Positions 1-64,000 of a DNA stretch of 64,000 bases are shown one piece after another. The stretch covers positions 160,001-224,000 of IMG/VR virus record IMGVR_UViG_3300042997_002652; one strand, 5' to 3'. A model generated the notes under the pieces. That model saw nothing but the letters and a program-made list of their open reading frames with translations, did not search any database and was not told the DNA's origin. The DNA comes from a virus (taxonomy: Duplodnaviria; Caudoviricetes). Within the stretch, counting starts at the first letter, position 1; every line of letters starts with the position of its first letter. A program made the translations under genes and the position numbers.

Positions 1-179
1 ACTTTCTCATTGAAGGTATTAGGGTCGTTCATAACTCTTATCTGGATAGGAGTTTGGCTATGTTGTTTTATAAACTTTCCTTCTTCAGTTTCAAACCATA
101 TCTTTATTGTTTTTTCGGCAATATTCGGATAGTTAAAATCGTTACTAATATCAAACGATATAACTTCTACTTTTTTCAT
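1..179 (-). CDS. Hypothetical protein, runs off the window edge (MKKVEVISFDISNDFNYPNIAEK...)
   Basis: ATG at 179 overlaps the thyA TGA (ATGA); frame is open to position 1; translated by hand. Confidence 0.7.
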   Translation of the reverse strand, partial: MKKVEVISFDISNDFNYPNIAEKTIKIWFETEEGKFIKQHSQTPIQIRVMNDPNTFNEK

Positions 180-1045
180 ACTGCCATTGGTGCTTTAATA
201 GCATCATGTGACTGATAGTTATTTAGTTTAATGTCATCCATTGTAAAATGATCAATATTTTTTATCGCAGGGTTAAGCCAAAGAGTAGGTTCAGGATATG
301 CTTCTCTTGATAATTGTTCTTTAACTTGTTCTACGTGATCTTGATAGATATGTGTATCACCAAAGCTAATAATCAGTTCTTTAGCTTTTAATCCAGTTAC
401 ATGCGCAATCATGTGCGTAAGTAACGCATAGCTTGCGATATTGAACGGGACACCTAAAAAGATGTCTGCGGACCGCTGATACATATGACAACTTAGTGTT
501 CCATCAGTGCCTACATAAAACTGAAACATAACATGACAGGGCGGCAATGCCATTTTATTTAGTTCAGCAACATTCCATGCGCTAACGATGTGTCTACGAC
601 CATATGGATCTTTTTTGATGTTTTCAATAACTTGTTTAAGTTGGTCAATAAAAACAGGTTCTGCTTGACATATACTAGTAGTGTGCGTATCCCACTGTCG
701 CCACTGTACACCATACACTCTACCCAAGTCGCCTTCAAACTTGGCTCTAGGTTTCCAGTAAGGTGACTCGGCATTACCAGTCCATATTGTTGATTTAGAA
801 GGATCGCGTGTGCCGTGTGTTATCTCGGAAAGTCTTCGTTCGTCACTTGATCCTTCTAAGAACCAAAGTAATTCAGCTACACATGCTCGCCATGCTAGCT
901 TTTTTGTAGTGATTGCAGGGAAAGTTGTTCTAAGATCAAAACGTAGCTGACGACCAAATACTGATATAGTTCCTGTGTTTGTTCTATCGCTACGTTCCTC
1001 GCCGTTTTCAAGAATGTCTTTAAGTAAATTGTGATACTGTTCCAT
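176..1045 (-). CDS. thyA: Thymidylate synthase
   Basis: Motifs ALPPCH (catalytic Cys), YQRSADIFLGVPFNIASY, DTHIY; N-terminal DRTNTGT. Confidence 0.98.
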   Translation of the reverse strand: MEQYHNLLKDILENGEERSDRTNTGTISVFGRQLRFDLRTTFPAITTKKLAWRACVAELLWFLEGSSDERRLSEITHGTRDPSKSTIWTGNAESPYWKPRAKFEGDLGRVYGVQWRQWDTHTTSICQAEPVFIDQLKQVIENIKKDPYGRRHIVSAWNVAELNKMALPPCHVMFQFYVGTDGTLSCHMYQRSADIFLGVPFNIASYALLTHMIAHVTGLKAKELIISFGDTHIYQDHVEQVKEQLSREAYPEPTLWLNPAIKNIDHFTMDDIKLNNYQSHDAIKAPMAV

Positions 1046-1499
1046 CTTTTCTTTTCCAAACCTCGTAGCTATGATCTTTGTGATGTTCTATATGAACGCG
1101 AGTATAATTGTGTTCTAAGTATACTAGATCAACAAAACAATCACAATCATAATGGTCATTTGTTAAAGACAAATAAATTTCGTCTATGTAATCCCAACTA
1201 GAGTTTACTAGACTAGCACCACCTATTAACCAAGCATTTTTAAAATGGTTGAAATGTGATAAGTCTTTTACTGCAACAGCGCCAGGTGGTAATTCTAATT
1301 GATGACTAGTAACAACAAAGTTAAGTCTATTAGTGAGAGGTTTCTTAGGTAAGCTTAACCATGTATTTCTACCCATTACTATTACTTGGTCAGTGGTAAG
1401 TTTTTTAAATCTAGGCAAGTCGCCTTCTAACATAGGCCACGGTAAAGTATTATCTTTACCGATTCCGCCCTGTGGATCACATGCTAATATTAATTTCAT
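1020..1499 (-). CDS. folA: Dihydrofolate reductase
   Basis: GIGKDNTLPW, VIVMGRNTW, PLTNRLNFV, IGGA motifs; adjacent to thyA; ATG at 1499 overlaps the upstream TGA. Confidence 0.95.
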   Translation of the reverse strand: MKLILACDPQGGIGKDNTLPWPMLEGDLPRFKKLTTDQVIVMGRNTWLSLPKKPLTNRLNFVVTSHQLELPPGAVAVKDLSHFNHFKNAWLIGGASLVNSSWDYIDEIYLSLTNDHYDCDCFVDLVYLEHNYTRVHIEHHKDHSYEVWKRKDGTVSQFT

Positions 1500-1795
1500 C
1501 AAAGACCGTTTAATAATTTATCTGTTTCTGGTTGTACTATTTCTGCAATAGTATCTACGTTTAGTACAAACTCAATACTTACAACTTGGTCATCAAGTTC
1601 TAATAACTTAGTACTAACAGTATCTTCAACATCTTCAGGTTCTAAACCCTGCTTTAGCATCTTTTCAATATTAATAGTATGCTGTTTTCTTTTTTCAAGT
1701 TTTATTACTAACTTTCTGATAAACTCTATAGGTATAGCACGTTTATCAACATCTTCTAAAATATGTGACCACTTTTTACTAAAATCAGGTGACAT
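1499..1795 (-). CDS. Hypothetical protein (98 aa)
   Basis: ORF overlaps both neighbours by 1 nt (stop/start coupling). Confidence 0.75.
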   Translation of the reverse strand: MSPDFSKKWSHILEDVDKRAIPIEFIRKLVIKLEKRKQHTINIEKMLKQGLEPEDVEDTVSTKLLELDDQVVSIEFVLNVDTIAEIVQPETDKLLNGL

Positions 1796-2505
1796 TAGGC
1801 TTCAACTTTTGGTTTCTTTACTCGTGTTTTAGCAACAACTTTAGGTTGTTCTACCGGAGCAACAGTAGTAGCTGCTTTAGTTTTTCTAGTTGTCTTTTTT
1901 TCTACTGAAACACCTAGCATCTGATTAGCTTCGCTCATCATTCTTTCAGATTCAGCTAAAAGTCCTTTAGCTTCAGTTGCCATTCTTTCAGCTTGAGTAC
2001 GCAAGTTATTTGCTATTTGGTGGTCACCTAATACATCAGTTGATTGTGAAACAACAGGTTCTTTATTGTTGCGCATTCTACGAGCAACATCAGCAGGATC
2101 TTGCAACCCAGTGCTTGAGTCAAGTTCTGCTAACCGCTTTACCGCAGCCTCACCCTGCTTCATTTCATCCAGAATTTTATTCAACTCGTTTAGCTTAATT
2201 CTAGTATTAGGAGCAGGAGTAACTATTACTTGTTCTGTATTAACTTTCTTTAATTGGCCTTCAGCGTGTAGTGCTTGAAGAATGATTTTACCATCAATAG
2301 TGTAAGTGCGATTAAGTGCATCAGCTAAGTTTTCACTGCTTTGTCCGATATCACTTTCAATACATTTCATCAATGGATCATGAATATGTCTGTTAAGCAC
2401 TTCAGGGTATGCAACCAAACACATGTGAGGTTCACCTGGTACTTCTCTAAAAATAATAGCAATCTTTCTTTCGTTATGTTTACCGATGTGTCTTAAAAAA
2501 CTCAT
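1795..2505 (-). CDS. Hypothetical protein with coiled-coil and Lys-rich C-terminus (236 aa)
   Basis: AAGGAG SD at 2513-2518; TAAATA motif at 2527-2532. Confidence 0.85.
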   Translation of the reverse strand: MSFLRHIGKHNERKIAIIFREVPGEPHMCLVAYPEVLNRHIHDPLMKCIESDIGQSSENLADALNRTYTIDGKIILQALHAEGQLKKVNTEQVIVTPAPNTRIKLNELNKILDEMKQGEAAVKRLAELDSSTGLQDPADVARRMRNNKEPVVSQSTDVLGDHQIANNLRTQAERMATEAKGLLAESERMMSEANQMLGVSVEKKTTRKTKAATTVAPVEQPKVVAKTRVKKPKVEA

Positions 2506-2526
2506 ATAGTTTCTCCTTGTATATCG

Positions 2527-2532
2527 TATTTA
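2527..2532 (-). promoter_or_regulatory. Putative late promoter core (TAAATA)
   Basis: Intergenic GTAAATA 21 nt upstream of ATG 2505; same motif recurs before other genes. Confidence 0.55.
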
Positions 2533-2563
2533 CAATAAAGAAACAGTGTGTGAAAATTTTTAC

Positions 2564-2821
2564 CTAGTTCCACATAAGTTGGAAATAGGTAGCTTCTTGA
2601 GGATTTTCAAAAGCAGGAGAATATCCAAATGCCCACGGATTAGATGCTATATTTAAATCGGTATAGTTGGGAATCTCTACTAAACAAAATCTACCAGTTA
2701 GCTTTTCAAGAATCCATTGTTTGGACTCTTGAGTAATTAAAGTATCTACTACTACAAAGTGTGCAGGTATATAATTTAATTCTCTGTTACTAAACCATGT
2801 GTAAACATTTAATTCTGTCAT
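2564..2821 (-). CDS. Hypothetical protein (85 aa)
   Basis: ORF with ATGA overlap with the upstream gene. Confidence 0.75.
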   Translation of the reverse strand: MTELNVYTWFSNRELNYIPAHFVVVDTLITQESKQWILEKLTGRFCLVEIPNYTDLNIASNPWAFGYSPAFENPQEATYFQLMWN

Positions 2822-3198
2822 TCATACAACCTAGCAATTACAGTTAACTTATCCCACAAATCTTTTGCCGCAGGTTCTTGCAACAAGTGAGGAGGAAATA
2901 TTTCAATCCAAAGTTTATCACCGCCACGGAAAAACGGATTAGTTTTAAAGTTTCTAGGCTGGTGTATTTTTCCGTTGTTCCATAACCGAATACCTAATTC
3001 TTTTGCTTCCTCATAAGTCCATTGTGAAATGTCATACTCACCGTAACGTTCGTAATGGTACTGTTTGATGATTAAAAGAAAATCATCTATAGTGTGAGAC
3101 ATAGTACCTGTTACTATCAAGAAAACTTGATCCTCGGACACTTCACCCTTGAGTATGCTGCGCAAACATCTTCCTAAACTTGTACCAATATATTTCAT
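2818..3198 (-). CDS. Hypothetical protein (126 aa)
   Basis: ORF with ATGA overlaps on both sides. Confidence 0.8.
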   Translation of the reverse strand: MKYIGTSLGRCLRSILKGEVSEDQVFLIVTGTMSHTIDDFLLIIKQYHYERYGEYDISQWTYEEAKELGIRLWNNGKIHQPRNFKTNPFFRGGDKLWIEIFPPHLLQEPAAKDLWDKLTVIARLYE

Positions 3199-3788
3199 CG
3201 TATAACAACCCTAGCTTTTTCATCAACGTAATCACTATAAGTTTTGTAACCATTTTTTCTAATCCAATCAACAACAATTTGAGGGTCAGTTTTAAATAAT
3301 TCCTTTACTCCGTCTATGTCTAATGCGGAATTAAATTCATAAATTTCATACGATCTTTGAGAGTTCATTCTGGCTCTAAGAATCATTTGATTTAATGGAA
3401 TAGGATTTGGTTTTGGACCGGCGTAGTTTTCTTCCTTTAAGATAGAAAAAATAGTTTCCTTTTCCCAGTTTTCAATTTCCTGTTTGGCGGCAGCAACATC
3501 ATAGATACATTCCAATCCTTCATTACACCACATTGCCAAAAAATGATGTGTTTTATTTTGTGAGTTCATATACCATTTCCGCTTTTTTATTAAATCATCA
3601 AGTGCTGGATTAGTTTCGGCAGCTTTTAGAATATCTTGCCAATCAGACCAACGACTAACCCACAGTGGATATTTGCTATGAACCAATGTACGCTCGGTAC
3701 TTCCTATAGTGCGGGCGTACACTGTGTGTCCCCTGTCAGGGGATTCAAATATTACCTCAGGCTGCTTGGGAGATTCTGTGGTCATCAT
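3195..3788 (-). CDS. Apparent fusion of two hypothetical genes (X: 3788 to ~3553; Y: 3569 to 3195) joined at an A6 run
   Basis: Likely start MMTTESPK at 3788; A_AAA_AAG at 3588-3582; -1 frame reads KKAEMVYELTK-stop (3553); internal ATG at 3569. Confidence 0.65.
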   Translation of the reverse strand: MMTTESPKQPEVIFESPDRGHTVYARTIGSTERTLVHSKYPLWVSRWSDWQDILKAAETNPALDDLIKKRKWYMNSQNKTHHFLAMWCNEGLECIYDVAAAKQEIENWEKETIFSILKEENYAGPKPNPIPLNQMILRARMNSQRSYEIYEFNSALDIDGVKELFKTDPQIVVDWIRKNGYKTYSDYVDEKARVVIR

Positions 3789-5070
3789 AAATCGCAAAAT
3801 TGCCAAAGGGCGGGTTCGGATTAGGATCACCGTGAATGATCCATAGTGTATCACAGTATTCAGCATCACCCCATGAACCAAAAGGATAGCCATCTGTGAA
3901 TACAATCAGTTTGTTGGGCACTCTGTTTTCTTCTTTAAGATGTTTAAAGATACAAGTAAAGTCAGTACCGCCGCCACCTTTAAGTTGGTAATCTTCAACA
4001 GTGTCCATGTTTTCAGAAGTAAATTCCTGAGTGTTATATACTTCAGTATCAAAGCATGATACATGAACACGATAGCCATCAAACATATCCATCATGCCCA
4101 TTACTTCTGACAAAAATGCCATGCCCTGCTTGTTAGAAATAGATCCGGACAAGTCAATGTAGATATCTACGTCAATTTCTTCACCGGGGTTAGTACCTGG
4201 CATAATAGCATCCATGTGCCATGATCTACGCGACGGACGCATCCAAGTGTAATCACTTTTGATAGCAGAAGTTAATGCAGTCTGAATCAGTTCTCGCCAG
4301 TTCATTACCGGGTCAGTAAGTTCTTTTACCAAACGCTCTACACCTGCAGGAAGTTCGCCGGAGCCTGCTTGTTGTGCTGCATTGAGAATAGCGTCTCTAA
4401 TATCTTTACGCATTTGTTCACGTTCGGCTTCAGACATGGTTGGACGTTTGCCTTTGCCTTCTTTATCATCACCTTCACCTTCGCCGTCACCGTCTCCATC
4501 CAAGTGATCGTCAATCATTTTGTCAATCAACTTGTCAAGGTCAAGTTTTTGAATGTTTTTCATCAGATCATCATAAATCTTTTCGCTAGACCAACCTTCA
4601 TACTTGGGTTCATACAAGCAATCTACTGTAGTGATAAACTCGCCCACTTTGTGCTTTTTGAGGTCAGCGTTTACGCAGTAGTCATTTGCAATATTGAATA
4701 GTTGAGGATCACGATTACCACGACGGCCCATGTGATCATAAACTACGTGTAGTACTTCATGTGCAACTAAAAATATAACTTCTTTAGGCTTTAGCATCAT
4801 GATAAAACGAGAGTTGTAGTAAAACTTGAAGCCGTCAGTAGCAGCAGTTGAGCACCAATCGTCAGCATTGATAAGTTGCAAGCGAGTTGCGAGATTACCA
4901 AAAAATGAATGCTTGAGCAAAAGAGACACACGAGAACTAATCAACCGATCACGAGCAAGTACATCAATTTTGGGATCAGTTGGACCTACAAGTTTTTCAA
5001 GTTTAGCTGAACGCTTTTTCTTACCCTTAGTACCGGGGAGTGTATCAGACATATAGATTGGGTAATTCAT
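3757..5070 (-). CDS. Putative HExxH metallopeptidase plus VWA domain protein (DUF2201-like)
   Basis: AHEVLH zincin motif; MIDAS-like DLSGSIS, GGGTDF, VFTDG; acidic linker; next to a MoxR AAA gene. Confidence 0.88.
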   Translation of the reverse strand: MNYPIYMSDTLPGTKGKKKRSAKLEKLVGPTDPKIDVLARDRLISSRVSLLLKHSFFGNLATRLQLINADDWCSTAATDGFKFYYNSRFIMMLKPKEVIFLVAHEVLHVVYDHMGRRGNRDPQLFNIANDYCVNADLKKHKVGEFITTVDCLYEPKYEGWSSEKIYDDLMKNIQKLDLDKLIDKMIDDHLDGDGDGEGEGDDKEGKGKRPTMSEAEREQMRKDIRDAILNAAQQAGSGELPAGVERLVKELTDPVMNWRELIQTALTSAIKSDYTWMRPSRRSWHMDAIMPGTNPGEEIDVDIYIDLSGSISNKQGMAFLSEVMGMMDMFDGYRVHVSCFDTEVYNTQEFTSENMDTVEDYQLKGGGGTDFTCIFKHLKEENRVPNKLIVFTDGYPFGSWGDAEYCDTLWIIHGDPNPNPPFGNFAIYDDHRISQAA

Positions 5071-5105
5071 AATTTATACCTGTATTTTTGATTTACGATA
5101 ATGCT

Positions 5106-5135
5106 ATTATATATTACTTTGCTTACTATTGTCAA
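5106..5135 (-). promoter_or_regulatory. Sigma70-type early promoter TTGACA-N18-TATAAT
   Basis: Perfect -35 (5135-5130) and -10 (5111-5106) upstream of the VWA gene. Confidence 0.8.
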
Positions 5136-5137
5136 GT

Positions 5138-5161
5138 AAAAAGAAGGGGAGTTTCCTCCCC
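5138..5161 (-). terminator. Intrinsic terminator after the AAA gene
   Basis: GGGGAG-GAAA-CTCCCC hairpin followed by TTCTTTTT. Confidence 0.88.
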
Positions 5162-5185
5162 TAAAGCGTACCACCACAGTAAACC

Positions 5186-6280
5186 TTAATCATCAGCGTT
5201 GATGATATACTTACCATACTTCTTGTGAAACTCGTCAAAGTTTTTCAACTGTGAGGGTTCAATTGGAAGTTTGAAAGTTTTCAAAGCAACTTTAGCACCC
5301 ATTACAACCAACTCAGTTTCAAAGTTATTCATCATGTAGTCAAAGAAATACTGAGCCATGTTGTGAAACTTTTTGCTATCAACTTTGTTTTCATGTGCTT
5401 CTTTCAGTTCGTAGCACATTGCTGTTGTCAGCGAGTACATAGCTGAGATTTCTTTTATAGCAAGATCAGTTACCTTACCATTAAGAATATCTGCCGGGTT
5501 AGGCATACGCGCAGCTACTTTGCGGTGAGCCATAAACTTAATAGCAAGACCCTCACCCACAGAACCCGCAATCAAGTGTTCTAGTGTGTCGGTGTCAGTG
5601 TCATTATCATCAAGCAACTGGCTTACAAACACCCATGAACGCGGGGTAGCAAATGCTCGTGAAGAAGACTTAGCGTTAAAGTCATACATGTCATTTTTTG
5701 CAAATGACAAGTAACCAACTACGTCTTTGTGAATGCCTTTGTTAACAGCCCAGTTCTGCCAAGCGTTAAAGTCGGGGCGCATTTCAAGGTGAATGAAACG
5801 ATTAGCAAGCGGCATGGGCATACGATAAGTAACACCTTTGTCACTGTCGCGGTTACCTGCTGCTACGATTACTACGTTATCAGGCAAACGATACTTACCT
5901 ACTCTGCGGTTAAGAATCAACTGATAACCAGCTGCCTGCACTGCGGGAGGAGCCGAGTTCATTTCGTCAAGAAAGAGTACGATCAGAGGATACTGACTAG
6001 CAAGTTCTTGATCAGGAAGATCAATTGGTTCAGCCCAATCCATCTTATTAAGGTCTTTGTTGAAGAATGGAATACCGCGAATGTCAGTAGGTTCCATTTG
6101 AGCCATACGAAGGTCAATCATCAAGCCGCCCATTTCTTCAGTAATGTCAGCTACTACTTCCGACTTACCGACGCCGGGCGGGCCCCATATAAAAACAGGG
6201 CGTTTTACTTTGAATGCTTTGAGAAGTGCTCGGCGAAGCTGTACTGAAGTTACTGTCAAGCTGTCTGTGGTGCGAGTCAT
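5186..6280 (-). CDS. MoxR/dynein-related AAA+ ATPase
   Basis: Walker A GPPGVGKS, Walker B LFLDE, sensor-1 AAGN, arginine finger LANRF, TPRSW. Confidence 0.93.
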   Translation of the reverse strand: MTRTTDSLTVTSVQLRRALLKAFKVKRPVFIWGPPGVGKSEVVADITEEMGGLMIDLRMAQMEPTDIRGIPFFNKDLNKMDWAEPIDLPDQELASQYPLIVLFLDEMNSAPPAVQAAGYQLILNRRVGKYRLPDNVVIVAAGNRDSDKGVTYRMPMPLANRFIHLEMRPDFNAWQNWAVNKGIHKDVVGYLSFAKNDMYDFNAKSSSRAFATPRSWVFVSQLLDDNDTDTDTLEHLIAGSVGEGLAIKFMAHRKVAARMPNPADILNGKVTDLAIKEISAMYSLTTAMCYELKEAHENKVDSKKFHNMAQYFFDYMMNNFETELVVMGAKVALKTFKLPIEPSQLKNFDEFHKKYGKYIINADD

Positions 6281-6329
6281 AAATGCTCCTAATTGTTATA
6301 TTACAAAATAAAGTATTGCGAGAAGTTAT

Positions 6330-6358
6330 AGTTTACGAAAGTAACTAACTAATGTCAA
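6330..6358 (-). promoter_or_regulatory. Sigma70-type promoter TTGACA-N17-TAAACT for the AAA gene
   Basis: -35 at 6358-6353, -10 at 6335-6330. Confidence 0.65.
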
Positions 6359-6398
6359 CTACTTTCGCATTATTTGGGTAATCATTTAGACGATGTTG

Positions 6399-6668
6399 TT
6401 ATACAGCTTCCAACATGTTCATGGGAACACGCCAGTTACCTTGATTAGTTTTGACAGTAGCAAACTTGATTGCTACCTTAGTCAGTGTACCAACATAAAC
6501 ACCATGCCGATCTTTAAACGAAACAGTGTCACCTACAATTAAAGACCGCTTTACTTGAGTGCGCAGTTGGGCTCTAGCATAATTGATAGCTTGAGCAAGG
6601 TCGTTAATGTCATCATTAGTCAAATTACTATTGATAATTGCACTGCGAATTTCTTTTACTGAGTTCAT
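6399..6668 (-). CDS. Hypothetical early protein with an SH3-like C-terminus
   Basis: AGGAG SD 7 nt before ATG 6668; own promoter. Confidence 0.8.
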   Translation of the reverse strand: MNSVKEIRSAIINSNLTNDDINDLAQAINYARAQLRTQVKRSLIVGDTVSFKDRHGVYVGTLTKVAIKFATVKTNQGNWRVPMNMLEAV

Positions 6669-6673
6669 TTTCA

Positions 6674-6735
6674 AGCTCCTGTTTATTTACTGTATGATGT
6701 TAGTATAGCAGATTTGGGTAAGAAGTCAAGCCTTT
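6674..6735 (-). promoter_or_regulatory. Early promoter/leader module, copy 1 (TTGACT-N16-TATACT with extended -10 TG, leader, AGGAG)
   Basis: Near-identical ~60-bp copy at 7077-7136. Confidence 0.8.
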
Positions 6736-7068
6736 TTATTCAGCTACGCGATAAATGATACCCTGATCAGTAACAGCTTTTACAATACTGTCTTGGGCCC
6801 AATTAGATTCCCATTCTTTGATCAGCTTGCGATCACGGGGTCGCGCATTGTGTACTTTTACGCGGGCCCACTTTTTGCAGTAAGTGATTGTAACTTCATC
6901 ACTTGCATAGATCATTTCAAGTACAAGCTTCATACGCTCAGCTTTAAGCTTGAGTTGATTAGAAAAACGTGAAGCATTGACGGCGCTTTTGAAAGCAGCA
7001 TCACGAGCAGCAAAGAAAGCATAACGACCTGCGCTTTTGTGTTCAGTTTCAAGCATTTGAATTGACAT
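6736..7068 (-). CDS. Hypothetical early protein (110 aa)
   Basis: AGGAG SD and own promoter. Confidence 0.8.
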   Translation of the reverse strand: MSIQMLETEHKSAGRYAFFAARDAAFKSAVNASRFSNQLKLKAERMKLVLEMIYASDEVTITYCKKWARVKVHNARPRDRKLIKEWESNWAQDSIVKAVTDQGIIYRVAE

Positions 7069-7076
7069 ATTACTTT

Positions 7077-7136
7077 AGCTCCTGTTTGTTGACTGTATGA
7101 TTAGTATAGCACAATTGGGCAGAATGTCAAGCCTTT
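7077..7136 (-). promoter_or_regulatory. Early promoter/leader module, copy 2 (TTGACA-N16-TATACT with extended -10 TG, leader, AGGAG)
   Basis: Direct repeat of 6674-6735. Confidence 0.8.
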
Positions 7137-7165
7137 GGGTAGAAATAGTTTAAAATATTTTCTTT

Positions 7166-7202
7166 AATAAAATCAATAGGTTACTAAGTTGTTGATTTTA
7201 TT
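7166..7202. promoter_or_regulatory. Inverted pair of IHF consensus sites
   Basis: AATCAATAGGTTA (7171-7183, +) and AATCAACAACTTA (7197-7185, -) both match WATCAANNNNTTR; 1 nt apart. Confidence 0.7.
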
Positions 7203-7455
7203 GACAAAGTATAGCTAATAAGAGCATTTTGTCAGCATAATCAATAGCTTTGGCTAGCTCTTCCTTAGGTCTTTGAGCAATACCGGGAGATCGGTTGGTT
7301 CTAGCAACTACTTCAGCTTTGGATAATTCGGTTACTAAGTGATCTAGGTTCTTGATCATCTTTTTTAAGTCTGGGTTGTAGTTTAGCTCTTTCAGTCGTT
7401 TGGAAAGAGCATCTACAAGTTTTTGTGCTTCTACTGCGGTTGTAAATTCAGTCAT
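7198..7455 (-). CDS. Hypothetical helical protein (85 aa)
   Basis: ORF overlaps the upstream kinase gene by 8 nt. Confidence 0.75.
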   Translation of the reverse strand: MTEFTTAVEAQKLVDALSKRLKELNYNPDLKKMIKNLDHLVTELSKAEVVARTNRSPGIAQRPKEELAKAIDYADKMLLLAILCQ

Positions 7456-7903
7456 TAGTATTCAAGCGCCTAATAATTTCTTCAGCCCAGTCTTTGGCGT
7501 GTAGTGTGTTCCACCATTCATACTCGGGTATGATAGCATTATATTCTGTGTTGTCAAGCCTTTCAAATACTTGATTAGTATCTTCAAATCTTCCTTCATC
7601 AATCGTGTCCATCCAAACTATAAAGTCAGCATTAAAATCTGTGCGTAACTGTTTAGTTGGACACACAAAGTCACAAATTACATAAGATCCATTTCTTTTG
7701 GCTTTGTCAGCTAATAGCTTCATCCTATTCATTTGTCTGTGTCTACCAATTGGGGTAAAGTCCCAATCGTTAAACTGTTCTCTTACTTGATCAGCGTTAA
7801 ACCATTCAACTTGATACTGTTTATCTTCTAATGCTTTCTTTAGAGCAGCAGCCAAAAATGTTTTTCCTGATCCCGGGAGTCCCATAATCAATATAGTTTT
7901 CAT
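7448..7903 (-). CDS. Adenylylsulfate-kinase (CysC)-like P-loop kinase
   Basis: GLPGSGKT P-loop, NADQVR, DFVCP, FE motifs typical of the APS-kinase family; substrate not established. Confidence 0.78.
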   Translation of the reverse strand: MKTILIMGLPGSGKTFLAAALKKALEDKQYQVEWFNADQVREQFNDWDFTPIGRHRQMNRMKLLADKAKRNGSYVICDFVCPTKQLRTDFNADFIVWMDTIDEGRFEDTNQVFERLDNTEYNAIIPEYEWWNTLHAKDWAEEIIRRLNTND

Positions 7904-7905
7904 GT

Positions 7906-8991
7906 TTACTTTCTTAGTAGTGGAGGAATGCCAGCGCGTGATACTTTAAATCCAAAAGCTTTAGCGTTCTTTCTAAGTGTATCAGGTTTTATATCCACTG
8001 TCAAGGCTGTTTTAAACCTTGGATCATTTTTTTCTTTTTCACTTGGAATGTAACCTGATGCAGACTCATTTGTTTCGGCTTTAGCTAATCTATCATAGTA
8101 GTTAGGAAATTCTTTTAAATGATCTAACGCGATTTCTTTAGCTACTTGTTTATTGGTAGTATGTTCTAACTCAACTCGTATTCCTTTGTTCAATTGTTGT
8201 ATTAGTTGGTTAACAGGTACTGAATGCTTTTTTGCTAGTTCGTGTACTGTTAATGTGGGTTTGTCTAACTGATCAGCTTCTTCTATACTAAGAGACTTAC
8301 TATGTAGTTTATCTCTTAATGAGTATAATGCAGTAATGCCACCTTGTGTTCTTAATGCTTTATATGACAAGTTTTCAGGTGAAAATTCTCCACCTTTGTC
8401 TAATCCTGCTTGCCGATAGCGTTTTACTAAAGATATCGCATCATTTACTTTATCTAAGTCTTTTGATTTAAGTGTTAATTCTATTAGCTTAGCCAACTTT
8501 TCAAATTTAGCTTTAGTTTCTTTATGATCTAGATTAGCTTTGCTTTTCTTAGGAAAGTGTATCCATTCGTTATTCAATACACTATATTCGCCTAATGACC
8601 GCACTGGTTTCTTTACATCTTGTACATATAATTCTACAGGAACACCATGAACAGTAATATCATGAGAATCGTTATACAATGTTTTTTTAGCAGTAAAAAG
8701 TTCTTGATAAACTTCATCATTGGATAGATTGCTAAAATCAACTAAAATGTGTAAATCTAAATCAGAATGCGGTGTATAGCTAAATGCTGCGTTAGACCCC
8801 GATATCGTAATATCATCTACATCTAATTGACTAACACCAAGTTCTTGTAAGAAATCTTTTGCTATTACTATTAGTTGTTCTCTAACTTCTGGATCTAATT
8901 GGTCATCGTTCCAAAGAGCAGGGTTAAGTTCATCGTGAAACTTAACTGCATCTGATAGACTGAAATCTGTTAATTCTGTTATTAATACCAT
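7906..8991 (-). CDS. Pol-beta-superfamily nucleotidyltransferase with a C-terminal ELEHT domain (DUF5661-like)
   Basis: GSNA...SDLDLH plus later ELYVQD; C-terminal GIRVELEHT...IALDHLKE..NYY; likely start MVLITEL at 8991 because the ORF-track start lies in the terminator. Confidence 0.85.
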   Translation of the reverse strand: MVLITELTDFSLSDAVKFHDELNPALWNDDQLDPEVREQLIVIAKDFLQELGVSQLDVDDITISGSNAAFSYTPHSDLDLHILVDFSNLSNDEVYQELFTAKKTLYNDSHDITVHGVPVELYVQDVKKPVRSLGEYSVLNNEWIHFPKKSKANLDHKETKAKFEKLAKLIELTLKSKDLDKVNDAISLVKRYRQAGLDKGGEFSPENLSYKALRTQGGITALYSLRDKLHSKSLSIEEADQLDKPTLTVHELAKKHSVPVNQLIQQLNKGIRVELEHTTNKQVAKEIALDHLKEFPNYYDRLAKAETNESASGYIPSEKEKNDPRFKTALTVDIKPDTLRKNAKAFGFKVSRAGIPPLLRK

Positions 8992-8996
8992 ACTAC

Positions 8997-9002
8997 TATT
9001 TA
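8997..9002 (-). promoter_or_regulatory. Putative late promoter core (TAAATA), 5 nt before ATG
   Basis: CTAAATA-GTAGT-ATG(8991); no SD. Confidence 0.65.
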
Positions 9003-9010
9003 GTATAGAT

Positions 9011-9036
9011 AAAAAGAAAGGGAGCATAAAGCTCCC
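9011..9036 (-). terminator. Intrinsic terminator of the tmRNA transcript
   Basis: GGGAGC-TTTAT-GCTCCC hairpin followed by TTTCTTTTT. Confidence 0.88.
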
Positions 9037-9039
9037 CTC

Positions 9040-9375
9040 TTAGTTGTTTGATAACAAGGTAACCAGCCCCGTGAAGCTTACGCCGCTAGGCGAATATCTT
9101 CAAGTGCGAACTCATCGTTTGCGTTTACTTTTTTGCTTCTTTAACCGAGAAACTCCCAGTCCTTAAAGGTGTTCTGCGTTCACCTATTCTCCACATACCT
9201 TCAGTTGTTTGGCGAATCCAAATCATCCCCATCAAAAGAGTACTATAAAGAACTACCTAATCCCCTTTCAGTAATTTACCATCGCGGTCAACAGGCGGAA
9301 CGATGTAATACTCTTTTGGTGGAGATGCCGGGGTTCGAACCCGGGTACAAACTTCCTATCTCATGCTTCAACGAA
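9040..9375 (-). ncRNA. ssrA: tmRNA, circularly permuted two-piece gene: acceptor piece ~9375-9317 (ends CCA), 86-nt intervening segment 9316-9231, coding piece 9230 to ~9040
   Basis: T-arm CCGGG-TTCGAAC-CCCGG then CATCTCC-A-CCA upstream of GGGGATG (7/7 pairing, G3-U70); tag GCA(9122)...TAA(9078) = ANDEFALEDIRLAA; pk1-like element before the resume codon; outer ends approximate. Confidence 0.93.
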
Positions 9376-9529
9376 TTTCTTTTTTAGCAGCGTCATAAAA
9401 GCTGCTTGATGTTTTAGTATCAGCTTGTTTTATCAAGCATCTACCACAACAACTTCCAATTAGTTTTGCTAACTCAGGTTGTCTTTTGATATCTTGTTCT
9501 CTAATGTTATTACAGATACATAATATCAT
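9368..9529 (-). CDS. BFD-like [2Fe-2S]-binding small protein (53 aa, not in the ORF track)
   Basis: MILCICNNIREQDIKRQPELAKLIGSCCGRCLIK...: CxC...CxxC pattern; AAGGGAG SD. Confidence 0.75.
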   Translation of the reverse strand: MILCICNNIREQDIKRQPELAKLIGSCCGRCLIKQADTKTSSSFYDAAKKEIR

Positions 9530-9546
9530 AAAACTCCCTTATTATT

Positions 9547-9702
9547 CTATTTAGCTGGTTGAGAAGCCTCTAGAACTTCGTTAGAAGCTTCTACCCAAGC
9601 TTTGATAGTTTCATTTTCACTGATCTTATTACTGAAATTATCTACTACCCACTTGCATGTGTCAATACTTTTGGAGTGATATCCAGGTAAGTTAACAATC
9701 AT
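9547..9702 (-). CDS. Small hypothetical protein (51 aa, MIVNLPGYHSKSIDTCKW...)
   Basis: ATG 9702 overlaps the upstream TAA (TAATG). Confidence 0.65.
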   Translation of the reverse strand: MIVNLPGYHSKSIDTCKWVVDNFSNKISENETIKAWVEASNEVLEASQPAK

Positions 9703-9854
9703 TACATGCTCGTAATTGCTACATTCATTGCAAACATCGAAACCGTTGCCACGCATAGAAATAAAACCATTTCTATTCGCTCAAGTGATACACTCTTTTT
9801 AAGTTTTCTTGTAGCCATTACATTGCCGTACTTGATTCTTCTTGTGAAAGACAT
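9702..9854 (-). CDS. Small basic protein with a C-terminal hydrophobic helix (50 aa, MSFTRRIKYG...VLFLCVATVSMFAMNVAITSM)
   Basis: AAGGA SD upstream; translationally coupled to the next ORF; not in the ORF track. Confidence 0.6.
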   Translation of the reverse strand: MSFTRRIKYGNVMATRKLKKSVSLERIEMVLFLCVATVSMFAMNVAITSM

Positions 9855-9895
9855 TTTTTTGTTCCTTTTCCTTTATGAGGTTATTTAAAATTGAA

Positions 9896-9948
9896 TTAGT
9901 TACAACACCATGCTGTAACTAACGAAAAGAGTAACTGTTACTCTTTCG
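9896..9948 (-). other. Two adjacent stem-loops (structured leader or small RNA)
   Basis: CGAAAGAGTAAC-A-GTTACTCTTTTCG (9948-9923) and TTAGTTACA-N9-TGTAACTAA (9922-9896), 5 nt below TAAATA at 9959-9954. Confidence 0.6.
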
Positions 9949-10032
9949 CACACTATTTATCAAAGTGATACGCATAGTAACAATATATTGTAGAAATAGC
10001 AAGACATTTTTAGGGTGAATTTACCCAAAATG

Positions 10033-13000
10033 CTAGTTATCAAATCTAGCTTTTAACCATGCCCATTCGTAGCTTAGTTTTAGTTTGTTAAACTCACCCT
10101 CAACTTCATTATAATAGTCGCTAGCGTCTTTTGCACCTTTCAAACAGTAGTCAGCAAAGTTGCCTTCAGCTTTTGTTAGCCAAGTATCTAAACGCTGCTT
10201 GCTGATTGAGTCAGTAGCGGCTTTTAGTTTTATTACTTCTCTAAACGCAGTACGCCAAGTAGCAAACGCATCAGTGTTAAACATAGCCGTACCTGATATT
10301 TCTTCTACTACTTCGTGTTCATCGTCTAGTGTAAAGTCTAAGCCTTTACCTATATTGTTTAGTACCAATGACTTTTGATAAGCAATCATTGCTTGGTGAC
10401 CATAGACTAAACCATTCACCGGGTTTTCAGCATAAAAGATATAATGCTTAGCAACTTGCATTCTATCGGGTTGCCATGCCCAATCAAACTTGTCATTTAC
10501 TTTTAGCTTGGCGAAAACTGTAAACGCCCATGGAGTGTTACTTGCTTCTAGTGCAGCATGATAAGCTTGTACTCTACCATTTATACCATCTACTCTTACT
10601 ACACGATTAGAAAGTTTGTGAGTTACTTTTAGCAAGTGCTCGTAGTTTTCTTCAGCATCTTGTTCTCCATTGCTCAAGAATACGATATCAATAGGCTTAG
10701 ACTTTGCTATACGATCTACTTTTTTGATATATGGATAATCGTACAACTCTCTTTTTACATACTCTTTGGCTTCTTGAGGCACTATAATTTTTGTAGCACC
10801 TTCGCTAGCAACTATAATTGTTTTAGTTCTAGGTGACCAAAGATTCATTGGTTCATCGTTTAAAGTTTGAATATTTTCATCTGTGCTGCTAATCATTGTT
10901 ACATATGGAAAGTCAAACTCTGTGGGTATAGCAGTTGCATGTGTGTCATCATGAACGATAATAATTGGTTCTAGCAAACGATCAACTCGCATAGTTTGAT
11001 TGAAGTTTATCTTTTCGTAATCTTCTAAACTTGCAATACTTTCTAATTGTAGTTTTGTTTTGTTTACATCTAATAAGAATGTATCACCGAACTTTTGTTT
11101 TTCGCTAGGGAACACATGTAGCTGATCTCGTGCAAAAGGATCACTGATATATGTAAAGTCAAAGTTAGTGTAATCACATACTGAACTGCACAACCAAAGA
11201 TAATGTTCTTTCTTTGTAATCATATTAGTTAACAAGTTTTTAAAAGTTCTTAAATAACTACCGTCGTATTTTATCGTAGTTAAATTAGCTTTTAGTGTTG
11301 TATCTAAATTAGTTTTTAGTGTTGTATCTAAATTAGTTTTTAGTGCTAAAAATTCTGCAACTTGATTAGCTTCTTTATTTCCATGATCTATCAATACAAT
11401 ATCATGTTGACATTGAGTAGCTTTTGCTTTTCTGTCTTTAACAAAGTTTACTATAGAAAGGTGTTCAATGATTTTTACATACTTAGTATCTTCAGGGAAT
11501 GTTTCTTTGTTTACTAAAAACGTAGTACCCCAACGTGACCATTGAGTACCAAACACTGTTAACATTTTCATTTGCCAGGGGTTAGGATAATAATTAAAGT
11601 CAAAGTTTGTGTAATCTAATTCACTGTCTAGAATCCAAAACAATTCTGTAGTAGCTTTGTTTGCACAACGATTGATAGTGTCAACCCAAGAACTTATATA
11701 ACGAACTTTTTGTATCGTAGGGAATCTTTCTTTCAACTGTTCATATTTTGAGGTAGCATTTTGATTGTACCTATCTACAAAAAACATATCAGGCTTTACG
11801 AACAGTTTAGACAATGCTTTTTCATCTAGCCCAGTAGTTTCAATAAACTTTAACTGAGTGTTCCCTCTTATGTATGATTTTGCATTAACAAAATACGTGT
11901 GTGTTAATTCACTGTCCACTGAACCAAATACGCTTACATAAGTTGACTCCCACGATCCGTCTACTAAGTCTGGTCTCCAAGTAAAATCAAAATCTTGATA
12001 ATTAATATTTTTTCTAGTTGCCCAAAATACTTCTGTAGAATGTTGTTTCACTAAATTATCTAATGTAGTTTCTATTTGATATTTTTTTACTTGTATTCCA
12101 ATCTCTAGATACACAATGTCGCCTGTGTTATCAGGTGTGACATATCTAGGACCATCGTTTTTGTCTGCAATACTACCAAACTGGTATATGTACGAAGGTG
12201 AATGAGGATCAGGATGCCAAGTAAAATCAAATGTGTCTTTGTCAAAGTCACTGGGTATTTGCCAATTGTTAAAGTTAGGCATTAATATTGCTTTGATATC
12301 GTCAATATATTTTCTTTCTGTTGCTTCTGAAACATGATATTCTATTGTAGGCATTTTTTCAGCAGAATATTGCTTATTACCAAATACGTAGATATACGGA
12401 GGTTCTTTTGGATCAGGTCTCCACGTAAAGTCAAATTTGTTTTTATTTACTGGATGTATAATTTTCCACTTATCCCATTCAGGAAACAGTTCTACTAACT
12501 CATCCATGAACTTGATTTCAGTAGCTTCAGGTACGCGATATTCAAGTACATGTTTTTCTTCTACTGGAAAGTATTTACAGCCCCACTTATATATGAATGG
12601 GGGTTCTTTTGGATCAGGTCTCCAAGTAAAGTCAAATTTATTTTTATCTACTAGTTCTAGTTCTTTCCACCGATCCCATTCAGGTACTAGCTCAACTAAT
12701 TCATCCATAAATTTAATATCAGTAGCATCAGGTACGTGATATTCAAGTACATGTTTTTCTTCTACTGGAAAATACTTACAACCCCATCGGTATATAAAAG
12801 GAGGTTCAGTAGGCTCAGGATGCCAAGAAAAATCAAAAGTAGACTTATCAATAAGTTCTAATTCTTTCCAACGATCCCATTCCGGTAAAAGTTCAATTAC
12901 TTGATCCATATATTTGATTTGATTAGCCCCAGCGCAGTAGTATTCTACTGTAGGCATCTTTTCAGCAGAGTATTGCTTATTACCAAACACATAAATATAC

Positions 13001-14406
13001 GGAGGGTCTTTTGGATCAGGTCTCCAAGAAAAATCAAAAGTAGATTTATCAATGGAATAATTTATTTTCCAACGATCCCATTCAGGTAATAGTTCAATTA
13101 CTTGATCCATATATTTGATTTCTGTAGCATCAGGTACGCGATATTCTAACACATGCTTTTCTTCTACTGGAAAATACTTACAGCCCCACTTATATATGAA
13201 TGGTGGCTCGTGTAAATCAGGACGCCAAGTAAAATCAAATTTAGTTTTGTCTATTAACTCAATTTCTTTCCATCTATCCCATTGTGATTCTAATTCAACT
13301 ACTTCATCCATGTATTTTACTTCAGTAGCACCTGGTGCATGATATTCAAGTACGTGTCTTTCAAACATAGAATAGTACTTAGAAGCCCACTTATATATAA
13401 ACGGCGGTTCCTTAGGATCGGGGCGCCAAGTAAAGTCAAATTTAGTTTTGTCTATTAATTCAATTTCTTTCCACCGATCCCACTCAGGTACTAGATTAAT
13501 TACTTGATCCATATATTTGATTTCTGTGGCATCAGGTACGTGATACTCAAGTACGTGCTTTTCTTCTACTGGAAAATATTTACAACCCCATTTGTAAATG
13601 AAGGATGGTTCTGTTGGATCAGGACGCCAAGTAAAATCAAAAGTAGACTTGTCAATAAGTTCTAGTTCTTTCCACCGATCCCACTCAGGTAATAGTTCAA
13701 TTACTTGATCCATATATTTTATTTCTGTGGCATCAGGTACATGATATTCAAGTACGTGCTTTTCTTCTACCGGAAAATACTTACAACCCCATTTATATAT
13801 AAACGGCGGTTCAGTGGGATCAGGTCTCCAAGTAAAGTCAAACTTGTTTTTATCTATAAGTTCTAATTCTTTCCATCGTGATTTTTGTTCAACAAGTTCA
13901 ACTAATCTTGTCATAAACTTTACGTCAGTAGCACCCTCTACATGATATTCAATAGTTGATTTTAGTTCTGCTGATACCCACTTGTTACCCCATACATAGA
14001 TATAAGGAGGATCAGTAGGATCAGGGTGCCATGAAAAATCAAACTTTGTTTGATCAATATCGTCTAATACTTTCCAGCACTCAGTAATTTCATTTTTTCT
14101 GTTAACTGGGTCAACATCAGCACGGTATACTGTGTATCCTTTGTGATCTTTAGGACACAACCAAGTTCCTGAATCTTTTTGATGTTGGCTAGGCCAAACA
14201 TTATTATGATCTTGCGCCCATACATCTTCGTCAGGTAAGAACTCAAAGTCCCAATCCCAGTCAAAGTTTTTATAATCACCATATTCGTTGATTATCCAGA
14301 AATGTTCAGTAGTTGCTTGTTGTCTAGCGTCTTCTAATGACTCAGCAAACTTTTCTCTCGGATGAACATTGGGTTTTTTGTTGTAGTAAAATACGTCTCT
14401 AATCAT
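10033..14406 (-). CDS. 1457-aa protein of tandem 67-aa repeats and several degenerate GT-A-like glycosyltransferase modules
   Basis: C-terminal domain (IVFLSNGE..RVDGINGRVQAYHAA..GLVYGHQAM..AWRTAFRE) aligns by eye with ORF 26246-27196. Confidence 0.85.
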   Translation of the reverse strand: MIRDVFYYNKKPNVHPREKFAESLEDARQQATTEHFWIINEYGDYKNFDWDWDFEFLPDEDVWAQDHNNVWPSQHQKDSGTWLCPKDHKGYTVYRADVDPVNRKNEITECWKVLDDIDQTKFDFSWHPDPTDPPYIYVWGNKWVSAELKSTIEYHVEGATDVKFMTRLVELVEQKSRWKELELIDKNKFDFTWRPDPTEPPFIYKWGCKYFPVEEKHVLEYHVPDATEIKYMDQVIELLPEWDRWKELELIDKSTFDFTWRPDPTEPSFIYKWGCKYFPVEEKHVLEYHVPDATEIKYMDQVINLVPEWDRWKEIELIDKTKFDFTWRPDPKEPPFIYKWASKYYSMFERHVLEYHAPGATEVKYMDEVVELESQWDRWKEIELIDKTKFDFTWRPDLHEPPFIYKWGCKYFPVEEKHVLEYRVPDATEIKYMDQVIELLPEWDRWKINYSIDKSTFDFSWRPDPKDPPYIYVFGNKQYSAEKMPTVEYYCAGANQIKYMDQVIELLPEWDRWKELELIDKSTFDFSWHPEPTEPPFIYRWGCKYFPVEEKHVLEYHVPDATDIKFMDELVELVPEWDRWKELELVDKNKFDFTWRPDPKEPPFIYKWGCKYFPVEEKHVLEYRVPEATEIKFMDELVELFPEWDKWKIIHPVNKNKFDFTWRPDPKEPPYIYVFGNKQYSAEKMPTIEYHVSEATERKYIDDIKAILMPNFNNWQIPSDFDKDTFDFTWHPDPHSPSYIYQFGSIADKNDGPRYVTPDNTGDIVYLEIGIQVKKYQIETTLDNLVKQHSTEVFWATRKNINYQDFDFTWRPDLVDGSWESTYVSVFGSVDSELTHTYFVNAKSYIRGNTQLKFIETTGLDEKALSKLFVKPDMFFVDRYNQNATSKYEQLKERFPTIQKVRYISSWVDTINRCANKATTELFWILDSELDYTNFDFNYYPNPWQMKMLTVFGTQWSRWGTTFLVNKETFPEDTKYVKIIEHLSIVNFVKDRKAKATQCQHDIVLIDHGNKEANQVAEFLALKTNLDTTLKTNLDTTLKANLTTIKYDGSYLRTFKNLLTNMITKKEHYLWLCSSVCDYTNFDFTYISDPFARDQLHVFPSEKQKFGDTFLLDVNKTKLQLESIASLEDYEKINFNQTMRVDRLLEPIIIVHDDTHATAIPTEFDFPYVTMISSTDENIQTLNDEPMNLWSPRTKTIIVASEGATKIIVPQEAKEYVKRELYDYPYIKKVDRIAKSKPIDIVFLSNGEQDAEENYEHLLKVTHKLSNRVVRVDGINGRVQAYHAALEASNTPWAFTVFAKLKVNDKFDWAWQPDRMQVAKHYIFYAENPVNGLVYGHQAMIAYQKSLVLNNIGKGLDFTLDDEHEVVEEISGTAMFNTDAFATWRTAFREVIKLKAATDSISKQRLDTWLTKAEGNFADYCLKGAKDASDYYNEVEGEFNKLKLSYEWAWLKARFDN
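11291..11345. repeat. 24-bp perfect tandem duplication (KTNLDTTL x2)
   Basis: tttagtgttgtatctaaattagtt at 11291-11314 and 11315-11338. Confidence 0.95.
12232..14043 (-). repeat. Nine tandem 201-bp (67-aa) repeats, FDFTWRPDPxEPPFIYKWGCKYF...
   Basis: FDF starts at 14043 and 12231 are 9x201+3 nt apart; high nucleotide identity. Confidence 0.97.
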
Positions 14407-14411
14407 GAAAC

Positions 14412-14417
14412 TATTTA
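14412..14417 (-). promoter_or_regulatory. Putative late promoter core (TAAATA), 5 nt before ATG
   Basis: CTAAATA-GTTTC-ATG(14406); no SD. Confidence 0.65.
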
Positions 14418-14440
14418 GAAGTTAATACTTACTGTTGAAA

Positions 14441-15952
14441 TTAATCTTTGGTGTAGACAGGTAAATTATACTTTTGTGAGAAAGCAATAGCGTCTTGTTC
14501 ATCATTTACAATAGGCTGACCTTTGATATTCAAACTAGTGTTTAACAGAATAGGACACCCAGTCTTTTTGTAAAACTCTTTTAACAAAGTATATAAACCA
14601 GGATGCTGTTCGTAGTTAACAGTTTGCACTCTGCTTGTACCGTCTGCGTGTATAATAGCAGGAAACTTAGTGGGCTTTTTGCACTTAGCAACAAACTGCA
14701 TATAAGGTGATACTGTATTGTTGGGCATTTCAAAGTATTCGTGTACAAACTCTTCCATGATAACAGGTGCAAATGGTCTAAACTTTTGTCTATGCTTAAT
14801 AGCGTTTACTCTGTCTTTTATTTCATTGCCTCTTGGATCAGCCATCAAACTACGATTGCCTAACGCTCTAGGTCCAAACTCTGCCTTACCGTTTGCTATA
14901 CCAAATATTTCACCACGCTCTAAACTCTCAAGTGCTTTTTGTATAGGATACTCGCCCTTAATATCATAACCTAAGTAAGGAGTTTGCCAATTAACTTTAT
15001 TACCAGTTCTGTTAAAATGCTCTAGTGCTGCTGCACCAAGAGAACTACCTGCGTCACCTGGGTTTGGCATGATATGAATGTTTTCATACCATCTGAACAA
15101 TTCACTATTTGCTACACAGTTAAGAGCTACACCTCCCATGAAAACTAAATTATTTGAATTAGTAAGTTCTTTAGCATACAGTGCATAAGCCATAATTCTT
15201 TTTTCTACTTCCATTTGTGCTGCTCTAGCAATATCATAATCAGTATACTCAGTGTACATGTCTTTTGATATACCTCTATGTAAGTTCTTTTTCATTTTTA
15301 ATGCTTTTCTAGGATTATGAAAAGGTTCAGGGTAGCTAAAGAAATCATGTGACATTTTGTAGCTGAGGAAAGTAGCGGCATCCTTAGAGCCATAAGCAGC
15401 CATGCCCATAAGAATGTACTCATCTTCCATTGGCTTTAAGCCAACTCTGTGTGTCATAGCACTGTAGAATAAGCCAAGACTACTAGGGTACTTTACGCTA
15501 TGCTTTTTAGTAAGCTTATTATCTTTCCAATGCCATATCGTAGCAGTATCAAATTCGCCTATGGCATCTATAACCATAATGGCACATTCATCAAAGTCAC
15601 TAGTTAACACGCCTGCTGCCGCATGTGTTTCATGATGCCAATATTCTTTTATAGGTATTCCTGCTAATTGAGGATAAAATTGTTCAATCCATTCTTTCGT
15701 ACTAGGTTCTTTTAGAGCTTGCCACGAGCCTGCCCTTATATGTCTTAGCTTTTTGAAAAAGTTCTTTTCGTGTAAAACAATTTGATCGGGCTTGCCGAAC
15801 GCAAGTGCTGCATTAATGATTTCTTGATTCAAGAAACAATCATTTTTTATTTTACTGTATCGTTCGCTGTGTGCGGCAAAGACGATGTTACCGTCTTGTA
15901 ACACAGTAACCGCAGCATCATGAAACCCTGCACTAATTCCTAAAATAATCAT
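14441..15952 (-). CDS. O-carbamoyltransferase (NodU/CmcH/TobZ family)
   Basis: ILGISAGFHDAA, HHETHAA, IDAIGE, GGVALN, EFGPRALGNRS, RPFAP, LLNTSLN. Confidence 0.95.
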   Translation of the reverse strand: MIILGISAGFHDAAVTVLQDGNIVFAAHSERYSKIKNDCFLNQEIINAALAFGKPDQIVLHEKNFFKKLRHIRAGSWQALKEPSTKEWIEQFYPQLAGIPIKEYWHHETHAAAGVLTSDFDECAIMVIDAIGEFDTATIWHWKDNKLTKKHSVKYPSSLGLFYSAMTHRVGLKPMEDEYILMGMAAYGSKDAATFLSYKMSHDFFSYPEPFHNPRKALKMKKNLHRGISKDMYTEYTDYDIARAAQMEVEKRIMAYALYAKELTNSNNLVFMGGVALNCVANSELFRWYENIHIMPNPGDAGSSLGAAALEHFNRTGNKVNWQTPYLGYDIKGEYPIQKALESLERGEIFGIANGKAEFGPRALGNRSLMADPRGNEIKDRVNAIKHRQKFRPFAPVIMEEFVHEYFEMPNNTVSPYMQFVAKCKKPTKFPAIIHADGTSRVQTVNYEQHPGLYTLLKEFYKKTGCPILLNTSLNIKGQPIVNDEQDAIAFSQKYNLPVYTKD

Positions 15953-17046
15953 TGGTAAATAAATGGATCTCGTTTTCTAAGTTCTTCCAATCTCGCTTTT
16001 AATCGTTGTTCTCTTTCATCTTGATATGACGATTCTAATCCCTTTTTGTATATACTCAACAGTGAAAAAATCTCAGTTCTTAGATTATTTTTAAATTCTT
16101 CAGTTTCGTTTAATATAGCCATAAGTTTTTTACCCTCACTATAATTATAGCAATAATGAGCAGCAACTCTAAATTTAGTAAAATTATCAGAATCTGATTC
16201 TGATAACACCCACCTTTTCCAATAATCACTATTAATTACTGAAATAAAAAAGACAGCAAATTCTGCCGAACAATGATCTCTTAGTTGGTATAATACAGTG
16301 GATTGTATAGATCCCAATTGAGGAGCTATATTAACTGCATCTACATTTGCTTTTGTTCTATACAATAAATCGCTTTCTAACAAATAATCAGCGTTATGTT
16401 CTTTGAACATCAATCCATATGAGTGTATCTTTTCTGAAGTTACTTTATTCACAATTGGATCAAATGTTCCAACTTGAGTGTGTTTAGTTAAACTTCCGGT
16501 TTGCGTAACAAAGAATTTTAAATTATTTTTATATTTTTGAACAAACACTAATTGCTTGTCTAAGTTAGCAATACTTTCATCTAATCCAGTATTAGTATTA
16601 TCTTCACTACCAAATTCAAACATGATATCAGGATTAAGTGACAATGCATAATCAAATAGCTTGATTGCTACTGATTCTTGCATATCTTGACTTACTCTAC
16701 TTACGTCTATATGAATTAAATCAAATCCTGACTCTATATCAGTTTCTATAGTTTTTAAGCATCTATTTACTGCATAATCTAAAGTTAAGCGTTTATCATC
16801 ATCACTAAAGTAAGGTCCGCAATGATCTCTACAAATCAATACTCGGTTAGGATCATAATTTTTATTTTGTTTAACATACTCAACAAAAGATTCAGTAGTA
16901 AACGCATAGCCAGAATCAAAATCTACTTGATTTCTACTAGCTATTAACATGATAGGATAATCGTGAATCTTACTATATTCTAAGCAAAGATTTACTATAT
17001 CTTTACTCATAGGTCCTAGACCTAGTTTAAATTTACTTATGTTCAT
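15949..17046 (-). CDS. KbaZ/GatZ-like (tagatose-bisphosphate aldolase/epimerase family) TIM-barrel protein
   Basis: ASRNQVD, DHCGP, LIHID, KEHNADY, NIAPQLG; likely start at 17046. Confidence 0.7.
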   Translation of the reverse strand: MNISKFKLGLGPMSKDIVNLCLEYSKIHDYPIMLIASRNQVDFDSGYAFTTESFVEYVKQNKNYDPNRVLICRDHCGPYFSDDDKRLTLDYAVNRCLKTIETDIESGFDLIHIDVSRVSQDMQESVAIKLFDYALSLNPDIMFEFGSEDNTNTGLDESIANLDKQLVFVQKYKNNLKFFVTQTGSLTKHTQVGTFDPIVNKVTSEKIHSYGLMFKEHNADYLLESDLLYRTKANVDAVNIAPQLGSIQSTVLYQLRDHCSAEFAVFFISVINSDYWKRWVLSESDSDNFTKFRVAAHYCYNYSEGKKLMAILNETEEFKNNLRTEIFSLLSIYKKGLESSYQDEREQRLKARLEELRKRDPFIYQ

Positions 17047-17512
17047 TAATAATAACATCCTTTAAATACAAACAAGCGTCAAGAACTGCACCAGATCCAG
17101 CCGCGCTTTCAGTGATAAATTTAGCCGCTTGTTTTGCTTCTTTTCTAGCACTTGAGGGTGCTATACCTATCTTAACTTTTTCAAGAATAGGAGCATCGTG
17201 ATAACCGTCACCTATAAACGCAGTCTCATCTAGATTACAATTATCTATGAACCATTCCATACGATGTCCTTCAGGAACAAGATGCAACTGTTCTGAGCTA
17301 AACTTCCAATCAGTTACAATTCTAGCATAGGTGATATCCCAGCCAACCTTGTCAGCCGTTATAAACTGTATGTCTTTTATATAATTTTTAATTATCTTTA
17401 AGCCATCACTATCATGTGGACCAAATACTTTATATATTTTTCCTTCTTTACTATATATTAAGTGACCGGTAGTTAATACCCCGTCTATATCCAAAACTAA
17501 CTTAGTAATCAT
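17033..17512 (-). CDS. KdsC/YrbI-family HAD sugar-phosphate phosphatase
   Basis: DIDGVLT, K.F...D..GL, FIGDGYHD, G.GAV motifs. Confidence 0.85.
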   Translation of the reverse strand: MITKLVLDIDGVLTTGHLIYSKEGKIYKVFGPHDSDGLKIIKNYIKDIQFITADKVGWDITYARIVTDWKFSSEQLHLVPEGHRMEWFIDNCNLDETAFIGDGYHDAPILEKVKIGIAPSSARKEAKQAAKFITESAAGSGAVLDACLYLKDVIINEHK

Positions 17513-18233
17513 TTTTTTCAGCTTCTATTTTGTCAAATTCTAGTTCGTTTACTAGTACACCGGTATATAACATAAATTGTTTTAAAAATTGATGTTTGTA
17601 AAACTCTGACCCACTTATGTATTCTACATCGTTGTTTAGACATTGTTTGTATAATTCTTTCTTTTTTATTGCTAAGTCTATTACTAGTTTCTTGTTTTTT
17701 AAACTAAGCAAAGGACTTTCATCATCAACCGTTCCTATACCGGTGCAGTTTATAACTACTTCAGCATTGTTATCATGTCTATCGTCCCAGTTTTGCAATC
17801 TGCGACTATACATATTTATAGTGATGTCTCTGTTGGATAAATATTTACTATACATGCTAGCCATTGATCCGTCGCCTAGTATAGCAACTGACTTTGATTG
17901 TATTTTAGTAGATGTTTGGATAACGCCTTCAATGTCGGTATTATACCCGTATAGCTTTTTGTCTTTAATAACAATTGTATTACATGAGTTGTAGTTGCTG
18001 ACCGAAGAGTCACAATAATTAAGCATCAAACTTGCTTGCTGCTTAAATGGCATACTTACACTTATACCACTAACGCCCTGATCTATTGCTGCTCTTATTT
18101 GATCTTCAAAATTTTCATCAGTAGCCGGTAAGGGAACATATTCAGCTTCTATGTTGTAAAGCTTAAAGAAATTAGTGTAAAAATATTTTCCGTTAGAACT
18201 TGGATATTTGCTAAGACTAATGAATCGTTTCAT
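17502..18233 (-). CDS. Shikimate-dehydrogenase (AroE)-like NAD(P) oxidoreductase
   Basis: GISVSMPFK, NTIV...GYNTD, ILGDGSMA, VINCTG. Confidence 0.8.
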   Translation of the reverse strand: MKRFISLSKYPSSNGKYFYTNFFKLYNIEAEYVPLPATDENFEDQIRAAIDQGVSGISVSMPFKQQASLMLNYCDSSVSNYNSCNTIVIKDKKLYGYNTDIEGVIQTSTKIQSKSVAILGDGSMASMYSKYLSNRDITINMYSRRLQNWDDRHDNNAEVVINCTGIGTVDDESPLLSLKNKKLVIDLAIKKKELYKQCLNNDVEYISGSEFYKHQFLKQFMLYTGVLVNELEFDKIEAEKNDY

Positions 18234-19764
18234 TTAATTCTAATTTAGAAAACATAAGAATACCTAAATACCATAAAAACTCATCAAAGGGTTTAGTATG
18301 TAAGGGCGACATGTTCCAAAATATAATAGGAACAAGTAACTTTACTTTATGTTCATTATAGTTTTTATCTCTTATATATTCTAGTAGTTTGGATATATAG
18401 TATTCATAATCGTCACAGTGAGGTACATCTAGATAAACTTTAGTACCTTTTTTGGTTATCTCAAAAGTATTGTTTTTAATCTTACTATAATCTATTACAA
18501 ATCCACCATATAACTTTGCCAAATCATAGTACAAATCTCCTACTTCAACAGAAGTACCGAATTCATGTCTCCAGTCTATAACAATAAATTCATTGGTATC
18601 AGTAATAATAGTATTATCAAATTGTAAATCGCCGTGAGTATACGAAGGTATAATATCGTTGCATAGCATATCAAAATTTATATTTTGTATATAATGTGTG
18701 TAGTCTTTTACCGGAACATCATTAACATGAGTCACTTCTGGTAAATTTTTGTTTTTTTCTATAAACATTTTTATTCTTTTTAATGTTTTGTCTTTATAGA
18801 AGTTTAGCGCATCTGAATTAATATCAGCGTGTTTTTTTATCCATACTTTTTTGTCTAACCATTCAAGGAAATCAGAAAAAACATTTGGATCATTTTTTAC
18901 ATATAAAGTAGAACCCGGGCAATAATCATACACTAAAAATTGCCCTTGTTGCTTAACATTACGAGGGTAAGCATTGGGGTTAGTTAAATACTTTTTATAT
19001 TTTTTAATAGATACTTCAGGATCTTTCCAACATTTTACTACTTTGTTATTAACAATGTATGTAACTTCATCTGTTTTAGTAAAATCATAATGTTCGGTCT
19101 TTTTAACTTCATTTTGGTAAATATTTAAGTTGCCAAAATCTAACCAAGAATCTAAGTTTTTAACTTTGCTATTTAATAAAATAGTATAAATTATTTCAGG
19201 ACTGTCTCGCGTTAACAATCTTTTCTTGAAAGAATCAAAATCTTTTATAAACATTACTCCAGTAAATGAAGACCAAGAACTATCAGTATTTTGTTTAAAT
19301 TTATACTCTTTTATCCTATCATCTTTTACATTAAAAGTAGTATATTCTTGATGCAATTTTTGATCAACTTGTTTTACAAAGTAAGTATCCTCATTATACT
19401 CACCCAATATATTTTCATTAAAATAGGTGTCACATGGAATATAAAAGAACGAACTATTAATTTTATCTAAACACTGTGTTATTGTGTAGCCCGGGCCTGT
19501 CCAAGATTGTTTATAATGTTCTATATCAACAAATTCAATATTTCTATCACTGTACGTTAATTCGCAAAAGTCTTTTACTTGTTGTTTGTTGTATCCAATA
19601 GGGATAATAAACTTAGTGTCTTTGGGGAACTGTTCTATAATATGTGATAACACTGGTTTATGTTTATATGATACTAAACTTTTGTTTATAAATTGAGATA
19701 TAACTCCCAATCGTGATCCCAATCCAGCAGTAGGGATAATAACAGTAATGTTATTCATGTTCAC
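18217..19764 (-). CDS. Sugar-phosphate nucleotidyltransferase fused to an APH/choline-kinase-like domain
   Basis: IPTAGLGSRL..NKSL N-terminus; HGDL..N...IDW kinase motifs. Confidence 0.85.
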   Translation of the reverse strand: MNMNNITVIIPTAGLGSRLGVISQFINKSLVSYKHKPVLSHIIEQFPKDTKFIIPIGYNKQQVKDFCELTYSDRNIEFVDIEHYKQSWTGPGYTITQCLDKINSSFFYIPCDTYFNENILGEYNEDTYFVKQVDQKLHQEYTTFNVKDDRIKEYKFKQNTDSSWSSFTGVMFIKDFDSFKKRLLTRDSPEIIYTILLNSKVKNLDSWLDFGNLNIYQNEVKKTEHYDFTKTDEVTYIVNNKVVKCWKDPEVSIKKYKKYLTNPNAYPRNVKQQGQFLVYDYCPGSTLYVKNDPNVFSDFLEWLDKKVWIKKHADINSDALNFYKDKTLKRIKMFIEKNKNLPEVTHVNDVPVKDYTHYIQNINFDMLCNDIIPSYTHGDLQFDNTIITDTNEFIVIDWRHEFGTSVEVGDLYYDLAKLYGGFVIDYSKIKNNTFEITKKGTKVYLDVPHCDDYEYYISKLLEYIRDKNYNEHKVKLLVPIIFWNMSPLHTKPFDEFLWYLGILMFSKLELNETIH

Positions 19765-20188
19765 TTATAATCCTACCGTGTGTTCTTCCTGCATCGTCTT
19801 GTAATCTATAAACATCATCTAACTCAGTAGTACTGGTTTCTATAAACTCTAAATCAGTAACAGCAACAACTCTATGGACAATACCCGGTGTTATAGTAAA
19901 TGTTACTCCCGGAGAGAGTTCTATCACTTCAAACGTTTCTTCGTATTCATTTACCTGGCCTATAGTCATTCCTTTTTCTAAAAACATATCTATATCAAAT
20001 ATAGTTTTACTGCGATACAATTTACCCGTACCTTTGATAATACAATTAGTTTCACATTTGTACTTATGTACTTGCAAGCTAGTACGGTTTCCTGCTAAGA
20101 ATAATATATTTTTTACAGCATAGGGGGTTCTGGTACCATCTTCTATCCATGATTCATGGCCCCATGGTTTTTTAACTAATTTAGACAT
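19751..20188 (-). CDS. Cupin (type II mannose-6-phosphate-isomerase-like)
   Basis: KPWG, TSLQVHKYKCE, PGIVHR, DDVYRLQD. Confidence 0.85.
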   Translation of the reverse strand: MSKLVKKPWGHESWIEDGTRTPYAVKNILFLAGNRTSLQVHKYKCETNCIIKGTGKLYRSKTIFDIDMFLEKGMTIGQVNEYEETFEVIELSPGVTFTITPGIVHRVVAVTDLEFIETSTTELDDVYRLQDDAGRTHGRIISEHE

Positions 20189-20224
20189 TGTAATTCCTCG
20201 TGAAGAAAAAATTTGCTATAGCCT

Positions 20225-21277
20225 TCAGAAGAAATCACCCAAATTATCTGAATTTCTTCGTATGTTAATAGCAGTTGCTCCTGGATATGGGTTTAACTCA
20301 TTATAATCGTTGATCAATATTCGCGCAGAATCATTTAAATTCATTAATAGTTGAAAGTCGTTAAAACCCAGAGACTTTAACATCTGATGTGTAATATCTC
20401 TAACAGATTCAGGTCTAGAGGTTGTAAAGATTATCTGAGATCCCTGATCCTGCATTTTCAAAACAGTACCGACATTATTATTGAGAGGTACCGGCACACT
20501 GTCGTAATTATCAACCCCGTAACGTTGTTGATGTTTAATAATAGTTCCGTCAATATCACAGAATACAACAGGTTTATTATTATGTTCTAACCAATCATAC
20601 ATCGTACTTATATCAATATAATCAGTTGTATCTACTATAAAAAAAGGTTGATTAGCTGACAACATATATCGTACAACATCACTAATAAATATTTCATTGT
20701 TTTCTTGTAAATTAGAATATTTTATATCCTGCACCGCTGTTCTGAAATAATGTGCCTGTTGGAACTTATAACCCCCTGTACAATAAGTATCAGATAATAC
20801 CCGTTTTTCTGATATTTTTTGCACAAATCCAGTATCATTGAATGATACATAACTTTTATTAACAGGACTATTTACCGTTAATTTTTTATTAAAGGTAGAG
20901 ACACATAAATAATGTCCTTCAACTATTTCATGCTTGAAAAAACTATCACAATCTTTTACTAGTATAGGACTAGCCATGGAAATTTGTGCAAGTTCTATTA
21001 TTGCATCAACGGTGTCGGCCGGTCCCGAAGTTTGGTCAGGTACTATTACTAAATTTATTAAATTTCCGAATTCATGTTGTATAAAATCTTTTATATTAAA
21101 CTTCTGTTCGTGTTCGGCAAGAACACCTATATGTATTTTATATTTGGTCAAATAAGGTTCAACCGCTCTGAAGAGCATACTTTTGCCTGCATAATCATAT
21201 AACATAAATTTAGGTTTGTCCTCGGGAAACCGAGTTACTAACTCAGTTGCCGGCACTGCCGGCACTATTATTTCCAT
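20225..21277 (-). CDS. NTP-transferase-like domain fused to a HAD phosphatase (BcbF/EcbF-like)
   Basis: IIVPA...RF...KP, TSGPADT, DCD, GGYKF; C-terminal FCDIDGT, FTTSR, INDY. Confidence 0.75.
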   Translation of the reverse strand: MEIIVPAVPATELVTRFPEDKPKFMLYDYAGKSMLFRAVEPYLTKYKIHIGVLAEHEQKFNIKDFIQHEFGNLINLVIVPDQTSGPADTVDAIIELAQISMASPILVKDCDSFFKHEIVEGHYLCVSTFNKKLTVNSPVNKSYVSFNDTGFVQKISEKRVLSDTYCTGGYKFQQAHYFRTAVQDIKYSNLQENNEIFISDVVRYMLSANQPFFIVDTTDYIDISTMYDWLEHNNKPVVFCDIDGTIIKHQQRYGVDNYDSVPVPLNNNVGTVLKMQDQGSQIIFTTSRPESVRDITHQMLKSLGFNDFQLLMNLNDSARILINDYNELNPYPGATAINIRRNSDNLGDFF

Positions 21278-22743
21278 ACTCTGTTCATTTCCTCTAATAA
21301 CATTTTTTGTTCAATTGTTCCCTTCTGTGAATATTTATATACCCGTAATAATATTAGAATATAAAGATAGTCATTAAATGCTTCAGGAAACGCAATAACA
21401 AGTTCTTGTTTGATTGCAGATAATTTCAAATTGAATTCATTTTTATTTTCGTGTCTAATAAACCATTTACCGTCAAGATCATGTCGCAACTTAACTATAT
21501 CAAATATCCAGGAATTATATGCATTGGAATCAGGGTCTATCATGTAAAAGTTGGGTTCCTTATATATAATGTTGTTTAATGTAAAGTCGCCGTGGCAGAA
21601 ACCAGATGGTAGAATTTTAGGCAATTTATTTAAAAGTTCGGTGATAGTAAAGGGTAATTTATTATCGTTCTTGAAACAATCTAACTGATTTTTATATATT
21701 AATGTATAATTCTTTTCTTGAGTATTTATATTTTTAAATCTGTTCATGGTATCAATAACAAAATTTACAAATTTATGAATATTATCTAACTTTATAAAAG
21801 TTTTCATGTCGTATCCAGATATATATTCCATGTCAAGAACATTTTCTTCTTTATCTATAATTTTAGGAACTAAAAAGTTATTCTGATTCAATAATATTAA
21901 TTTTTCATAATTTCTTTCTATATTATCTATTTTTCGTATAATAAAATCATTAAGACTTTTAATCATTAGCACTTTACTTCCAGAAAGTCCAGAAAACTCT
22001 TTTATAATCGTATCTTGAGAATTTAGTGATCTATACCATTTGTCAGAATCTTTGCTAGCTATTTCAAAATCAATATGCGGTTTGTTTCTAGAATTGGGCC
22101 TAACAATACAAATCTGTTTTCCTACCCCTTTTATTGTTTTCGGTGCATATTTAAAGATTTTAGATATTTTTTTTGCTAACCAAACATGTATATCTACCGT
22201 ATTATGTAATTCGCTTACAGGAAGATTTATTAATTTAATAATACTTTCATACTTTCCTATTATCATCTGATCCTGTATCCACATATGTACTACAGATTCG
22301 GTAGTGAATGTGTATATACGATCTTCATTCATTTCATTTATTTCATTTAACCATTCAAAAAAATGCGCAACATTAACATCATATTTAAAATACAAATCCG
22401 GTCTAATAATCAGACATACATCATATTTTATGTTTGATACTTTAACAAGTGCTATTCCTGCCATCCATCTATTAATCATTCTATGATTATTATTTTTACA
22501 TGCTATATTACATGTTATAGCACTTCCTATATCAACACCTTTACAATTAGGTATAAGTCGTCTAATATTATATTCAGTTACGGTTTCATCGACATGAATG
22601 TTCAATTTATCATTGTGTTGTTTTGTAGTTTCCCAAGTTGAAAAATAAACATCTACGTCAGGATTGTCTAAAAACTTCCAAGATTTGTGTGCAATCTCAA
22701 ACTCTCTAAAAGCACCGGAGATTAACACAGCTATTTTTGTCAC
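21268..22743 (-). CDS. Glycosyltransferase-like N-terminal domain fused to an APH-like kinase
   Basis: KIAVLISG..R, YFSTW, IRPDL; FSGLSG, HGDFTL.N, MIDP, K.R.DL. Confidence 0.75.
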   Translation of the reverse strand: MTKIAVLISGAFREFEIAHKSWKFLDNPDVDVYFSTWETTKQHNDKLNIHVDETVTEYNIRRLIPNCKGVDIGSAITCNIACKNNNHRMINRWMAGIALVKVSNIKYDVCLIIRPDLYFKYDVNVAHFFEWLNEINEMNEDRIYTFTTESVVHMWIQDQMIIGKYESIIKLINLPVSELHNTVDIHVWLAKKISKIFKYAPKTIKGVGKQICIVRPNSRNKPHIDFEIASKDSDKWYRSLNSQDTIIKEFSGLSGSKVLMIKSLNDFIIRKIDNIERNYEKLILLNQNNFLVPKIIDKEENVLDMEYISGYDMKTFIKLDNIHKFVNFVIDTMNRFKNINTQEKNYTLIYKNQLDCFKNDNKLPFTITELLNKLPKILPSGFCHGDFTLNNIIYKEPNFYMIDPDSNAYNSWIFDIVKLRHDLDGKWFIRHENKNEFNLKLSAIKQELVIAFPEAFNDYLYILILLRVYKYSQKGTIEQKMLLEEMNRVWK

Positions 22744-23477
22744 AGTAAATCTTTGTTAGAGAAAAGCTCATTTTTATTTATATGATCCAATAAATGATGT
22801 GCCCAAGCCTTATGCGCTTTTTCTAGAGGATGTAATCTAGGCCCTATCTCAAATCCATGCATGTGCGTGAATTGGGCGAACGATATGTCATCATAATATC
22901 TAGGTTTGTATATTTGATTAACTACGCTGGCTGGCACACTTTCTGTAGTTATCATTTTCTCGTATTTATTACCCATAGATGATGTTAATAAATACGGTAT
23001 TTTATTTTTCATTAAGAAATGTTGCAAACCGAGAACATGTAACATATCACTCATGTATATTCCTTTATTATCTTTTACTATGTTAATAAATAACTCCCAC
23101 AATTTATACAAATCAGAAGATTTATCGCCCGGAGGAAATGTATACATGAACGGGAACCAGTTTGTGTCTATATAAAATTCTCTTCTATATGCATGTGTCA
23201 AACTTATATTAACAAATATTTTTTCAGGTGCGTATTTTTCTAATGCCTGTGTTATATTTGTTATTGTTTTTCTATAGGCTCTTTCATTTGATCCTCCCGG
23301 TAATGCTTTATTGACATATTGTTTTAATCCCGGGATAGTATCAGCCATGATACCCGAATAACATTTCTTTCTATGGTATAACGTGAAATCGTATACATCA
23401 CGAGTTTGTAATCTAGGATATCCTAATTCTTGCCCAAATGCAAATGAGTCTCCGGATATGTAAAAATATTCTATCAT
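22740..23477 (-). CDS. SGNH-hydrolase-like protein
   Basis: GDSF block I, ALPGGSN block II, HP..AH block V; likely start 23477 (ATGA overlap). Confidence 0.7.
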   Translation of the reverse strand: MIEYFYISGDSFAFGQELGYPRLQTRDVYDFTLYHRKKCYSGIMADTIPGLKQYVNKALPGGSNERAYRKTITNITQALEKYAPEKIFVNISLTHAYRREFYIDTNWFPFMYTFPPGDKSSDLYKLWELFINIVKDNKGIYMSDMLHVLGLQHFLMKNKIPYLLTSSMGNKYEKMITTESVPASVVNQIYKPRYYDDISFAQFTHMHGFEIGPRLHPLEKAHKAWAHHLLDHINKNELFSNKDLL

Positions 23478-24214
23478 ACCTGATAATACCTCATATGGTT
23501 CATACATATATCTCCGTATTTGATTATAGAATCTGCCGGTATACATTCTTTTCTATAAACAACTTCACCAGCATTGCTGTTTTTCATATACACGATGTTA
23601 TATTTATTGCAATAGTCGTGCAGTATTACCCCGGGGCCTAAATATGATAAATCATCAGTCGTACTAATAATATGACGATAAACGTCAGTAACTACATCTA
23701 TGCAATATGATGATCCGTAAAAAAACACATCTGATAAGTTTGTTCGGTTGAACTCCGTTTTCATTCTATCTGCATGATTTATATATAAATCTAGTGTATG
23801 GTTTGGTTGCTTAAAAATAAAATTAGATGCAGGGTCAAATATTGAATCATATCTAGCTCTAACTACGCAATCATATCTAAAATTATTCCTTATTTCGTAT
23901 TGTTTTTTCAAATTGTTTGCCATCATCATACTATAAAATAAACTATGCCATGGGCCCTCGGTTGGGCAGTCCTGCTTGCTTTCTATTAATGTTAATTTAG
24001 GATCATATTTATTCAATACTATTTGTAGATCATCTCTGTTAACTAGCTCGTCTTCTGACCAATAAACAAAATCTTTCTTCATTTTCCATGTGTTATAATC
24101 CCAAGCATGACAGAAATAATCAGTTTCATAATCTCCACTGAAATAATTTTGTATAGACTTTAATGTAAATTCCGCAGTCCTAGATTGCCCGCTTAAACAA
24201 ACAGCTATTTTCAT
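23474..24214 (-). CDS. Glycosyltransferase-like protein, paralog of the N-terminus of 21268-22743
   Basis: KIAVCLSGQ.R, YFCHAW, YD.VVRARYD, D.FFYG. Confidence 0.7.
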   Translation of the reverse strand: MKIAVCLSGQSRTAEFTLKSIQNYFSGDYETDYFCHAWDYNTWKMKKDFVYWSEDELVNRDDLQIVLNKYDPKLTLIESKQDCPTEGPWHSLFYSMMMANNLKKQYEIRNNFRYDCVVRARYDSIFDPASNFIFKQPNHTLDLYINHADRMKTEFNRTNLSDVFFYGSSYCIDVVTDVYRHIISTTDDLSYLGPGVILHDYCNKYNIVYMKNSNAGEVVYRKECIPADSIIKYGDICMNHMRYYQV

Positions 24215-24675
24215 CTGGTTATATGCACCATTGGTATTTTTATACTTTTTATATGATAGAAGAATCTAGTAGCATCGGTCATGTCCCAACTAGAATCAAT
24301 CTTATTAAAGATGAATTCACATAACCTATCAAAAACTAGTGAATTTGCATAAAATCCACTAGGAGATATCCCTTTTTTATAGCTGTTATCATAAAAAACG
24401 TTATTTAAATAGTAGATTTTATTATCTATTTCATGTTTAAAATTTAAATTGTTTAACAAATGTACGTCTTCACATTGTAGCGCAATACAAATATCAAAAT
24501 TATTTTTATGATATATTTCATACTGTCGTTTTTGATTAGCGGTAAGCCACATACTAGTATATTGACATTTATCAGATACAGCAAAAGTTTCTATACGATA
24601 ATCCTTTTCACTGAGACTTATATCATTCTTGATTGGTGTATTACCGAACACACATAGAGCTATATTTTTAATCAT
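24211..24675 (-). CDS. Hypothetical protein, possibly a degenerate paralog of 23474-24214
   Basis: KNIALCVFG, KRQYEI..K.NFDICI; ATGA overlaps. Confidence 0.65.
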   Translation of the reverse strand: MIKNIALCVFGNTPIKNDISLSEKDYRIETFAVSDKCQYTSMWLTANQKRQYEIYHKNNFDICIALQCEDVHLLNNLNFKHEIDNKIYYLNNVFYDNSYKKGISPSGFYANSLVFDRLCEFIFNKIDSSWDMTDATRFFYHIKSIKIPMVHITR

Positions 24676-26243
24676 GATGATCTCACAATCAAATTTTCTC
24701 TTTTATTTTTACACATTATATAAAAATCTCTATATTCAGGAAACACTTCTAAAAAATCTGATTCATTTCTGGTATCTATTTCATTTATGTAGTCATGAAA
24801 TTTAGCATAGATCAGAGCAGTTTTGTTAGGGTCTGATTGTAATGTCTTTTGGAAATGCATTATTTGCAAACACACTCTTTTAAATTTTTCAATCTCATAT
24901 GGTTCAAATCCTTGAAAGGAACCCCATATAGTACCGGCCATGTTTCCTGACATAAAATTCATAGCCGGTATCAGATACTTCTGTATCAAATCCGGAGTAG
25001 CATATTGCGCATCTAATACTTCAGGATATCGTAAGTATGGAGTATCTATTCCGACTACGTTCATATGGTCTGGATTTTTTGCATTCCTAGTGACAAATGA
25101 ATCTCCGGAGTCTGGTATAACAAACCCCGTTTCTAATTCCCATACCGTACCTGCACTATCAGGATTATACCTTTTCTTTAACTCTAATTGCCATTTCAGC
25201 AAATCTATAAATGTCGTTAAGCTTAGTAGGTTAAAAGTACACATAGTAGTTACTCTTATATTACCAATATCTAGAAGTTGTATATATCGTTGTTTAAATA
25301 ACTCTATATCTAATCCAGGTCGCAAATATTCTGCCTGCTTCCCCCATGCGTCCAGGCTAGTATATACTGTAAACTTTTTTACCGATTTGTTTTTAACTAA
25401 CTGTTCTATCTTATTTACAAATTTATCCCAAAGTGCTTCAGGGGCACACAGATTAGTGTTTATATTAAATTCTAATTCTATATTCGGATTTTCTATTAAC
25501 CAGTCGATGCTTCTGTATGTTTCTTTACTTAGTAATGGCTCCCCACCGGTAATACGATATGTTTTAAGTTTAGTATATGCTTGAGGGAACCAATTCCAAA
25601 AAGCATCAATATAAGGATTACATTCGTTGTTTTTATACGTTAGGTTCTCTAAACCTTCTTGATACCCTTGTATCCATTGTTCATGTTTAGTATTCTCCAA
25701 AACTTTAAGAGGACCTAAACGCCTTAGTTCATCTGCCCATTTAGAACTGTACTCCGGGCCGCAATATATACATTTAAAATTACACACATTACTGAAATCT
25801 ACTTCTAAGTACGTAGGGAAAAAATCATCACTGGGATCAGTACTAATTATAGTATCGTGGTTTTCTAGTGCCCATGGCTCCATACTTTTCAAGTATCGGT
25901 CACTAATCTCACCAGTGTCTTCCACTCGCCAGCAGTATTCACATTCTGTGGGTTTTTTATCGGACATCATTTCATGTCTTGCTTTTTTTAAATGCGTAGT
26001 ATTAAATAATGCATTGGGATTATTTTCTAACTCTTCTAGCGGTATTTTATGAGTTTTTGGATGATGACAAGAATGTACTAACCCAGTACCTAAATGTAAA
26101 GTGACTTGAGTAAATTTAGCCAAACAAAATCCACTTCCAGTTTCGTTCAATAAATCTCGTACTTCAAGTATGTTATCTCTATTATTGCGATCTATGTTAC
26201 CCTGTGAGTTCAAATTCCACTGAACTTCTTCAAATGAAGTCAT
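24672..26243 (-). CDS. Radical SAM protein with an extra N-terminal Cys cluster (SPASM/twitch-like)
   Basis: CNFKCIYC (CxxxCxxC), GGEPLL, NTN; N-terminal C...SCHH...CEYC; likely start 26243. Confidence 0.9.
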   Translation of the reverse strand: MTSFEEVQWNLNSQGNIDRNNRDNILEVRDLLNETGSGFCLAKFTQVTLHLGTGLVHSCHHPKTHKIPLEELENNPNALFNTTHLKKARHEMMSDKKPTECEYCWRVEDTGEISDRYLKSMEPWALENHDTIISTDPSDDFFPTYLEVDFSNVCNFKCIYCGPEYSSKWADELRRLGPLKVLENTKHEQWIQGYQEGLENLTYKNNECNPYIDAFWNWFPQAYTKLKTYRITGGEPLLSKETYRSIDWLIENPNIELEFNINTNLCAPEALWDKFVNKIEQLVKNKSVKKFTVYTSLDAWGKQAEYLRPGLDIELFKQRYIQLLDIGNIRVTTMCTFNLLSLTTFIDLLKWQLELKKRYNPDSAGTVWELETGFVIPDSGDSFVTRNAKNPDHMNVVGIDTPYLRYPEVLDAQYATPDLIQKYLIPAMNFMSGNMAGTIWGSFQGFEPYEIEKFKRVCLQIMHFQKTLQSDPNKTALIYAKFHDYINEIDTRNESDFLEVFPEYRDFYIMCKNKRENLIVRSS

Positions 26244-26245
26244 AC

Positions 26246-27196
26246 TTACCAACCCTCAATTCGTCTGATTACTTCCATTTCAGTGACTAGTGTGCCTTGA
26301 TTTCTGAAATCTCGCTTGTAGTGTCTTTTGAAAAACTTACTTTGTTCTTTATTTAACGTGTCTACTGGTAAGCCTAGTTTATCATGTAAACTAAAACCTA
26401 GTGTTATTATTTTTAAAGCAGGATCACTGTCTTTATGTTCTTCCCAAAGTGCGGCTATATTATCAAACCATTGTACTGTGGTATGATCCCAATCTGTAAG
26501 CATTGTCATATACGTTCCTAACCTAGCACCATATATAGCCCACATACCGTTGGTAACATCTGCGCCCACGTTATGCCATATAGTCAAGTTGTCTACGTTT
26601 CTCATAGCAACAGTTTCTTTGAATTCATCAACTGTTGGCTTTCTACCCCTGTCTAGTGACATTTTGACACCTTCTCTAAAGCCAGCTCGCCAGGCTTGAA
26701 AAGGTGTGTAGTTTGGATATGTAGTAGAATAAGAATCCCACATAGCGTAATATGAACTGTCAGCATCCATACAAAAATCTACTATGCGTGATACATCACC
26801 TTCAGTTTGATTTTCATGCGTCTTCATATTAGCAACGTATTCTTTTGTCCAAGAACTAATACCACCGTTGCCGTATCTTAATCCGTTTATAGCGTTTATA
26901 GCTTTCCATCTAAACTGAGCATTCTTAAATTTATCATCTTTGCCAGTAAAGTCAAGTTGTAAGTTAAAGAAAGATTCTTCGGGTAAGTTGTCACCGTCAA
27001 TCAAAATAAATCTATCAGTGTCACTCATTTCGCCTGCTGCTTTGTGTGCAGCATCACTGCCCTTCACGCCGTCTACTCGCTTGGCCCAGGGCACCATGTT
27101 CTTTATCTTTAGCCAAAATTCTTCTTTGGCCGGCTCGTCAAAACTTAAATAAATTACATCAAGATCAGCTATATCAATTATATCGTTAGAGTTCAT
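26246..27196 (-). CDS. GT-A-like glycosyltransferase
   Basis: IYLSFDE, RVDGVKGSDAAH, IDGD (DxD), YGNGG, AWRAGFREG. Confidence 0.75.
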   Translation of the reverse strand: MNSNDIIDIADLDVIYLSFDEPAKEEFWLKIKNMVPWAKRVDGVKGSDAAHKAAGEMSDTDRFILIDGDNLPEESFFNLQLDFTGKDDKFKNAQFRWKAINAINGLRYGNGGISSWTKEYVANMKTHENQTEGDVSRIVDFCMDADSSYYAMWDSYSTTYPNYTPFQAWRAGFREGVKMSLDRGRKPTVDEFKETVAMRNVDNLTIWHNVGADVTNGMWAIYGARLGTYMTMLTDWDHTTVQWFDNIAALWEEHKDSDPALKIITLGFSLHDKLGLPVDTLNKEQSKFFKRHYKRDFRNQGTLVTEMEVIRRIEGW

Positions 27197-27533
27197 ATGT
27201 TATCATTTTCCAATTTGTCGTTGCAATTTTGTGGTTCTTAGATACTACTATGCTAATATCTTCAGCAGCGCACAGCTTTCCTGTGTCGCATGGCATTAAT
27301 TTAGAAACTACTGCGTTAGAAACAACAGTTGTTATTCTTCCGTCTACTACGCGAACATCAGGTCTTGCTTGTGCGAACGTACTATTATCTACAATAATAA
27401 AGTTGCCGGGCAGCTTTTCACATGTGTAACAAATAACTTTACCTTTTTCATCATAGTATAATCTAAACTCAGGAGTACTTATCTTAGGAGCTTCAAATAA
27501 AACAATGTATCCTTCTTCATTTTGTTTTTGCAT
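27186..27533 (-). CDS. Hypothetical protein (115 aa)
   Basis: In-operon ORF overlapping the next gene. Confidence 0.75.
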   Translation of the reverse strand: MQKQNEEGYIVLFEAPKISTPEFRLYYDEKGKVICYTCEKLPGNFIIVDNSTFAQARPDVRVVDGRITTVVSNAVVSKLMPCDTGKLCAAEDISIVVSKNHKIATTNWKMITYEL

Positions 27534-27535
27534 AG

Positions 27536-28333
27536 TTATTTCAATAGCCTATCAGCAAATGCTTTTTTATGATAGTGAAATGGATACATTTGCGGCACTG
27601 TTTGTACTCTAATTTGATTAGGTAATACTTCATAAACAAAAGTATCTGTCCAATCTTCTGTATACGTACCGTTTATAAACTGTTTCATGTGTATCATACT
27701 CATATCTTTAAACGTAGGTAACGTTGTATTTTCAACACCCAATACGTGACTTGCGATTGCATATGCCCAATCAGTAGTTACTAGTTCATTGGTTTTACAT
27801 TTTAAAATAGCGCGATACTGATCCCAATTATCAAATACATCAAGAACTATACCAAAAAAACGCTTAGCTAAGTCAGACTTCTTGAAGTAAGTGATAGCGT
27901 TATAACAATCAGGTAAACAATTGTCATCAATAAATCGTCTGTATACTCGTACATCTGAAATTTCTTGCTTGTAGTTTCTTATCGTAGTAGATACAACCAA
28001 GTCACGTTCTTTTAAAATATCCCACCAATATGTAATATCTTTTGGTATATACATATCTGCTTCTAATTTGATTGTATATTCGTACGGAGAGGCTAGGTAT
28101 ACTTGCCAATCATTTGATAACTTCCAATCACTATCTGGTTCTAATTCACCGTACGGTAGCTCTACTATGTGATTGAAGTATTTTGCGTAATCACTTACAA
28201 CCAAATCCATTGTTACTAATGTTACAGATTCGTCGGGCATTACTCTTTTAATACTTTTTGCTAATGCAGCGGCACACTTAACATAATCAACTTTGTCGGT
28301 ATTTTGTGCTAAAATTACAAAGCCTCGGTTCAT
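27536..28333 (-). CDS. GT8-like glycosyltransferase
   Basis: GFVILA, SPYEYTIKLEADM, TDWAYA, IHMK, HYH. Confidence 0.75.
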   Translation of the reverse strand: MNRGFVILAQNTDKVDYVKCAAALAKSIKRVMPDESVTLVTMDLVVSDYAKYFNHIVELPYGELEPDSDWKLSNDWQVYLASPYEYTIKLEADMYIPKDITYWWDILKERDLVVSTTIRNYKQEISDVRVYRRFIDDNCLPDCYNAITYFKKSDLAKRFFGIVLDVFDNWDQYRAILKCKTNELVTTDWAYAIASHVLGVENTTLPTFKDMSMIHMKQFINGTYTEDWTDTFVYEVLPNQIRVQTVPQMYPFHYHKKAFADRLLK

Positions 28334-28980
28334 ATTCGTTCTCGTAACTCAATTAATTTATTATATATCTGTATTTCACTTTTCAAATATTCTTGTATCA
28401 TGTCTACTGTTATTTTAGGTAAGTTATCATATTTTTCAAGAAATTTAATACACGACTTATCTTTTTTATCGGTTATATGTGTATAAGAGATATCTAAAGA
28501 TGATAACATATATTGTAGTTCTTCTAGCTTCCAGATTTGATAAGTTTTATTCTTTGGGATGTGCTGAATAACATCTGTGATTCTTGTTAGCCAATTACTT
28601 ATGTGATACTCCTGACTATAGTCTAGTGCAGAATTTATTACAGAAAGACGATACAAGACAAAAGAGTTTACGTCAATACGATCTGCATCATAAAAATGAT
28701 TTAAATAATGTGTGTTAACACGCCAGTCTTCTAGTATTCCCGATCTAAAGCGTGCCAGAGGGTCTCGTACAACAAAATGTACTTTGTATCCCTGATCAAC
28801 TTTAGATAAAAATTCTGTACTAGTGATACTAGTAGTACGCCAGGTGCGGTCACTGACAGTGTGTAACGTTTTTGAACCACATTTACCGTTAGTAATTACA
28901 ATGTTATCTTTTATGAAATAAAACGGAAATATACTATTACCTATAAAAGAATTAGCATCTAATAACTCAAATATATTCAC
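28330..28980 (-). CDS. Sulfotransferase-like protein
   Basis: KCGSKT (5'-PSB-like) and VRDPLARFRSG (3'-PB-like), H...W. Confidence 0.7.
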   Translation of the reverse strand: MNIFELLDANSFIGNSIFPFYFIKDNIVITNGKCGSKTLHTVSDRTWRTTSITSTEFLSKVDQGYKVHFVVRDPLARFRSGILEDWRVNTHYLNHFYDADRIDVNSFVLYRLSVINSALDYSQEYHISNWLTRITDVIQHIPKNKTYQIWKLEELQYMLSSLDISYTHITDKKDKSCIKFLEKYDNLPKITVDMIQEYLKSEIQIYNKLIELRERI

Positions 28981-29777
28981 TTTATTAACTCCATAAAGTC
29001 TTCTTTTACCATTACATGAAAGTCCATATCTTTGATTGTAATATATTCTTTTCTTATTTTACCGCGTTGCCAGTTATCATACATTATAGTAAACTCAGTA
29101 TCTAAAAACTCATTAGAATTTTTAGATATAGGAGTATTCTTTCCTACATGCATCAAGCTCCATGGAATAATATTATCTTGCTGTAAGATATGTCCATTTA
29201 CTAAACGCAATGCTAATGTAAGAGCATAATCATTTCTGAATGTAGTTGAAATGAAACCGTGTATGTTAGCATAATGTTCAAAGTTATGTTGAACCATTTT
29301 TAACGATTCAAATATTTGTTCCGACTTTGTTGTCTTTTTAAACATAACAGCAGTAGCCCAAAGAGTTTCAAAACTAAAAGGACTTAGCATTTCTTGAGGT
29401 AAGTTTGGTTGCATAAAAAACTCTGTATGATCATGACAACAAAAGTCTTTAGAAAAATCAAAAGTCTTTAATAGCTTATCAGAGTTAACCATATAATCCG
29501 TGTCTAGCAAAAGTGTTTCATCATAGGGACTAAACTCATATGCTTTATATCTACCCTTGTTAATCCACTGACCCCAATCTCGTTTATTATTTTTATCGGG
29601 CACAGTAATAATAGTTTTATCAAATTGATAATCAGATTCACGAACGGAATCTTTATCAGTAACTACTGTAACAGGTAAGTTTAAAAAATGATTGATACGT
29701 TTAGCAGTAGCAACTGCCATTTTGTAATAATCATACTTGTCAGAGTTGAACGCGAAAAGAATAGCACCACGAGTCAT
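28977..29777 (-). CDS. GT8-like glycosyltransferase, paralog of 27536-28333
   Basis: GAILFA, SPYDETLLLDTD (DxD), RNDYA, DFHVM.K. Confidence 0.78.
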   Translation of the reverse strand: MTRGAILFAFNSDKYDYYKMAVATAKRINHFLNLPVTVVTDKDSVRESDYQFDKTIITVPDKNNKRDWGQWINKGRYKAYEFSPYDETLLLDTDYMVNSDKLLKTFDFSKDFCCHDHTEFFMQPNLPQEMLSPFSFETLWATAVMFKKTTKSEQIFESLKMVQHNFEHYANIHGFISTTFRNDYALTLALRLVNGHILQQDNIIPWSLMHVGKNTPISKNSNEFLDTEFTIMYDNWQRGKIRKEYITIKDMDFHVMVKEDFMELIK

Positions 29778-30082
29778 CGCTTAGATTCTAACTCCTGCCA
29801 TTCTTGATACCATTCAAATGTTACTGTTAAATAAACTTCTTTTAATTTTTTCAATAGTTCTTCTCTTTCTACCCGTAACGGATTTCCAAAAGTGTCTATT
29901 AAAATTAGATTTTTTAAACCGGAAAAAGAATTTAGTGTAGAAATCGTTTGTTGATCTGCTTTCCAAAGTCCACCTTGATCTGCTACAATAAGTTTAGCTT
30001 CGTATTTTTCTTTAAGGTATGCTTTGGCTGAGTTGTGTGCGAAACGTGCTTTTACATCTGAAATTAACGTATCAGTATTCAT
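29774..30082 (-). CDS. Hypothetical protein heading the glyco-operon
   Basis: AGGAG SD; TAAATA at 30101-30106. Confidence 0.8.
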   Translation of the reverse strand: MNTDTLISDVKARFAHNSAKAYLKEKYEAKLIVADQGGLWKADQQTISTLNSFSGLKNLILIDTFGNPLRVEREELLKKLKEVYLTVTFEWYQEWQELESKR

Positions 30083-30100
30083 CTTGTGTTCTCCTACGAG

Positions 30101-30106
30101 TATTTA
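30101..30106 (-). promoter_or_regulatory. Putative late promoter core (TAAATA)
   Basis: CTAAATA 18 nt upstream of ATG 30082. Confidence 0.6.
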
Positions 30107-30133
30107 GATGAATACTGATCGTGTGTTAAATTA

Positions 30134-31087
30134 TTATGATCCTGTTACTGATCCTGCTAACGTAATGGTTCCCCAAGTATTAGCGATATTAGTTACTTCA
30201 GGTGGGGTAACAGTTAGTGTAGTAGTAGAACCTGTACCTACTACTAAACCATCAGGAACTTCGTCCCAAACAGTGCTAATTGTAATGACAGAGCCGGCAT
30301 CACCGTTTGATCCCTGTGTTCCGTTTGATTGTACGATAAAGCGAATAAAAGAACTTAAATAACCTGAAGGACCGGTAGATGCGGTTTGAGTAAAGACGTT
30401 AGCGTTTGAAGTAGTTAACGCATAGTACCCGTTATTCGGTGAAATAGTAGGTGAGCTTCCACCTCCGCCGACTTTTTGGATGCCATTAAAATTTGTTCCT
30501 GCAATGTTTGCAGTACCCGAACTAGGAGCACTTAACACTACAGTACCTACGTTAGAAGCCAAGTTATTGAACAATAAGTTAATACCTGCTGTGTTATCAG
30601 CATGTGATACAGTCATTTTTAACTGACCACCCGAGTTAAAAAAGAATCTAGCAGCGTCCCCATTTGCAAACGTAGCAGTGTGAGTAAATGTTAATGCAGT
30701 AGACCAAGTAGTACCTCTTGTCACAGCATTTGAAGTAGTACCTGACTGAGTAGCAGCGTTTAATCTGTTTGTATAGATTGTTTGTAAGTTAGTAGGAACA
30801 GCAGATAAGAAAGTTACAGTTGCTCCGGCTGTAGGAGCAGTAACACTGGTTATAGAAGACCCCTGGTGTGTTGCTACGTTAGCAGTGTTTGTTACAAGTG
30901 AATTCCAACTACTTGCGGCTACAGTATTACCAGCAGTAACGTTAGCTACAGCAGTTTGTCCATAACCTGCAGTTCCGCTACCAGTAGCCCAAGTTGCATT
31001 TAGCGTATTAGCAGTTGCAGTTGGATTACCACCTACTAATGCGTTAAAGTCTGTTGCTTCTATTAATCCAAATTGTGCGTAACTCAT
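30134..31087 (-). CDS. Putative virion structural protein (T/G/A/S/N-rich)
   Basis: Composition and position directly after the tail-fibre gene. Confidence 0.7.
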   Translation of the reverse strand: MSYAQFGLIEATDFNALVGGNPTATANTLNATWATGSGTAGYGQTAVANVTAGNTVAASSWNSLVTNTANVATHQGSSITSVTAPTAGATVTFLSAVPTNLQTIYTNRLNAATQSGTTSNAVTRGTTWSTALTFTHTATFANGDAARFFFNSGGQLKMTVSHADNTAGINLLFNNLASNVGTVVLSAPSSGTANIAGTNFNGIQKVGGGGSSPTISPNNGYYALTTSNANVFTQTASTGPSGYLSSFIRFIVQSNGTQGSNGDAGSVITISTVWDEVPDGLVVGTGSTTTLTVTPPEVTNIANTWGTITLAGSVTGS

Positions 31088-31100
31088 TTGTTATTCCCTA

Positions 31101-32315
31101 TTATCGTATCATTACGATAGCTTCTACCGTACCTAAATCATCCGTATTCTTATCTGCTAATGCTCTACCTATCGTATTAAACGCAGTAGCTTCACCAGGT
31201 AATGCAGCCCTAGCAATACCATTGCCGGCACTTACTAAACGCTGTCCTTTCTTGATTATCCCTGTAACTTTAACGTCTACTCTACCAGACACTGCGATAG
31301 GAGGATGAGAGTTATCATTTCCTGCACCTGCATTCATAAGATAAGCCGCAGTATTAGATACTACTCCAAATACATCTTCAGAAAGTTCATATTTAACCGC
31401 AGTAATTTCTTGTGTTCCGCCGATTTCTACTACTGTACCTGCATCATAAATATCATCCGCAGAAAAACGTTCTGCTAAGTCAGCATATGTAGCATTTAGT
31501 CTAGAACCAGCAGATAAAGTCCAGTTACCTGTTACTGTTCCGGGAGTTGTATTTGCTCCTGTTGTTAGAACAGTTGCAGTAGTTTGTACAGTTAATATAT
31601 TTCCGCCATATGTAGGTAAATAAGCTGCTACGTTAGCGTTAGCGTAAGAACCTGCAAACGAAATAATGTCACCGTTAGCATACATATACTTGTCGGTTTT
31701 TATGCCAAAGATATTAGAACCTGACGAGTTGCTTATAAACAAGTTTCCGTTTAATACAAGAGCATTACCGCTGGCTGAACCATTAACTGTCCAAGTACCG
31801 GTTAGTGTACCCGGAGTAGAGGTTGCTCCTGTTGTTATTACAGTAGTTTGAAGTGTGCCAATATTAGCAGTAGTTATATTTGCATCTGCTATATTTGCGT
31901 TTGCTGAAATAGTTAAATATCCAGCAGAAAAAGCATTAGCAGAAATTGTATTAACTGCTGTAATATTATTTGCTGTTACGTTACCGGTAACTGTAACTGC
32001 ACCGAAAGTTGTATTACCACCGCTTGCAGTAGCAGTCAATGCTAACCAAGCAAGAGCATTTGCTTCACCGTCTGTAGGACATACATAAAGAGTACTGTTA
32101 TTAGTGCTATACCAAAGTTGCCCTCTTAGAGGGTTTGGAGGAGGAGTAGTATCTGCAAAATTTTCAGTAACATGAACAAAATTTGTATCTTGAGATTGTC
32201 CATATCCTGCATAGTTTCTACCAGGCAGTGCTAGTGAAGTACTCGTAGTGTTGATAGTTCCATCAGCAATGGTTGTTAATACAGTACCATCTGATTTTAC
32301 AATTGTATATGCCAT
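31101..32315 (-). CDS. Tail-fibre-like protein with a C-terminal intramolecular-chaperone-type domain
   Basis: N-terminal SLALPGRNYAGYG...ENFA...P.NPL.GQLWY; beta-helix-like repeats; C-terminal YADLAE...GTVV..GG...GRV.VKV.G. Confidence 0.8.
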   Translation of the reverse strand: MAYTIVKSDGTVLTTIADGTINTTSTSLALPGRNYAGYGQSQDTNFVHVTENFADTTPPPNPLRGQLWYSTNNSTLYVCPTDGEANALAWLALTATASGGNTTFGAVTVTGNVTANNITAVNTISANAFSAGYLTISANANIADANITTANIGTLQTTVITTGATSTPGTLTGTWTVNGSASGNALVLNGNLFISNSSGSNIFGIKTDKYMYANGDIISFAGSYANANVAAYLPTYGGNILTVQTTATVLTTGANTTPGTVTGNWTLSAGSRLNATYADLAERFSADDIYDAGTVVEIGGTQEITAVKYELSEDVFGVVSNTAAYLMNAGAGNDNSHPPIAVSGRVDVKVTGIIKKGQRLVSAGNGIARAALPGEATAFNTIGRALADKNTDDLGTVEAIVMIR

Positions 32316-32341
32316 AATCTTATATAACTCCGCTTATTCTT

Positions 32342-32347
32342 TATTTA
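32342..32347 (-). promoter_or_regulatory. Putative late promoter core (TAAATA)
   Basis: GATAAATA 26 nt upstream of ATG 32315; GCGGAG SD in the leader. Confidence 0.6.
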
Positions 32348-32349
32348 TC

Positions 32350-32970
32350 TTAGATAGTAACCATATTAGTCAAAGACTGTATACGAACCGTATAATCTAT
32401 CTGAATCTGTCTGTTTAGTGATTTTTGTACTGGGTGAAAAATAACGTGTGTTAATAATCTAGTTATAACATCTCCATTACTATCCGTACCGTAATTAGCC
32501 AGCAAACCCAACTCATCAAAAACATAACTAGAATCAGTTTGTGTACTATTATCAAACGCTGCTTGACCGGCTGGTTCACCATAATCTAACAAGCATTGAA
32601 CTAAAATGTCTGTATAAACTTTTCCCGTAGTATGAAAAACCGTCATCTTATTTCTAGTTGGGTCTAAGTTAAACACACTAGTATCATCTACTATTTTTGC
32701 ATAAGTTTGATTATAAAGTGCTGCATTTTGTCCAGTAACATTAGGAGGTAAATAAGTAATTACTCCAGTAGAGTCTACTGATGCCCCTCCATTACCAAAT
32801 GCCATTTGATAAATTTCTCCATAGCCTCTGCTGCTAAGTGTATCGGCAATAGCTTCAGACATGGTTTCGTAGTTAATAGCGTTATGTTTGTCAACAAATA
32901 CTTCCCCGTTATTGGGGTCGTAAACCTTTAAAAAGCCTTCTACTTTATACGATAAAGTAATGATAGACAT
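32350..32970 (-). CDS. Putative baseplate/virion structural protein
   Basis: MAFGNGG, LDYGEP, FDELGL, HP.QKSLNR; GAGGAG SD; start ATG 32970. Confidence 0.7.
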   Translation of the reverse strand: MSIITLSYKVEGFLKVYDPNNGEVFVDKHNAINYETMSEAIADTLSSRGYGEIYQMAFGNGGASVDSTGVITYLPPNVTGQNAALYNQTYAKIVDDTSVFNLDPTRNKMTVFHTTGKVYTDILVQCLLDYGEPAGQAAFDNSTQTDSSYVFDELGLLANYGTDSNGDVITRLLTHVIFHPVQKSLNRQIQIDYTVRIQSLTNMVTI

Positions 32971-33125
32971 CAATTATCTCCTCTTTGCTGAACCATAACT
33001 TCTTTAGTATTTGGATCAAAAATTTTTATACTTGATGAAAAATAGAATCCGCCCACTTCATTTGGTTTTTTAGAAGATTCAGTTTCTTTTTTATTTGATT
33101 GTTCAAGTTCATTAAGTTCATTCAT
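32970..33125 (-). CDS. Small protein (51 aa, MNELNELEQ...KIFDPNTKEVMVQQRGDN), not in the ORF track
   Basis: TAAATA 5 nt before the ATG; TGA overlaps the next ATG. Confidence 0.75.
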   Translation of the reverse strand: MNELNELEQSNKKETESSKKPNEVGGFYFSSSIKIFDPNTKEVMVQQRGDN

Positions 33126-33130
33126 GTCTT

Positions 33131-33136
33131 TATTTA
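33131..33136 (-). promoter_or_regulatory. Putative late promoter core (TAAATA), 5 nt before ATG
   Basis: ATGATAAATA-AAGAC-ATG(33125). Confidence 0.65.
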
Positions 33137-33139
33137 TCA

Positions 33140-36100
33140 TTATAAAATATCCGTATTTAAGAATTCAGCAGACACAGTTTCACTTATCTGTAATGGATCA
33201 CCGTCGACTGTATTAAATATTGCGTCATCTATTGGGTTCCAAGTTTGGTTATAATAAACATCTGACAGTCTATTCTTTGATAATAACCCAAAAACTTCAG
33301 TATAAGTTAGTATCAGTGATTGCTTTCCTGTTCCATTAACTCCTCGTTCTAAGTTACTTAATGTGTTGTTAGTTAAATCTACTGATCCAAATCTGATTTG
33401 CTCACCGTTTACATAAATCAAATTACCTTCTAAAGTAGTAATTGTTAATTGATTTCCTACATTAATGTAACTACCTGCTGTTATTTTTAATATCGGTGAT
33501 AACTCTTCTATCACAACTCGGTAATTATCGCTAGAAATAAACTCGTTTGTGCTATTGTTGTATACTGTAACGTTAGTAATTAATCTCTTATCTGCTGTTA
33601 ACCCAAAGTTGTAATTACCAGAAACTGCTGCAGGAGTGGTCACTGACTGAACAATAGTATTGGTTAAGCGAGTAACGTCATCTACATAAATTACAGTACT
33701 CAAGTCATAGATAGGTTGTGTTAACCAAGTTCTAGTACCGGTATTTGCTCTGTACACACTTGCTTCATTAATAGTATCAACAAAGTTCAAATATATTTCT
33801 TCATCAGGAGTAGCATATGGCATCATACTTGTTATGATTACTACGTCACTTGAATCTATAGAAGTTAATATACTTAAATTATTATCAGCATTTAATCTCA
33901 GGCTAGTAGAAGGTACACGTTCACCATTTACTGTTACCCATAAACGATCAGTATTTACGTGTTCCCACTGAGTTACATTCATTGACCCTGAATCATTACT
34001 AAGAGCTACTGAACTTCCACCTCGTGTAGCAGAAACAGTAAACTGTGTTGCACTAACTATCGCACGTATATAGTATGTTGTTCCCGCTACTAAACCATCT
34101 AGTACAGAACCGGTAAATATTACCGGCGTATTTACTACTAACTGACTAGTAGAAGTTACTGTAATCAAGTTAGTTGATGTAGTTGTAGCGGTAGCAATTT
34201 GAGTTACTAAGTAATAAGAATCTACTAACCAAACATATCCTTCACCTGTATAAGAAGAAATAGTAGTAATCGGGTAGTTTACAGCACCGAATGCAGGATT
34301 ATAACCTGCATATCCTGGAATCCCTGATTCGTATAAATCAAATGTTGTTGAATCAATTATCTTAGCATAGTAAGTATTGTTATTAAGTTGGATTGATCCT
34401 AACGTACCATCTATTCTTACTAAGTCATTTTCACTTAGTCCGTTAGCCGCAGCAGTTGTTACTCTAACAGCAGGTTTTCCGCCTACTGTAACTTGTATAG
34501 TACCTGTACCTAGTGTGGTTACTATTTGAGTTCCGTTTTCGTTTTTGATAGTAAACACAGTGCTACTTACAATACTATCAACAAAGTACACAGTTCCGTC
34601 AGTTGCTATCCCGCCAAACGAAATACCTTTAAATTCTACAGTAGCGTTGAGTACAAATCCTGAAGTGCTGTCTACTGTTATTTCATTAGGTACGCCCGCA
34701 GTAGTAGCAGTAGCACGAGTAACAGCTAGTGGTAATGTTATTTCATTAGATATACTTTGAATAGCGTTTACTACCGGTGCAGTTGAGATTCCGTCACCTA
34801 TAACCTGAGTATTCAAATACTGCTGTTGAGTATCATTAAACGTAGTAACTGCTATAGTACTACCATTAGTAGGTGCTGAGTTAAATATAATTTCATCTAA
34901 AGCAGGATCTATAGTATAATCACCTAATGGTGACAATCTAATACCGTCAACTTCTACAATAGCATTACCAGGATTATCACCGCCTACAAAGTTGTTTAGC
35001 GCAAATGTATCTTCTATACCATCTCCAGAAAGTATTTGTGTTTCTGGTAGCGTGTATCCATATTGTGCCGGGAATGTTTCTCCAAATATTGTATATGACA
35101 GATAATCAGTAGAGTTGTCGTACGGAGCAGCAAATACTAATTTAGCTGAAATTCCATTGCTTGCTAATCCTATAGCATAGTCGTTTGTTATGTACATTGA
35201 TCTACCACTTGCATTACCCAATACTTTTACAGAACCGCTTGGTGTTTCAGAAATAGTAAACTCGTTGCTATCTATGATAGTTTTTATATAGTATGTAGTA
35301 AGAGGATCAATATTGCTTCCTGTAAATATACCCTCACCAAACGTTACGGGAGAGTTAGCTATTAATCCATTTGTAGATACAGTTACCACTGCGTTGTTGC
35401 TTGACTTAGTTTTAACAGCAGTATTAGTATTACCTATTACTAATTTAGTTCCATTATAAGTGACAATAGGATCTGTCCAAACCAAACCACTACCTATTTC
35501 AATGTTTACTAACATTAATCCAGTAGCATCAGTTAACACATATATAGAACCTGCAACTCCGGTTATTCCGTTAATGCTATCAGAAATAGTAATAGTATTA
35601 GTTGCGGGACTAATAGATTTTACATAATACTGCTGATCTTCTACAATATTGCCAAATACTACTCCTTGGAATCTAATAGGTTCATTTATAACAAACTGTT
35701 GAACACTGTCACACAATATTCTGTTAGTCACGGATTCAGTAGCAGTAGCAAATACTTCTACTGAATATGTTTCAGGGCGTATTACACCACTGCCAGAATA
35801 TATAACACCTGAATAATTGCAGTTTAGATAAATTTCATTAAAGCCAGTATCAGTATTAAGTCTGATAGGATCAGTCTTAGAATTAGATTTAACTAGTTGA
35901 TCACCGTTACCTGTTTCGTATACATCAATTCGTAGAGTATCACTAACAGGGGTAAATGCGATAGATGTAGTTAATGTAATTATATTGTTTATCCAGTCAA
36001 TTGCATAATCAGTACCTTCATAAATCGTAGTAGACAATCCAGTAGTACCATTGATCACAGCTACAAATATTTCAGTTGGGTACTGAGCAGCACCATCAAA

Positions 36101-39100
36101 GCTATACACTGTTTGAGTTGACGATACTGGATTTAGTTCTAAAGATACTATATTATAACCAGTGTGAGCATATTCAGTAGCAGGCCAGTTTGTTCCAGGA
36201 CGTGTGTTTACTGTCATTGCAAGATTGTCAGTTACCATACCTGCAACCAATTCTTCAGGAGCGTAACCTGCTGTAAATGCATCACCTTGAATATCATAGA
36301 TTGGAGGAGCTACCACAAACAGTGTTGATACTGTCCAAGTAACACCATAATCATCAGTTAACAATACAGTGTCATTTTCTCCTACTGCAATAAACGAACC
36401 GGTTTCTTTATGAGAAATTCCTTTTAATTTTTCTGTAGTACCTGAGGCAACCGTAGTCCAAGTAATTGCATTAGTAGATGTTCTAATTGTTCCTGTGTCA
36501 CCTACCGCAATAAACACTCCATCACCGTATACTACATCATTCAGTGTTGCAGTAGTAGGATATGAATACATTCTAGTTCTAAACGGAATGCTTCCATCAG
36601 TAAGATTTAGAACTGTGCCGCCTAAGCTTGTAGATATTTCAACTTGAGTTGAAGATACGATAGTTTTTATATAATAACTAATTCCAGCAGTAATAGAACT
36701 AAAACTATCAGTGAATCTAATCACATCGTTTACAGCAAATCCAGCAGTGTTAGTTAAAATTAATTGTTCAGTAGCAGAGTTTACACTTAGTACTGTTACT
36801 TCATTTACGCCCAACCAACTTGCACCGTTTTCGCTGTAATATATAACACCATTTTCACCAACTGCTACGATATTGTTTCCGTTAGCGGCAACGCCATTAA
36901 ATCCATTAGGTGTGCTTGTGTTTACACCAGCTGATGGGATAAAGTTTACACCGGTCCAATTTATTCCGTTTGCGCTGTAGTATATTAAATTAGTATCTAC
37001 TATTTGAGTTAACCCAGTAGAATATTCAGGTACTTCACCTTTACCTACTGCAACAAATCCAGTAAATGCAGCAACGTTTACTGCACTAACTCCGTATAGT
37101 GTATTATCATACTCAGTAAACGCTAATCGTTGAGTCCAATCGTAAGTGTCGCTACTTGAAACAATACCTTCTCCTACTGCAACGAAAAGATTGTTTCTGT
37201 AAGCTACTGACTGTAATGATAGCGCAGCAATGCTTATTGGTTGAGGGCCTATTTCACTTGTAACAGTGCCTGTTGTAGTCCACACTATCCCGTCGTTACT
37301 TCTAAGTATAGGAGTAGCCGAGTTAGTGGAAGACATAACATATATGTTATTAGCTTGTATGATATCAGTTAATCCTATACCCGCATTAGTAAGTTTAGCA
37401 ACTGCCCAAGATTCGCCGGTTTCGCTGCCTAACACCGCAGAATAGTTTGGTGCACTAGCAGCAGCCAAATAATTAGTACCGTTCCAAACTACAGACGCAA
37501 CATCAATATCAGTTGGATAAAACGCTTGTGTCTGTAAAATAGTATCTAGTTCGTACTGCTGGGCAGGAGCAAAAGGATTGCCTAAATATGTACTATTAGG
37601 ATAAGTAACTCCCTCAAACAACTGAGTTAAGTCAACACCCGGCATATTCACAGTAGGCTGATAATATCCTACTACTCGGTCCATAGCGTTAAGTCTGCGG
37701 TCACCTGAATCTAGTAATTCCCACTTACCAAATATAAAGTCGTCATCATTATTACTTACAACACACACATATACTCTGTTGTTAAATTTAACAATAGACT
37801 GATTAAAGTAGAATGGTTCCGGCAATAATGCAAAACTGCCTGCTTTAGTCATTGACATTGAGCCGGTAGTATCAGTAGTAAAGTTAATAACTGATCCGCC
37901 GGGTTCAGTAGTCAGTCTTACAGTAGTTGCTGTTGGCTTATCAACGATGTAATATGTTTGTCCTAATGTAATTTGTGATGAGAAAATAGTGCCCGTAAAT
38001 ACAACAGGATCATTTACGCTAAAGTTAGCTGAACTTGTAACCGTTACTCTATCATTTGATGCTGTAATGTTTGTTGCAGTTGTAGTAGTGAATCCTACAA
38101 AATCAAATCCAATTCCGGTTACCGGTACAGTCATTAAAGGATTAGAGTAAACTTCAAACTGATTTGGAGATATTACTTTTAAGTAATATTGATCAGATGT
38201 TCCTGCTACTATACCTGAACAAATTACATCAATGATTCCTCCGTCAGTCTCATCTATAGTGTTTACCGTTAAAGTTAAATTATTAGCAGGTGTTGCTCCG
38301 CCGATATCAGCACCCGGTATAACGATAGTGTTATTAACCGCGTAACCTTCTCCTGCTGTACTTACTAATGCTCTATATCCGCCTAATATATAGCTTACAT
38401 CAAATATTGCATCAATTATGATTTCTTGAGTCATATCAAAATCACTTACTGTGTTAGATAAAGTTACATCGGATCCACCGCTACTAGCGGATACTGTTAT
38501 ATACTCTTCTCCAGTTCCTAACATTGATCCTGAATCATTTGTAAGTATTTTTACACTTCCTCCGTCAGTATCAGATATAGTGAATCTAATTCCATCAATA
38601 TTGATACTTTCTACAAAATATTCTACTCCTATTGTAATACCACCTAGTCCTTGACCTGAGAATATGATAGGCATGCCTACATATAATGACTCAGTAGTAT
38701 CACAGGTTATTAAATTACTTGATGATGTACTAATAGCATCTATTTCTACTATACCGTAATCAGTTATGTAATATGTAGTTGCTGCTGTTAGTCCGCCTAT
38801 AGTAGTATCAAATTGTACTGGCATATTAACATAAAAATCGTCGGTGTTTCCAGTAGATGAGTCAATAGTAATTCTATCTAAAGTAGCTATTGTAGCCGTC
38901 ATTGTTCTTTCAATTAACGAACTGTTTGTTCCAGAAACGTTTGGATATTGTTCAGACGTACTATACAAAGTAAACAGCTGACCATTTACTTGTCCAGGGC
39001 TTACTGGTAAAGATACATTCATTGTCATAGAACCGGTTGCAGTAGACAATGTTAATGTGTTAGCTTGACTGGTTAACAGCATACTACCTGCACCGTTAGA

Positions 39101-42100
39101 TAATACAAACACACCACCGTTAATCAAAGTAGAAATAGTCATTTGTGTTGTGTTAACTATTTCACTTACATAATATGTTGTGCCGGCAATAATGTTACCA
39201 AATGTAGTTCCAGTAAATATAATAGGATCGTTAACACTAAAATCATCAGTTGAAGAAACAGTTACTCTATTATTAGATGCAGTGGTTGCAGTTGCAGTAG
39301 TTGATAATGGATCTTGTGTTTCTGAAATAGTAAACGTTTGACTATTAATAACAGTTGTTATGTAATATACGTCATTTTCAATTACCCCACCAAACACAGG
39401 CTCAGTTACACTATACTTAGTAAAGAATACAGGCAAGTTAGTATAAAATCCTTCAGTTCCTCCTGTACCTATTAAACTCATAGGAACAGTTAACGCATTA
39501 GTACCTGCTTGGGTAGCTGTTACTTCAAGTATGCCGGGATAGTTAACAGTTAATACAGCAGTATCTACTACTTCGCCTGCTAAACATTTTAATCCAGCTG
39601 CAGGAATAGTTGCGTTAGTTAAAGTTACTGTGCCGCCACCTTCGGTTAATGATACAGTAAAGTCTGTATCATTAATAATTGTTTTAACATAATAAGTAAT
39701 ATTTTCTTGTAATCCACCAGCAACCGCACCAACAAACTTAACAGGCATGCCTTCATAGAAACCTATTGTTGATCCTGAAGCATTTGGATTAGCAGAACCA
39801 TCATCTAGAGGTATCAATCTAATTGCATTAGTAGCTAATATCGTGTTGCCTACGTTACGTTCTAATGAAGACCAAGTTAGCTGTCTATCATTGTCAACAT
39901 CTGTGATTTCAAACGCAACACCTTGAGCACTTGCTAATACTGATGAGATAGGAGGTAATACACTTTCTAATTGCATTGACGAGCTAGAAACACTTTCGCT
40001 ATTAAAATAACTACCAGCAAAGAATGATCCGTAATATGTGCCTGCTCTCCAATCTTGTACTTGTGAAGTATAAGTTGTTCTATCAAATCTTAGTGTGATA
40101 TTATTTTCTCTAATAGGAGACGCAGAAGTGATCGCAGAGGCTTTTGCTCCTAAACTAATAGTTAACTGATCATCTGTTCCGATATCAGATATTTGTATTC
40201 TGTTTGTATCATTTATAGCGTCACTGTAGTTAGAGTAAAACGCAACTATAGCAGTTGGTGTTGTTTCTAATACATTGATATAGTACCATTGATTATTAGC
40301 TAAACGACCGACCCCAGCATCACTTTGTTTAAACAGTACTAAGTCTCCGGTAGCTAAGTTAGGACCATAAACTCTTATTGTGTGTAATGTTGAGTTAATA
40401 TCAGCATTAGTAAATGATATTACTACTGAAGGATCTATTCTAATTTCAGGAAGAACCATATATCCCTGACCAGGATCTATTACGTTAATACTTAAAACTG
40501 AATCTAAACTCATTACTGCTTCAAATACTGCTTCTGTAGTAGGAGCAGGATACAAATCAAGATCAACGTATGCAGTTACTCTAGGAGGATCAACATAACC
40601 TTTTCCTCCATTTAGAACAATTACTTCAGGTAAATCAATAAAGATTTTTTCATTAGGGAAATGTTGAGAAATAGCTGTTCCGTTTAGTCCTCTTTGTAGT
40701 CCTGAAACTAAGTTAAGTGCTCTGTCAACTGAAGAGTAAGCTATTTCTTCGTTACCTATTCTAATTGTACCATTGATTGGGAATCCTTGAGCATTGTCTA
40801 CAAACATAAACGATGAACCCAAAGTCATGTAAGAAACTAATGTAGTGATCTCATAATTACTTTCACCGGTTAAGCTTACTCCCTTATTTTGAAACCATTG
40901 TGTGTATGGAGCAGTTTGCCAAATATCGTCAGTATCTACGTATTCATTATCTTGATTAGGATTAGAATATACTAATGAAGGAGTAATAAACTGATTTACT
41001 GATTTATCATACTGAGCAGGCAAATCAAAGTCTGTAATATTACCATCAAATGTGTCTATTCCTGTATACTTAAATACAAACTCTTTTACAACCACATGAT
41101 AAGGTTTAACTTCGTTAATGTATCCTGCTAAAAAGTCTTGATTATCAGTTTGAAACACTTCTATTGGTTTCAATTCTCTTATAGTATGAGCCACATCTAC
41201 TAATGAAGTTTTGTTTAACCAAGGTAAATAGTTTTGAGATTCAGTACTTTCACTTTGAATGTAGTCAAATAATAATATCAATCCTTTGTTTCTAAACAAC
41301 AATAATTCATCAATATAAATTTGTTCGTTCAATGCGCGAATGATATATCTAGTTTCTTCACTTGGATATTCATCATATGAACTAGTATCAAAGAAGTTAT
41401 CACCAAATCCAAGTCTTGCTTCAGCATAATCCCAAAGAGTCAAGTTAAATTCAATAGTTCCATTTTCTAAACCGATACGAGTCCAAATGCTGTTTCCATC
41501 ATATCTGTAAACTTCAAACTTACCGCTACCATTGTTTTCTACAGTAACAATAGTGTCTGTTGCTACAGATAAGGTAGACAGATCGGCGTACAATGGAACT
41601 TGTATAGCTGACTTAGTGTTGTTGTCGTATCCAGTTGTCCACCAGTTAATATACTGCCAGTAGTCTGGTGTATTGTAAAATTCTCCTTGAGCAAACAATA
41701 AAGATATGTCAGGTCTAATTTCACTGATCGGATACTGAGCTAATACTTCATTAGCATATGTTAAGTAATTCTTTAATGCTAGGTAACGATTGTAAAAGAA
41801 ACTTTGTCTTGGTCTAGCTAATACACCAGACTGAACTGCTTTTGGTAAGTACGGGTTAGGTACTACGCTTCCTTCTTCATCTACTCCAGCCAAACTGTCT
41901 AACAGTCTATCATAAAGACCTATAGGTTCTGCGTTGCTTCCTAATTTAGGTAGTCCAGGTAAAAAGTCATCAGCAAAATCTTCTTTAATTAATGTATATT
42001 CTGAGTGTGCTTCATCATCATTTGTACCATTAGCATACCCTATATGGAATACGCTATCATTTGCATTAATATATTCAGCACAGTTATAAAGAGCAAATGA

Positions 42101-45100
42101 ATTATCTCTTAGCGGAGCAAAAAATGCGATACCAGAATTCTTAGGATTGCTGATGTAAGATTCAAGTATTGTATCAGATAATGTTTTTCCTTCTTCTCTA
42201 AAGATTATATTTGAATTTCTTACCCAGAAATAATAAACAGGAGTAACTATATTAGAAGAATCTATTATACTAGAAACAGTATATCTAGTGCTATCTTTTG
42301 GTGTGCCGGGGCCTTGATAATCTCTAGGAGAAACATTACTTACTACCCAAGTATAAACAGCAACATCACTACCAGGAAATACTGTTCCCCAATATTTGCT
42401 GTTGTATACTAAGTCATTTTGATGGTAATTTACAAAACGAACATTAGTAGTATCAAACCATACTTTACCAACTTTTTCAGGGCCCCAAATTAACCCTGAC
42501 TGAGGATCAAAAATCTCATCACTGTTATAATTAGCAGGGTCAATTGAAGTAACATAGTTTATGTTTTGTCTTACAGATCCTAATAGTTTACCCTGTAATG
42601 GATCAATGTAATCAAGATTTATCAATGTGTTATTTGTTTCAGCACTAAAGAGTTGTGCATTCTGGATGCTATCAATGTTTACTATAGGCGCAGAATTTCT
42701 GTATATTGACCAGTCTTTAATACCTGATTCATTTTCGTAAATAGTTACTTGACCGTCTACTGAGTCTGGTAAGAAGTTAGGTGTGCCTATCATTACTACA
42801 TTGCTGTTGAAATCTAAAGCAGTGCCATAAAGTGGATTGAAACCGTATACTATGTCTTTGCTGTTTACAGACTGTGCATAAACAAACTCACCGATATTAG
42901 TTAAGTTCTCGTTATAGTTTGAAATGTAATCAAACATATAAACTGCGCCGGCATTTGGTGCAGTATCTATAAACTGTGTAGCGTTGTTGTCAAAAATAGT
43001 ATCGTTTGTAAAATCTTCGTCATCAATAAAATCAAACGTAGTACCTTCATAACGAGTAGCTACTGGTGCGCTAATCACTACAGAATCATATTCGTTGAAT
43101 TGAACTACTGATCCAAACTGAGTAGGTCCAAATTCATGCGGGCAGTTAATAACTTGTGTGTTAGTATATATTTCAATACCTAGTTCAGTTAATGTAGTGG
43201 TATCAACCGCTGTTATTATTAGTTTCTGATTAACCTGAGTTAGATCAGTATTAATAACTTGAATCATTAGTTTATTATCTACAGTAGCCGCTGCTTGAAT
43301 GTTAGTAATATTAGCAGAATTAATAGCATTAGCTACAACTGTTGCGTTTCCTATTGGCACGTTAACAAAGTATCCGTTAATTAGTAAAGGACGAACAGCA
43401 GTAACATTACATTCGTTTACTCCAGTTACTAAACCAAATTTTGCTCCAGCATTTGTAAATCTATAAACAGCACCTTCTTGGTTTTCGTCACTAATTTCAA
43501 AAGGAGATCCTATTAATATTTCAGAACCTGATTGAATAGTATCAAGTGAATAACCAAACTGAGTGCCTACTCTATTATTATAATTTGATGTAAAGGTCTG
43601 CGCGTAAGTAAACTTACTATCGCTTACTGTGATAATATCACCTGCTGTCAATGTACCTGAGTAAACGAACGTACTACCTATCACACCATAGTTGTTATCT
43701 TGAACTATTACGCCGTTTCTAGATACGTATAATGGTGAGGTTTGCACGGTAGCAGTTACGTTAGAAACAGATCCTACGGTAGATATTGCCTCAGGAGTAA
43801 TAGATGATCTTGAAGTTTTTATTGTTATATCAGATCCTGCAATACTTCTTATGTAGTAAACACTATTTCCTTGAATACCGGTACCAAGTAAACCAGTACC
43901 GCTAAAGATAATAGGATCATTAACTGCTATTCCAGATACACTGTTTAATGTGATCAAGTTTCCTGTGGCATTAGTAGCACTTACTGTTCGTGATACTGTT
44001 ATAGGTGTCCATGCTAATTGGAAAGTTTGTCCTATTGTATTAAACTGAACTTCAATATTTTGAACTGCTCTAGAAAATGCAAAAGCACTTCCCCAGTTAG
44101 CAATGTTGCCATCATAGTCTTTATCAGGAGCGCCCACTACCATCACATCACCATAGTAGTTTGTAGTAATAGACTTGCTAAACTTATCAGTTGATGATAC
44201 TAAGCTTAAAGCTACTCCGTTGATTATTGTTGACGCTTTGTAAGTGATCTGAGTTGCTGCACCGGTGCCGGTACCTACTCCTGTTGCAACAAACGTGATA
44301 CCTACTTTGCTTTCAATCGCACCAATTAATGTAAAGTCAGTAGTACCTAAGTCAGTGATAACATAAGTTTGTCCGGAAACAAAATATCCTGCATTAAGCA
44401 ATATGTTTTGTTTCTGATAAACATGTACCTTATCGTTTGCAATATCAGAAATATATAACCAATTTTGGTCTCCGGAAATAGCTAGTTCGCTACCCCAATC
44501 TGTTACTCCGCCGGGTGCAGCGATTGTTTGATAAAGAACAAAATCGTCTGACAACTGACTATCATTAATTACATATACATGAACTTCTGAAGCAGTAGTA
44601 GGTTCAGAAATTACATAAGTGTTTCCTGCATAAACGATCTTAGAACCAAATGATGTTCCGCCGGTTAGTGTTTCTACGATAAAGTAATTGTTAGCAGAAT
44701 CTTGAGCGTAACGATAAACTTCGCCTGCACTAGCATCGCTTATTAAATACCCTGCTTGATCAGTGTACGCAACTGCGCTACCAAATGTAGTGCTGTTAGT
44801 TTTTGTTACTTCATTATTATACTGATAGTTCAAACTCTTTCTATATACAGCCCAACTACCGTCAGTGCTTTCGTCTACCCATACAGTATTTTTTACAAAC
44901 TCTGTATCCAGTAGCGGTAGGTTATTAATACTAGCAGGATTGCTTACTCTTTGTGATTGGAATGTTAAACCAATACCTTGACCAGTGCTTGCAATTTCAG
45001 TAGCTACCGGTAAGTTAATAATCACTTCATTCAAGTTAACTATGTTAGCTACTATGTAATATCCGTCTACGTTTGTTGCATAGTTTATAATAGACAGAGG

Positions 45101-48100
45101 TTGCAGTCTTACTAAACCGTGAGGTTGAGCAAATGTTATTGTAGCAGTATTGTTTAGATTACTTCTTACTGCTATTACTCTACCAACAGATGTCCAAGCT
45201 AATACATCCCAGTTTCCTAGATAGTTAGCTAACCAAGCGTAGTCTCTTACATAAAAATCATTAATAAGTACAGGCTCATTATTTTTATCTCTTGCTACTG
45301 GTAACCCTGAATAGAAATAAGAAGACATTTTAACATCATCAAAGTTTACATATCCAGCATCAGGATATACTTGTGTTGGAGTAGAAGGATCAATAGTACT
45401 TAAAATATTAGGAGAGTCAATAGGTCTAGCATAATTGAACAAACTATATATAGGCACTTCTTGTTGAGAACCCGGAGTATAAACACCGTTAGTCAAGCTA
45501 ACAATTGATGGATTACCTGTTAGATATTGTTCGTTGATTTTAAAATCTACAAAGTTTTTGTTTAATAGTCCACCAAACTCACCGCTTTTAATAGCCCAGT
45601 TTTCATAGACTTCATATTCAATACCACCTTGCGGTAAGGTAGCTCCTCTAAATGCTTCTATCGCATTACGAGTACCTTTGTTTTTAATCAAGTTTTGATA
45701 AACGTTAATCTGAGTAATATCAGTTAAGTCTACTAATGCCATGTAGTCACGAGGTCTGTAACCTATCAGTGAGAATCCTAATAGGTCTGCATCGTTTTCT
45801 AAGTTAGCTTTGTTAGTGTCATAATATAACGCACTTTCATATGATCTAGTTGAAGAGTTAGGTAATAATCCTTTTTGAATTTGATCGTAATCGGTTTCTT
45901 TCCAATCTCTTTCATTGAAAATATTGCTAGGCTCAATTACTTTTAATGCAGTCCAGTATTTGTTTTTATAAAGTACAATTGATCCTTTAGTGTACTTGAC
46001 TGCTCTTGACCATTCTTTTATGTTGTCTTGATTTAATATAAATCCTGAAGCGGTAATAGTTCCGTTCCATTCAGCGGTTTTAGTTCCTCTTACATATATT
46101 CTGTTTTGTCTTAACCCAGTAATTAAATTGTATATAGTATCATTAAACAATGTAGTATTATCAAATACCACAGCATGTTCAAAGTTACTTAAATTAAACT
46201 GTCCATAAGAAACAGTGTCACCTTGATTAAGTGCGGTAACACTAAACTCAGTACCGTTTCTAAACACGCTTAAGTCTTTTGCTTGTATTGGATACAAGTT
46301 TTGATTCAATACAAAATTAGTATTTTGTACAGTAAGCGGTTGAACAATTGAACTTTCTTTGTCAATTTTCAATGTTTGAGCAGATGGATTTAATAAAAGA
46401 ATACTTCCTACTTCCCAGCCAGTTTGTGACCAGTATAAGAATTCACTGATCATTTGATCCCAGTTAACTTCTATTCCACCTAAGACATCGTTGAATATCA
46501 TACCTTGTGAAGTTAGATATGCACCGTAACTAGACAAGAACTGTGCTACTTCTTGTTCGCTATAAAACTTAGCACCATAAGGAATTAATAATTCGTTAGC
46601 AGTATAATCAACTGCAACTTTTACCTGAGCATCTTCAACTTGAATGTTATTGTATTTACCATTGTTTACTGGCTTCAATACTTTAAAGTATGCATTAGTT
46701 TGTGAATTACCAAATACAGTATAACCATCCTGTGTTATTTGTATTACAACTCCTGAGTATACAATTCTATCAAACGGTTGATTATCATAAAGAAGCAATG
46801 AATAACTTTCGTCTGGAATTAACAATGATGCGTTTCTACTGTTTGGAGTTCCTTTTTCTACATAGAACTTTAGCAAGTTTTTATCGCTATACCCAGCCAA
46901 ACGATAAATTAATCTTACATCAAGGTTATCAAGTAAGTTAGTAATATTTTCAGTAGCATTTATTCCTATTTGCTTTTCGTAATCAACTATCCAGTTAATA
47001 TAACTTGTTTTTGCAGTACCTGAACCATAGATTTCAACATCACTTATTACTAAATGACTTCTGTTGTTTACCAAGTATTGATTAAACTCTAAGTTATATT
47101 TGTAGTTGTCTACATCTACTCCCAAGTTAAAGAAGTTAGCAGGTTTCATTAATGCAAATATTCTCATCAGATCAAAAGGATATGCTGAGCTTCTACGATA
47201 GCTTAATTCAACCGGGGCATCATCACCCACTTTCCAATCTCTTTGGAATGTATTAGGGTTGTAGTTTCCTACTATTGCAACAAACGGAGAAACTAAATTA
47301 CCTGCACTGTCTACTGGAATGATATTAGTTAAGCCAGGACGAGCAACTGTTTCAACTGTAATAGGTACTCCGTCATTCCAAATTACACCCTGTTCTAAAT
47401 CATTCCAAAGAATTAAGTTATCACTAGTATAAGGCGCAGGACCATATCTTTCTGTCCACCAAGTTGGTTGATCAGTAAAACCTAACATTTCCCATGGCGT
47501 AGCATTAGGGGTTGTAGTATCATAAAAGTATTGATACACACCTCTCCAATAACCTTGCTCAATCGGTGTATTAGTTAATTTGTTAGCTGCATTGGTGTAA
47601 TTGTAAGTAAATTCATTTACTTTAGAAAAAACCTGAGTTTTGTAATTTAATCTGTTTTGCCCTACCCAGTTTAAGAAACTTTCACTATACATTTGCAAGA
47701 ATTCGCTATATGTATAGTCGGTATCTCTAAAGAATCCCGGTAGCACTTCATATGTTTGAATAGGTACAGTGCTGCTTAATTTTAAGTTGTTATAAATTCT
47801 TGTTTCAAATTCTAATAAGCCCTGATCTCTAAAGTCTTCTAGAACACCCAAATTAGTGTTATAAGATCCGTATAACTTATTATAAGAACCATCGTGTCCT
47901 TTAATAAAATATGTTGGTTGAGTATAAGCAGTGTCTAACACTACTTGAGGAGTATAAGCAGGATATAAACCTAATTTTGTTGGTGTGTTAGGAACATAAC
48001 TACCATAAGTTTGATTATATTCTTTAATAGTAATCTTGTCACCCGCAATCAAGTCTAACGTAACAGTTAGTGACGGGGCATCTTGACTTATAACATAGTC

Positions 48101-51100
48101 TTGATTAATAATCAATTGTTTCTGTATAGTTACACCGCTTATTATTCTTGACAAATAAACAATAACACCATTATAGTTAGCAGTAGCAAAGTTATATGTT
48201 GTAGTTAAGGGATAAATGCTTGTATCTAAATTGTTTGCAAAAGTATAAGTGTTGCTTCTTAATGGTGACTTAGCAGGTAACATGTCGCTCCAAAAGAACG
48301 CTTGTGACTCACTTTTAGCCGCAGTAATAATATCAATAGCTTGATCTAGTATTTCTGAAGGCGTGTATCGTTGTACATATTCTGCATTATTAATAGTATC
48401 TACTAATAGATTTTTAAACTTAGTGTATTCGTTGCTATTAAATTGTAACGCATCAAACAAGTTGTGATTTGTTTTACGCAAGAATGTGCCGGGTAATACT
48501 AAAGAAGCACTATTTTGAATTATGTTAGTTCCATATGGAACTAAGTTACCTAAGTCTCTATAATTGTTTGATCCAAATACTTGACCTAACATACCGGGAG
48601 CATTTACATAAATGTCTCTGTATTGTAATCTAATATCACCAACGTTAACTGTTTCTAAGTCTTGGTTAAATGGATTGTTACTTAAGTTAACAGGTATTGT
48701 ATAATATGCTTGATTACTAACTTGGTTACTTAATATTAAAACTTCAATTGGTGTATCACTATCCAATTCAGAAACGTCTAATAATTCAATGATCGTAGAA
48801 TTTGCAGTAATAGTGTATGAATATTCACTTACGCACTGGCAAGCATTGTTTATGTACACCTGTACACTAGTCCAAGAATCTTGACCTTCTACTTCAGATA
48901 TAGCAGCAATGTCGCATACAAATGTTGTACTAGGATTATCCTTTAGATATGTAAATTGAAATACTTGATACTGCGCACTAGGTGCTACCGCGGTTTGCCA
49001 ACCTAATTCTCTAGTATATTCAGTTCTGTCATCATAATTAAACACATAACCTGTGTTAACTTTTTGAGTTATAGGAGTAGTTCCAGTAACATAATCAAAT
49101 GTATCAGTGTTTAACGAAACATCAAAACTAATATCACCTACATTATCAATAGCACTGTATCTTATAGGAAATCCTAAAATAGGATCATCGGTTCCAGAGC
49201 CTATGCCATAAGAAAATAATGTACAGCCGGCAAAAGAAGTACCTTGATAAATTGTTGGATCGCTAAAACTTATACCGTTTTCATCAAATACATCAAATAA
49301 CGGTGCTTGATTTACAGTAACTTTTTCTTGTGCTGTGATCCAATTATCGTTACTAAAATAATAAGTATTACCTTGATTATTATATCCTCTAGTAATAACT
49401 GCTTGATCATTTTCTTCACACAAACCATCCTGAGCTTCAGTTAATGTAATAACCGGTACTGATGATGGGGATAATTGAGAAAGTGCAACAACATATATTT
49501 TATTGCGTACATTCACATCCGTGTCTGCTGCAAATATAATTCTTGCTCCAGAGAATATAGAGTAATTATTAACTGTAGTGTCTGTTGCAATAACGGCTAC
49601 ACTAGTAGCTGAGCCAACAGATTGTGATACGGCCCAAGACACTGTTAATACAGTGTTATTACCTGCTATGGTTATATTTGTAATTTGTGTGTTGTTAGGT
49701 AAAATATCTAAGTAATCACTAATATACTGCCCAACTTGGAACGTTCCTACAATATCAGCAGTAGGAATAGTAATAGTAGTTGATGTTCCTACAACAGATG
49801 CTATAGATACTGTATTTTCTGTATATACTTCTACATCAGGAAAATAATTGTTTAATCCTGCAATTTGCGATAGTGCATCAGTTGTTCTTTGATCAATGAA
49901 ATCTACTGCATCTTTGCCACGAGTACCTGAGTTGAATAATCCTAAATTAGGATAAAATTCAATAATAGGTCTTCTTGCTTTATTTTCTGCTTTAGCGAAT
50001 TCAGTAACTATTGATGGATTATTATTATAAATCGCAGTTTGATTAATTACTTGCGAATGAAACCATCTGTTGCTTCTAGACCAAGCATTTTTGTTTATTG
50101 CGTTTCTAGCAATAGTAATATAATCTAAATCTGTTGGTATAAACAAATCACTATCAAAGTTTGATAAATCAAACGGAGTAGTATCAAACGGGACAAAGGT
50201 ACTTGTAGTAAAATCTTCAGGTGATACTAATGTTTCAACTGAAATTAGTTCTATTGCCGAACCTACACCTTCTACGTAATATTGTCCGGATAAGTATCTT
50301 GACGGGATAACGTCACCGTCAAATTCTACTTTTAGTCCATTAGTAAACACAACACCATTTGTTGAAGTGTAATTCTTTTTACCTAAAATATCAGTTTCTA
50401 CATTTATAGTATTCGTGGTATTATTTTCAATTATTCTAATAATACCTACTTTGTTTGCAGAAGTACCATCTTGATAGTAAAGCTGATCAAGCGGTGCAGT
50501 AATATAAGGTACTAAAGAAACAACACCTAGCGTATTTCTATAAAATTGTCTGTCAATCCAAGTTGAGCCGTACGTAGCTGTTATTTTTTGTTCAGTTGGT
50601 ATTAAACCGTCTGGTATTAATCTTATAATTGGATTTGTAGGATCTGAGGGATCTACTACATAAGTAATTCTGTAAAAGTTTTCACTAACTGTTGTATAGA
50701 ACCCTTCTTCATACAATCCTTGATTTGCGTTAGCGGTCATTGTTCCGCTATCAGTAGTAAGCGGAAAAGTTGCTCCACCTAATGTATCAGAAATAGTAAA
50801 TTCCGTAGAACTGTCTACACTTTTAATATAATAAATTGTACCTGCTGTTACTCCACCAAATACTGGATTGTTAAATGTAATAGTATTGTTAACTACTAGC
50901 TGACTAGTATTTCCAGTTGATAAAGTAAATCTATCAGTTGATGAATTAGAACTTCCTATTGTAACTACTAAAGGAGCTACTAATGCATTATCATTCGTAT
51001 CAAATGAAGTTTCATCGTAGTATGCAGAAATATAACCAATCTCATTAACTACACCTGTGTCATAAAACATAACACGTAAGTTGTTCAATGAAGTAATACT

Positions 51101-51937
51101 ATCAATTGACCCTAATGCTGACAACGGAGCACCGTTGACATCTTCAAATGGTAGTGTGCTTATCACATCAACTAAGTTGTTACCGGGGAATATAAACTCA
51201 TCTTGTGCATCTTTACTAGGTACTGTAAAAGTAACTACACCCTGAGTAGCTCCGTTATTACTAACACCATATACATCTCGTACCGGCAAATTAGGTTGAG
51301 TAGGACTGAATCCTGATACACCGGGTTCTCCTTGTATCCAAAACTGTGATGGCTGATTTACTGTAAATCTATACGAACCACCTCTTAATAAAGTGATAGT
51401 AGGATTGGTACTGCCAGCAGAAGCTCCCAGTTCTCTTATATTATAACCATTAGCTAAATCAGTAACTATATAATCATTGGTTGAATAGACTAGTGCAGAA
51501 GACACAGTTACTGCGGGAGGACCAGTAGGTATCCAGTAATATTGATTGTAATTTACTATTTTGTCAAAATCAGTAAATGAATCCCATGAATAAATCTGAC
51601 TTTCAAACAGTCTTGAATTATTATTAGTAATTCCTCCCTGCAATTCTAGTGCATCTAAAATACCGGGATAGCTAATAAAATCTTGAGCAGTTGACTGATT
51701 AGTTTTTGTAAATACAACACCGGGATCTAGTTGATAGTCTGTTCTTGTTTTATTTGGTTCTGTTACATAATAATCATTAGCATTAACACCATAACCTACT
51801 TTACTACCAATATATCCTTGTATCTTTTTTGTGATAGGAGGATTTACTAGCTGGTCTAGTGTTGCTGACAAAAACTCAGTGTTGGTTTTTGTTTGAAAAA
51901 TTTCGGGAAGAAAATTAAGAGTTCTTATTCTTGTCAT
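33140..51937 (-). CDS. Giant (6265 aa) baseplate-wedge/tail-fibre-like protein with ~15 repeated beta-domains and two predicted beta-propellers
   Basis: Uninterrupted ORF after the gp6-like gene; recurring F.G...GG...G..YY(I/V)....FT(I/V)S...GG motif; FG-GAP-like and Asp-box-like blades. Confidence 0.85.
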   Translation of the reverse strand: MTRIRTLNFLPEIFQTKTNTEFLSATLDQLVNPPITKKIQGYIGSKVGYGVNANDYYVTEPNKTRTDYQLDPGVVFTKTNQSTAQDFISYPGILDALELQGGITNNNSRLFESQIYSWDSFTDFDKIVNYNQYYWIPTGPPAVTVSSALVYSTNDYIVTDLANGYNIRELGASAGSTNPTITLLRGGSYRFTVNQPSQFWIQGEPGVSGFSPTQPNLPVRDVYGVSNNGATQGVVTFTVPSKDAQDEFIFPGNNLVDVISTLPFEDVNGAPLSALGSIDSITSLNNLRVMFYDTGVVNEIGYISAYYDETSFDTNDNALVAPLVVTIGSSNSSTDRFTLSTGNTSQLVVNNTITFNNPVFGGVTAGTIYYIKSVDSSTEFTISDTLGGATFPLTTDSGTMTANANQGLYEEGFYTTVSENFYRITYVVDPSDPTNPIIRLIPDGLIPTEQKITATYGSTWIDRQFYRNTLGVVSLVPYITAPLDQLYYQDGTSANKVGIIRIIENNTTNTINVETDILGKKNYTSTNGVVFTNGLKVEFDGDVIPSRYLSGQYYVEGVGSAIELISVETLVSPEDFTTSTFVPFDTTPFDLSNFDSDLFIPTDLDYITIARNAINKNAWSRSNRWFHSQVINQTAIYNNNPSIVTEFAKAENKARRPIIEFYPNLGLFNSGTRGKDAVDFIDQRTTDALSQIAGLNNYFPDVEVYTENTVSIASVVGTSTTITIPTADIVGTFQVGQYISDYLDILPNNTQITNITIAGNNTVLTVSWAVSQSVGSATSVAVIATDTTVNNYSIFSGARIIFAADTDVNVRNKIYVVALSQLSPSSVPVITLTEAQDGLCEENDQAVITRGYNNQGNTYYFSNDNWITAQEKVTVNQAPLFDVFDENGISFSDPTIYQGTSFAGCTLFSYGIGSGTDDPILGFPIRYSAIDNVGDISFDVSLNTDTFDYVTGTTPITQKVNTGYVFNYDDRTEYTRELGWQTAVAPSAQYQVFQFTYLKDNPSTTFVCDIAAISEVEGQDSWTSVQVYINNACQCVSEYSYTITANSTIIELLDVSELDSDTPIEVLILSNQVSNQAYYTIPVNLSNNPFNQDLETVNVGDIRLQYRDIYVNAPGMLGQVFGSNNYRDLGNLVPYGTNIIQNSASLVLPGTFLRKTNHNLFDALQFNSNEYTKFKNLLVDTINNAEYVQRYTPSEILDQAIDIITAAKSESQAFFWSDMLPAKSPLRSNTYTFANNLDTSIYPLTTTYNFATANYNGVIVYLSRIISGVTIQKQLIINQDYVISQDAPSLTVTLDLIAGDKITIKEYNQTYGSYVPNTPTKLGLYPAYTPQVVLDTAYTQPTYFIKGHDGSYNKLYGSYNTNLGVLEDFRDQGLLEFETRIYNNLKLSSTVPIQTYEVLPGFFRDTDYTYSEFLQMYSESFLNWVGQNRLNYKTQVFSKVNEFTYNYTNAANKLTNTPIEQGYWRGVYQYFYDTTTPNATPWEMLGFTDQPTWWTERYGPAPYTSDNLILWNDLEQGVIWNDGVPITVETVARPGLTNIIPVDSAGNLVSPFVAIVGNYNPNTFQRDWKVGDDAPVELSYRRSSAYPFDLMRIFALMKPANFFNLGVDVDNYKYNLEFNQYLVNNRSHLVISDVEIYGSGTAKTSYINWIVDYEKQIGINATENITNLLDNLDVRLIYRLAGYSDKNLLKFYVEKGTPNSRNASLLIPDESYSLLLYDNQPFDRIVYSGVVIQITQDGYTVFGNSQTNAYFKVLKPVNNGKYNNIQVEDAQVKVAVDYTANELLIPYGAKFYSEQEVAQFLSSYGAYLTSQGMIFNDVLGGIEVNWDQMISEFLYWSQTGWEVGSILLLNPSAQTLKIDKESSIVQPLTVQNTNFVLNQNLYPIQAKDLSVFRNGTEFSVTALNQGDTVSYGQFNLSNFEHAVVFDNTTLFNDTIYNLITGLRQNRIYVRGTKTAEWNGTITASGFILNQDNIKEWSRAVKYTKGSIVLYKNKYWTALKVIEPSNIFNERDWKETDYDQIQKGLLPNSSTRSYESALYYDTNKANLENDADLLGFSLIGYRPRDYMALVDLTDITQINVYQNLIKNKGTRNAIEAFRGATLPQGGIEYEVYENWAIKSGEFGGLLNKNFVDFKINEQYLTGNPSIVSLTNGVYTPGSQQEVPIYSLFNYARPIDSPNILSTIDPSTPTQVYPDAGYVNFDDVKMSSYFYSGLPVARDKNNEPVLINDFYVRDYAWLANYLGNWDVLAWTSVGRVIAVRSNLNNTATITFAQPHGLVRLQPLSIINYATNVDGYYIVANIVNLNEVIINLPVATEIASTGQGIGLTFQSQRVSNPASINNLPLLDTEFVKNTVWVDESTDGSWAVYRKSLNYQYNNEVTKTNSTTFGSAVAYTDQAGYLISDASAGEVYRYAQDSANNYFIVETLTGGTSFGSKIVYAGNTYVISEPTTASEVHVYVINDSQLSDDFVLYQTIAAPGGVTDWGSELAISGDQNWLYISDIANDKVHVYQKQNILLNAGYFVSGQTYVITDLGTTDFTLIGAIESKVGITFVATGVGTGTGAATQITYKASTIINGVALSLVSSTDKFSKSITTNYYGDVMVVGAPDKDYDGNIANWGSAFAFSRAVQNIEVQFNTIGQTFQLAWTPITVSRTVSATNATGNLITLNSVSGIAVNDPIIFSGTGLLGTGIQGNSVYYIRSIAGSDITIKTSRSSITPEAISTVGSVSNVTATVQTSPLYVSRNGVIVQDNNYGVIGSTFVYSGTLTAGDIITVSDSKFTYAQTFTSNYNNRVGTQFGYSLDTIQSGSEILIGSPFEISDENQEGAVYRFTNAGAKFGLVTGVNECNVTAVRPLLINGYFVNVPIGNATVVANAINSANITNIQAAATVDNKLMIQVINTDLTQVNQKLIITAVDTTTLTELGIEIYTNTQVINCPHEFGPTQFGSVVQFNEYDSVVISAPVATRYEGTTFDFIDDEDFTNDTIFDNNATQFIDTAPNAGAVYMFDYISNYNENLTNIGEFVYAQSVNSKDIVYGFNPLYGTALDFNSNVVMIGTPNFLPDSVDGQVTIYENESGIKDWSIYRNSAPIVNIDSIQNAQLFSAETNNTLINLDYIDPLQGKLLGSVRQNINYVTSIDPANYNSDEIFDPQSGLIWGPEKVGKVWFDTTNVRFVNYHQNDLVYNSKYWGTVFPGSDVAVYTWVVSNVSPRDYQGPGTPKDSTRYTVSSIIDSSNIVTPVYYFWVRNSNIIFREEGKTLSDTILESYISNPKNSGIAFFAPLRDNSFALYNCAEYINANDSVFHIGYANGTNDDEAHSEYTLIKEDFADDFLPGLPKLGSNAEPIGLYDRLLDSLAGVDEEGSVVPNPYLPKAVQSGVLARPRQSFFYNRYLALKNYLTYANEVLAQYPISEIRPDISLLFAQGEFYNTPDYWQYINWWTTGYDNNTKSAIQVPLYADLSTLSVATDTIVTVENNGSGKFEVYRYDGNSIWTRIGLENGTIEFNLTLWDYAEARLGFGDNFFDTSSYDEYPSEETRYIIRALNEQIYIDELLLFRNKGLILLFDYIQSESTESQNYLPWLNKTSLVDVAHTIRELKPIEVFQTDNQDFLAGYINEVKPYHVVVKEFVFKYTGIDTFDGNITDFDLPAQYDKSVNQFITPSLVYSNPNQDNEYVDTDDIWQTAPYTQWFQNKGVSLTGESNYEITTLVSYMTLGSSFMFVDNAQGFPINGTIRIGNEEIAYSSVDRALNLVSGLQRGLNGTAISQHFPNEKIFIDLPEVIVLNGGKGYVDPPRVTAYVDLDLYPAPTTEAVFEAVMSLDSVLSINVIDPGQGYMVLPEIRIDPSVVISFTNADINSTLHTIRVYGPNLATGDLVLFKQSDAGVGRLANNQWYYINVLETTPTAIVAFYSNYSDAINDTNRIQISDIGTDDQLTISLGAKASAITSASPIRENNITLRFDRTTYTSQVQDWRAGTYYGSFFAGSYFNSESVSSSSMQLESVLPPISSVLASAQGVAFEITDVDNDRQLTWSSLERNVGNTILATNAIRLIPLDDGSANPNASGSTIGFYEGMPVKFVGAVAGGLQENITYYVKTIINDTDFTVSLTEGGGTVTLTNATIPAAGLKCLAGEVVDTAVLTVNYPGILEVTATQAGTNALTVPMSLIGTGGTEGFYTNLPVFFTKYSVTEPVFGGVIENDVYYITTVINSQTFTISETQDPLSTTATATTASNNRVTVSSTDDFSVNDPIIFTGTTFGNIIAGTTYYVSEIVNTTQMTISTLINGGVFVLSNGAGSMLLTSQANTLTLSTATGSMTMNVSLPVSPGQVNGQLFTLYSTSEQYPNVSGTNSSLIERTMTATIATLDRITIDSSTGNTDDFYVNMPVQFDTTIGGLTAATTYYITDYGIVEIDAISTSSSNLITCDTTESLYVGMPIIFSGQGLGGITIGVEYFVESINIDGIRFTISDTDGGSVKILTNDSGSMLGTGEEYITVSASSGGSDVTLSNTVSDFDMTQEIIIDAIFDVSYILGGYRALVSTAGEGYAVNNTIVIPGADIGGATPANNLTLTVNTIDETDGGIIDVICSGIVAGTSDQYYLKVISPNQFEVYSNPLMTVPVTGIGFDFVGFTTTTATNITASNDRVTVTSSANFSVNDPVVFTGTIFSSQITLGQTYYIVDKPTATTVRLTTEPGGSVINFTTDTTGSMSMTKAGSFALLPEPFYFNQSIVKFNNRVYVCVVSNNDDDFIFGKWELLDSGDRRLNAMDRVVGYYQPTVNMPGVDLTQLFEGVTYPNSTYLGNPFAPAQQYELDTILQTQAFYPTDIDVASVVWNGTNYLAAASAPNYSAVLGSETGESWAVAKLTNAGIGLTDIIQANNIYVMSSTNSATPILRSNDGIVWTTTGTVTSEIGPQPISIAALSLQSVAYRNNLFVAVGEGIVSSSDTYDWTQRLAFTEYDNTLYGVSAVNVAAFTGFVAVGKGEVPEYSTGLTQIVDTNLIYYSANGINWTGVNFIPSAGVNTSTPNGFNGVAANGNNIVAVGENGVIYYSENGASWLGVNEVTVLSVNSATEQLILTNTAGFAVNDVIRFTDSFSSITAGISYYIKTIVSSTQVEISTSLGGTVLNLTDGSIPFRTRMYSYPTTATLNDVVYGDGVFIAVGDTGTIRTSTNAITWTTVASGTTEKLKGISHKETGSFIAVGENDTVLLTDDYGVTWTVSTLFVVAPPIYDIQGDAFTAGYAPEELVAGMVTDNLAMTVNTRPGTNWPATEYAHTGYNIVSLELNPVSSTQTVYSFDGAAQYPTEIFVAVINGTTGLSTTIYEGTDYAIDWINNIITLTTSIAFTPVSDTLRIDVYETGNGDQLVKSNSKTDPIRLNTDTGFNEIYLNCNYSGVIYSGSGVIRPETYSVEVFATATESVTNRILCDSVQQFVINEPIRFQGVVFGNIVEDQQYYVKSISPATNTITISDSINGITGVAGSIYVLTDATGLMLVNIEIGSGLVWTDPIVTYNGTKLVIGNTNTAVKTKSSNNAVVTVSTNGLIANSPVTFGEGIFTGSNIDPLTTYYIKTIIDSNEFTISETPSGSVKVLGNASGRSMYITNDYAIGLASNGISAKLVFAAPYDNSTDYLSYTIFGETFPAQYGYTLPETQILSGDGIEDTFALNNFVGGDNPGNAIVEVDGIRLSPLGDYTIDPALDEIIFNSAPTNGSTIAVTTFNDTQQQYLNTQVIGDGISTAPVVNAIQSISNEITLPLAVTRATATTAGVPNEITVDSTSGFVLNATVEFKGISFGGIATDGTVYFVDSIVSSTVFTIKNENGTQIVTTLGTGTIQVTVGGKPAVRVTTAAANGLSENDLVRIDGTLGSIQLNNNTYYAKIIDSTTFDLYESGIPGYAGYNPAFGAVNYPITTISSYTGEGYVWLVDSYYLVTQIATATTTSTNLITVTSTSQLVVNTPVIFTGSVLDGLVAGTTYYIRAIVSATQFTVSATRGGSSVALSNDSGSMNVTQWEHVNTDRLWVTVNGERVPSTSLRLNADNNLSILTSIDSSDVVIITSMMPYATPDEEIYLNFVDTINEASVYRANTGTRTWLTQPIYDLSTVIYVDDVTRLTNTIVQSVTTPAAVSGNYNFGLTADKRLITNVTVYNNSTNEFISSDNYRVVIEELSPILKITAGSYINVGNQLTITTLEGNLIYVNGEQIRFGSVDLTNNTLSNLERGVNGTGKQSLILTYTEVFGLLSKNRLSDVYYNQTWNPIDDAIFNTVDGDPLQISETVSAEFLNTDIL

Positions 51938-51946
51938 TTTTAATGA

Positions 51947-54900
51947 TTACCTACCAATTTGTAACTCAGCGGGAGTTAATGCCGCTACTACCAATACATC
52001 ATTTGCTACTGCCCCATTTGCAAAAATCTCATAAGGCATGCACTTTATTTCGTATAAATCACCAAAACGCTTGCTAGGATCATTTGGTACTAATACAGCA
52101 GAACTTATTAATTCTCCGCATTCAGCATGTAGATATGCACTTAGTTCTGAGAAAAAGAACGTATCTCCAAAATTCCAATTGTTAATATTAAAATACTCAT
52201 TCATTGCTGTTAATACTGCACTTCTGATTTCACTATCACTAGCATTAGTTTTACTTTGTTTAATTACCTTTATTGTGGCTCTTAGCGCAGGTTCTGCTTT
52301 AGGACCAAATAACGGTTTGAATACAACACTATTTAACACCACAGAATCCGACAACATTTTGAAATTCTGAACTTGTGAGTACTCTTGATTTAGTTGATTG
52401 ATCGTTGGCATATCTGGCATAGGTATTGTGTTAGTTGAATCTTGAATCCAATTTTGATACGCAGTATAATAAGATTGCGTAACTACATAAAGATCAATAA
52501 TATTAGTAGTAGCTGGATCTATTCTAGTAGTATTATTAGAATTATGTCTGTATTGAAAAGACAATCCTTGTCTACCCGGTTTTACTGAGTATTCAAGTTG
52601 TTCTACTAATACATATGAAGGTATAGTTACCGTTTGATCTTGTACTGATTTGTAAAACTTATTCTCTGTATATGCATAAAATAATTGTCCTAGAGGATAA
52701 TCATATTTTACAACTTCTACTTGAGTTTTAGTAGCAAATTGATACACAACGTCAGTAGAAGGAACAATAACTTCTCTTGATAAATTAATAGCATCTTGAA
52801 TTAATCTAAAGAAAACATATATTCCTATATTTGAACCCGTATTATCGTAACCAGTAATTTGCTGAAAGAAATCTGGATTTAAGATTAACTGACTGTTATT
52901 AACATCAGTAGCCGCAATTTCAACTTGGAAATCATCTACATAACCGTCGGATTGAACAGTTTGTCCTAAAATATTAACTTTTACATCTTTACCTAAACTT
53001 TGTGAAGAATTAGGCTGAGAATTTACTTGTAAAACATTAATAAAGTCTTGAATAATTTTTCCAGTAAACGGATCGTATACTAACTCATCTCGTGCAAACG
53101 TAAATCTAGTATCCGCAACACTACCAAAGTAATAAGTTAATGACTTAAGTGTAACAGTATATCTACCTGATCCCATACTTTGAAATTTAACAAAATAATT
53201 CTCGTCGGTTATAGGTCTAATAGTCCATCTTTCTTGATTTATAGTAAGGGCGTTATTGAATACTAATGTAAAATTCTGTTCAAGTTCCATACGAACTACA
53301 CACTCATTAATTAAAGTAGCAGATAATGAGTTGTCAAAAACAGGTATAACGCTAACTAATATTGATCCTGAAGGAACATATCCGTTTAGTGTTACGGGTC
53401 CTGTTCCATTAGCGAAACCACCTTCGCCGTTATTACTACCGTCTCCTATAACGTTTAATACAGTAGTCCAAATAAAATATTGTTCAGAATTTGCGGGGAT
53501 CCCTGCTACCAATCTATTGTTGGCATCATAGTAAAATCCTGACGGTGCACGAAATCTTAAAATTGATCCAGTAGTAACATACTTTGCATTAGTAGTAGTA
53601 AAGGTTCCCAACGAAGCGGGAGTATTATTACTACCAGATATGTTATAAAAATATCCTGATTCACTAGAAGCATCTACTGAACTAGTTTGCCAATATACCC
53701 AAGTGTTGTTAGGAGCTACTTGTGTATTTGTAATAGTATATCTAGGATAATTCTGAATGTAATACTGATTAGCTTTATTTTCTGCAAGAACAGACGCAAG
53801 TGTATTATTAAAGAATGCAATAATATCACTTATGTTATCTATAGTAAGTTCTAAAAATCCGTCAGTATCGTTTTGATAAAGAGCACCATCTGAACCAAAC
53901 GAATTAGTACTTGAATATTTTCCTGTTGGGTCTAATAAGTCAAAGTTTTTAGAAATACCCACTGAACTACGATTAATTGCTTTACTTTTTATAATAGAAC
54001 TATAAAGAGTATAAGGGAAGTTGTTGTAGTCTTCACCGTTTACCATTCTGTTTTGCGTGTAATAACGAGTAGGTGCTCGTTGTTTAATTTCTGATAAAGG
54101 CTCTCTAACTTGCGCGTTAGATACAGCAAGTGGTAACTCTAATCCCAATGTTAGTGTTTCATTTCTTCCTTGACGATTCACATAAGTAAACGCTACCGTA
54201 ATGCCTTGCATTTCTGACGGGTCAATTACATATGTTTGAGCGTTACTAGAACGTACATATGCTCTAAATAATCCTACCGGTACTTCAGAAAATACGCCAT
54301 CACCGAAAATATAAGTAACTTGATCGTTAAATCTAGAATTTACTGAAAATATTTTTTTGTCAGAAAACTCTGTTTGTAGGTATGCGTCTGCATAAACGTT
54401 GTCAACTTTTCTCCAAAGTGTTCTATCACCATTGTTATTGTTTAACTGATATAACCACGTGTCTGTATTATTAACACCTTGAATACTACCTATATCTACT
54501 GTTTGATTTGATATTTGTTGTTCTAAATTAAAATCAAAGTTTTGTAGTGTCCCTTGTTTGAAGTAGAAAAAGAATCCAGTTTCAGGACTACCGTATCCCA
54601 ACTTGTCATTACGATATAAAATGTTAAATCTACTACTAGGGTCAGGTGGAATTTCGTATATATAATCTTCACCTAAACTAGTTACAGATACTAACTCAAA
54701 ACTCATGTTCTGTCCATCTACTGAAGAAGTAAACGGAGCAATGGGCAAACTATTATCAGGAATTTTTATTGAATATTCGTTTGTTGTTACATTCACTATG
54801 TCAGTAGAATTACCCGGTCTACCTATGCGTTGAGTATCAACTAGAGTAGCATTGATAATAGTGTTGAATTGTTCTAACCAATTTGGATTTGCTGGGTCAT

Positions 54901-55333
54901 TCCAAAGTATAGGTATATTATTTAAATTAACACCATTGATGTCTAAAAGATTTTGTGTAGTTTGGATACTAGTAACTTTCAAATAACCTTGAGCGGCTAA
55001 GTTTCTTTTAGGAGTATAGCTTACTAAGTTTGCTAACTTGATTACTGAGTCTCTGCGTTCAGCAGTGTCAATAAAGTTTTCACGAGAGTTTAAGTCGTTT
55101 CTAAAAGCAAGACCCTGACCCATATAAGCCATAACGTCAAGCAGAGCAATAAACTCTGAACTTTCAATATAGTCGTTAAAAGTTTCAGGATAATATAATT
55201 GCAAATAGTCTATAAAACTCTTTCTAAGAGTTTCATAGTCATAGCTTCTAAAATCCGCTTCTCTGAATGTCTGGTAAATCTGCTTCCAGTCATTGACTCC
55301 AAAAAGTCCGCTTTGTCTAGATGATGTTGCCAT
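51947..55333 (-). CDS. Baseplate wedge protein, T4 gp6-like
   Basis: DFRSYDYETLR, FNDYIESSE, ENF..TAERR.SV..LA..V.Y, QNRMV..EDY. Confidence 0.88.
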   Translation of the reverse strand: MATSSRQSGLFGVNDWKQIYQTFREADFRSYDYETLRKSFIDYLQLYYPETFNDYIESSEFIALLDVMAYMGQGLAFRNDLNSRENFIDTAERRDSVIKLANLVSYTPKRNLAAQGYLKVTSIQTTQNLLDINGVNLNNIPILWNDPANPNWLEQFNTIINATLVDTQRIGRPGNSTDIVNVTTNEYSIKIPDNSLPIAPFTSSVDGQNMSFELVSVTSLGEDYIYEIPPDPSSRFNILYRNDKLGYGSPETGFFFYFKQGTLQNFDFNLEQQISNQTVDIGSIQGVNNTDTWLYQLNNNNGDRTLWRKVDNVYADAYLQTEFSDKKIFSVNSRFNDQVTYIFGDGVFSEVPVGLFRAYVRSSNAQTYVIDPSEMQGITVAFTYVNRQGRNETLTLGLELPLAVSNAQVREPLSEIKQRAPTRYYTQNRMVNGEDYNNFPYTLYSSIIKSKAINRSSVGISKNFDLLDPTGKYSSTNSFGSDGALYQNDTDGFLELTIDNISDIIAFFNNTLASVLAENKANQYYIQNYPRYTITNTQVAPNNTWVYWQTSSVDASSESGYFYNISGSNNTPASLGTFTTTNAKYVTTGSILRFRAPSGFYYDANNRLVAGIPANSEQYFIWTTVLNVIGDGSNNGEGGFANGTGPVTLNGYVPSGSILVSVIPVFDNSLSATLINECVVRMELEQNFTLVFNNALTINQERWTIRPITDENYFVKFQSMGSGRYTVTLKSLTYYFGSVADTRFTFARDELVYDPFTGKIIQDFINVLQVNSQPNSSQSLGKDVKVNILGQTVQSDGYVDDFQVEIAATDVNNSQLILNPDFFQQITGYDNTGSNIGIYVFFRLIQDAINLSREVIVPSTDVVYQFATKTQVEVVKYDYPLGQLFYAYTENKFYKSVQDQTVTIPSYVLVEQLEYSVKPGRQGLSFQYRHNSNNTTRIDPATTNIIDLYVVTQSYYTAYQNWIQDSTNTIPMPDMPTINQLNQEYSQVQNFKMLSDSVVLNSVVFKPLFGPKAEPALRATIKVIKQSKTNASDSEIRSAVLTAMNEYFNINNWNFGDTFFFSELSAYLHAECGELISSAVLVPNDPSKRFGDLYEIKCMPYEIFANGAVANDVLVVAALTPAELQIGR

Positions 55334-55358
55334 AATAAGTCTCGGTTAATATATACTA

Positions 55359-55364
55359 TATTTA
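55359..55364 (-). promoter_or_regulatory. Putative late promoter core (TAAATA)
   Basis: ATGATAAATA 25 nt upstream of ATG 55333. Confidence 0.6.
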
Positions 55365-55396
55365 TCATTTTGAAAAACCGAGAGTTTTATGATTTA

Positions 55397-55846
55397 TTAA
55401 ATTCTAGAGGCTACACTAGTATCTTGATTAAAAAATACATTTAAAACTAATGCTTGATTGAATGGAGTTACTGCCATTTCTACTTCTATTAGTATACCGT
55501 TGTCACGAGGATAAATATTTACATAGTTAAGTTGAAGTCTTGGATCTAAACTAGCAACTCTTCTGACTTCAGTTTCTAACTGCTGCTGCGTATCAAAATT
55601 ATTAGGCTCAAATACAAAACTCCAAAGAGTAGTTCCATATCCTGGTTGTCCTACTTTTTGTCCTAAGGGTATATTAAGTGCATTTATAAAGTCTTGAATA
55701 ACTAGTTGACTATCCACCATTCTAAACTTTTTACCAAATACGATAGGATCAGTTATACCGCCGGTGCCGGCATCACTACCGGGCCTAGCGTTAGTAGTTT
55801 TTGGTTTGTCTGCATTTATTGTACTGAATCCGATGTATGTTGGCAT
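55397..55846 (-). CDS. Baseplate wedge protein, T4 gp25-like
   Basis: D..N...I..G.K...P.YG..LW..VFEP, DPR motif. Confidence 0.9.
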   Translation of the reverse strand: MPTYIGFSTINADKPKTTNARPGSDAGTGGITDPIVFGKKFRMVDSQLVIQDFINALNIPLGQKVGQPGYGTTLWSFVFEPNNFDTQQQLETEVRRVASLDPRLQLNYVNIYPRDNGILIEVEMAVTPFNQALVLNVFFNQDTSVASRI

Positions 55847-55850
55847 GATG

Positions 55851-55856
55851 TATTTA
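55851..55856 (-). promoter_or_regulatory. Putative late promoter core (TAAATA), 4 nt before ATG
   Basis: AATAAATA-CATC-ATG(55846); no SD. Confidence 0.6.
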
Positions 55857-55861
55857 TTCTT

Positions 55862-58800
55862 TTATTGTTGGTTACTTATTGCGTCTATTCTTGCTTGATA
55901 GTCTCTTTTCTTAGCAAATAGTGCATCAAGTTTTGCTTGTACTTCATCTTTTTTACGTTTAACTTCGGGATCGCCGGCTGGAGAATTTTGCTCTTCTGTT
56001 AATACAGCTATACCCTCTGTTTGTTTTACCCTTAATATTTGTATATTTACACCCTGTATCTTTTCTCTAAGATCAATTATTTCTCTGTCCACTCGTCTTA
56101 TATCAGTTAAGCTTTGTACAGCCTGTCTAGAAACTTCTCCAGTAAAAGTTGGATTAGGTATTCCTGGATCTCCTAACAATGAAACTGTTTTCTGATTGAT
56201 AGATTCTCTGTTAGTAGTGTTTACTGCAACTGATAATGTTCTAGATTTTCCTTTGCCGCCAAACAATGATTTTACAGCAGAAATAGCAGACATTGCACCA
56301 GCAATAGATCCTATCGGCAATCCTGAAAGAGATTTTGCTAGTCCACCTGATAATCCACTAGTTATACCTCCTAGTCCACCTGTTAAGCTACTAGTTATAC
56401 CTCCTAGTCCACCTGTTAAGCTACTAGTTATACCTCCTAATCCGCCTGTTAAGCTACCGGTTATACCGCCTAGTCCACCTGATAATCCGCTAGTTAAACT
56501 GCTCAAGTCACCTGGTAATTTTGGAAGAGGTAAATTATTCATTGCAGAGCTAAAAGATCCAGTGACTAATGACGATATTTGACCAGATCCGGGAATGCTA
56601 GTTAAATTTGGTAATGCTTTATCAGTAAAAGATGCAATTGATTTCAATCCACCGGGCATATTGATTATCCCGCTAGCTATATTAGTAGATTCCAAGAGTG
56701 AAGTGCCAGTGAATCCCTGTAATGCTTGAGCACCTAACGAACTAACGGGATTTAATTTACTAATAACATCTGCGCTAGCTTGCCCTACTACATTAGAAAG
56801 TGAATCAGAAACTATTTGCTGACTACTAACCGAAGTACCTAAATTAGTAGCTACTCCAGCTCTGAAAGAAGGGAATGACAAGTTTATTGCAGAAAATGTA
56901 GAGCCCACAATACCGGTATTACTTGCTATCGGGCCACTAATACTTGGTGATATAGACATCGCATTTACTGCTTGTGAAATTCCGCCGAAGCCTTCTATTG
57001 TGTTTGTTGCTTCTGTCACAGATGCGGTAGCTAAACCTATGTCTCTTAGTACAGAAGAATCAGTAGTATTTTTATTAACTACAGTTCTTACTGTAGTTAC
57101 TGTGTTACTTAAACCAGAGTTAACACCTGAAAAAACCACTCCTGCTATTTGACCTGATGTTTCTCTTCCTGTAATTACACCCGTATTAGTTAACGCTGTT
57201 TGTGATTGTCGCAGTGTTGTAACAACCGTGTTAGTTTGAGATTGTATTTGTCTAGTATAGGTACTTAAATTCTCTGCACCAGAGTTACCAGTAAACAATG
57301 TACTTGGCATAGCCTGCGTAATATTAGCCCCTGAACTTACTAATGAATTAATTAGCCTATCTGATCCCGGTTTCAAGACACCAGCACTTGCTAGTTGCGC
57401 CGGGCTTTGTGCAAATGCTCCTATCGCAGCGATTCTTGACGAACCCACATTTACTACGGATGCTCCTCGTTGTATAGCCGAAGATAGAGGTCCTGAAGCT
57501 GCTTGCTGAGCAGTAGCACCTATTAGTGCAGTAGTAGCTGAACTGTTTAAAGATTTGCTAATGGCTCCGGCAGTAGGCGAGGACAATGCAGTTGCTAGTC
57601 TTGCCGGCACAGCACCTGTTCTAAGTCCTGCTTGTACTACATTAGATAAAGCTGAACTAGGACCCTGAGGTAGTTGTGAAGAAGAACTTAGATCAACCTT
57701 TATGTCTACTCCTTGACCTGCATGAGCCCATGGCGCGTGAGCAGGTGCCCTAGATGTTACACTCATCAACTTACCAGGCGCTGCGGTAAATCCCTTTTGA
57801 TTATCAAAAAGAGTATCAGTGTGCGCTATTAAAGGAGTAGGTGCTGCATCTAAAGGAATAATAGGAGATTTACCTGTGTTTAAATTTATTAGTCCTCCGT
57901 TTATAAAAGTTAATGCAGTACTTGAGAATGAAGCTATACCGGTAGCTTGAAGACTCATTGCTCCTAAAACTTTAGTTGTAACCATTCCTAAAGCAGAAGT
58001 TATTAAGTTCATACCTATAGATTGTGTTAATGATTTATCAGTGGCTATATTCATGTTTTCTGCATGAATATTTAAATTTTTAGCCGCGTGTATATTCAAG
58101 TCATTGTCAGCGTGTAAATTTAGATCACCGTGAGTTCTTAAGTTAATGGAATTTGTAGAGTAAATGTCTACTGTACCTTCTTTACCTAATTCTATATACG
58201 ATTGTCCGTTGGAGTGTAGAACCATTAATGTTTGTCCGTCATCACTCATAAGTATTTGATGACCTTTTGCTGTTCTTATTCGGACTAACTGATCTCTACC
58301 TATAACATCACCGTCATCCATTACAATAGAATGTCCGCCGCGTCTAGATATCACTCGTAATTTTTGATCAATGTTTGTTGGGTTATTTTTTATATTTTCA
58401 GCAATTGTTTCATCATCAAAACCTCCTTCATATATAGGTCTACCGGGTGTGCTTACTCCCCATCCCACTCTACTAGAAGTTTCTCGTTGTGCGCTTGATG
58501 ATATCGGACCTCTCACTGGATCTCTTATTATACCTTGCTGTTCCATGATAGCCGCTGTATAACTATGTACTGGTTTGGTTGCAGTTATAAAACCCGGCTT
58601 GTTAGATTCAGCTTGGTTATTTGTATTCATATTTGTAGTAGGTAGTCTGGGCGCCCCTCCGTAAGTAGAACCCTCGCTATCATTATTGAATGATACATTT
58701 TCTTGTTGATCGGTAAAAGTTGCACCAATAGCAGGAACCATATGTAAAGTTTCTGGGTCCGGTACGCACCCTATGTAAAAACCATAGTTTACATCCCCGT

Positions 58801-59140
58801 TAACAAAAACACAAATTACAGTAGTTCCTATATCGGGAGGGGCGTGCCACTCACCATATGACGATGGATTGTGTTTAAAATCTCCAGAACCCTCACTACT
58901 TGAAGTTGGTCTAACACTTCCAAAAAAGTTAGTCATATATCTCACAGTTACCCAACCAGAAGAATTCTCTGGATCTAAACTGTTTAAACCGGATATGTAA
59001 ACTTTAAGCCTACCTGCCCTGACAGGGTCAATATTATCTTTTACTATACCAAACACAGGAGAAGACCTGATAAATGCTCCACCTGAGTCAGGTTTATATG
59101 CGTTCAATGTTCCTCTAGGTTTGAATACGTTTTCAGCCAT
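55862..59140 (-). CDS. Baseplate hub/central spike, T4 gp5-like, with a long C-terminal extension
   Basis: OB-fold (D....GRLKV, PPD.GT.V...F..GD), GH...MDDGD, RT..GHQ, beta-helix repeats. Confidence 0.88.
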   Translation of the reverse strand: MAENVFKPRGTLNAYKPDSGGAFIRSSPVFGIVKDNIDPVRAGRLKVYISGLNSLDPENSSGWVTVRYMTNFFGSVRPTSSSEGSGDFKHNPSSYGEWHAPPDIGTTVICVFVNGDVNYGFYIGCVPDPETLHMVPAIGATFTDQQENVSFNNDSEGSTYGGAPRLPTTNMNTNNQAESNKPGFITATKPVHSYTAAIMEQQGIIRDPVRGPISSSAQRETSSRVGWGVSTPGRPIYEGGFDDETIAENIKNNPTNIDQKLRVISRRGGHSIVMDDGDVIGRDQLVRIRTAKGHQILMSDDGQTLMVLHSNGQSYIELGKEGTVDIYSTNSINLRTHGDLNLHADNDLNIHAAKNLNIHAENMNIATDKSLTQSIGMNLITSALGMVTTKVLGAMSLQATGIASFSSTALTFINGGLINLNTGKSPIIPLDAAPTPLIAHTDTLFDNQKGFTAAPGKLMSVTSRAPAHAPWAHAGQGVDIKVDLSSSSQLPQGPSSALSNVVQAGLRTGAVPARLATALSSPTAGAISKSLNSSATTALIGATAQQAASGPLSSAIQRGASVVNVGSSRIAAIGAFAQSPAQLASAGVLKPGSDRLINSLVSSGANITQAMPSTLFTGNSGAENLSTYTRQIQSQTNTVVTTLRQSQTALTNTGVITGRETSGQIAGVVFSGVNSGLSNTVTTVRTVVNKNTTDSSVLRDIGLATASVTEATNTIEGFGGISQAVNAMSISPSISGPIASNTGIVGSTFSAINLSFPSFRAGVATNLGTSVSSQQIVSDSLSNVVGQASADVISKLNPVSSLGAQALQGFTGTSLLESTNIASGIINMPGGLKSIASFTDKALPNLTSIPGSGQISSLVTGSFSSAMNNLPLPKLPGDLSSLTSGLSGGLGGITGSLTGGLGGITSSLTGGLGGITSSLTGGLGGITSGLSGGLAKSLSGLPIGSIAGAMSAISAVKSLFGGKGKSRTLSVAVNTTNRESINQKTVSLLGDPGIPNPTFTGEVSRQAVQSLTDIRRVDREIIDLREKIQGVNIQILRVKQTEGIAVLTEEQNSPAGDPEVKRKKDEVQAKLDALFAKKRDYQARIDAISNQQ
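56341..56495. repeat. 33-bp tandem repeat, ~4.7 copies (GGLGGITSSLT)
   Basis: gtccacctgttaagctactagttatacctccta identical at 56374 and 56407; variants flank these. Confidence 0.95.
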
Positions 59141-59151
59141 TTTTTTAACCT

Positions 59152-61272
59152 TTAATCATCTGTTGTTGATGTTGTACCGAGTCTAAACGGTATTTGTATA
59201 GTAGATTCAGCAGGAACTGGATTAATTTGTGGTACTATATTAGTTACTAAGTTCTTAATAAATCCAGTATTGGACGTAGTTACATTACTGTTTGTTGTAG
59301 TGGGACCTGTTCCGGTAGTTTTAGGACCTATAGTAGAGTCAGTAAACTGGTAAGTCATTTTACATGTTAACACTTGTTTGAATACTCCTCCTGAAAAAGT
59401 ACTGTCTACGTTTACTACTTGATAACTTATTCCTTTAATATTAGCTGTTTCCGGATAGTTCCAAAATCTAATTTGATCATTAATAGAAAGAGTGCCTGTA
59501 TTGTAATTATAATCTTTTGCTTCTCTAAAATCTAATTCTATAAAAACTTGTCCGCCGTTAGCACTAATAGTAAAGTTGTTTGCTCCATAAAATTGATTGT
59601 AAACTTGATTAGGGCTATCTATTGTGTCTTCCATTAAAAAGTCCGGGTCGCCTAATATTGTTATCTTTGCCTCAGCAAAACTTTTAGGATCAGATAAATC
59701 AGTTAATACACTGTTTTCAGCAGCAAGGTTCGTATCTGTAGGGGCCCCGGTGTTATCTCCATTAACCGATTGAGTACCAAGAATACGAGGAGTTTCTGGT
59801 GCTATACCTGGACCTGAATTTTCATTTATATCCGGAAGATTATTTGGATTAAATATTATCATAAAATAATTGTTATCCAATCGCTGTTCGTATTCAAGCA
59901 CTTCAGAATTTTGACCAGTATACCAGTATTCGTATCGTTTACTAGGTCCATAATATCCTATGCCAGGATTAGCTAACGGATTAATAATAACAGGGGTATC
60001 ATACTTTTGTAGTACGTATGTTATGATATAAGCATAGTCTTTTATTTTAGGATCCCATATACCACCAGAAACACGGGCGCTTAATGTATACCAAGAAAAG
60101 CTTTTACTAGAATTTGATATAATCCTTCTGTCGCGTTTAGTTGGATCAGGTTCAAGATCGGTAGTTTGTATTTGTCTTAACGCATCTGTCAGATAACTGC
60201 TTTGTTTTATTATTTGACTTATTCCTTGCATTATAGAAATTTTTTCAAAAGTAAACTCTTTTTTAGTAGGATCATATGCTGCTCCCTGGCGTTCATTTAC
60301 CTGATTGACAGTCAGAGCACCACTACCTGATGTTCTAAGTTTCTCTATATCACTATCATTAACTATAGATGCTTTTGCTATAGGATTATCTGTTGAATTT
60401 GGTGAATCCGGAAATCCATGGTATTCTAGCCTATAAAGAGTTGGCTTTATGTCATTATTATATTCTAATCTAAGTTGCTCATTATTAAGACCGTCTATTA
60501 GTTGTTGTAACGATTCCCCTACTGTACTTGCAGAAATAGAAACAGCATTATTTATAAATCCTTTTTTTGTGCCGAATCCGGTGTTTTGATCTATAGGGCT
60601 TGCTATAATATCATAAACAGTTGCTTTTCCGTCAATTTTAAATTTTATGTTTGTAATAGTTAAAAAGTAATACCTATTAAAAAGTCTGTTACTATCATTA
60701 TTAAAATCTAGCGATACATCATCATATTGTTGATTACCCGACATTAAGTTTCCATTCTTATCATACCCTAAAAACCCAACACTTAACACAAAAGGCATTC
60801 GTGTGGGATTATTAGGAAATGAAGTAGCAACAGCAAAACTATCTCTAGCTTTTTTTAAATTGCTTATAAAAGAAAATCCATATGGTTCTATAATCTTAAA
60901 TGAAATATTAGTTACATTAGTAAATGTATGATTTGTTGCACCGGTTTTATTTTTTATTACTAAGTCATCTATATAATAATCTAGTTCAAATCCCGGTGCT
61001 GTATTAGAAGTAGTATTGTTTATGCCGCCGTTTTGTGCTACTAAGTAAGCGGTATTAGTGTCATTCAAAATAGTACCGTCTTTTGCATTAGTTGACCTAA
61101 ACAAATCCATTCCGGTTGGTGTTACTAAGTATAAGCCAATTTGATAATTATAACTAGAATAATAACCTAAAGGATTTTTAGTTCTTCTACCTGGTTTATT
61201 TTCAATATTAGGAGGTGTAACATTATAAAATCTAAATTCATCAGATGAATCATCATTTACTGTATTTGTCAT
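59152..61272 (-). CDS. Putative baseplate hub/tail protein (gp27-like position)
   Basis: NPL..YSSYNY, F.I.EPYG.SF, ITILGDP.F, GG.F.Q.L; between the gp53-like and gp5-like genes. Confidence 0.65.
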   Translation of the reverse strand: MTNTVNDDSSDEFRFYNVTPPNIENKPGRRTKNPLGYYSSYNYQIGLYLVTPTGMDLFRSTNAKDGTILNDTNTAYLVAQNGGINNTTSNTAPGFELDYYIDDLVIKNKTGATNHTFTNVTNISFKIIEPYGFSFISNLKKARDSFAVATSFPNNPTRMPFVLSVGFLGYDKNGNLMSGNQQYDDVSLDFNNDSNRLFNRYYFLTITNIKFKIDGKATVYDIIASPIDQNTGFGTKKGFINNAVSISASTVGESLQQLIDGLNNEQLRLEYNNDIKPTLYRLEYHGFPDSPNSTDNPIAKASIVNDSDIEKLRTSGSGALTVNQVNERQGAAYDPTKKEFTFEKISIMQGISQIIKQSSYLTDALRQIQTTDLEPDPTKRDRRIISNSSKSFSWYTLSARVSGGIWDPKIKDYAYIITYVLQKYDTPVIINPLANPGIGYYGPSKRYEYWYTGQNSEVLEYEQRLDNNYFMIIFNPNNLPDINENSGPGIAPETPRILGTQSVNGDNTGAPTDTNLAAENSVLTDLSDPKSFAEAKITILGDPDFLMEDTIDSPNQVYNQFYGANNFTISANGGQVFIELDFREAKDYNYNTGTLSINDQIRFWNYPETANIKGISYQVVNVDSTFSGGVFKQVLTCKMTYQFTDSTIGPKTTGTGPTTTNSNVTTSNTGFIKNLVTNIVPQINPVPAESTIQIPFRLGTTSTTDD

Positions 61273-61273
61273 C

Positions 61274-61591
61274 TTAAATGCCTAACACCTGTTTTAATGT
61301 GCTCATTTTAGGTATATAAATTGATATACCTGCAACAAAGTCAAAATATGGATCGTAACCTAGTTTGTTGGGATTGCGTTCAGCAAATACCCACCATAAT
61401 CTAGAATCACTATATAAGTCATAGGCTAGCATATCAGGCCTAAATTCATAAACTTGAGGTATAATATATAATACATCAGAAGCTAACTTAGGTATAGGTC
61501 TGTACCTCAATGTATCTAGATACTTATCATCATTAATATCTGTCAGATAATAAGGACTTGTTGCAGGATATATACTATTTGACATTACCAT
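61274..61591 (-). CDS. Baseplate wedge protein, gp53-like/LysM-related
   Basis: YEFRPDMLAYDLYSDSRLWWVFA.RN, G..IYIP. Confidence 0.85.
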   Translation of the reverse strand: MVMSNSIYPATSPYYLTDINDDKYLDTLRYRPIPKLASDVLYIIPQVYEFRPDMLAYDLYSDSRLWWVFAERNPNKLGYDPYFDFVAGISIYIPKMSTLKQVLGI

Positions 61592-62478
61592 ATACCTTTT
61601 GTAGTTAAACTACCGTTAGCATATTGTTCTAAACTAAATTTGTCTCTGATGTCATTTCTAGAAACAACTGGATATGCTGTTAACTGTATTTGTATCTGTG
61701 TAGGAACATATGTTGCGTCAGTAAATTTACCCGGTCTCGGCGGAGAGAATACTGTAGGTGGTGCTTCTCCGCCGGGCAATAAAGTTAACCCTAGTCTGGC
61801 TATTCGCTGTATTATTGTGGGCTCTTTTGCTTGTGTTCCTTCTTGAGCACCGGTTGGTGGCTCGTTATTTGGAACCGGGGACGGAGACTCAAGTTGCGCC
61901 CTTATATAATCTACTTTATCAGGTAGACTATAGTTAAAACTAGTAATTACTATAGGATGATTATTGAACTGATAAGTGCCTAACCCTGATAGAAAACACA
62001 ACGGGGGAGGAGTACCGTTCACTGGCATTTGATCTCGACCATAAAACATTTTAGTAACTGATTTAAAAAAGTGTATAACTGCTAACATATAGTTGGCTTC
62101 TTCAGTATCTTGCGCTGTAAAGGTAGCAGTTATTGAAATTTGATCTACACTACTGTTTCTGTACTGATAAATTTTATAATTAGAATGAACAGGTTCTGTA
62201 GGTTCATAGTTTGCAGCATAACTTACCTGAATTTGTGGTGTGTAAGGGAATATCACACCTTTAGTGCCGTTAAGGGGTTTAAGTATACCTGGCTTTGATG
62301 CTTTATATAAATATGTTGCATCCGGCGCTAGGCTTAGTCGCACTCTCCAGTCATTCTGCGCCTGTTCAAATTGATTGTTAGTTGCAGATTCTTGTGTGCG
62401 AGTTATATCCCCAGGCAAGCCGGCAAGCTTGCCAAGACCTTTTCTTATTAGACTTTGTGTAAACGGACTTATTGCCAT
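61585..62478 (-). CDS. Tail-tube initiator/baseplate cap-like protein (gp48/gp54-like)
   Basis: GVIFPYTP.I...Y.A.Y, FTAQ, GTPPP...L.G.G..QF...P.VI.SF...LP..VDYI. Confidence 0.7.
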   Translation of the reverse strand: MAISPFTQSLIRKGLGKLAGLPGDITRTQESATNNQFEQAQNDWRVRLSLAPDATYLYKASKPGILKPLNGTKGVIFPYTPQIQVSYAANYEPTEPVHSNYKIYQYRNSSVDQISITATFTAQDTEEANYMLAVIHFFKSVTKMFYGRDQMPVNGTPPPLCFLSGLGTYQFNNHPIVITSFNYSLPDKVDYIRAQLESPSPVPNNEPPTGAQEGTQAKEPTIIQRIARLGLTLLPGGEAPPTVFSPPRPGKFTDATYVPTQIQIQLTAYPVVSRNDIRDKFSLEQYANGSLTTKGIW

Positions 62479-62490
62479 TGATTAATTCCT

Positions 62491-62521
62491 ATGATAAATA
62501 GTATCTCATTGTATTTATCAT
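62491..62521. promoter_or_regulatory. Two opposed ATGATAAATA motifs (+ at 62491-62500, - at 62521-62512)
   Basis: Identical 10-mers in face-to-face orientation at the strand switch. Confidence 0.65.
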
Positions 62522-62551
62522 TCAAAAAATCGCCAAATTTTCCCTTTGTAC

Positions 62552-62580
62552 TTGATATAAGTGCATGATTTGTATATAGT
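62552..62580 (+). promoter_or_regulatory. Sigma70-type promoter TTGATA-N17-TATAGT for the sigma-factor gene
   Basis: Consensus-like hexamers with 17-nt spacing; GAGG SD before ATG 62609. Confidence 0.65.
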
Positions 62581-62608
62581 TTAACTTCTACAATTACTAA
62601 GAGGTATT

Positions 62609-63514
62609 ATGATTACAACTATAACAGCTACACCAAAGAAAGTTAATTATTTAAATAACAAAGATATTTTAAAACAAATACACGAAAGCAAAACATCATA
62701 TTGCGCATTTACAAACAAAGACTATCATAGATATGATTTGATTATTGACAAACCCACAGAAAGCATAGAACAAAGTTTAGATCATGCTTATTTACCTGAA
62801 CAAATTCAACAAGCAAAAGAAGTTAGAGCAGCAAGACTATCACATGAGCTAGGTGAAAAGATTCTTCCTGAAAGTATACAACAAACTGATCTCGTATTTA
62901 GAGTTATGACTTGGGATCATATTCCTGTTGCAGTTAAACAACCTAGAAAAACAGTAGTAAAAAAATCAGCCAAAGACTTAATTTTGTTTGACGATCATGA
63001 AGGTTTAGACGCTTTTGCTGACTTAGAAGATCCGGTAACAAAAGTTGAAGTAGACGATATGGTACATGTAAAGGTAAACTTTCCCCCATTTCAGCATTTT
63101 AAATTAGATGAAAACAACAGCTTTATATGCGTGGGCAAGTCGCATTGGAAAGGTGACTTACAAACCGGAGAGTTTTCCAAAGAGCACGGAAAGATTACTG
63201 ACAAGTTAGCTAGAATGTATATTATGCTTTGCGAAAAGTATGCTATGAAGTTTAACTGGCGCGGATATACTTATAATGATGAAATGCGTGGTGCAGCCAT
63301 TTTACAACTAACTTATGTTGGCTTAAGATTCAATGAAGCGAAATCAGCTAATCCATTTGCTTATTACACTGCTGCTATTACCAATTCTTTTTGTAGAGTT
63401 TTAAATACCGAAAAACGAGTACAACACATTAGAGATGATATATTAGAAGCTAATGGGTTAGCCCCAAGTTGGACTAGACAGGGTGAAAACTCTGATAAAG
63501 ATTATCAAGGGTAA
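62609..63514 (+). CDS. Late-transcription sigma factor, T4 gp55-like
   Basis: NYLNNKD, NWRGYTYNDEM..AAI, F...KS.NPFAYYT.....SF.R....EK. Confidence 0.88.
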   Translation: MITTITATPKKVNYLNNKDILKQIHESKTSYCAFTNKDYHRYDLIIDKPTESIEQSLDHAYLPEQIQQAKEVRAARLSHELGEKILPESIQQTDLVFRVMTWDHIPVAVKQPRKTVVKKSAKDLILFDDHEGLDAFADLEDPVTKVEVDDMVHVKVNFPPFQHFKLDENNSFICVGKSHWKGDLQTGEFSKEHGKITDKLARMYIMLCEKYAMKFNWRGYTYNDEMRGAAILQLTYVGLRFNEAKSANPFAYYTAAITNSFCRVLNTEKRVQHIRDDILEANGLAPSWTRQGENSDKDYQG

Positions 63515-63528
63515 TATTACCTTTCTAG

Positions 63529-63557
63529 TTGATCTCTTTCTATTAACATACTATACT
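63529..63557 (+). promoter_or_regulatory. Sigma70-type promoter TTGATC-N17-TATACT, ending 7 nt before ATG
   Basis: -35 at 63529-63534, -10 at 63552-63557, ATG at 63565, no SD. Confidence 0.6.
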
Positions 63558-63564
63558 ACGGTTT

Positions 63565-64000
63565 ATGACTAATAATTTATTTAAAAAAGCAGCAGTTTTT
63601 ACCGATATTCACTTTGGAAATAAGAGCAACAGCACAATTCACAATCAAGATTGTTTAGACTTTGTTGAATGGTTCATTCAAAAAGCTAAGCAAGAGGGTT
63701 GTGAAACTTGTTTTTTCTTGGGTGATTGGAATCATCATAGAGCAAGTATCAACATTCAAACGCTACAGTTTGGCTTAAAAGCATTAGAGAAAATGAACGA
63801 TGCGTTTGAAAAAGTCTACTTTATTCCAGGCAACCACGATTTATACTACAGAGATCGTAGAGATATTAGCTCAGTAGAATGGGCTAAACATCTACCCAAT
63901 ATTATAATTGTTAACGATTGGTTCAAGCATGAAGATGTTGTTATTGCTCCTTGGTTGATCGGAGATGACTTTAAAAAGCTTTCTAAAATGAAGGGCAAGT
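63565..64000 (+). CDS. Recombination endonuclease, T4 gp47/SbcD/Mre11-like; runs off the window edge
   Basis: Hand translation MTNNLFKKAAVFTDIHFG...FLGDW...PGNHD: calcineurin-like phosphoesterase motifs. Confidence 0.93.
   Translation, partial: MTNNLFKKAAVFTDIHFGNKSNSTIHNQDCLDFVEWFIQKAKQEGCETCFFLGDWNHHRASINIQTLQFGLKALEKMNDAFEKVYFIPGNHDLYYRDRRDISSVEWAKHLPNIIIVNDWFKHEDVVIAPWLIGDDFKKLSKMKGK

Follow-up and report, generated by a model that had tools for sequence, protein, structure and literature searches.

On the minus strand of the phage DNA analysed here (the window, a stretch of 64,000 nt), a CCA end at 9317 lies upstream of a G1 at 9230, the reverse of the order in which an ordinary tmRNA gene encodes its ends. 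The locus raises the question of whether this is a genuine two-piece tmRNA, whether it belongs to the phage and what such an RNA would do during infection.

Identification of a permuted tmRNA gene

A sequence-only reading had proposed a phage-borne, circularly permuted tmRNA at this position and had suggested ARAGORN and the Rfam permuted models as checks, and these agree independently. The sole ARAGORN call in the 64-kb window is a permuted tmRNA (tmRNA*; 8987-9409, minus strand) with the tag ANDEFALEDIRLAA, and Rfam RF04321 (tmRNA_permuted) matches end to end (9078-9377, model positions 1-213) with 78.9 bits (E 1.9e-13 in the 64-kb window), above its curated gathering score of 47 bits. Such matches are far beyond chance, and the gene is that of a true circularly permuted (two-piece) tmRNA. 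The range of 9040-9375 first given for it placed its features correctly but was slightly short, the gene beginning at about 9377 (9413 if the beta model is used) and reaching about 9011.

The sequence itself is new, with no close nucleotide relative among 50,697 deposited phage records, against which blastn of the gene gave no match; an exact 26-nt scan of IMG/VR likewise returned zero matches. Blastn with a more canonical relative found short matches only, confined to the tRNA-like part of tmRNAs from Stenotrophomonas and Xanthomonas phages. On RF04321 this copy scores below every related copy to which the model was applied, namely those of 11 related phage records together with loci L006, L024 and L035 (84.8-144.9 bits).

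Anatomy of the two pieces and the spacer

The features of both pieces are collected in Table 1. The T-arm and CATCTCC-A-CCA (9344-9317) do precede GGGGATG (9230), as had been read from the letters, and the acceptor stem GGGGAUG/CAUCUCC is paired at 7/7 positions, with G9228 opposite U9323 forming the alanine identity pair G3-U70 that had been claimed for it. The T-arm has a 5-bp stem and a UUCGAAY-type T-loop. The resume codon GCA at 9122 directly follows AAAAAAGUAAAC, and the tag has its alanine resume codon, hydrophobic LAA C-terminus and stop codon, the sequence and ARAGORN giving the same frame (9122-9078) as the earlier reading. The terminator expected after the tag was also located, as a 9-bp stem (9039-9017) followed by a T run.

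Table 1. Features of the two-piece tmRNA gene and its immediate surroundings (window coordinates).
Feature	Position	Strand	Basis or remark
53-codon ORF with RBS AAGGGAG and CxC...CCxxC	9368-9529	minus	stop codon inside first tmRNA helix strand
Acceptor piece, encoded first	9317-9377	minus	RF04321 alignment, sequence, covariation in relatives
Helix-2 strands AAUUC, CAUG and GUUUG	9377-9373, 9365-9362 and 9352-9348	minus	
Junction UAC	9347-9345	minus	
U as first nucleotide of GAC junction	9347	minus	replaces conserved G (E. coli G333 equivalent)
T-arm	9344-9328	minus	stem CCGGG 9344-9340, loop UUCGAAC 9339-9333, stem CCCGG 9332-9328
Acceptor 3' strand CAUCUCC	9327-9321	minus	
Discriminator A	9320	minus	
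Encoded CCA	9319-9317	minus	
Spacer, 86 nt	9231-9316	minus	between CCA 9317 and G1 9230; closed by a 13-bp stem
Coding piece	9011-9230	minus	sequence, RF04321 and RF01850 alignments, terminator search
Acceptor 5' strand GGGGAUG	9230-9224	minus	
D-loop analogue	9223-9212	minus	
C as last nucleotide of D-loop analogue	9212	minus	replaces conserved A (E. coli A20 equivalent)
Helix 2a strand CAAAC	9211-9207	minus	pairs with GUUUG 9352-9348
Hairpin GGUG/CACC	9184-9168	minus	
Tag frame GCA...GCG GCG TAA	9078-9122	minus	ANDEFALEDIRLAA-stop; ARAGORN; conserved in relatives
3' hairpin region	9047-9071	minus	loop CCUUGUUAUCAAA at 9059-9047; RF01850 alignment
Intrinsic terminator	9011-9039	minus	stem 9039-9017, 9 bp with 5 G-C pairs, then T run

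The segment between the pieces had been described as 86 nt closed by a perfect 10-bp stem; this stem (9318-9309/9242-9233) is exact, extends to 13 bp (9318-9306/9245-9233) with one G-U pair, and stacks on the acceptor stem in the junction fold. The predicted fold of the precursor junction has an energy of -36.4 kcal/mol (z = -4.84), a stability matched by 0/200 shuffles. The spacer contains no ORF above 7 codons. Across 22 distinct phage-clade sequences the spacer ranges from 5 to 342 nt and the acceptor stem is present in the junction fold of 21/22 relatives. Where the spacer exceeds 9 nt, most relatives have a closing stem, differing in sequence, stacked against the acceptor stem; it typically starts at the CA of CCA and stops 2-3 nt before G1. 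This range of lengths, combined with the stacked closing stems, is the pattern expected of an excised segment, and it agrees with how a two-piece tmRNA matures in the Caulobacter model outlined in PMC9004378 and PMC11915505.

Phage context and conservation in a jumbo-phage clade

The source record is 266,967 bp long, is labelled a provirus in IMG/VR and is estimated to be 76% complete, with the tmRNA gene in mid-contig (169 kb of 267 kb). The same contig has genes for a major capsid protein of T4 type (Gp23 family, 332 bits) and for a large terminase, the genes on either side of the tmRNA match PHROG phage protein families, G+C content is even (32-39% over the whole record; about 36% for the contig), and no tyrosine integrase was found in the 267-kb record at its estimated 76% completeness. 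These observations establish that the tmRNA gene is phage-borne and is neither host flank nor attachment-site fragment; the gene is also syntenic in related viral contigs. The capsid protein shares 72.6% identity with its counterpart in Sinorhizobium phage Phosso; for Vibrio phage 2.275.O and Pseudomonas phage PA5oct the figure is 68-70%. The 267-kb record holds no tRNA genes, leaving the tmRNA as its only tRNA-like gene, and SmpB was not found in it (again at 76% estimated completeness).

Because nucleotide searches gave no relatives, these were sought through the neighbouring downstream protein gene, which led to 80 related IMG/VR loci. A permuted tmRNA lies just upstream of the homologue of this gene in 14 of the 80 according to ARAGORN, and in about 19 when profile searches are included. 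All ten related jumbo-phage IMG/VR records that were searched contain a permuted tmRNA above the Rfam cut-off (90-129 bits) at varied genome positions; four of these records are estimated to be 100% or 95% complete and one 92%, and one is only a 14-kb fragment. The cultured phage Phosso also has a permuted tmRNA (113 bits), which spans 603 nt and is unannotated in its record, and Vibrio phage 2.275.O and PA5oct are without one. The tmRNA is a lineage gene kept by a clade of T4-like jumbo phages, and the two-piece form looks near universal in this freshwater-type clade (10/10 tested). SmpB was not found in five relatives that are 92-100% complete, which, taken with the same result for the present record (76% complete), implies a host partner.

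In the comparative set of 22 distinct phage-clade sequences, which were selected by acceptor and T stem pairing, G3-U70 is kept in 22/22, and acceptor pairs 4-6 and the T-stem pairs vary by compensatory substitution. The pairing of helix 2a is independent of this selection: its first five pairs are 95.5% paired, compared with 64% when partners are shuffled (0/2000 shuffles reach the observed value), through 13 distinct helices. Helix 2, the predicted junction of the two pieces, is thus supported by covariation. The nearest relative, L066, carries the tag ANDNYYTEELRLAA, is 73.6% identical over both pieces and differs by compensatory changes in four stems, namely those of the acceptor, the T-arm, helix 2a and the first hairpin. 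A rough maximum-likelihood tree, whose long branches make the deeper topology unreliable, pairs L066 with this gene (100/95). The pair falls inside a group that is phage-only except for L121, a contig of 40% G+C binned with a Bacteroidetes genome, and the Rhodocyclales bacterial clade is separate.

Neighbouring genes and transcription

In 16/22 relatives a T4-late-promoter-like TAAATA motif precedes the acceptor 3' strand by 63-78 nt; this tmRNA copy lacks it. The nearest promoter-like site here is a sigma-70-like candidate, TTGACA-17-GATAAT (11/12; 9637-9665, minus strand), about 260 nt upstream, a consensus match only, in a region where such sites are no more numerous than in shuffles. A single transcript covering the 53-codon ORF and the tmRNA may start from this candidate, and co-transcription of the two followed by 5' processing is plausible from their arrangement. 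The 53-codon ORF has no family match, and its interpretation as a BFD-type 2Fe-2S motif was dropped, no Pfam or NCBIfam model supporting it.

The possibility that the downstream gene is functionally tied to the tmRNA found no support. The two are adjacent in about 19 of the 80 loci but at least 90 kb apart in G001 and G007, the two other large records in which both positions were compared. The downstream gene has its own late-promoter-like motif, and its predicted fold (mean pLDDT 68) gives weak nucleotidyltransferase matches, the best with E 2e-3.

Betaproteobacterial type and possible hosts

The best clade-specific Rfam model is RF01850 (beta_tmRNA), which matches with 64.9 bits (E 3.9e-19), below its curated gathering score of 84; 7/14 relatives scanned pass this 84-bit cut-off, at 91-137 bits. 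The loop of the 3' hairpin after the tag, CCUUGUUAUCAAA, matches the clade-specific beta consensus CCUUGuuACcAAA. The tmRNA is best regarded as beta type by descent, and not as a member by Rfam threshold.

A degenerate scan for this loop motif over one genome per species (185,579 species) returned mostly Rhodocyclaceae/Azonexaceae, including Dechloromonas, Azonexus, Sterolibacterium and others, and ARAGORN called a tmRNA in 54/80 of the loci, nearly all permuted and with tags of the form ANDE[QHR]FA[IL]AA. The scan is suggestive of Rhodocyclaceae-type tmRNAs, but a host of this kind fits poorly, those genomes having about 60% G+C and the phage sequences being separate in the rough tree. In a survey at the level of orders, only 4/151 genomes had strong permuted tmRNAs. 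One genome of 1.96 Mb carries a beta-type two-piece tmRNA at 39.5% local G+C, indicating that low-G+C host candidates exist, with only about 48 nt in common with the phage gene.

Most uncultured relatives obtain their best score as beta type, several of them above the cut-off, and a minority as alpha type, as does Phosso, which infects an alphaproteobacterium and whose tmRNA matches RF01849 with 108 bits. The tmRNA type therefore seems to follow host class, with Phosso as the one cultured case. If it does, tmRNA type could mark the hosts of uncultured jumbo phages, and a match between type and host would argue for a real fitness role of ribosome rescue during infection.

Tag peptide and two deviant nucleotides

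The tag frame and its upstream context are conserved across relatives with synonymous changes. The phage tag consists of a bacterial-like core (ANDE-FAL) followed by EDIRLAA, and its 14 residues compare with 10 in most of the clade and in the bacterial beta type. Tags ending in E[ED][IL]RLAA occur only in a phage subgroup, that tagged ANDNYYTEELRLAA, whose tag has the same length and ending as ANDEFALEDIRLAA. The earlier description of a long non-standard tag is therefore apt for the beta type, although the length is within the normal tmRNA range and is shared with this subgroup.

Two nucleotides previously singled out as deviant, in GGAUUCGC-C and in GUAC, are present as described. They correspond to positions 9212 and 9347, opposite each other across the end of helix 2a. 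The 9212 equivalent is A in 21/21 other phage-clade sequences and in 48/48 bacterial beta-type sequences; the 9347 equivalent is G in 19/21 and 48/48, respectively. The C/U change is unique to this copy among the 70 sequences compared. Of the equivalents of E. coli G19-A20-C21 and G333-A334-C335, which are conserved nucleotides and not strictly defining ones, four of six are kept. G19-A20-C21 is given as the predicted SmpB interaction site in E. coli (PMC2584231, citing Hanawa-Suetsugu 2001), and C9212/U9347 could weaken or alter SmpB binding.

The C/U pair is the most unusual feature of this tmRNA copy, and it offers a cheap natural variant for probing the role of these predicted SmpB-contact nucleotides.

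Proposed function and alternatives

Given the observed identity, anatomy, phage context, conservation and covariation of the gene, it most probably encodes a two-piece tmRNA of the ordinary kind, which would rescue ribosomes during infection together with host factors. Processing, charging, the use of host SmpB, tagging and a benefit to the phage would follow by analogy with established tmRNA biology (PMC3022190, PMC8012679), on which this functional interpretation rests. A single precursor would comprise, in order, the acceptor piece, the spacer hairpin, the coding piece and the terminator, with the spacer helix stacked onto the acceptor stem. Host RNase P would cut 5' of G9230 and host 3'-processing enzymes would trim to the encoded CCA at 9317, removing the 86-nt spacer; the two resulting RNAs would remain associated through helix 2 and the 7-bp acceptor stem. 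Host alanyl-tRNA synthetase would charge the tmRNA through G3-U70, and the charged molecule, with host SmpB and EF-Tu, would enter ribosomes stalled on broken mRNAs during infection. Translation would resume at GCA 9122 and add ANDEFALEDIRLAA, whose LAA end would direct the product to ClpXP-type proteases. The phage would benefit by keeping ribosomes free while host mRNA is destroyed, a role already suggested for phage tmRNAs (PMC9004378, PMC7162821).

The two deviant nucleotides could instead belong to a tmRNA retuned to interfere or to serve another partner: C9212 and U9347 would alter SmpB recognition, in favour of a divergent SmpB, of an unrecognised phage partner or of competition with the host tmRNA, and the longer E-D-I-R-LAA tag would mark products differently, through a different adaptor or protease route. 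Such a departure would set the phage tmRNA apart from a simple extra copy of what the host already has. It draws on the uniqueness of the two changes among 70 sequences and their opposition at the end of helix 2a, on the treatment of G19-A20-C21 as an SmpB interaction site in PMC2584231, on the restriction of the E[ED][IL]RLAA ending to a phage subgroup and on the tag-less tmRNA-like RNA of mycobacteriophage DS6A, which, as cited in PMC11915505, inhibits endogenous tmRNA in E. coli. However, G3-U70, the T-loop, the D-loop GG, the terminator, the context of the resume codon and the LAA end are all intact, the canonical A and G are present in the nearest relative with this type of tag, and the search for SmpB in the record and five relatives gave no candidate phage partner. 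The variant comes from one metagenomic sequence and is compatible with a neutral or slightly harmful change, and retuned binding together with an altered tag route is considered unlikely.

Changes at two otherwise near-invariant nucleotides could also mark a copy inherited from tmRNA-bearing ancestors whose function is being lost in this phage, as could the lowest covariance-model score among the related copies scored, the loss of the late-promoter-like motif of most relatives and the zero tRNA genes in the 267-kb record. Decay is nonetheless quite improbable for a gene with an open tag frame, an encoded CCA, fully paired helices, compensatory changes relative to its nearest relative and an intact terminator, and random decay would not preserve the perfect closing stem of the spacer. 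A remnant of integration, either an ssrA fragment picked up by a temperate element or its attP, would fit the provirus label of the IMG/VR record and the frequent use of tmRNA genes as integration sites (PMC4383910, PMC9004378). This origin is hardly credible for a complete gene in mid-contig (169 of 267 kb) of a T4-like genome with even G+C, found at several different genome positions in relatives, and it was rejected on the completeness of the gene and the failure to find a tyrosine integrase in the record at its estimated 76% completeness.

Relation to known two-piece tmRNAs

Whether permuted phage tmRNAs had already been catalogued was left open by the sequence-only reading. Phage two-piece tmRNAs are catalogued (PMC9004378, PMC11915505), so the kind is not new; an earlier survey of 18,146 phage genomes found 402 with tmRNAs and 53 distinct two-piece forms, of which 50 are aquatic (PMC9004378), 79 tmRNAs from bacteriophages are included in the 2025 tmRNA database (PMC11915505), and phage-encoded tmRNAs, including those of huge phages, were published previously (PMC7162821). 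The present additions are incremental, namely the sequence, its clade-wide presence and the C/U variant.

The betaproteobacterial two-piece tmRNA (RF01850; Sharkady and Williams 2004, as cited in PMC9004378) shares its permuted gene order with the phage gene. Both also have the loop CCUUGUUAxCAAA, and the phage tag, with its core ANDE-FAL..AA, is similar to the bacterial ANDE[QHR]FA[IL]AA. The phage gene differs in encoding the full CCA, whereas 45/48 bacterial beta-type genes encode ACC only, and in its 86-nt spacer with a 13-bp stem, most bacterial spacers being 25-29 nt after ACC (24-28 after the CCA position). It also differs in its tag of 14 residues, against 10 in the bacterial type, and in having C and U at two positions that are invariant in the bacterial beta type.

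In Caulobacter crescentus, according to the account of Keiler, Shapiro and Williams (2000) given in PMC9004378 and PMC11915505, one precursor is processed by excision of the CCA-G1 loop into two base-paired RNAs. The Caulobacter tmRNA is of a different lineage (alpha), and its mechanism, shown by experiment, is the precedent for the one proposed for the phage gene.

Among phages, Melnitz, which infects OM43, and the pelagimyophages are likewise aquatic and T4-like, with a complete permuted ssrA and no smpB (Buchholz et al. 2022, PMC9004378), and the role proposed for their tmRNAs, maintaining the hijacked translation machinery, is identical (PMC9004378). Their tmRNAs are alpha type, that of Melnitz with a glutamine riboswitch in its 3' domain, whereas the present one is beta type and Rfam models found no riboswitch in its gene. 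Unlike these phages, the jumbo-phage clade of this gene is linked by its capsid to Phosso and PA5oct. Among cultured phages the closest in capsid are the Sinorhizobium phages Phosso and AP-J-162 (PMC11242549); Phosso carries an alpha-type permuted tmRNA, and one tmRNA has been reported for AP-J-162 (PMC11242549).

The tmRNA 3' end and loop contacts in the phage clade

All 22 parsed tmRNA genes of the phage clade encode the full ACCA 3' end, a feature that the parser demanded of them and that every Rfam-located copy possessed, whereas in 45 of the 48 bacterial genes of beta type the encoded end is just ACC, followed by C or U. Variation within the clade is found in the T-loop, which takes the non-canonical forms GGCGGUA/GGCAGUA or UGCGAAU in several related phage tmRNAs (listed in the table). 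Where these T-loops occur, the D-loop analogue is altered as well, reading AUAGGAUCGA or A(U/C)AG(U/A)(U/A)UCGA, and this joint change hints that the tertiary contact between the two loops may covary.

Transcription and neighbouring genes

The T4 late-promoter core TAAATA lies upstream of the tmRNA in 16 of 22 relatives, including L064, L070, L089 and L090, where it precedes the acceptor 3' strand at a fixed spacing of 63-78 nt. This suggests that the tmRNA is transcribed late in most of the clade. The motif is absent upstream of the tmRNA in the window and in its nearest relative. The stop codon of the small ORF upstream of the window's tmRNA overlaps that RNA's first helix strand, and the ORF had no match in Pfam or NCBIfam.

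The gene immediately downstream, which probably starts at the ATG at 8991 rather than at 9027, is preceded by a late-promoter-like CTAAATA. In its product a Pol-beta nucleotidyltransferase motif is invariant (GS at 65-66, DxD at 77-79), and the C-terminal DUF5661 domain is conserved. Matches in the fold search were weak (best E 2e-3) and nearly all were to nucleotidyltransferases, among them CdnE, AadA/ANT(9), TENT5 and MNT. Of 80 related loci, about 19 have this gene next to the tmRNA, but the two are at least 90 kb apart in each of two other large related phage records (G001 and G007).

No tRNA genes were found in the whole 266,967-bp record of this T4-like jumbo phage (G000), leaving the tmRNA as its sole tRNA-like gene; in the nearest tmRNA relative (L066), the tmRNA is located at the end of a tRNA cluster with at least 14 tRNA genes.

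Features of the window and of related tmRNA loci
Feature	Location	Strand	Size	Details
Gene immediately downstream of tmRNA	7906-8991	-		Motif, domain and fold searches
Small ORF upstream of tmRNA	9368-9529	-	53 codons	RBS AAGGGAG; cysteine pattern CxC...CCxxC
Spacer ORF, relative L024	spacer at L024:3428-3770		101 codons	
Spacer ORF, relative L091			68 codons	
Spacer ORF, relative L086			32 codons	
RF02924 match in spacer, relative L093	L093:1568-1660			
Related phage tmRNAs with non-canonical T-loops	L006, L025, L030, L033, L064, L071; L024, L035, L057, L070, L085, L086			

Permuted tmRNAs on contigs assigned to bacterial genomes

A permuted tmRNA resembling those of the phage clade, with the tag ANDDTFALAA, is present on a 7.3-kb contig of 40% G+C binned as Bacteroidetes (L121, CAKZLB010000006.1) and groups with the window's gene in the tree; the contig is probably of phage origin and was placed in a bacterial bin. 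A beta-type two-piece tmRNA with the tag ANDENFALAA was found at L183 (G079:C1:1212600-1222800), in a 1.96-Mb genome from the same order as Dechloromonas. Local G+C there is 39.5%, so low-G+C bacteria with such a tmRNA do exist, and they are candidate host types for the window's phage.

Spacers of related tmRNA genes

In some relatives (L024, L091 and L086) the tmRNA spacer contains an ORF preceded by a good ribosome-binding site, AAGGAG; the window's own spacer has no such ORF. In another relative, L093, whose tmRNA gene has alpha as its best-scoring type, the Rfam skipping-rope RNA motif (RF02924) is matched in the spacer with 46.8 bits, above the cut-off of 36.7 bits.
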